Source of the DNA: Bdellovibrionota bacterium
GTDB taxonomy: Bacteria > Bdellovibrionota_C > UBA2361 > JBGSMV01
Reading direction: 5' to 3'
Assembly (NCBI GenBank): GCA_041739995.1
Contig: JBGSMV010000053.1
Location: forward strand, 1 to 33,736
DNA length: 33,736 bases
Made by a program: the position numbers and the translations under genes. Of the stretch, positions 1 through 33,736 are shown piece after piece (position 1 is the first letter of the stretch; each line of letters starts with the position of its first letter). The notes below the pieces were generated by a model. That model was not told the origin of the DNA and did no database searches. It saw only the letters and a list, made by a program, of their open reading frames with translations.

Positions 1-96
1 ATTTCCAGAACCTTATAAAAGTTCGGTAACTGGAATTATGAGGCTTCAACCACTCAAACAGCTTCTCTTTGGTAACCTTTTTTATGAGGCTTATCG
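1..96. mobile_element. Putative terminus of an unidentified element interrupting pilT (continues beyond left edge)
   Basis: About 37% GC (36/96 by hand count) versus about 60% immediately downstream. In-frame TGA at 85-87 where PilT sequence is expected. Two 22-bp direct repeats. No recombinase gene in the window. Confidence 0.5.
25..92 (+). repeat. 22-bp imperfect direct repeat pair
   Basis: 25-46 GGTAACtggaaTTATGAGGCTT and 71-92 GGTAACcttttTTATGAGGCTT; 17/22 identical, 46-bp period. Confidence 0.85.
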
Positions 97-777
97 CCCA
101 CTGGCTCGGGCAAGAGCACTACTCTCGCCTGCTTCGTGGACTACTTGCAGCGTCAGGTGCGCAACCTGCACACCATCACCATCGAGGAACCCATGGAGTA
201 CTCTTACCAGGTTGCTCCAGGGGCAATCGTCACGCAGCGAGAGGTGCCGGTTGACGTCCCCTCATTCCACGAGGGCCTGCGTCAAGCACTGCGTCAAGAC
301 CCTGATGTGATCGTGGTCGGTGAGATGCGCGACATCGAAACGACCAGAACGGCGATCAGCGCAGCGGAGACCGGGCACTTGGTCTTCGGAACGCTCCACA
401 CGGTGAGTGCAGCAAAGACAATCGACCGACTCGTAGAACAGTTCCCCGGCACAGAGCGATCTCAAGTTCGCTCCCAGGTCAGCACTTGCCTTATTGGAGT
501 GCTGTGTCAGCAACTCATCCCCCGCAAAGACGGCGAGGGACGGGTGGCTGCCTTCGAGTTCATGGAGTGCATCAGCGCCATCTCGAACCTGATTCGCACC
601 GAGAAGACCGAATCGATCGAATCGACCATGCAAACCAGCGGGAAGTCACGCGGCATGCAGTTACTGGACGACCACCTGACGCGCCTGGTCCAGGCCGGCA
701 CTATCGATAAGCGCACTGCTCTTGAGTTCGCCAACAACCACGACAGGCTCTCGGCTCGACTCGCCGCTGAGCCCTGA
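97..777 (+). pseudogene. pilT: PilT/PilU-family type IV pilus retraction ATPase, 3' fragment lacking the N-terminal domain (interrupted gene)
   Basis: Frame from 97 reads PTGSGKSTTL (Walker A minus its first Gly), TIEEPMEY, LRQDPDVIVVGEMRD (Walker B), AAETGHLVFGTLH (His box) and AISNLIRT (AIRNLIRE-like). Stop at 85-87 upstream; no internal lesions downstream. Confidence 0.88.
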
Positions 778-953
778 ACGAGTGAACAGACATGCGGTCT
801 ACCGCTCAGCTATCGAGGTATTCTGGGAAGAGGGGCGCGCGCATCATGCGGAAATGAAACCAAAGTCTCCGCAGACACGGTCTTATATCCTTCATCGCAC
901 GCCCCTCAATTTTTAGACACAAGAGAAGAATGGCGCTGTCGTACTTCGAGCCT

Positions 954-1709
954 TTAAAATTTGATTTTTCGCACACCGTATTGCTCGAACTCTTCCTCAA
1001 TAGATTTTAGGACCGCTTTCGGTACCTGCCCACTTGCAGCCGCAATCGGGAGAAGCTCAGCGGCTTCGGACATATGAAAATACTGCACCGGCGGCGAGAG
1101 CGCTGCGAGGGCTTCCGCGACGCTTGCACCATCGTCGCGGCGCTCCATTCGGTTCGTCAACCCAATGGCGACTCGACAGTCAATCTGCGCTTCTCTCAAC
1201 TGCTGGATACAACCAATGAGACTACCCCCCGTAGTGGTGACGTCCTCTATCGCTACGGTCGCGCCTCTTGGCACCCCTAAGAAATATTTATCCTTGGCAA
1301 CCCCGTGCTCCTTGGGCTTGCCTCTTCCCATCGGAAGCACGTGAGACCCACTCGCAAATTTCCCAGAATTTTCGGCTAGTTTCATTTGAGCAAACAGGGC
1401 TGCTTTTGTCGCGCCCTCTGGCACTCCAAAGAGCGTATCGGGCATCTTTGCGAGCTGTGAGGTTCGAACTAGATCGGCGACAAACTCAACTAAGAAGCAG
1501 GAGAGCTCTCTAAGTAAAAAAGCGTCTTCAGAAACAGTTCTCCAGTTTACGTACCAGCAAGAACGCCTTCCTGATTTAAGCGTTATGGGCTCATCGAAAA
1601 ATCCAATAACTTTATGTTTCAACACAAAGTTATTAAACGCCGCTTGATCAAACTGATTCTCTTCAGAGCCACCGGTAGCAGCAGCAGAAGTTGCTTGCGA
1701 ATTCGCCAT
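954..1709 (-). CDS. pyrE: Orotate phosphoribosyltransferase-like protein
   Basis: LKSGRRSCWYVN, GRGKPKEHG loop and PRPP motif VAIEDVTTTGGS. ATG 1709 chosen because a GGAGG RBS precedes it. Confidence 0.8.
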   Translation of the reverse strand: MANSQATSAAATGGSEENQFDQAAFNNFVLKHKVIGFFDEPITLKSGRRSCWYVNWRTVSEDAFLLRELSCFLVEFVADLVRTSQLAKMPDTLFGVPEGATKAALFAQMKLAENSGKFASGSHVLPMGRGKPKEHGVAKDKYFLGVPRGATVAIEDVTTTGGSLIGCIQQLREAQIDCRVAIGLTNRMERRDDGASVAEALAALSPPVQYFHMSEAAELLPIAAASGQVPKAVLKSIEEEFEQYGVRKIKF

Positions 1710-1813
1710 GAGACTAAACCCTCCCCAACTATGAGACTCGCAGGGAATTCTGCCCGATTGCATCGAGCAAGGTCAAAAACTATCTCACGAGATAGGAGGG
1801 CCGAGCTGCCAGA

Positions 1814-2959
1814 CTATTCGGCAAAATATCGAAGGATCGCCCCCCAAGAGAGCCATGGTGCGCTAAAGGCGATAAGGACGTATAGCACGGCGATAAACTG
1901 CACGGCGGCAGCAGACTCTAGGACTCGCAAATTCCAGCGACTTCTGGGGTCCGTAGTTGTCATTTGAGTCTCTTGATTGGCGGAAACCGCCGCTTCTGAC
2001 TCTTGGTGTGTGCGATCTTCTTGCTCTTCAAGCGCTTGGGTTGCGGCCTTGGCAGTGGCCTGCGCAGAACCTTCAGCCCCTGGCACTTCCGCTGTTTGCT
2101 TCTTGAAAGCTTTGCTTGAAGCGCCTTGCACTATCGACTCTACCACAACCCCAGCTTCTACCGATTTGTGAACGGTTCGTTGCACCATGTCTCGTACAGA
2201 AAGATTCTTGGTGCGAATGGCTCCTATCTGGGTAGCGACAAGCCCGCGCTCATGTAGGGCCAGTAACCCATCCATAAAGTGAAAGTCGCTTAGCATGGCG
2301 CGCTCTCGAAGATGCTCACAAGAAAGCGGCGGCTCAAGGCAGTCATACAGAATTCGCTCCTCAACGGTGAGCACTCCCTCGGGCACTTCGGTGCGACTGA
2401 CCCAGCTTCCTGCAGGAAAAATGGAATGGTAATGTTCTTTGTTATGCGGCAAAGCCACCAAGTCTAAGAGTAGCTGCCCTACGGAGATCGTCGGGGCAAA
2501 CTCGCGATCTACCTCCACCATCTGCGGGTGAAACCTATAAACAGCCTCTCCCTCAAGTTCCAAGGAGTACACTTGATCGAGAATGCGCTGGCGAATGACG
2601 CGCCTATACACTTCAGCATCTAACTCATTGCCACTTTGGGCGAGCTGAAGGAAAAGATCTCGGTAGTAACCCGAGAAGCTCTGGCAATCTGGCTTTCCCT
2701 CATTCCCAGATTTTGACGTTTCACCATGGGGGCTCCATTGGAAACCCTCGGCAACAACCAAACCACGACGGAGCAGTTCCAGAGTCTCGTGAGCCGGCGT
2801 CTCCCCAGATATCAGCGCTTCGACGGCCTTCCCTTGTTGAAACCAGACCTCACACTTGCGATCTGGATAGGAAAGCTCAAGCACGCCCTGACGACGCTTC
2901 TGCCCTATCTGGCGAAGTATAGTTTGAAGGCTCTCTTCTGATACTAGTCCGGTCTCCAC
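1814..2959 (-). CDS. DUF4388 domain-containing protein with C-terminal TM helix
   Basis: N-terminus G-x(5)-SLQTILRQIGQKRRQGVLEL...EVWFQQGKAVEA is typical of DUF4388. Hydrophobic C-terminal segment. Confidence 0.75.
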   Translation of the reverse strand: METGLVSEESLQTILRQIGQKRRQGVLELSYPDRKCEVWFQQGKAVEALISGETPAHETLELLRRGLVVAEGFQWSPHGETSKSGNEGKPDCQSFSGYYRDLFLQLAQSGNELDAEVYRRVIRQRILDQVYSLELEGEAVYRFHPQMVEVDREFAPTISVGQLLLDLVALPHNKEHYHSIFPAGSWVSRTEVPEGVLTVEERILYDCLEPPLSCEHLRERAMLSDFHFMDGLLALHERGLVATQIGAIRTKNLSVRDMVQRTVHKSVEAGVVVESIVQGASSKAFKKQTAEVPGAEGSAQATAKAATQALEEQEDRTHQESEAAVSANQETQMTTTDPRSRWNLRVLESAAAVQFIAVLYVLIAFSAPWLSWGAILRYFAE

Positions 2960-2963
2960 AGCG

Positions 2964-4853
2964 TTACTCCTCTCTCTCTTTGAGATGCCATCCGGCGTAA
3001 ACCGTTCCGATCAGCCAGAGGCCAAGGAACGAACCTAATAGCGGTTTTATGCTTGGGGCGACCTCAAACAATTCTAAAGCTCCCCATGGCCATCCAAGAA
3101 ATGGCATCGCGAAAAAAATCGGAATTGAAAGCAAAATCAAAGCGATACCGGGAAGCCCAGCCCAGAGAGCCGTACCGCCTGGAATGAGCCGAACGAGTAA
3201 ACGAAGTGAACGGCTCGGCACTCCAGCCGCGTAAAGAATCTCCTTTCGCACTCGCCGAGCAGGCGCTCCCTGGACAAGGAAAAGAAGGACCAATATGGCC
3301 CCGAGGGCAACCAATAAGATCGGATGGGAGCCATACATCATCGCCTGCGCACTCAGCGATGCGCGGATGAGTATCTGGTCGTCCAGTGGGCTCTCCGGAG
3401 CGAGCACCGCTTGCAGCGCATCAAAGAACGGCAGAGGAATTTCAGCCAAAGCCAAGGGACTACGGTCTCCAAATCTTTCTTCGCGCTCCCTTAGGTCAAG
3501 GGTGAGACCAGGATTAGAGCGCTCGACCTCGGTGGAGAGCGCCAGGCTTTGATCTATCTGGAACTTAGCGAATGCAACCTTGGAGAGATTCAACGTGAGC
3601 GCATGCCCACTAAGGCCCAAACTCTGCGCTTCAAGCAGCTTTTTCTCCGCGGCTTCAAAATCACCCTGCATGTAATCGAGAAGTCCCAACTGAGCAACCG
3701 CGAGGCGAGCGCTGGACGATCCAGCCTGCTTCCACATGGCCTGAGCCCGAGAGAACGAGGCCTGAGCATTCGAAAGTGCGCCCTCTCGACGCTCCGCCAC
3801 TCCCAACACGTACTGCAGCTCAGCAGATCCCTGATAATCGAGAGCAAGCTTAGAGAGAACTAGGGAATCGCCTAAACCTGCATGTCCAGCGCTACTGCGT
3901 ACGAATTCCGAAACCCTCGGAGCCGAAAGATAGAAGTCAAGTGACTCTCTAATTGGAATAAGCGCTCCCCATAGTCCGATTACCACACCGGCGTATAGGG
4001 CAAGCCACCGTCTCCGGGGAAGGACTACGAGTATGGTGAGCCCCCAGCACATGAGTGCCCAGAGTGGTCCCGCAACGATTGGCAGAGTGAGCAGCGTCAA
4101 CACTCCCACAGGCGCGATCACCCCACGAAGTTTCTGGTAGCTTTTTAGTCCAATGAAGCGCAACGGAGCATTCATCCCCAGCGCGAATGCCAGCACCATG
4201 AGGACATACAGCGAAATGGTGAGTCCCCAAAGCATCGGATAAATTGCCGTCGACAGTAGAGAGAGCTGAAATGCTCGATCGCTGCCAATTGTGGCTGCAA
4301 CATTAAACACCTGCTGCAAGAAGCTCTGATACCCGCTTAGATGACTCACGCGCATGGCGCGAAGCGAAACCTCCGCCGAAGCTGGTGACAGACGATAAGC
4401 CCAACTCACCAGCGCGGCCGCGAATGCGTGATCTCCTCCCGCAAGTGCATGCTCCGCGGTCTGAATAAGCGTAAGAGACCAAGACTCTGCCGACGAAAGG
4501 TCCAGCAGTCTCATCCTCTCGCCCACCGCCTCCAGCTCTTCAATTACTTGGCTACGCACCTGAGGCTCGGAGAGTCCTTGAGTCAACAATCTCGAAGCAC
4601 GATTCCACGAAAGGTTAAGCTTCTCCTGCGAACTCATGCGCAGCTCTAGCGGCTCAGGTGGACCGAGTATTTCTTGCGGTAGTGGCCCAACCAGCAAGGG
4701 AGGCTCTATCATTGTGATCTGCGAGGAGCTCGGTTCTAGGTGCGCAGTTTGCGCGACGCAGACCGAGGACGTGGACACAAGAGCGAGAAGCGTTAGCAAG
4801 TGCCAAAGCACGCGCACTCTCGCCAGAAGTTTATATTTTCTAGAATAAGTCAT
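2964..4853 (-). CDS. Multi-pass membrane protein with tetratricopeptide repeats
   Basis: 629-aa ORF with signal-like N-terminus, several hydrophobic helices and TPR-like segments (QYVLGVAERREG..AQASFSRA; AQLGLLDYMQGDFEAAEKKLLEA). Confidence 0.7.
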   Translation of the reverse strand: MTYSRKYKLLARVRVLWHLLTLLALVSTSSVCVAQTAHLEPSSSQITMIEPPLLVGPLPQEILGPPEPLELRMSSQEKLNLSWNRASRLLTQGLSEPQVRSQVIEELEAVGERMRLLDLSSAESWSLTLIQTAEHALAGGDHAFAAALVSWAYRLSPASAEVSLRAMRVSHLSGYQSFLQQVFNVAATIGSDRAFQLSLLSTAIYPMLWGLTISLYVLMVLAFALGMNAPLRFIGLKSYQKLRGVIAPVGVLTLLTLPIVAGPLWALMCWGLTILVVLPRRRWLALYAGVVIGLWGALIPIRESLDFYLSAPRVSEFVRSSAGHAGLGDSLVLSKLALDYQGSAELQYVLGVAERREGALSNAQASFSRAQAMWKQAGSSSARLAVAQLGLLDYMQGDFEAAEKKLLEAQSLGLSGHALTLNLSKVAFAKFQIDQSLALSTEVERSNPGLTLDLREREERFGDRSPLALAEIPLPFFDALQAVLAPESPLDDQILIRASLSAQAMMYGSHPILLVALGAILVLLFLVQGAPARRVRKEILYAAGVPSRSLRLLVRLIPGGTALWAGLPGIALILLSIPIFFAMPFLGWPWGALELFEVAPSIKPLLGSFLGLWLIGTVYAGWHLKEREE

Positions 4854-5535
4854 TGAGCAGCTCCTCTCTTTGCTGCGAATTCAAATTTGTAGTCGCTACG
4901 CTTCCCGGTCTAACTGTTCCACTTTCCTCAGATCGCATGAATCGGCGAAGCGGCTCGAGGAGCGGTGCTTCAATCATGGAGAAGTACTCTTTGCCTGCGG
5001 GTGAAATTTCAGGCGATGCATCGGCCCCATCGAACAGGCGTTTCAAGAAGATCGCCGCTTCCGATGCTACTTCGTCGTTGTCCGCTAAGGCCCGTCCAAG
5101 TTCCGCGGCCGTGTCAGTTGCTAAAGGATGAGGCTCTCTCTGCGAGCGCCCGTAGCTCTCTTCTGGAAATCCGCGCGATACTCGGGCTGCATTGCAACTT
5201 CCATGAAACAACTTGCCAAGAGGCGCGCAGGCCCTACAGCCCTTCGGCGTGGTCGAAATTTCAGCGACTATCTGAGTGAAGAATTCGCGGCGCTTGTCTA
5301 ACTCAAGAAAGATACAAAGCTGTCGAATGTTGGAGCGATACTTTGAGAACAGCACGCCCTTCATCGCCGGAGTACCAGCCGCTTCCTCCTCAGATGCCTC
5401 GTCCGTTCCCATTCGAGCAAGGTCATCCAGAGAGCGCCCCTGAGCCTGCACAAGAGCAGGACTGCTCCAGTGCGCACAAAGCAGCAGCGAGCACAAACCA
5501 AGCATGGAGATGGCTCTGAGTAGCAATTTCGGCAC
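4840..5535 (-). CDS. Hypothetical exported protein
   Basis: GGGGAG RBS before GTG 5535; signal-peptide-like N-terminus ending VQA; CRAC plus further Cys; overlaps the next gene by 14 nt. Confidence 0.65.
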   Translation of the reverse strand: MPKLLLRAISMLGLCSLLLCAHWSSPALVQAQGRSLDDLARMGTDEASEEEAAGTPAMKGVLFSKYRSNIRQLCIFLELDKRREFFTQIVAEISTTPKGCRACAPLGKLFHGSCNAARVSRGFPEESYGRSQREPHPLATDTAAELGRALADNDEVASEAAIFLKRLFDGADASPEISPAGKEYFSMIEAPLLEPLRRFMRSEESGTVRPGSVATTNLNSQQREELLNDLF

Positions 5536-5691
5536 AAAAAACTCCCCAACCAGAACACCCCCGTCAACCCAAGCGTAGAAGGGGATCCTAATTTCTCCTG
5601 GTGGTGATCGGCGCATTTCTGACTTAAGCTTAAGAGTCTCCCGCACTTATCTATAAACTTAGATCTTCGTAGTATTTTCAGGTGGTTGCAT

Positions 5692-6708
5692 ATGGTGCCG
5701 GTCGATAAAATCACGGTAGCTGAGAGTTTAATTGCCCAAAACCCCTCCTCGACGTACTGCGTGCCACCGGTTCATGTGGCAGTACGCTTCCTCCAGAGAA
5801 CCCTCGGCCTCCTATTTCCGCAGCTTCGCTCTGAAGATTTAGCGTCCCAGGGCGTGCATGCTTCAACAGGACGGACGCCCCCTGCACGTTCCGGCAGTCC
5901 TGAAAGCGAGCCGGACACCGTCCTGACGAAGCAGAGTGAAAAAGAAGGCGCTGCCAGCCCCTCTTCCGATGCCCATAGAAATGCGTCTCCAGAGTTACTT
6001 GCTCAATGCACTGCTCAGCTAGAAGAGATCGAGCGTGACCTTATTCACGTACTGCTGCCGCTCGGTGAACAGTTGCCGAGTAATGCTGCAGAAATATCGG
6101 CTCAGTTTATTTTGGCTCTGCCGGAACTGAGAGATTTAATGCTCACCGACGCGACCGCCATTCTATCAGGGGACCCAGCAGCAAAAAGCTTGGACGAAGT
6201 GATCGTCTCCTACCCCGGCTTCTTTGCGACTGCTACGCACCGTATTGCGCACACCTTCACGCAGCCAGAGGTGCCGCTCCTTCCTCGTATACTCTCTGAG
6301 TACGCGCATCAGCGCACCGGAATCGACATTCATCCCCGTGCGTCAATTGGACCTTCCTTTTGTATTGACCATGGAACCGGTATTGTGATCGGAGAAACCT
6401 CCGTACTTGGAGCCCATGTTAAGCTGTATCAAGGAGTGACGCTTGGAGCCTTGAGCGTGGACAAGAACTTAGCGAAATCAAAGCGACACCCCACCATCGA
6501 GGATCATGTGGTGGTGTACTCGAATGCGACTATTCTTGGCGGAGAAACCGTAGTCGGTCATCACTCCACCATTGGCGGAAACGTCTGGCTCACCAACAGC
6601 GTACCCCCCCACTCCACTGTCTATCACCGCGGAGATGTTATTCTAAAGCAAGGGCCAGGGAGCTCTAAAGATAGTGCGATACTCACTCCCCTCAAGACCG
6701 AAGAATAG
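5692..6708 (+). CDS. cysE: Serine O-acetyltransferase (CysE/EpsC type)
   Basis: GDPAA, SYPG, TGIDIHPRA, IDHGTGIVIGET, YQGVTLGA, KRHPTIED; hexapeptide repeats. Confidence 0.92.
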   Translation: MVPVDKITVAESLIAQNPSSTYCVPPVHVAVRFLQRTLGLLFPQLRSEDLASQGVHASTGRTPPARSGSPESEPDTVLTKQSEKEGAASPSSDAHRNASPELLAQCTAQLEEIERDLIHVLLPLGEQLPSNAAEISAQFILALPELRDLMLTDATAILSGDPAAKSLDEVIVSYPGFFATATHRIAHTFTQPEVPLLPRILSEYAHQRTGIDIHPRASIGPSFCIDHGTGIVIGETSVLGAHVKLYQGVTLGALSVDKNLAKSKRHPTIEDHVVVYSNATILGGETVVGHHSTIGGNVWLTNSVPPHSTVYHRGDVILKQGPGSSKDSAILTPLKTEE

Positions 6709-6726
6709 CAGCTAGTGTCCTGAGTT

Positions 6727-6839
6727 AGGAGTTCGATGAATAATTCTCGCCGAGCTCGCTGCTCTCTTTGTGAATACAGTTAATGCAATACACAATGAGT
6801 TCAGCGAGAACAGCGAGAAAAATACTTATTTGAACTTCT
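6727..6839 (+). repeat. Long imperfect palindrome downstream of cysE
   Basis: AGGAGTTCG 6727-35/TGAACTTCT 6831-39; TTCTCGC 6744-50/GCGAGAA 6813-19; CTCGCTG 6755-61/CAGCGAG 6802-08; TTGTG 6768-72/CACAA 6791-95. Confidence 0.75.
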
Positions 6840-6858
6840 GAATGACCCGTGTTTCTAT

Positions 6859-6940
6859 CTTCGTGCGCTTTGTGGTCTTAGTGGTTTAATCAAATTTAGG
6901 CCGATTTCTAGAGTTTGTAAGCACTGCCAAAACCACCAAG
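6859..6940. repeat. Partial 9-bp-periodic palindromic element
   Basis: CTTCGTGCG CTTTGTGGT CTTAGTGGT (6859-6885) with truncated partner AAACCACCAAG (6930-6940). Similar to the element at 8434-8510. Confidence 0.6.
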
Positions 6941-7008
6941 GTTTAGTTTTTCAGAGATTCCCTAGCTAGTATGCACCAAGGCAAATTATCAATTTCTGTT
7001 TCGCGAAG

Positions 7009-7104
7009 AATCAAGCCTGCGCTATTGCCCAATCTTGGTATCCGTTCATGGGGTAAAATTAATTGGTGATGTTAGGTAGTTATTGGGCAGAAAAAGGCTT
7101 GATT
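7009..7104. repeat. Inverted repeat
   Basis: AATCAAGCCT 7009-18/AGGCTTGATT 7095-7104 and TGCCCAAT 7026-33/ATTGGGCA 7082-89. Confidence 0.75.
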
Positions 7105-7322
7105 GGTGGCAATTCTGTGGACGTACCAAGCCTGTTCGGGTGCGGATCGGGTGCAGCTGCATTTTGTGAACGGATAGCATTTTAAGCCCCGACTTGCTTC
7201 GCAAATCGGCTCCTTAGGGGGTATCGCAGAATTGAGTTTTGATTGCGGTGACCTGTGACAACCCGTGGACGGTTACGATATAGTAACAACTCGTTTTAAG
7301 TATTTGAGAAATTAAAAGGCAC

Positions 7323-7961
7323 ATGAGCGAATCCATCCTCGAGGCATTTGCGGTCCTAAGCATTCTAATCGCGTCAGCTATCATACATGAAGTGGCACAC
7401 GGCCTCGCCGCAGAATACCTCGGAGATCCAACCGCGCGCGCCAAAGGAAGAATCACTCTCAACCCAATTCCTCACATAGATTTGTTTATGACCATTCTGC
7501 TTCCCCTAAGCCTGGTATTGGTTGGCTCTCCTGTGATTTTTGGAGGTGCCAAGCCGGTGCCGGTCGATCCTCGATATTTTTCAAACCCACGCGGCGGCAT
7601 GGGAATCGTCGCTATCGCAGGACCACTCTCGAACTTTGTACTGGCTGCCGGATGCCTCGCGCTCTCGCATCTCAGCTTTGCGATTGACGGCAGCGACGCG
7701 GGGCTGCTTGCTATTGTAGGAAGCCTCCTGGGCATTGGGTTCTTGATAAATATGATCTTAGGTCTCTTTAACCTTCTACCGGTGCCTCCACTCGACGGAG
7801 GGCGCATCGCAGTGGCACTGCTTCCGCTCGGTCTCGCTCGAAAATGGGCTCGCCTTGAGCGATTCGGCCTTTATATTGTAGCTGCCCTACTCTTTTCAGG
7901 AATGGTTGGCACAATACTTGGCCCCGTTCTAAACTTTTTGTTGAGCTTACTACCAAGCTAA
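7323..7961 (+). CDS. Site-2 protease (M50 family intramembrane Zn metalloprotease)
   Basis: HEVAH, LGDPTA..GRITLNP, AIAGPLSN, FNLLPVPPLDGG. Confidence 0.95.
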   Translation: MSESILEAFAVLSILIASAIIHEVAHGLAAEYLGDPTARAKGRITLNPIPHIDLFMTILLPLSLVLVGSPVIFGGAKPVPVDPRYFSNPRGGMGIVAIAGPLSNFVLAAGCLALSHLSFAIDGSDAGLLAIVGSLLGIGFLINMILGLFNLLPVPPLDGGRIAVALLPLGLARKWARLERFGLYIVAALLFSGMVGTILGPVLNFLLSLLPS

Positions 7962-7964
7962 GAG

Positions 7965-8402
7965 GTGAGAATAAAAATGAAAGTACTTCTAAATATCCGT
8001 ATGGCACTGTCATCCCGCTGCATCGTGAGATTCGGGACGATAGCCATGTTCTGCTTACTGACGATCGCCTGCTCGTCGACTCCTCAAAATGTCGCCACAC
8101 CCGCGAATCGCGAGCTTTCTGCACGACACCAACTGAGCGACGCATCAGTCGAAAACCTTGAGCGCACCAGAAACTCTAAAAAACTTATCATGTATTTTAA
8201 TCCGCGTTGCTCACATTGCTCGCGCGCAAAAGCCTGGCTCGATCAACGCGGGGAAACTTACGAACTGCGCAACGTTCAAGATCAGAAGTACCTAGAAGAA
8301 TTTCGTGCACTTGGTGGGAAGGGCGTTCCTATGTTCTTTAGAAACGGCAAGGAGCTGCGAGGGTTTGAACCTTCGGCGCTTGAAGAACTACTTCGCGGGT
8401 AG
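7965..8402 (+). CDS. Glutaredoxin-like protein, possibly a lipoprotein (start uncertain)
   Basis: CSHC motif, GVP cis-Pro loop, GFEP end; hydrophobic stretch ending LTIAC. Confidence 0.8.
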   Translation: MRIKMKVLLNIRMALSSRCIVRFGTIAMFCLLTIACSSTPQNVATPANRELSARHQLSDASVENLERTRNSKKLIMYFNPRCSHCSRAKAWLDQRGETYELRNVQDQKYLEEFRALGGKGVPMFFRNGKELRGFEPSALEELLRG

Positions 8403-8433
8403 CTTCGAATTGACGCCGTAGCTGTAGTCCTCT

Positions 8434-8510
8434 TTCTTTGTGTTCTTCGTGGTCGTTGTGGCGGAACAGACTTTGCGTTTCACCACAAAGACAGCGAAGA
8501 ACACGAAGGG
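8434..8510. repeat. 9-bp-periodic inverted repeat between convergent genes
   Basis: CTTTGTGTT CTTCGTGGT CGTTGTGGC (8436-62) pairs with ACCACAAAG ACAGCGAAG AACACGAAG (8482-8508). Confidence 0.85.
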
Positions 8511-8520
8511 GTTAAGCAAG

Positions 8521-8548
8521 TTCGGTATCGTTACTTCGGTATCGTTAC
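8521..8548 (+). repeat. Perfect 14-bp tandem duplication
   Basis: TTCGGTATCGTTAC x2. Confidence 0.9.
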
Positions 8549-8592
8549 ATTGTGGCAGCGTGGGCGGCTAAAACAACGCTCTCAACCACTAC

Positions 8593-9012
8593 CTAATCCG
8601 CAGAATCCCGAAGATACTCCTCAATGCGCTGAAGAAGCATCTCGGCAAGCGTATTAAAATTCTCGTGGCGATCGCCTGGAAGCATCAAAGGGTCCGGCAT
8701 AGTCCAATGAAGCGTCGCACCGGCTCCGGGATACTCCGGAAATACGCGCTGTGCTTCTTCACTAAGCGTTATCACCACATCAAAGCGTTGTCCCTTAATA
8801 TCCCGCACTGACTGCGAACGGAAGTCATCCAGAGACACGCCGTAACCGGACAAAGTCTGCTCCACCATAGGATGCAGAGCCCCCTTGCCTACCGCACCGG
8901 CAGAACAAACATCCGCCCCCTCAACACGACTACGCCACAGCCCTTCGGCTAGAGGCGAGCGAATGCTGTTGGCGGAACAAAGGAACAGAACGCGCTGAGG
9001 ACCCTGTTTCAT
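8593..9012 (-). CDS. LMW phosphatase / ArsC-fold protein
   Basis: VLFLCSANSIRS (CX5R P-loop), SAG, FDVVITL, HWTMPDP. Confidence 0.88.
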   Translation of the reverse strand: MKQGPQRVLFLCSANSIRSPLAEGLWRSRVEGADVCSAGAVGKGALHPMVEQTLSGYGVSLDDFRSQSVRDIKGQRFDVVITLSEEAQRVFPEYPGAGATLHWTMPDPLMLPGDRHENFNTLAEMLLQRIEEYLRDSAD

Positions 9013-9036
9013 ATTAATATCTTTTCTCTTAGCCGG

Positions 9037-10359
9037 TCAGGCGGCACCCGGACTGAGCATCTCGGCGGCCACTTTGCGCCCAAACTGAACTGCGTAATTT
9101 GTGCCTCGATCTTCTGGATACACCTGAGCCATGCTGCACAACCAAAGCCCTTTAATTGGAGTTTTAAACTCAGGAATTAGACGGGAATAATGTTTGGTCA
9201 CCACTGGCTGACTATACTGCGCACGCCACACCGAGTAGCCGTTCACCCACTCAGGGCTGAACTTGGGAAACATACGCTGAATGAACGGAAGTGCAAAATC
9301 AAAAACTTCCTTATCCCCCATAGTGTACATTGGCTCGCTGGTGGGGAGGTACTTAGAGAGATAGGCGATATGCTCGCCGCGGAAGTTATCAGGACTATCA
9401 AAATTGGTGTGCTCAATGAGGCCTACAAACGGGAACGAAGGGTCGGCAACGTTGAGCCAGTATGTTTCCGAGAGGCTGCGTTTAAGACGCAGCACAAGGC
9501 ACACATTTCCTAAAAAGCGAATCTTTGCAGCAGTATTGCGATAGTGCTCCGCCAAGTCCGGAACCATCGGAAAGAATATCGGTAGGGGTACGGTCACAAG
9601 AACTGTGGGGGCAAAGATCTCTGTTCCATCGTCAAGACGGACACCCTGGACTGCTCCGTCTTTATACATGACGCTCTGCACGCGGATACTAGTTCTCACG
9701 CTAGCGCCCCGCTCCTCTAGCTTAGACTGGAGCGCGTCTATTACGCGCTGAAATCCTCCGCGAAAGTAAAGCAGCTCCTCTTTCCCTTTACTACCACGAC
9801 TTCCGCCACGAAGTTTGAGCTTGTTCCAGAACCACACTGCACTAACGTTTTCGGCTTCCGGCCCGAACTTGCCGTTCAACAACGGCTTCCAAATCACCTC
9901 GTAGGCTTTACGACCACCCAGTTGGATCAGCCACTCTGCAGCACTCTTAGCCTCAAGCGCCCGCCAATCTTTAACGGCTCTGGCACGTAGCGCCAAGAAG
10001 CCAGTCCGAATTCGATCAATTAGGGGAAGCGGAGAAAAGGTCAGCAAGTCCAAGGGCGAAGCCAAGCGAAATTGTGAGTTTGCGTAGTAAAGTCCGGTAC
10101 GTGAAGCGAGCGCTTGAATGCCTTCGCCAAGTCCGAGCTCTTCAATCAGTCCAAGAATTGCTCGGTCCGAGTTAAACCAATGGTGATAGAATTTCTCAAT
10201 GCGAATTCCAGGCAGGATTTCAAAGGTGCCTCCCAGTCCGCCGAGCTGCTGGTCTTGCTCAAGCACTAAGACTTTGCGTCCCGCGTTGCTGAGATCAAAA
10301 GCTGCCGAGAGACCCGTGAATCCCCCGCCCACCACTATTACATCAAATTTGTCTGCCAT
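9037..10359 (-). CDS. FAD-dependent oxidoreductase (protoporphyrinogen oxidase/amine oxidase superfamily)
   Basis: VVGGGFTGLSAA Rossmann motif, E...LGG, EKFYHHWF, C-terminal YPEDRGTNYA. Confidence 0.85.
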   Translation of the reverse strand: MADKFDVIVVGGGFTGLSAAFDLSNAGRKVLVLEQDQQLGGLGGTFEILPGIRIEKFYHHWFNSDRAILGLIEELGLGEGIQALASRTGLYYANSQFRLASPLDLLTFSPLPLIDRIRTGFLALRARAVKDWRALEAKSAAEWLIQLGGRKAYEVIWKPLLNGKFGPEAENVSAVWFWNKLKLRGGSRGSKGKEELLYFRGGFQRVIDALQSKLEERGASVRTSIRVQSVMYKDGAVQGVRLDDGTEIFAPTVLVTVPLPIFFPMVPDLAEHYRNTAAKIRFLGNVCLVLRLKRSLSETYWLNVADPSFPFVGLIEHTNFDSPDNFRGEHIAYLSKYLPTSEPMYTMGDKEVFDFALPFIQRMFPKFSPEWVNGYSVWRAQYSQPVVTKHYSRLIPEFKTPIKGLWLCSMAQVYPEDRGTNYAVQFGRKVAAEMLSPGAA

Positions 10360-10459
10360 CGGGGCCCATTGTTTGAGCGTAAAGCCCACCAGGTCAACCT
10401 AGAAAAGTTGTACTTCCGTTCAATTGAAGTGCACAGAGCCGGCAGCTGAGGCGACGGGC

Positions 10460-10500
10460 AAAAGAAAGGGCCCGCATACGAACAAGTCGTACACGGGCCC
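10460..10500 (-). terminator. Rho-independent terminator after the collagen-like gene
   Basis: Minus strand GGGCCCGTGTACGA-CTTGT-TCGTATGCGGGCCC then TTTCTTTT. The two mismatches are G-U pairs only on the minus strand. Confidence 0.85.
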
Positions 10501-10532
10501 CTCGTTATTATTGCCTCACATTCTGAGGTCTA

Positions 10533-11765
10533 CTATCGCACTCGACTCCAGCTCAAACCGTGGAATCGACCGTTGTCACACGGAGCTCTAAAGAGCACAT
10601 CGCCCGTAGCATCCGCTGTCATAAAGAAGGTCGTCGAGTATGGCGCGGCTCCATCAGGGTAATTGAGCCCCCGACCACCACCTCTCTTCCAGAGATAGTT
10701 GGATCCGGTCCAATGACGCACAGCCATCCAGGAATCATAAGGCGAGCCGCCCGCTCCTCCATTGTGGAAGATCTCTCCCCAAACGGTGAGTGAGTATGTC
10801 GCTCCAGGCGTTAGCTTTTGGCCAGACACTGCTTGAGCTAGATTACCCAAGGAAATACCTCCAGCCGTTCCAGGAAAAGCTCCTGTGCTACAAAGCCCTG
10901 CATTCGAAACGTCGAAGGCGTCATACGGGTCGGAAGCCAGATCTGCATCCCACCAATCAAAATAGTCTCTGCCCCACATCTGATTCATATTAGGACCAGT
11001 CGCTCCGGTTGCACCTTGAGCTCCTGCGGGACCAACTGGACCCTGAGGACCCTGCGCGCCTTGGGTACCCTGTACGCCTTGCGGACCAACCGGACCGGTT
11101 GAACCACGAACGCCGGTAGCTCCAGTAGCACCGATTGCACCCTGTGGTCCGGCCACACCTTGAGAACCAGTTGCGCCTGCGGGACCTGCTACGCCCGCGG
11201 GACCTTGAGCTCCCGTGGCACCGATCGCTCCTGCTGGACCAACTGCTCCAGTTGCTCCAACTGCACCTTGTGCACCCACTGCGCCTTGTGCGCCGGTTGC
11301 GCCAACAGGACCCTGTGGCCCGACATTACCTTGAGCCCCTTGGAGGCCTTGAGGACCAACTGGTCCCACATCGCCTTGAAGACCCTGCAGTCCTTGAGCC
11401 CCGCTCGGACCCTGCGGACCAGTCGCTCCTTGAGGACCAGAACCCAAGCCCGAGATTCCCGTGTTCACGATCTCAGTGACCTGAGTCAGCGAGGCAAGCT
11501 CACCAATCTTCCTAAAGCGCTTGGGACATTTGGTCCCTTTGATAATTCTAATGGCTTGGACGCGCGTATCTTTATTAAACGGCTGTAGCACGTTTTTGCG
11601 CTGACAGATCATGTCCGCATGAGCGTCGGTTGAGACGCCGATCATCGAACAAACCGCCAGAGCGAATGCACCTGAAACGGACGCATTCCACTTAGATTTT
11701 GCTTCTTTTTTGAGAGACTTCTCCCCCGACCACTGGGAAATTCCCAATGCAACGCGAATACTCAT
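10533..11765 (-). CDS. Exported collagen-like protein
   Basis: GGAGGA RBS before ATG 11765; signal-like region ending DAHA; 50 uninterrupted Gly-X-Y triplets; Trp/Gly-rich C-terminal domain. Confidence 0.9.
10989..11438 (-). repeat. Collagen Gly-X-Y coding repeat (50 triplets)
   Basis: Counted from GPQ GAT GPQ ... to GAT GAT GPN. Confidence 0.92.
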
Positions 11766-12383
11766 GAACAAATCCTCCACAATCGATTAATTGAGCCACG
11801 AGGTCCCCAGAGACAGTAAAGTCCCCACACCTAGGACAGGCTTCGCAGCTCTTACTGCTAGTAATTATGCGAATGGAGGGTACGAATGATGCTTAGTGTC
11901 CTATGCGTACAATTTCGACTTGGGAAGCGAGAAATATCAGCATGTTAGACCTAACAGAGTGTCTAGACGGCAGAAACAAGGCCGTGGCCAGCTTACAAAA
12001 TGGCTGCCACAGGCAGCGGCAGAATGAGCGAAAACTATATGGGGACGAGTAGTAAAAGTACTCCCCCACAAGCATCGGGCAACGCGAACACTCTCCATTC
12101 ACCTCTCCGTTATTCAGAGTGCAAACCATCATAAAAATTCTTGGGGAACGCCTCGCCTCAAGGCGATTTCCACCACGGAAATAGTCCCTATGGAAGCAAG
12201 TTGGCGCAGACTCTCTAAGCGATTCGAAGTGCATTTGGATTAGTGATCGCAAAATCGAATTAAGCATGTTAGAGGCTCAGTCTCATAGATAATAAATTTT
12301 AGAGAGCTCCCTGCTGCGCTATGCTTGGCCTGGCATCTCGCCCGCGCGGAGCTTGCGCAGATGGCGCTTGGAGAGATTCATAG

Positions 12384-13424
12384 ATGAGTTTGAAGACAGG
12401 TTGCCTATTTTTACTCTTCCTCTGGGCTGCATTAAGCGGCGCTTACTTTTATCTGCTTCAGGGAACCGAACTTGAGATGCAATATTGGCTGCCGGTTGTG
12501 CTGGCGCTTTCGGTGGTCATCGCTATCGCCAATTTTCAAGGGATTTTGCTGGCCATCAGCCAGAAGAGAGCAAGCAAGAAGTCACCGCATGAATGGCGTG
12601 ACGGCGAGCTGATCGGAATATCCGGTCAGGTCAAGGCACTGCGCGCTCCGGTGATTGCGCCTTTCTCGGGCAAGCCCTGCGTAATTTTAGAATACGAGAT
12701 TTCCCGCACAACCGGGACCGGAAAAAATCGAACAAACAGCATCGACTTCACGGGCATGCTAATGGCGCCCTGCGCGGTTCATACCTCGCGCGGTCCGGTA
12801 CGATTGGTCGGCTTCCCCTTGATTCCGCAAACCTCCCACGAGAGGATCGAAAACCCTGCGGACCTCGGGCGCGCGGGTAAGTACCTGGCCACAACTCAGT
12901 TCAAAGAGCGAACAAAAAATCCTTTGGCCCTGCTCAAAGAACTGAATGAAATCTTGGCCGACGATGACGGCGACTTGAAAGCTGACTTTCGAAATCCCGG
13001 CGCTTTTCCTACAGAATTGGAGGACGACTACGATGACGATCTCGACGAGTCCGCGAAACCACCTATCGCTTCGGTAGCAGAACGACCAGACGAACTGAAC
13101 GCTCGGGCAAACCTCATCTCCGCAAGACTCTCTGACGAGAGCTACACGCTCACCGAAACCCTCATCCCTAATGGCGCCGAATTAACGGTCTTTGGGACTT
13201 ACTTAGCCGGTAGGAAAGTCATTAATATCGGGTCTGGATTGAAGAATTTGAAGCATCAGATCCATCTGGGAGCGATCGATTCCGTTTTGGCCAAGCAATT
13301 TAGGCGCGCGATCGTCTGGACTCTCCTCTTCGGAACAGCATCCCTGGCAGCTCACTGGTATGTCGGCAAGCTGTTAGGCTATCCGGTTGACGAACTACTT
13401 CAGAGCGCTACTCAGTATTTTTAG
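12384..13424 (+). CDS. Membrane protein with possible GIDE-like domain
   Basis: Two N-terminal TM helices and one C-terminal; ISGQV...APFSGKPCVILEYEI and ETLIPNGAELTVFG resemble bacterial GIDE-domain proteins (by eye). Confidence 0.6.
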   Translation: MSLKTGCLFLLFLWAALSGAYFYLLQGTELEMQYWLPVVLALSVVIAIANFQGILLAISQKRASKKSPHEWRDGELIGISGQVKALRAPVIAPFSGKPCVILEYEISRTTGTGKNRTNSIDFTGMLMAPCAVHTSRGPVRLVGFPLIPQTSHERIENPADLGRAGKYLATTQFKERTKNPLALLKELNEILADDDGDLKADFRNPGAFPTELEDDYDDDLDESAKPPIASVAERPDELNARANLISARLSDESYTLTETLIPNGAELTVFGTYLAGRKVINIGSGLKNLKHQIHLGAIDSVLAKQFRRAIVWTLLFGTASLAAHWYVGKLLGYPVDELLQSATQYF

Positions 13425-13647
13425 CCGCAGGCGTCCATAGGACTTCGCGTCGAACACAGACCGTTCGATTTAAGCTCGACCAATGGCGTTTATCTTTCAC
13501 CCACACTGCCCGCTCCCTACCCTCAGTGATAGACAGCGCTGAGGATCCGGAGACGGGGCGCATACCTCTAGGCAAGAGCCATCTAGCTCTCACGCATGTG
13601 GCATCGCGCAACCCGTTCCAGGATGCTGAACCTGATACAGACTCTCG

Positions 13648-15750
13648 CTACGCTTGAGCGCCTTCTCGCATGTCAGCGATGGCCTCTTTAAGCGAAAGAC
13701 GAATCTTTCCCTGACGGTCAATGTCGAGCACTTTGACGGTAACTTCGTCACCTTCATGAACCACGTCTTCCACTCGGTTAACGCGCTCATCGGCAAGTTG
13801 TGAAATATGGACAAGACCGTCCGTCCCCGGAAGAATCTCAACGAAGGCTCCGAAGTCAGCAATGCGCTTCACGATTCCCTTGTAGAGCTTCCCGACAACC
13901 GCTTCCTGCGTCAGGCTTTCGATGATGCCAATTGCAGAGCGAACTCTGTCTGGCTCAAAACCCGACACAGACACGGTGCCATCATCTTCGATATCGATCT
14001 TGACGCTGCATGATTCGGAGATAGACCGAATCATCTTGCCTCCTGGCCCAATGATATCCCGGATCTTATCTGGGTTAATCTTGAAGGCCACGATACGCGG
14101 CGCAAGCTTGCTCAGCTCAACTCGCGGAGTGTCGATGATCTTCTTCATCTGATCGAGGATAAAGACACGTCCATCGCGCGCCTGACAGAGAGCCTCATCA
14201 ACGGTCTTCTTATCAAGGCCCTTAATCTTAATGTCCATCTGCAAGGCGGTGATACCCTTCTCGGTTCCACAGACTTTAAAGTCCATGTCTCCAAGATGAT
14301 CTTCATCGCCAAGAATGTCGGTCAGAATTGCGACCTTCTTGCCGTCCTGCATAAGCCCCATCGCCACACCGGCAACTGCAGCTTTCAGAGGCACGCCCGC
14401 TTCCATCAGCGCCAAAGACGATCCACATACGCTGGCCATCGAGCTCGAACCGTTGCTCTCTAAAATTTCAGAGACGATTCGAACCACGTAAGGAAACTTG
14501 GTCTCATCAGGCATCACTGCCTTCACCGCTCTCTCCGCAAGTGCTCCATGACCGATCTCTCGACGACCAGGGCCACGCATCGGTTTGACCTCTCCCACCG
14601 AATAGGCAGGGAAGTTGTAATGCAACATGAAGCGTCGGAACTCTTCGCCAGTGAGCAAATCAAGACGCTGCGCTTCGTCGTTCGTTCCAAGAGTCGCGAC
14701 TACAAGCGCTTGGGTCTCACCACGGGTGAACAGTGCCGATCCATGAGAGCGCGGCAAAACGCCGAGCTCAATAGAAATCGGTCGAACCGTCTTTGAATCG
14801 CGACCATCGATACGGACGCCTTCAGAAAACACCATGTCACGAACGGTGTGGTACTGAACGTCTTCGAATGCCTTGCTGCACAGCTTGGAAAGCTTTTCTG
14901 CGTCAGGTGATTCAGCTGGTATGAACTTGGTCTTTACCTCCTGAAAGAGGGCGGCCAGCGATTCTCGTCGTGCAAGCTTTTCCTTTACTCGTACAGACTT
15001 TGCCATTCCTGGTTTAAAAGCCGCGACCATTTTCTCAAACGTCGCGGTGTCAATCTTCGGAGGTGTCCACTCAATCTTAGGACGTCCCGCTTGTTTCTGG
15101 AGCTCGATCTGCATGTCGATGAGGACCTGCATTTCCTTGTGAGCATAGAACAGAGCTTCAAGCACATCGGCTTCATTAGCCTCGTCTGCGCCACCTTCAA
15201 CCATGACGATTGCGTCACGAGATCCCGCAACCACAAAGTTCATGTCGGACTTCTTAAGTTCGGCGCTAGTGGGATTAATAACCAACTTGCCTGCAATTCT
15301 TCCCACACGCACGGCAGCTATCGGGCCTTCAAAAGGCATATCCGAAAGAGTCAGTGCCGCTGAGGCGCCAACCACTGCGAGCACATCGGGATCCTGATCG
15401 ACATCTGAAGAGATAACGGTCGCGATGACCTGAATCTCATGCGAAAAACCTTCAGGAAAGAGAGGTCGGCAAGGTCGATCCATCAGTCGAGATACCAGAG
15501 TCTCTCGCTCGCTTAGTCGGCCCTCGCGTTTGAAATATGATCCTGGGATCTTTCCTGCCGCGTAGGTCTTCTCGACGTACTCCATGGTGAGTGGCAAGAA
15601 ATCCATTCCCTTGTCGTTTCCACGACAAGCGGTCACAAGGACCATCGTGTCTTGGCATCGCACTATCACCGCACCGCCAGCCTGTTTGGCCATGCGCTGG
15701 GTCTCAATACTAAATTTCTTTCCGTTGATTGTTTTTTCGATTATTTTCAT
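13648..15750 (-). CDS. pnp: Polyribonucleotide nucleotidyltransferase (PNPase)
   Basis: [62 protein letters not shown] and S1 domains. Confidence 0.99.
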
Positions 15751-15901
15751 TTTCTTCTTTTTCTCCTCTTTGGAACCATTTCAATGAGCGTCGCGCACAC
15801 TGCGCCCTCGCTCGCTTTCATTAACTAAAAAACGTTAGATCTCGCCGTCGCGCAGAAGTAATGGAGGCCGAACCATTTCCAATCGCTCGATCACACTGTC
15901 T

Positions 15902-15988
15902 ACAAGCGCTACTACCCGCAAAAGTTACCATCGGACTCGTGCAGTCGGAGAAGATCTCCAAGCACGAGTTACCTTTGCAAGCATTTGT
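15902..15988 (-). promoter_or_regulatory. Long stem-loop in the rpsO-pnp spacer (candidate RNase III site)
   Basis: GCAAAAGTTAC..ACTCGTGC..TCGGAGA-AGA-TCTCCAA GCACGAGT TACCTTTGC; same location as the E. coli pnp leader stem. Confidence 0.5.
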
Positions 15989-16169
15989 GAAATTTATCGA
16001 GACAATAAGAATCGACACAGCTAGCTTTGAATATGCCCAGAGCGTCTCATTTGGCACGCTCGATCTGAACGCACTCCTGAGTGAAAAACCCCCTACGATG
16101 GGTGCACCATCAACTGAGGCACCGCGAGCAGAAAATACTGCGCCGCAAGGAATCTCACGCACCCTGATT

Positions 16170-16586
16170 TTACTTACGCAACCCAAGCGAGCCAATCAAT
16201 GTTCGGTAACGACCTACGTCAGTCTCGCGAAGATACTGAAGCAGTCCCTTTCTCGCTGAAATCAAACGCATCATTCCACGCTTCGAATGGCGATCCTGCG
16301 CGTTCTTCTTGAAATGCACACTGAGCACCTGCAGGCGTCGGGTGATAAGAGCAACTTGAGTCTCAGGAGAACCAGTATCGGTCGGCGTCTTGCCAAACTT
16401 CTGAACTACTTCCTGAGCGGAGAGGCTTGCAAGCGTCGCTACGTTATCCTCTGAAGTTGCTGCTGCTTCTACTTCGGTCGTACCACGTGCGGTTGATCTC
16501 TTTGCAGACGCTCCCTTAGCAGAGGAGCTCCCATTCTTCTTCGAGCCCGCTTTTAATGTATCAGGGGCTCCGGTTTCACTACTCAT
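16170..16586 (-). CDS. rpsO: 30S ribosomal protein S15 with N-terminal extension
   Basis: DTGSPETQVALIT, DRHSKRG, RYRTLIGSLGLRK; lies upstream of pnp; GAGGA RBS before ATG 16586. Confidence 0.95.
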   Translation of the reverse strand: MSSETGAPDTLKAGSKKNGSSSAKGASAKRSTARGTTEVEAAATSEDNVATLASLSAQEVVQKFGKTPTDTGSPETQVALITRRLQVLSVHFKKNAQDRHSKRGMMRLISARKGLLQYLRETDVGRYRTLIGSLGLRK

Positions 16587-16919
16587 GTCGATCCTCAAAC
16601 GTATTTCTTCTGATGTACTTTCTCTTCAGTGCCATAGCTCTTCGGTAATTCGAGCGATGCCGTAAGCACCTATCACTCTTCACAAAAGTCTAATTCACTT
16701 AATGAAGACGGGACGTTAGCAGCGAGGATCAAACAAGTCAACGCTAGACGCCCAGGCGCGCATGCAACAAAATTTGATGCACTTAGGGCCTGAACTTCGA
16801 GTGCGAAGCCGTGCCGGCTGCTCATATCTTCCGAGAAGGTATTAAGTGCGATTTCAGGGTGTTATGTGAGGATATTGCGGGCCAGCCCCCCACATTCGTG
16901 GGAAGCTGTGCGCCGACTA

Positions 16920-16978
16920 CTGCGGACTCCAAAGTCCTAGCTCCAAAGTCCGAGCCCCAACGTCCGAGCCCCAACGTC
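16920..16978 (+). repeat. Degenerate 14-bp tandem repeat (about 4 copies)
   Basis: CTGCGGACTCCAAA GTCCTAGCTCCAAA GTCCGAGCCCCAAC GTCCGAGCCCCAAC GTC. Confidence 0.8.
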
Positions 16979-16985
16979 GTTGAGA

Positions 16986-17204
16986 CTATAGATATCCGAA
17001 CTCTCTAACGTCTTGCACATCCACTTGGTGTTGGGACTCAAGGGAATGCATGTGCTTCTTCGCCAGCACTAAAATCTGTTCAAAAAACGACTCCAATTCT
17101 TCGGGGCTAAGTTTCCTGAAGCTGCCCCCTGAGGACTCAGCCTTCTCCAATACTCGTTGAAACAGCACCGAATCTCTATCTCCAAATGTCCTTCTCATAA
17201 CCAT
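16986..17204 (-). CDS. Small hypothetical protein (72 aa)
   Basis: Strong GAGGAG RBS before ATG 17204; amphipathic helical sequence (LSPEELESFFEQILVLAKK). Confidence 0.6.
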   Translation of the reverse strand: MVMRRTFGDRDSVLFQRVLEKAESSGGSFRKLSPEELESFFEQILVLAKKHMHSLESQHQVDVQDVREFGYL

Positions 17205-17533
17205 GATTCTCCTCAAAAATTAACCGCGTCACAGTCGCGGCCTAGTACACGAGAGGGCACCCTTGCCCCTTCGCGAAAGCATCATCTCTTTCAAGGCCTA
17301 GCGTTCACTGTTAGGAAATAACGCTCAGCACCTTCAGAAAGAGATCGATCTCTACTCGGCTCTCTGTTGTAGAGACGAAGGGAATTTCCCACTTATTCAT
17401 TCGGAGAACATGAGGAGTGCATTAGACTTCTGTTCTATCGTATAGGTCGCATGGAGCCACATGCACCAACAGTTACCGGATGATTTTAAACAACGTTCTA
17501 TTATTGGTGCGTTACTCAGCGATCTTCCAGAGC

Positions 17534-17567
17534 GCAGACTCCTATAGAATGCAGACTCCTATAGAAT
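17534..17567 (+). repeat. Perfect 17-bp tandem duplication
   Basis: GCAGACTCCTATAGAAT x2. Confidence 0.9.
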
Positions 17568-17589
17568 AGAGCCTCTTCCCAGTCGAAAT

Positions 17590-19086
17590 TTAGGGTTGGG
17601 CCGCGGCCGCGGAAACAAGAGGGACTGCCTGGTCAATTCTAGCCATGGTCTCCTCCTTACCGAGTGCAGCCAGAGACTCAAACAGGGGAGGAGTTACCTT
17701 CTTCCCCATTATGGCAATCCGCAGCACTCCGAACACCGAGCCAGCCTTAGCACCTATCTCAGTCACAAGCGGGCGCAATGCGCCTTCAATTTGATCATGT
17801 GAAAAACTAGGCAGAGATCCCAACAAGTCCTTTGCGCGACCCAGCACTTCAGAAGCTCGCTCGAGCGTCATGTCCTTTGCCACGATCTGCGTCAGGTCCC
17901 GTTCAACCGGTTTCTCGGCAAGAAACTCCACCATCGGTGAGATCTCAGCCAAGACCTTCACTCGCTCCTGAACCAGAGGCCCGATAGCTCGCAAACGCGC
18001 GTCCGGAACAGTAAAGCCACTCTTCTCAATGCGCTGCTTTGCAAACTGGTGGAACTCCTCGTAAGGGAGCGCTCGAATGTAAGATCCATTCATCCATGCA
18101 AGCTTTCCATAGTCGAAGATCCCGCCCGCTTGACTGATACGCTCAATGCTGAACTTCTCGACTAGATCCTGGCGAGTATAAATCTCTTGCTCCGTGCCAT
18201 CGCCTTCCGACCACCCAATCAACACCGTAAAGTTAAGCAACGCTTCGGGCAGGTATCCATCCTCACGAAACACACTTGTATTCACCGAACCATCGCGCTT
18301 CGAAAGCTTCTTTCCGTTGGGGCCTTTAATTACCGGAAGGTGCGCAAACACGGGCTTCTCCCAGCCAAGTGCCTCGTACAGCAGAACGTGAATAGGAGCG
18401 CTCGAGAGCCACTCATCTCCTCGCAGAATGTGCGTAATCTCCATATCATGATCGTCAACCACAACGGCAAGATGATAGGTCGGCATTCCGTCGCTCTTAA
18501 GTAATACAGTGTCCTTAAGGGGAGCCGACTCCCAAACCACTCGCCCCTTGACCGCATCCTCAAGCACTACCGTTTTCTTAAACGGCATTCGAAATCTCAC
18601 CACGTGCTTGGCCGTCGCCGAAACATTTCTGTCTCGACAATACCCCGAGTACCCCGGCGACTCCTTGCGTGCCATCTGCTCATTGCGCTCTTGCTCAAGC
18701 ATGGCTGGAGTACAGTCACAACGATAGCAAACGCCCTTCGCAATAAGATCTTCGGCTACCGCGCGATACCGCTCGCCGCGCAGGCTCTGAATGTAGGGCC
18801 CATACGCCCCACCAAGATTTGGAATTCCTTCGATGTTCTCGCCTGCCTGCAAGAGCTCGGCGTGCGAGGGACCTTCGTCCGGTTCGATGCCGAACCACTT
18901 AAGTTCTTGAATCATCCCGGAGATTGCACCCGGAACCAGACGTTCGCGGTCTGTATCCTCGATGCGAAGAATGAACTTTCCGCCGCTATGTCTGGCCAAC
19001 AGCCAGGCGAAGAACGCGGTGCGCGCGCCTCCAACATGGAGCGCTCCGGTAGGACTTGGGGCGAATCTGGTTCGAACTGGCTTCAT
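17590..19086 (-). CDS. gltX: Glutamate--tRNA ligase
   Basis: RTRFAPSPTGALHVGG, LRIEDTD, PTYHLAVVVDD, RGDEW, KLSKRDG; C-terminal anticodon-binding domain. Confidence 0.98.
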   Translation of the reverse strand: MKPVRTRFAPSPTGALHVGGARTAFFAWLLARHSGGKFILRIEDTDRERLVPGAISGMIQELKWFGIEPDEGPSHAELLQAGENIEGIPNLGGAYGPYIQSLRGERYRAVAEDLIAKGVCYRCDCTPAMLEQERNEQMARKESPGYSGYCRDRNVSATAKHVVRFRMPFKKTVVLEDAVKGRVVWESAPLKDTVLLKSDGMPTYHLAVVVDDHDMEITHILRGDEWLSSAPIHVLLYEALGWEKPVFAHLPVIKGPNGKKLSKRDGSVNTSVFREDGYLPEALLNFTVLIGWSEGDGTEQEIYTRQDLVEKFSIERISQAGGIFDYGKLAWMNGSYIRALPYEEFHQFAKQRIEKSGFTVPDARLRAIGPLVQERVKVLAEISPMVEFLAEKPVERDLTQIVAKDMTLERASEVLGRAKDLLGSLPSFSHDQIEGALRPLVTEIGAKAGSVFGVLRIAIMGKKVTPPLFESLAALGKEETMARIDQAVPLVSAAAAQP

Positions 19087-19277
19087 AAATCCTTATGAGA
19101 TACTGCCTGATACAAATAGCCGCTGGGCCCCTTTGAGACAAGCCAGCGGCCGATTCGACGCTAACGCCACGCCGGGGATTCGTCGAAAGCTCGAATTCAT
19201 CAACTCCTCCACCGAACTACGGTTTTTAGACCGCTCTCTTTGAACTATATATAGTAAGTGGCAAACGAAGTAGTACC

Positions 19278-20384
19278 ATGAAAAAGACGCACCACCCTGA
19301 GCAAGATCCCCCTCTTTCCGCCTCAAATAGCGAGCCGAACTCGTCACAGAGTGAAGGACCAGAAGGCTCGCCTCCGAGCTCCCCTGCTCCTTCTCACACT
19401 CCTTCTCAAAAAGGAGACCCCAGAGGAGACCTGGCTTCACTCTCTGCTCTTTCATCAACGGACCCGACTGAAAATAACGCCACTCCTCCAGAGTCCAGCG
19501 ACGGCTCGCGTAATATTGTGGTGCAGGGAAGCTCCAGCGCTCACTCGTGGCTTGCAACTCTAGTGCTCGGTTTTGGCATCTGCGTCTTTATCTTGCTGGT
19601 GCTCGGGGTTGTCGCATTTGCAGTATTCCCGCCTTCGTCCGGCAGTGCCTTCTTTAATCGCTTCATGCCCTTCCTTTCCCAACCAACCAGCAGCTCCTCG
19701 ACACAAAGCCCAGCCCAAACTCGTCCCGACTCAGGCACATGGACCAACACCGGAGAGAACGACCAGGTCTCAAGAGAAGACCGAGGCTTCATTCAAAGGC
19801 CCTTGGTCTCAGCTGAACAAGTTTTGGCCGATGCAGAAACGATGCGCGGAGAACTGTACGGCCGAGGATTGATTTCCGTTGGTGGCGTAGAGGTAGCAGC
19901 CGCTGATGCGCTAGCGACCTTAGATCAACATCGCACTTCGTTGGTGGTTGCGCTGTTCGCTCAACCTCTCACCGCAGAGAGAACTGCGGAGCTGCTGAAT
20001 ACGCCTCCAAGCTCAATAGAGCAGCTTTTCGGAGGCGAGAACCCTGCCCTTCTTGTACTCCACGCGGAACTTTCTCCGTTTGGTTCCGACTGCTCCCCTC
20101 TAAGCATCAAACGCTATCGTTGGATTGTGGGAATTCCTGGATCCACGCAAGTAATCGAGATCGCAAGGAACCCCAACACCGCAGACCTTTCAGAGTTTAA
20201 GGAAATCGGCTGCGTGCGCCGAACCGGCGAGTTGTTTACGCTGAAGGCCGAAGGGTCAGCTCGAGCGATGCTCCCTTCAGAATCAGGAAAGAAACTTAAT
20301 AAAGCAGTCTCCCGCATCAGCTGGTCGGTGGCCGTTCGTAAAGAACTTGGGCTCGCCAAGCCACCGGCGCGAGGCGTGAAGTAA
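19278..20384 (+). CDS. Hypothetical single-pass membrane protein
   Basis: 368-aa ORF: Ser/Pro-rich N-terminus, one TM helix, linker, and a C-terminal domain with two Cys. Confidence 0.7.
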   Translation: MKKTHHPEQDPPLSASNSEPNSSQSEGPEGSPPSSPAPSHTPSQKGDPRGDLASLSALSSTDPTENNATPPESSDGSRNIVVQGSSSAHSWLATLVLGFGICVFILLVLGVVAFAVFPPSSGSAFFNRFMPFLSQPTSSSSTQSPAQTRPDSGTWTNTGENDQVSREDRGFIQRPLVSAEQVLADAETMRGELYGRGLISVGGVEVAAADALATLDQHRTSLVVALFAQPLTAERTAELLNTPPSSIEQLFGGENPALLVLHAELSPFGSDCSPLSIKRYRWIVGIPGSTQVIEIARNPNTADLSEFKEIGCVRRTGELFTLKAEGSARAMLPSESGKKLNKAVSRISWSVAVRKELGLAKPPARGVK

Positions 20385-20428
20385 AAGCGCCTGACCAAAA
20401 AGCAACAGTACGCTTTACATAGGCCGCC

Positions 20429-23912
<3,484 letters not shown>

Positions 23913-23982
23913 ACTAGGGAAACTCTATTGCGTGACCCTCTACGCTCTACCGAGAAGCAGAGTGTAAATAACGTCTAAACTG

Positions 23983-25467
23983 TTAAGGTCTTTGCCAGCC
24001 TAAGTCCGAAGAGGCTGGCCCAAGCCATTGCGAGACTTCATCCTCATACCACGGCAATCCGGAGACCTTCGTAGTCGAAACATTCTCGATGCCTACTTGC
24101 TGCAAAAGCGTCTCGCTTGCGTCCCCTTCAAGCAAGTCCCAACCAGCTCGCAGACGAGCTAATGCTGGTTGACTCTGCTCAAACGCGTGCATGAAATTCG
24201 AAACCACCACGCGCACCTCATGTCGTTCGCGAGCATAAGCCCGCACTCTTTCGCGGTGATTTGAAAGATTCCAACTTGAAACAGCCCGCTGTGCGAGTGC
24301 CTGCCATAGTGCGGCAAGCTCTAGTACCTCGGTGGCACCGGGCTGAATCTTAAAGGCAATCTCTGAGGGAATATGTTCGCTTGCTCCGAAGTCACTCACT
24401 ACTACCGCCACTCCGGCTGCCATGGACAACGCCAGCGCAGGGCCGGCTTGCCCAAAGGCGCTAAAGCGCAAGTGGGTGGCACAATCGATCGTAGGAAGCA
24501 GAGAAACCCAGTCATCAAAAGAATCGCCATACAGCAGCGTGACCTGTTCTTGCACCCCAAACTCTTGTAACAGAGCCGCGGCCGCGACCTTGTCACCGCG
24601 CTGCGGCAGCATCCACTTGGCAAAGATATTCACTCCCGGAACGCGCGCATGCGAGAGTGCCTCACACATCACTGCAAACCGCTGCTCTATGCTGGGCGAT
24701 CCACACCAACCAAGCGTAAAGGTCGGCGAACCAGCGGTCGCACGCTCTTGAGCTTGAAGTTCAAATACTTTTGACTCAACAGGATACGGAATTAAAAATG
24801 CACTGGCTCTCCCGTTTCCGCTCGCTTGGTCGCCAATTTTTTGGTCGCGGTTCGCCCCGATTGGCGTGGCCCCGCCTACTAATGTACGCAACTTCAAACG
24901 TTGGAACTCGCTTACATCCCGCTCAGATGAAAAAATCGGCAAGCCTCCTACGCTCGCTTCGCGCACCGCATGAGGACGTGGCCTGGTGAACTCTTCTAGA
25001 GGTTCGGGCCAAGGAGTGGCTCTGTCGAAAAATCGTGCCACGGTCCTTTCCCATGGACTGTTCAATATTGGCTCTGGCCCATCGTCGGTGAGCAAGAAAT
25101 CATGGAACCACACGACCCCGGGCTTCAATCCCAGATGAATCCTAGAAAATCCAGTTCTTCGATGATTTTCAAGGTGATACAAGAACACATCAAACGGCTT
25201 TTCGCGGTCGCAGTCTGCCGCAGTGAGAAAATGCCGCACCTCAAGCCCCGTGTCTGGCGAGCTCTGAATATCTCTACACCACTGCGGAACTTTGAACTCA
25301 TCATGGAAAATCGTGACATGCGCTCGGGTCACGAGCTCCGGAATAAGTCGACGAGTAACGTAAGCCGCAGGAGACCATCCATGCGCCTTCCTTTCGCCAC
25401 CAGAAAGTGGACTAAACCAGGCCACTCTGGGACATGCAGATAAAGAAGATGCCCGAGACATGCTCAT
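23983..25467 (-). CDS. GT4-like (GT-B fold) protein
   Basis: RVAWFSPL, PGVVWFHDF, SMAAGVAVVVSDFG; sits between two GT4 genes. Confidence 0.8.
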   Translation of the reverse strand: MSMSRASSLSACPRVAWFSPLSGGERKAHGWSPAAYVTRRLIPELVTRAHVTIFHDEFKVPQWCRDIQSSPDTGLEVRHFLTAADCDREKPFDVFLYHLENHRRTGFSRIHLGLKPGVVWFHDFLLTDDGPEPILNSPWERTVARFFDRATPWPEPLEEFTRPRPHAVREASVGGLPIFSSERDVSEFQRLKLRTLVGGATPIGANRDQKIGDQASGNGRASAFLIPYPVESKVFELQAQERATAGSPTFTLGWCGSPSIEQRFAVMCEALSHARVPGVNIFAKWMLPQRGDKVAAAALLQEFGVQEQVTLLYGDSFDDWVSLLPTIDCATHLRFSAFGQAGPALALSMAAGVAVVVSDFGASEHIPSEIAFKIQPGATEVLELAALWQALAQRAVSSWNLSNHRERVRAYARERHEVRVVVSNFMHAFEQSQPALARLRAGWDLLEGDASETLLQQVGIENVSTTKVSGLPWYEDEVSQWLGPASSDLGWQRP

Positions 25468-26585
25468 CTTCCGTTCCCTACGGCACGGGGTTTTAAAGCA
25501 GCAGCTTGCTCAAGCGGAGAGAGCAATCGAGAAATCACCCTGTCCCACCCTCCTTGCACGTCGCTCTCGAGCACTCCGCAGCCGCGAAGCTTCTCTAGGC
25601 CAGCCGCACCAAGGAGCTGCGCAAATCCATCCTCTTGCACCAAGCGGTTGACCGCATGCCCAAGTGCATCCGATGTAGGTTCAACAATCAGACCGGTTTG
25701 CTCGTGCTCCACGAACTCAAGCACTCCACCGCTATCATGCGCGGTGACTACAGGCTTACCGGACGCCATAGCTTCCAGAGTCACGTAGCCATAATCTTCA
25801 TCATGTGGCGCGTAGTAGACTCCTAACGCGTTGGCATACAAATCAATTAGCTCAGGATCCTCGACCCTACCGAGGAACTCGACACGGTCCCACAAGTGAT
25901 GTTTATCAATCTCATTCTTGAGATAGTCCATCACCCCGGGTTCATCAGGCATGCCCACAATTTTCAGTTTTACAAACTGATGCACAATCGGCATTGCTTT
26001 CAACATCAGATCAACACGCTTGATTGAGCAGATGCGTCCCACAGAAAGAATATAGGGATCGAACTTGCCACACACATAACGCCCCGCCAGCGGAAGCGGC
26101 GGATACAATACTTCAGCGTCAAGCTGGTTATAATTCTTAAGACGCGTGACCACATTCGAAGAAATCCCGGAACGAAATGCGCATTCACCTAGCACTTTGC
26201 GGTCACCGTCTACCAGCATACGCCGCAATGCTTCATCTCGAGGATCGTCGGAAATGTCCGAGTAACGAGATCCGTAGAGGTCGTATAAAGAGCGATGCTG
26301 ATGCACGAGCCACACGCTTTTTACGGGATGCTTGGCATAGTATGAGGGAAACTTTGTGGCGATGACCAGGTCGACGTCGTTACCAGCAAAATTTGATAAG
26401 TCGAGAGAGCGCCACATTGCCGCCTGAGCAAGAATTCTTTCCTTTGGCAGCGGAGAGAACGGGAGCTCCACAGTATCAACAATGTGATTTCGAGCTCGAA
26501 GCTCGCGTACCAAAGATTGTAGCAGAACCTCCTGTCCACCGCGGGTAAACGGCACCTTTGCGCCGAGGACTAAAATTGATGCCAT
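25464..26585 (-). CDS. Glycosyltransferase family 4
   Basis: VPFTRGGQE, SVGRICSIKRVD, EDYGYVTLEAMASGKPVV (EX7E); AGGAG RBS before ATG 26585. Confidence 0.94.
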   Translation of the reverse strand: MASILVLGAKVPFTRGGQEVLLQSLVRELRARNHIVDTVELPFSPLPKERILAQAAMWRSLDLSNFAGNDVDLVIATKFPSYYAKHPVKSVWLVHQHRSLYDLYGSRYSDISDDPRDEALRRMLVDGDRKVLGECAFRSGISSNVVTRLKNYNQLDAEVLYPPLPLAGRYVCGKFDPYILSVGRICSIKRVDLMLKAMPIVHQFVKLKIVGMPDEPGVMDYLKNEIDKHHLWDRVEFLGRVEDPELIDLYANALGVYYAPHDEDYGYVTLEAMASGKPVVTAHDSGGVLEFVEHEQTGLIVEPTSDALGHAVNRLVQEDGFAQLLGAAGLEKLRGCGVLESDVQGGWDRVISRLLSPLEQAAALKPRAVGNGR

Positions 26586-26637
26586 TACCAACTCCTAGCG
26601 GATTACTTCTCGAACCCTTTTCTCGCGACCTTAGCAA

Positions 26638-28167
26638 TCACGGAACCTTTGCGATGACACAGTAGTCTTGATGCCCGTACAGCAGCGAATTAAGCCGTGA
26701 GATATTGTGATTAAACAGAGTCACCATCTCCATCCAGCGCGGCGTCATATAATCTTCTACCGCCAACGAGCGAAGTAGCGCGCCGTCTGGCACAGGAGAG
26801 AGCAATCGCACTTCCTGCACGTCGAGGCCGCCGAGTGTCATCATGTAGGAGAGCGTATCAGGATGCATTGGCCACACATGCGTCGGATCACGAAAGTAAT
26901 TCGATGACAGCGCCGTTAAGGACTGCGGATTAATGGTTTCAAACACCACCACTCCGCCAGCTCGTACCTTTTGAGAGCAAAGCTTCATCAGGGTCTCAAG
27001 TTGCTGACGCGTAAGATGTTCAACCACCTGAATCGCAATCACGCCCCGTAACGATCGATCAGGCGCTTCTTCTAATGCTCTGAGTCCATCGCCAAAGGCA
27101 GTCTTCACGCCTCGCTCAGCGGCTACCTGCACCATGGCACCGTCCATGTCGATACCACGAGCCGGAATGCCAGCTTCCTTAAATAGAATCTGGAGTTCTC
27201 CTCGACCCGAGCCAATCTCAAGAACTTCAGAGCTCGCTACTGCAGGGTCACCACCAAAACGGTCGACTGCAAAGAGCGGCGGATATATCGTGAGGCGCTC
27301 TCGAATCTCAGCCTCGCTGCCTCGAAACCTATTCTCTAGTAGCACGTATGATTGATCGGGGGCCTTCGCGCTGGTCTCCGAAGCCTGCTGCGCACTTGCG
27401 GACGGGGCGGAAGCCGAACTGAGCGGTGCTGAGACTCGAGCCACAGCACCTTCTAGTCCGCGTGCCACACTGTCAAGAGTTTTTAGTGAAGCTTCATGCC
27501 GCTGTGAGGAACCCTGCAGCGTAGTCACCAATCCATTGACCTCGCGCAGTCCGGCATAGAGCTCGTCAAATACTCGACGTTCGGTGCTGCGCAGTGACGC
27601 GCCGTACTCGTCACTCAAGCGCTCGATGCGTTCGAGCGCCTTAGTGGTATCCACGTCAATCTTTCGAATAAGCTCCCAGAAGTTCGACGCATCCCGCGAA
27701 TCGACATACTTGCTAATGTCGTTAAACATTCGCACCACGTTGGCGTTGAAGTCGCGCTCGGCGGCAAAATATTCTTTAAGTAGTGAGTCAAAGATAACGC
27801 GCATCAGTTTGCGCTTTACAGCGACGATAGTCCGACCAAGGAATCCGGGCCTATGACTCTGAAGTCCGTCGAAATTCAGTCTGCTGCTAAATGAATAGTT
27901 GCTGTTGAGATACCTAAGCTCTTCTGATTGTAAGAGTTCGCCCGCTTTGCGCGTGCCCGTAGTTGATGGAGAGCTAGCCTCAGGCTTAAACGCAGGACGC
28001 TGTCGCCCATGCGTCTCAATCTCTTTAGCGACTGAGGCGCGGATATTGGCCATGAGCGCGCGAATATCTAACGGAGCATCTAAAGGACCATCTAGCGCCT
28101 GCGAAGCGGTGCTATCCTGAGACGAATCATTCATAGGCACCGCGTTCCTCGGTAGTGGCAATCCCAT
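26638..28167 (-). CDS. Class I SAM-dependent methyltransferase with N-terminal coiled coil
   Basis: ENRFRGS, VLEIGSGRGE, GIDMD, QVVEHL, FETINP, DPTH; heptad-like helical N-terminal half. Confidence 0.9.
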   Translation of the reverse strand: MGLPLPRNAVPMNDSSQDSTASQALDGPLDAPLDIRALMANIRASVAKEIETHGRQRPAFKPEASSPSTTGTRKAGELLQSEELRYLNSNYSFSSRLNFDGLQSHRPGFLGRTIVAVKRKLMRVIFDSLLKEYFAAERDFNANVVRMFNDISKYVDSRDASNFWELIRKIDVDTTKALERIERLSDEYGASLRSTERRVFDELYAGLREVNGLVTTLQGSSQRHEASLKTLDSVARGLEGAVARVSAPLSSASAPSASAQQASETSAKAPDQSYVLLENRFRGSEAEIRERLTIYPPLFAVDRFGGDPAVASSEVLEIGSGRGELQILFKEAGIPARGIDMDGAMVQVAAERGVKTAFGDGLRALEEAPDRSLRGVIAIQVVEHLTRQQLETLMKLCSQKVRAGGVVVFETINPQSLTALSSNYFRDPTHVWPMHPDTLSYMMTLGGLDVQEVRLLSPVPDGALLRSLAVEDYMTPRWMEMVTLFNHNISRLNSLLYGHQDYCVIAKVP

Positions 28168-28420
28168 ATTAACCTCATAAACTGTCCGACCTTACTGCAT
28201 CATGCAGTTCTACCCTAGAGGGACAGTGATTTCAAAGGGTTGAGGCCCTGTTCTCGGACAATTCCGTAGCTTTGCTACGAGCCCTACCTAAATACCGCTA
28301 CGCCCATGCATGAGACGAAATCCCACTCCCACCGATGAATCGAGAGTCGGAATCTGACGATAGGAGTGTGTAAGAGGCTCGGCAAGCATATCGAGCAAAT
28401 CACACCGCTGAGGAGTCAGT

Positions 28421-28690
28421 ATGAGTACGGTTAAGCATCCAATGTTACTTACGGTTAAAGAAGTCGCCACCCTGCTGCGCATTCACCGACCAAAGGTTTA
28501 TGACCTCATTAGGGACGGCACCATTGAGGGCTTTAAATTGGGCTCCGACTGGCGCGTGAAGCGCGAGTCAATCGAGCGTCTGGTCGGCGAGATTCCATCC
28601 GACTTTTTTACGTCGTTAGACGTCAATGACGAAACACCAAACGGCGCCGCGTTAGGTCACACCGAGGGACATCGCGTTAATGCCGAATAG
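28421..28690 (+). CDS. Helix-turn-helix protein (HTH_17 / excisionase / BldC-like)
   Basis: LLTVKEVATLLRIHRPKVYDLIRDGTIEGFKLGSDWRV; GAGGAG RBS. Confidence 0.9.
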   Translation: MSTVKHPMLLTVKEVATLLRIHRPKVYDLIRDGTIEGFKLGSDWRVKRESIERLVGEIPSDFFTSLDVNDETPNGAALGHTEGHRVNAE

Positions 28691-28700
28691 CAAGTTGCGG

Positions 28701-28718
28701 GCTTCGCTGGGGCGAAGC
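28701..28718. terminator. Hairpin between convergent genes
   Basis: GCTTCGC-TGGG-GCGAAGC; no clear U-tract. Confidence 0.4.
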
Positions 28719-28719
28719 G

Positions 28720-30495
28720 CTACATGCGATCGACTACCGGAACACCAATGAGATACATCCCTTTGGTCAGCACTCCACGGACTGCAGCGAACAATGAGAG
28801 ACGCGCCGTGGCAGTAGCCTTATCTTCGCCCACCACACGCAAAGCTCTATAAGCGAGAGAGAAGGCGCGGGCCAAATCCAACACATAGTTGGCGACGTGA
28901 TAGGGCTCACAGTCTCTCCCGGCCAGCTCCACCACTTCTTGAAACTTGGAAATCATCTGCACCAACTGGTAGGCAGAGTCGTCTTCAATCAGCTTCCAGT
29001 TGCAGTCACTCGTCGCAACAATGCCTTCGAGCTTGGCTTTCTGTTCAATGCCATTGATACGCGCCACGGCGTACTGGACGTAGGGGCCCGTGTCGCCTTG
29101 AAAGCTGAGAGCTTCATCCCAAGAAAAATGGAACTCTTTGGTATTTCCACGACACATGTAATTAAAGGCCACGGCGCCAAGCCCGACCGATTCCGCCAGC
29201 GTCAGCTGGGCTGCTTCATCATGCTCGAGTCCTTCAGGCTTCTTGGCCACTTGAGATCGATAAGCCTCTAACGCCCTGTCGCGTGCTTCATCAAGCAATG
29301 CATGGAGCCAAATCTTGTCGTCCTTACCGAGGCTTCCTCTGGTGCTAATACCGGGAACATTGCCATACGCCACGTGCTGCATCTTCTCGCCGATGGGGTG
29401 CTTCATGCGCTTAAGCACTTCAATGAGCTGCATGAAATACTGCGTCTGTGGTGCTCCCACTACATACAGTACTTTGTCAGGATCATAGTGCTGATATCGA
29501 TAATCAGCCGTAGCAAGATCTCTGGTTATGTAGAGCGAGCGTCCATCTTCAGCAAAAACTCTCACGAAACCCAGCTTCTTGCCCAAATCAACTCCCAGCG
29601 CCCCTCTGGATTCTTCCAGCATGCCGCTGTCGCGCAGTGTCTTTTCGACGCCGTCTAGTTTATCGCGATAAAAGGATTCACCGGTGTAGTGGTCGAAATG
29701 CACCTCAAGCCGCGCGTAAAGTTGGCGCAAATACTGAAGAGATATATCAAGACACCACTGCCAGAACTCCGTCGCCTCTTTGTCGCCCGCTTCAAGACGC
29801 AAGAAATAGTCCCGCGCCATCTGATTCACGTCCGGCTTATCGAGGTCAGTCGCGGCTACAGTCCCCTCTTCCTGCGCTTTCTTTATCCCGGTCGCGCGCA
29901 CGTACAAGTTCACTAATTCAAAAATGCTGTCTTCCTTCGGCTTTCCAAACAACGCACAGCCGGCATACACGAATCCAAACTGAGTGCCCCAGTCTCCGAG
30001 GTGATTAATGCTCACTACTTCATGACCGAGGGAGCGCAAAATGCGATCAATCGCGTGACCGATCAGCGTGGTTCGAAGGTGTCCGATATGAAACGGCTTG
30101 GCGATGTTGGGGCTTGAGTACTCGACAATAATCTTCTGAGGTGCGGCGACTGGCTCAAGCGCTATGCCCTCGGCCAGCAGCTTCCCTAACACTTCTTTCG
30201 AAAATGCCGCTCGTCGGCGAAAGAAATTAAGATACGGTCCTACTATCTCGACCCTCTCAAAGTCCTCTGGCAACTCGAGCGCTTCCTTAACTCGCTTAGC
30301 GCACTCCGGAGGCGCGACCTTCCATTGCTTCGCAAGTGAAAAACAGGGAAATGCGAGGTCGCCATGTGCCAGCTCTTTGGGGTATGTCAGTGCCGAAGCT
30401 ACCTCCGCTTCTGAGAGCGAACTCGCCTTAGAAATAGCACTTACTAATGCAGATGATCCCACGCCTACCGACTCCAAAAAATTCTCGCGCGACAT
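28720..30495 (-). CDS. argS: Arginine--tRNA ligase
   Basis: VEYSSPNIAKPFHIGHLR, NHLGDWGTQFG, YITRDLA, GDTGPYVQYAVARI. Confidence 0.98.
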   Translation of the reverse strand: MSRENFLESVGVGSSALVSAISKASSLSEAEVASALTYPKELAHGDLAFPCFSLAKQWKVAPPECAKRVKEALELPEDFERVEIVGPYLNFFRRRAAFSKEVLGKLLAEGIALEPVAAPQKIIVEYSSPNIAKPFHIGHLRTTLIGHAIDRILRSLGHEVVSINHLGDWGTQFGFVYAGCALFGKPKEDSIFELVNLYVRATGIKKAQEEGTVAATDLDKPDVNQMARDYFLRLEAGDKEATEFWQWCLDISLQYLRQLYARLEVHFDHYTGESFYRDKLDGVEKTLRDSGMLEESRGALGVDLGKKLGFVRVFAEDGRSLYITRDLATADYRYQHYDPDKVLYVVGAPQTQYFMQLIEVLKRMKHPIGEKMQHVAYGNVPGISTRGSLGKDDKIWLHALLDEARDRALEAYRSQVAKKPEGLEHDEAAQLTLAESVGLGAVAFNYMCRGNTKEFHFSWDEALSFQGDTGPYVQYAVARINGIEQKAKLEGIVATSDCNWKLIEDDSAYQLVQMISKFQEVVELAGRDCEPYHVANYVLDLARAFSLAYRALRVVGEDKATATARLSLFAAVRGVLTKGMYLIGVPVVDRM

Positions 30496-30597
30496 GCCCT
30501 CAAAGAAGGCTCCTGCCCCGTGCGCGTCTGATTCGCCGGAAAGAGTAACAGAAGCCTATTGGAATTAAAATTGAGCCTCTCTCGCTGAAAAGACCGA

Positions 30598-31434
30598 CTA
30601 AACGGGCGCCCCAAGACAGCGCGTCAGCCCCGCGAACTCATCAATAGTCATGGACTCGGCCCGTCTTTCAGGATCGAGGCCGAGTTCAACAAAAGCCTTC
30701 GCAAGCAGCTCAGCGTCGAACAAAGCGCTCCCTTTAAGGCTGTTCATTATCGTCCTCCGGCGCTTAGAAAAAGAGGCTCTCACTACCCGCTCGAACAGCG
30801 CAAAATCGGTCACTCCAGCCGCGGCTTCCTTGCGCGGCGTGAGCTGTATCACGATGGACTCAACTTTAGTCGGGGGATGAAAGGCGTCGCCCGGTACCAC
30901 GGGCCCGAGCACCACGTCACACCAAAGCTGAATGGCCACAGAAAGGCTTCCATAGGTCCTGCTGCCAGGCGGCGAAGCCACGCGCTCCGCAAACTCTCGC
31001 TGCAGCATGAACACGGCTCGTCGAATGGCGCCGCGCTGCCTAAGCACATGAAAGAGAATGTCAGTAGAAAGCGAGTACGGTAAATTTCCGAATACGACCA
31101 GCTCGCTTCCAAGCTCCGAAAACTGCACTTGGCGCACGTCATTGCAATGCACTTTCGCTTGCGGAAAGCGAACCGAAAGATCGGCACTAAGATTCTTCTC
31201 GATTTCGATTAATTGCAGCGCATGTGGCCCTGCGCAGGCCACTTCGTAAAGCGCTGCGGTGAGGGCACCAAGACCAGGCCCAATCTCAACCAAAGCATCG
31301 CTCTTTAGAGGCTGCCCAAAATCGAGCACCGACTCGATCACAAACGGATTTACGATGAAATTCTGTCCACGCTGCTTCGAGGGTTGAACGTTAAGTTCTC
31401 GAAGTTCACGGTGTGCTTTCTTTTTTAGAGTCAT
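30598..31434 (-). CDS. rsmA: 16S rRNA adenine dimethyltransferase
   Basis: GQNF, EIGPGLGALT, GNLPY, MLQREFAER, FHPPTKVES. Confidence 0.97.
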   Translation of the reverse strand: MTLKKKAHRELRELNVQPSKQRGQNFIVNPFVIESVLDFGQPLKSDALVEIGPGLGALTAALYEVACAGPHALQLIEIEKNLSADLSVRFPQAKVHCNDVRQVQFSELGSELVVFGNLPYSLSTDILFHVLRQRGAIRRAVFMLQREFAERVASPPGSRTYGSLSVAIQLWCDVVLGPVVPGDAFHPPTKVESIVIQLTPRKEAAAGVTDFALFERVVRASFSKRRRTIMNSLKGSALFDAELLAKAFVELGLDPERRAESMTIDEFAGLTRCLGAPV

Positions 31435-32531
31435 GATGCGCGCACACCTCCAGGGCTTTCTGGGACCGGAATCGCCATACTCTCAATCGGCCATCGGCTT
31501 AAAATCGAAGGGGATAAGTTCCCTAGCTCCCCTCGCAAGGCTCGCATTCCGCCCACATAAGCTATCATCGCAGCATTATCCGTGCAGTATTCAGGTGGCG
31601 GCACTATGACTCTGGCGCGCGGAAGTCTCTCAGTCAGCGCTGTTCTTAAGGCTCGGTTAGCGGCCACTCCTCCAGTCAGCACCAGGGTCGAAAGCTTGCT
31701 GCTCTCAACCGCCTCTTTAGTCTTAAAGCAAATGGCGTCCACAATTGAATCCTGCACTGCGGCTGCAAGCGCGGCGCGATGTCTTTCATCGGCTTCTATA
31801 TCTTTTTGATGGCGCTTCACCAGCAAGGATATGGCGGTTTTAAGTCCGGAAAAACTAAACCCTGCCGACTCACGCATCACCTTAGGTAACTGAGTAAGAT
31901 ACTTTTTGCTCAGTTCAAGATCCGCTTGGGCCGCGAGCTTAGCCAGCTGAGGGCCGCCCGGATACGCAAGGCCAAGCAGACTAGCGCTCTTATCAAAAGC
32001 TTCTCCAGCGGCATCATCCATAGTGCGAGTCAAAAGCTGATAGCTCCCCACGTCTTCGACTCGCAGCAGCTCTGTGTGTCCTCCGGATACCACTAAGGCA
32101 AGATAAGGAAACGACAAATCTGGCTCTGAGAGAAACGCCGACAGCACATGCCCTTCGATATGGTTAATGGGAAGAAGCGGGAGGTTCCGAGTCATCGCAA
32201 TGGCGCGCGCCACTCCGACTCCTATCAGTAGACACCCTTTGAGTCCTGGGCCAGCAGTAACGGCCACATGGGTCACCGATTCCAACCCTACGACGGCCCC
32301 TACCTTCCCTGGGGCAGAACTTACTTTTTGAAACAGCTCCTCAAGTAGCAGGGGGAAACTTCTCAGATGTTCACGTGACGCAAGTTCTGGAACTACTCCA
32401 CCGTACTGCGCATGCAAGTCAATTTGCGAAGCGATTACTTCGCAAACAACCGCAGCCCTTCCTTCGCCGTTGAAGGATACGAGCGCCACCGCCGTTTCGT
32501 CGCAACTGCTTTCGAGTCCAAGAACTAGCAT
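31431..32531 (-). CDS. tsaD: tRNA t6A37 threonylcarbamoyltransferase
   Basis: LGLESSCDETAVA, GGVVPELASREH, HIEGH, VSGGHT, DDAAGEAFDK, CTDNAAMIA. Confidence 0.98.
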   Translation of the reverse strand: MLVLGLESSCDETAVALVSFNGEGRAAVVCEVIASQIDLHAQYGGVVPELASREHLRSFPLLLEELFQKVSSAPGKVGAVVGLESVTHVAVTAGPGLKGCLLIGVGVARAIAMTRNLPLLPINHIEGHVLSAFLSEPDLSFPYLALVVSGGHTELLRVEDVGSYQLLTRTMDDAAGEAFDKSASLLGLAYPGGPQLAKLAAQADLELSKKYLTQLPKVMRESAGFSFSGLKTAISLLVKRHQKDIEADERHRAALAAAVQDSIVDAICFKTKEAVESSKLSTLVLTGGVAANRALRTALTERLPRARVIVPPPEYCTDNAAMIAYVGGMRALRGELGNLSPSILSRWPIESMAIPVPESPGGVRAS

Positions 32532-32593
32532 ATAGTGGTGAACAGAGAGTCTTTGAAAGGCGAGAGCATTTCACTACTCTTCGCCCTACTATC

Positions 32594-33493
32594 CTAAATT
32601 TCTGGCGGCAAGGATTTAAGAAAATGAGCAATCGCCTGCACATCTTGATCTGAGGCGGCCTGGTAAAATCGAATTGGACAGAAATCAGGATCCACCACTC
32701 GGCCCTCCGGTGTGTTTCCCGTTCGCAGATAATGAACTATGTCCTTTTCGCTCCAAGACCCAAGCCCATCAATTTGGTTTGGGCCAATACCAGGTGAAAC
32801 TATTTCTCCTGCCGAAGTTTGAATTTGCCGTCCGCCCTGAAGAAAGTTGCCCTCTTCTGCGACAATAGTCACTGGACCGTTGTGGCAACCCTGACAGCGC
32901 GCCACATGCAGAGTGAGGTATCGCCCATATTCGGTTTTGAATCTCGGCTCAATGGTGGGGATGAATCCCGCCACCTGCGGCGCGCGATCAAAAAACCCAG
33001 TCGTATTTCTATCGATAAACGGAACTTCTCGAGTCGGGACTTCGTTGTCGATTGGCGCCTGTGAGCGCAGGTAGGCGACGATGGCGAGCACATCTTCGTC
33101 TGCCATCCACTCGTAGCCGTTGTGAACTTCGGTTGAGAGCATTTCTCCACCGGGTCGAAGGCTATGGCGAATTGCGGTGACTATTTCATTGGTGGTCCAC
33201 TCGCCGATTCCAGACTTAGAAGGAGTAATATTGGAGGCTTGGACCAGGCCATACTTATCGAGCCAAATCCCGCCGCCGCTCATTGGGCTTGCAGGTTCTG
33301 GCACCAATCCGTGGCAGAAGCTGCAGGCCGCAAGCCCCTCAACCAACACTGCGCCGCGCTGGACGGCCCCTGGGTCAATCGGGCTCACCAGCATATCAGG
33401 CTCAGGACGACGACATCCTGCGGCAAGCATCAGCACGAACATCGATGCGAGCAGCATTTGAGCAACCTGCCGCCATTCTTGAGCAACTTTCAT
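32594..33493 (-). CDS. Diheme cytochrome c lipoprotein
   Basis: Lipobox LAAGC; CSFCH and CQGCH; NITP..GIGEWT and GLGSWS repeats typical of dehydrogenase cytochrome c subunits. Confidence 0.88.
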   Translation of the reverse strand: MKVAQEWRQVAQMLLASMFVLMLAAGCRRPEPDMLVSPIDPGAVQRGAVLVEGLAACSFCHGLVPEPASPMSGGGIWLDKYGLVQASNITPSKSGIGEWTTNEIVTAIRHSLRPGGEMLSTEVHNGYEWMADEDVLAIVAYLRSQAPIDNEVPTREVPFIDRNTTGFFDRAPQVAGFIPTIEPRFKTEYGRYLTLHVARCQGCHNGPVTIVAEEGNFLQGGRQIQTSAGEIVSPGIGPNQIDGLGSWSEKDIVHYLRTGNTPEGRVVDPDFCPIRFYQAASDQDVQAIAHFLKSLPPEI

Positions 33494-33591
33494 ACCGATC
33501 TCCTATAGTACGCCCCCTTAGCCGTTGACAATGCCCGACCCCCTTTCCCTCACTGACCTTGGGAGAAACTTCTCTAGGCGAATACCGAAAA

Positions 33592-33612
33592 GATAGCCCA
33601 GTATGGGCTATC
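33592..33612. promoter_or_regulatory. Perfect 9-3-9 palindrome, candidate operator
   Basis: GATAGCCCA-GTA-TGGGCTATC, about 100 bp upstream of the cytochrome gene. Confidence 0.4.
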
Positions 33613-33736
33613 ATCCACGCATAGAGAGTTCTGAGTACGCATCGTTCCTGACCACTAGAGCCAGGAATAGTGAGCTGTGGTTTGTGAATAACCGAAGGCT
33701 TGAGGAGGCCATACTTGGCTACGTGGCTAAGTACAC

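Follow-up and report, generated by a model that had tools for sequence, protein, structure and literature searches.

Why does a gene for a PilT-like ATPase begin inside its Walker A motif, at the very edge of the analyzed DNA? The window, by which we mean the whole stretch of 33,736 nucleotides (nt), is an entire contig (C33; G000:C33:1-33736) of a draft genome with 81 contigs and 3.81 Mb (completeness, 91.26; contamination, 2.4). The window start is therefore a contig end. Translation of frame +1 gives three stops in positions 1-96. Beginning with ..PTGSGKSTT.. at base 97, the frame is free of lesions for 226 codons, up to a stop at 775-777. Pfam T2SSE matched the product of 97-774 with 131.5 bits, starting at model position 150, and the NCBIfam family pilT_fam (TIGR01420; family cut-off, 319.1 bits) matched it with 274.7 bits over profile positions 130-341 of 343. 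The GC content rises from 0.39 in 1-100 to 0.59-0.62 in the intervals that follow, and the residues expected ahead of the P-loop (GLVLVTG) are not encoded in any frame of positions 1-96.

The original prediction, made from the letters alone, had described these features correctly: the abrupt PilT similarity from position 97, the jump in GC at the junction, the replaced GLVLVTG and the undamaged downstream codons. It read the cut as the mark of a site-specific element or genetic switch or, alternatively, as the 3′ splice site of a group I intron or IStron, and it named a contig end at the window start as the circumstance that would speak against such an element. The window is indeed a whole contig, and no contig bridges positions 96/97. 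The explanation that we favor, and consider very probable, is that a single insertion sequence (IS) of 1293 bp split a PilT/PilU-family gene and that the contigs were broken at the collapsed repeat. The features at the contig start are listed in Table 1.

Table 1. Features at the left end of the window (strand given relative to the window)
Feature	Position	Strand	Remarks
IS left (transposase-proximal) end, read outward	1..96	-	Terminus at base 96; 100% match to 12 contig ends and to C77:4688-4783
Inner repeated site, IS left end	22..46	-	L021:1051-1075; 46 nt from outer copy; 76% identical to outer
Outer repeated site, IS left end	68..92	-	About 25 nt; L021:1005-1029; inverted with respect to right-end sites
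Target-site duplication CCCA	97..100	+	Pro codon and first base of the Walker A Thr codon; the same four bases end the C27 flank
3′ gene part, PilT/PilU-family ATPase	97..777	+	226 codons and stop; pilT_fam 274.7 bits; undecayed; separated from first 138 codons and promoter
Convergent downstream phosphoribosyltransferase-like gene	954..1763	-	60% identical to the gene downstream of the G001 ortholog; synteny anchor, outside the element

The missing 5′ half and the interrupted gene

When the genome was searched with the T2SSE profile, C27:76721-77119 matched weakly, over the N-terminal model positions 12-153. This interval is the very end of contig C27, where it adjoins the second of the two repeated end types of the IS (B end, see below). 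The 5′ half, which the original prediction had sought to the left of the window, was found there: from L022:4444 onward, C27 encodes 139 intact codons ending in ..RPRGLFLVTGP, and the frame then runs for 26 codons into the IS. This half matched pilT_fam at profile positions 2-130 with 92.1 bits. Taken together, the halves span profile positions 2-341 of 343, as in the PilT/PilU ATPases of TIGR01420, but here the gene is split in Walker A, and each half alone (92.1 and 274.7 bits) stays below the family cut-off. The motif is discontinuous, with ..VTGP on C27, PTGSGKS.. at window position 97, and the IS between them. Descent from the PilT/PilU family is clear; as it stands, the gene is not a whole member.

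An intact ortholog is present in a genome of the same genus (G001). It reads ..GLFLVTGPTGSGK.. and scored 386.5 bits with pilT_fam (cut-off, 319.1). The N half, 60% identical, aligned with ortholog residues 7-137, and the window half, 74% identical, with residues 137-358; the overlap of one residue is explained by the duplicated Pro codon. The halves thus meet at residue 137, with CCCA at both junctions, in agreement with the earlier placement of an element in the Gly-Pro(-Thr) codons of Walker A. When the IS and one duplicate were removed by script, a 379-codon stop-to-stop frame crossed the site, and the original gene would have had 364 codons. Neither a contig nor a read spans C27-IS-C33; the duplication, together with the reading frame, is what leads us to infer this physical link.

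The locus was compared in relatives, as had been suggested for the supposed pyrE-adjacent site. G001 has the intact gene without an element, and the neighboring gene is conserved. The naming of this neighbor as pyrE stood only in part. Its product is phosphoribosyltransferase-like, but with 48.9 bits against a cut-off of 106.8 for the pyrE model it is a distant relative rather than pyrE itself; no Pfam match was obtained for it at E ≤ 0.001. The next two genes, both on the minus strand, encode a 381-amino-acid (aa) DUF4388 protein (window 1814-2959) and a multi-pass membrane protein of 629 aa (window 2964-4853) that no Pfam model matched.

On C27, approximately 1 kb upstream of the 5′ half, lies a gene for a 626-aa flagellin with Flagellin_N and Flagellin_C domains (L022:1593-3473, minus strand; G000:C27:73843-75723). 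Its central variable part contains FG-GAP/FG-GAP_3 repeats (135 bits, six stretches). Judged by these matches, the part appears to be a β-propeller-like insert displayed on the flagellar filament protein.

The insertion sequence and its target sites

Window positions 1-96 recur with 100% identity at 13 other places in the genome, 12 of them no more than 45 nt from the end of a contig and one internal (C77:4688-4783). With contig ends read outward, two repeated end types were distinguished, A (the window type) and B. Each occurs 14 times, 13 times at contig ends and once inside C77. The sole fully assembled copy (C77:4688-5980; 1293 bp) has an A and a B end facing each other, and its outermost 140 nt on either side are identical to the sequences at the contig ends. 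Because approximately 14 nearly identical copies are present, the short-read assembler collapsed the IS and broke the contigs; such a collapse would leave the two gene halves on different contigs, the 5′ one ending C27 and the 3′ one starting C33.

In the C77 copy, the IS begins at L021:1001 and contains one long open reading frame (ORF) of 393 aa (L021:1097-2278). It starts at IS position 97, i.e., 96 nt from the A terminus, ends within the B end, and occupies 1182 of the 1293 bp. At the window, its start codon corresponds to the three bases immediately left of base 1, on the minus strand, and the IS lies antiparallel to the interrupted gene. A different reading had been offered for this edge: frame +2, said to be open through position 310, was proposed as the tail of an element gene. 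The frame is open (ORF 2-310), but the transposase gene is on the opposite strand and starts just beyond the window. We also rejected the frame +2 ORF as an element gene in its own right. Its ATG (position 38) belongs to the IS end, and from there the frame continues into any flank; at the C77 copy, the same start opens a 247-aa frame of unrelated sequence.

The product of the long ORF was matched by the Pfam rve integrase-core domain (36.6 bits; cut-off, 32.6). Among NCBIfam models, the IS481 model NF033577 gave 44.8 bits (cut-off, 224) and the IS3 model gave 29.1 bits (cut-off, 160), and no other family matched at E ≤ 0.01. Each IS end carries two copies of a 25- to 33-nt site, spaced by 46 nt at the A end and by 40 nt at the B end and inverted between the ends. 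These are presumably transposase-binding sites. A transposase gene, inverted terminal sites, 4-bp duplications and 14 copies per end are all present, as in a DDE insertion sequence. A simple consensus scan of window 1-1000 for promoters and terminators returned no site of either kind, and hence nothing in the IS end to suggest an outward promoter, although so simple a scan is no evidence of absence.

To which family the IS belongs was judged from its gene and ends. ISfinder gives the ranges of element size and duplication length for the IS481 family. The present IS resembles that family in its length of approximately 1.3 kb, its single rve-type DDE ORF, its terminal inverted repeats and its short target duplication. 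It differs from IS481 in that the transposase scores 44.8 bits against the required 224, each end has two sites of approximately 25-33 nt, and its relatives are unnamed or have generic names. Its termini also lack the terminal trinucleotide that we take to be characteristic of the IS481 family. By sequence, the element is classed here as an uncatalogued rve/DDE insertion sequence, a relative of the IS481/IS3 type that is nearest to IS481 but far below its cut-off.

The flanks of the copies were used to examine the target sites. Eleven of the 14 A ends pair one to one with a B end through a reverse-complementary flank of four bases, i.e., a 4-bp duplication, whereas approximately 0.8 such pairs are expected by chance (196 comparisons/256). 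No pairing at five bases was found among the 14 A ends. The eleven duplicated tetramers all differ (CCAA, AAGC, CCGC, CCTA, CCCA, CACG, ATGG, GGTT, CCCC, GGCA and CCTG), and the flanks are unrelated at all 14 sites. The search for an element gene and a target duplication, recommended with the original prediction, had a positive outcome with the rve/DDE transposase and CCCA. The idea of a site-specific element that targets a conserved site in a competence gene was not borne out: instead of an element with its own tyrosine or serine recombinase and one target, there is a multicopy IS whose sole long ORF is of the rve/DDE type, at 14 unrelated places with 4-bp duplications. The insertion is not site-specific, and it is neither an intron, nor an integrative element, nor a programmed switch.

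A group I intron or IStron with its 3′ splice site at 96/97 has a negligible probability. Apart from the codon-boundary position noted in the original prediction, nothing speaks for it, and even that position does not hold for the original gene, in which the cut falls off the codon boundary, CCCA being the Pro codon plus one base of the Thr codon. Against it stand the terminal inverted repeats, the DDE transposase and the target duplications, and an Rfam search of window 1-1000 at E ≤ 1 returned no RNA family, introns included.

A programmed or reversible switch, in which precise excision restores the gene as with skin for sigK or the nifD element in heterocysts, is highly improbable. In its favor, both halves are intact, so that a precise excision of the IS together with one CCCA would yield the 364-codon gene. 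However, the sole long ORF is the rve/DDE transposase, and the 14 copies occupy unrelated sites. Of the eleven reconstructed sites, three are in open frames of at least 250 codons, but the other eight are in short open frames. In addition, the G001 ortholog is intact without an element, and the IS was not found in the four same-family genomes searched.

Because the junction is unbridged, a pair of IS copies enclosing further DNA would be indistinguishable from a single copy at this locus. Three A and three B ends, situated at ends of C5, C22, C7 and C8 and at both flanks of the assembled copy C77:4688-5980, are without partners. A composite insertion of this kind is nevertheless very unlikely. 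The outer junctions have the orientation and the 4-bp duplication of a single copy, like the 10 other pairs, and nothing points to cargo. The unpartnered ends suggest IS-mediated rearrangement, missing contigs or a chimeric assembly path.

Other repeats also end contigs in this genome. At least half a dozen further families were noted by shared 60-nt end sequences, e.g., in the groups C15/C16/C52/C53, C14/C44/C48/C65, C13/C39/C64 and C5/C11/C79. These shared ends indicate that the genome carries several other multicopy elements besides the present IS.

Taken as a single insertion, the event can be described as follows. The IS would have entered the PilT/PilU-family gene where the codons for ..VTGP meet those for TGSGKS.., with duplication of CCCA. 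It would have inserted antiparallel to the gene, bringing with it one predicted rve/DDE transposase gene and two repeated sites per end.

Age and spread of the insertion sequence

Four public metagenome runs from one study, labeled hot spring and biofilm, contain the window DNA as Logan contigs. In all four, the IS forms a contig of its own, with a length of 1293 nt in two runs and of 1323 and 672 nt in the others. The depth of the IS contig is 44-90, compared with 2-6 for unique DNA, consistent with the approximately 14 copies in the assembly. At this depth of 2-6, none of the Logan contigs bridges 96/97, and positions 135-201 are uncovered in three of the four runs.

That the insertion is recent follows from the identity of the IS ends among copies and from the lack of lesions in either gene half. 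It would be part of an expansion of the IS in this lineage. Identical copies and undecayed halves would also fit a young insertion that is possibly not yet fixed, so that part of the population keeps the uninterrupted gene. In favor of this, the draft is fragmented into 81 contigs, and several metagenome runs from a single study contain this DNA. The empty site, however, is in no contig of the genome or of the four runs, where coverage is too thin to tell. We regard such a polymorphism, which is compatible with the single insertion, as unlikely.

At E ≤ 1e-10, none of the four same-family genomes searched, including the same-genus genome with the intact gene, yielded the transposase; repeats often go unassembled in genomes of this kind. 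The transposase is present in 9 of 26 more distant genomes of the order, mostly with 36-44% identity. The closest copy in these other genomes (G023:C45:40492-44163; L034) is 83% identical over residues 46-269 and has two in-frame TGA stops. It is a putative decayed copy of the same IS type.

Database searches with the transposase returned 1779 relatives at E ≤ 1e-5. Among the 120 relatives listed, most are on contigs of approximately 1.3-2 kb and are unnamed or called "hypothetical protein," one bearing an RNase M5 label. A search of plasmids gave 269 records, all with less than 60% identity, and the 12 matches listed carry generic names only ("DDE-type integrase/transposase/recombinase," "transposase") and no IS family name.

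These results leave some room for a broader reading: the element could belong to an unclassified, widespread clade of single-ORF rve transposases whose recent burst here was selected, with loss of the accessory pilus-retraction ATPase as a polymorphic adaptive variant. The 1779 relatives, unnamed or with generic names where listed, the scores below every curated IS-family cut-off and the doubled sites at each end point in this direction. Overall, we consider this reading improbable. If it were true, ATPase loss in this hot-spring/biofilm lineage would be, e.g., a phage-escape or biofilm variant.

PilT paralogs and the consequence of the insertion

Contig C78 carries an intact tandem of PilT/PilU-family genes (pilT-pilU), both open, which scored 494.7 and 442.4 bits with pilT_fam. 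The interrupted gene shares 49% and 40% identity with these two. In a set of 30 relatives, a close ortholog of it was found only in the same genus (74%) and in the same family (59%). When contigs were searched with the 3′ half, the best 80 of 563 relatives were at most 56% identical and came from many phyla, none of them being a closer ortholog, although records near this genome were possibly omitted. Judged by these comparisons, the interrupted gene is a third, lineage-restricted paralog of the PilT family.

Since the P-loop is split, neither fragment would be expected to hydrolyze ATP. The outcome would be a loss-of-function mutation in an accessory retraction-ATPase paralog, without programmed switching. 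The original prediction had suggested that the element could switch off or regulate motility and DNA uptake. The effect on either need not be large, because the intact pilT-pilU pair is kept; the consequence for twitching or DNA uptake may be small.

Disruption of pilT by an IS is already in print. ISDra2 sits in pilT of Deinococcus radiodurans in strain ATCC 13939K only, where transformation is reduced, and it is treated as a strain-specific loss-of-function mutation, without the insertion in close relatives (PMC11219805). In both cases, a multicopy IS interrupts the gene of a pilus-retraction ATPase. The two differ in the type of IS and in context: the ISDra2 case concerns a single functional pilT with a measured phenotype (PMC11219805), whereas here a third paralog in an uncultured draft genome is affected.

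The finding is mainly a correction, in that what looked like a precise cut of a conserved motif at the window edge results from the contig being broken at a collapsed IS. The IS, with approximately 14 copies, explains 26 of the 162 contig ends, and eleven contig pairs can be scaffolded via their 4-bp duplications. It could be registered as an uncatalogued relative of the IS481/IS3 type. For the organism, the insertion would mean that one of the three PilT-family genes in its genome has been inactivated.
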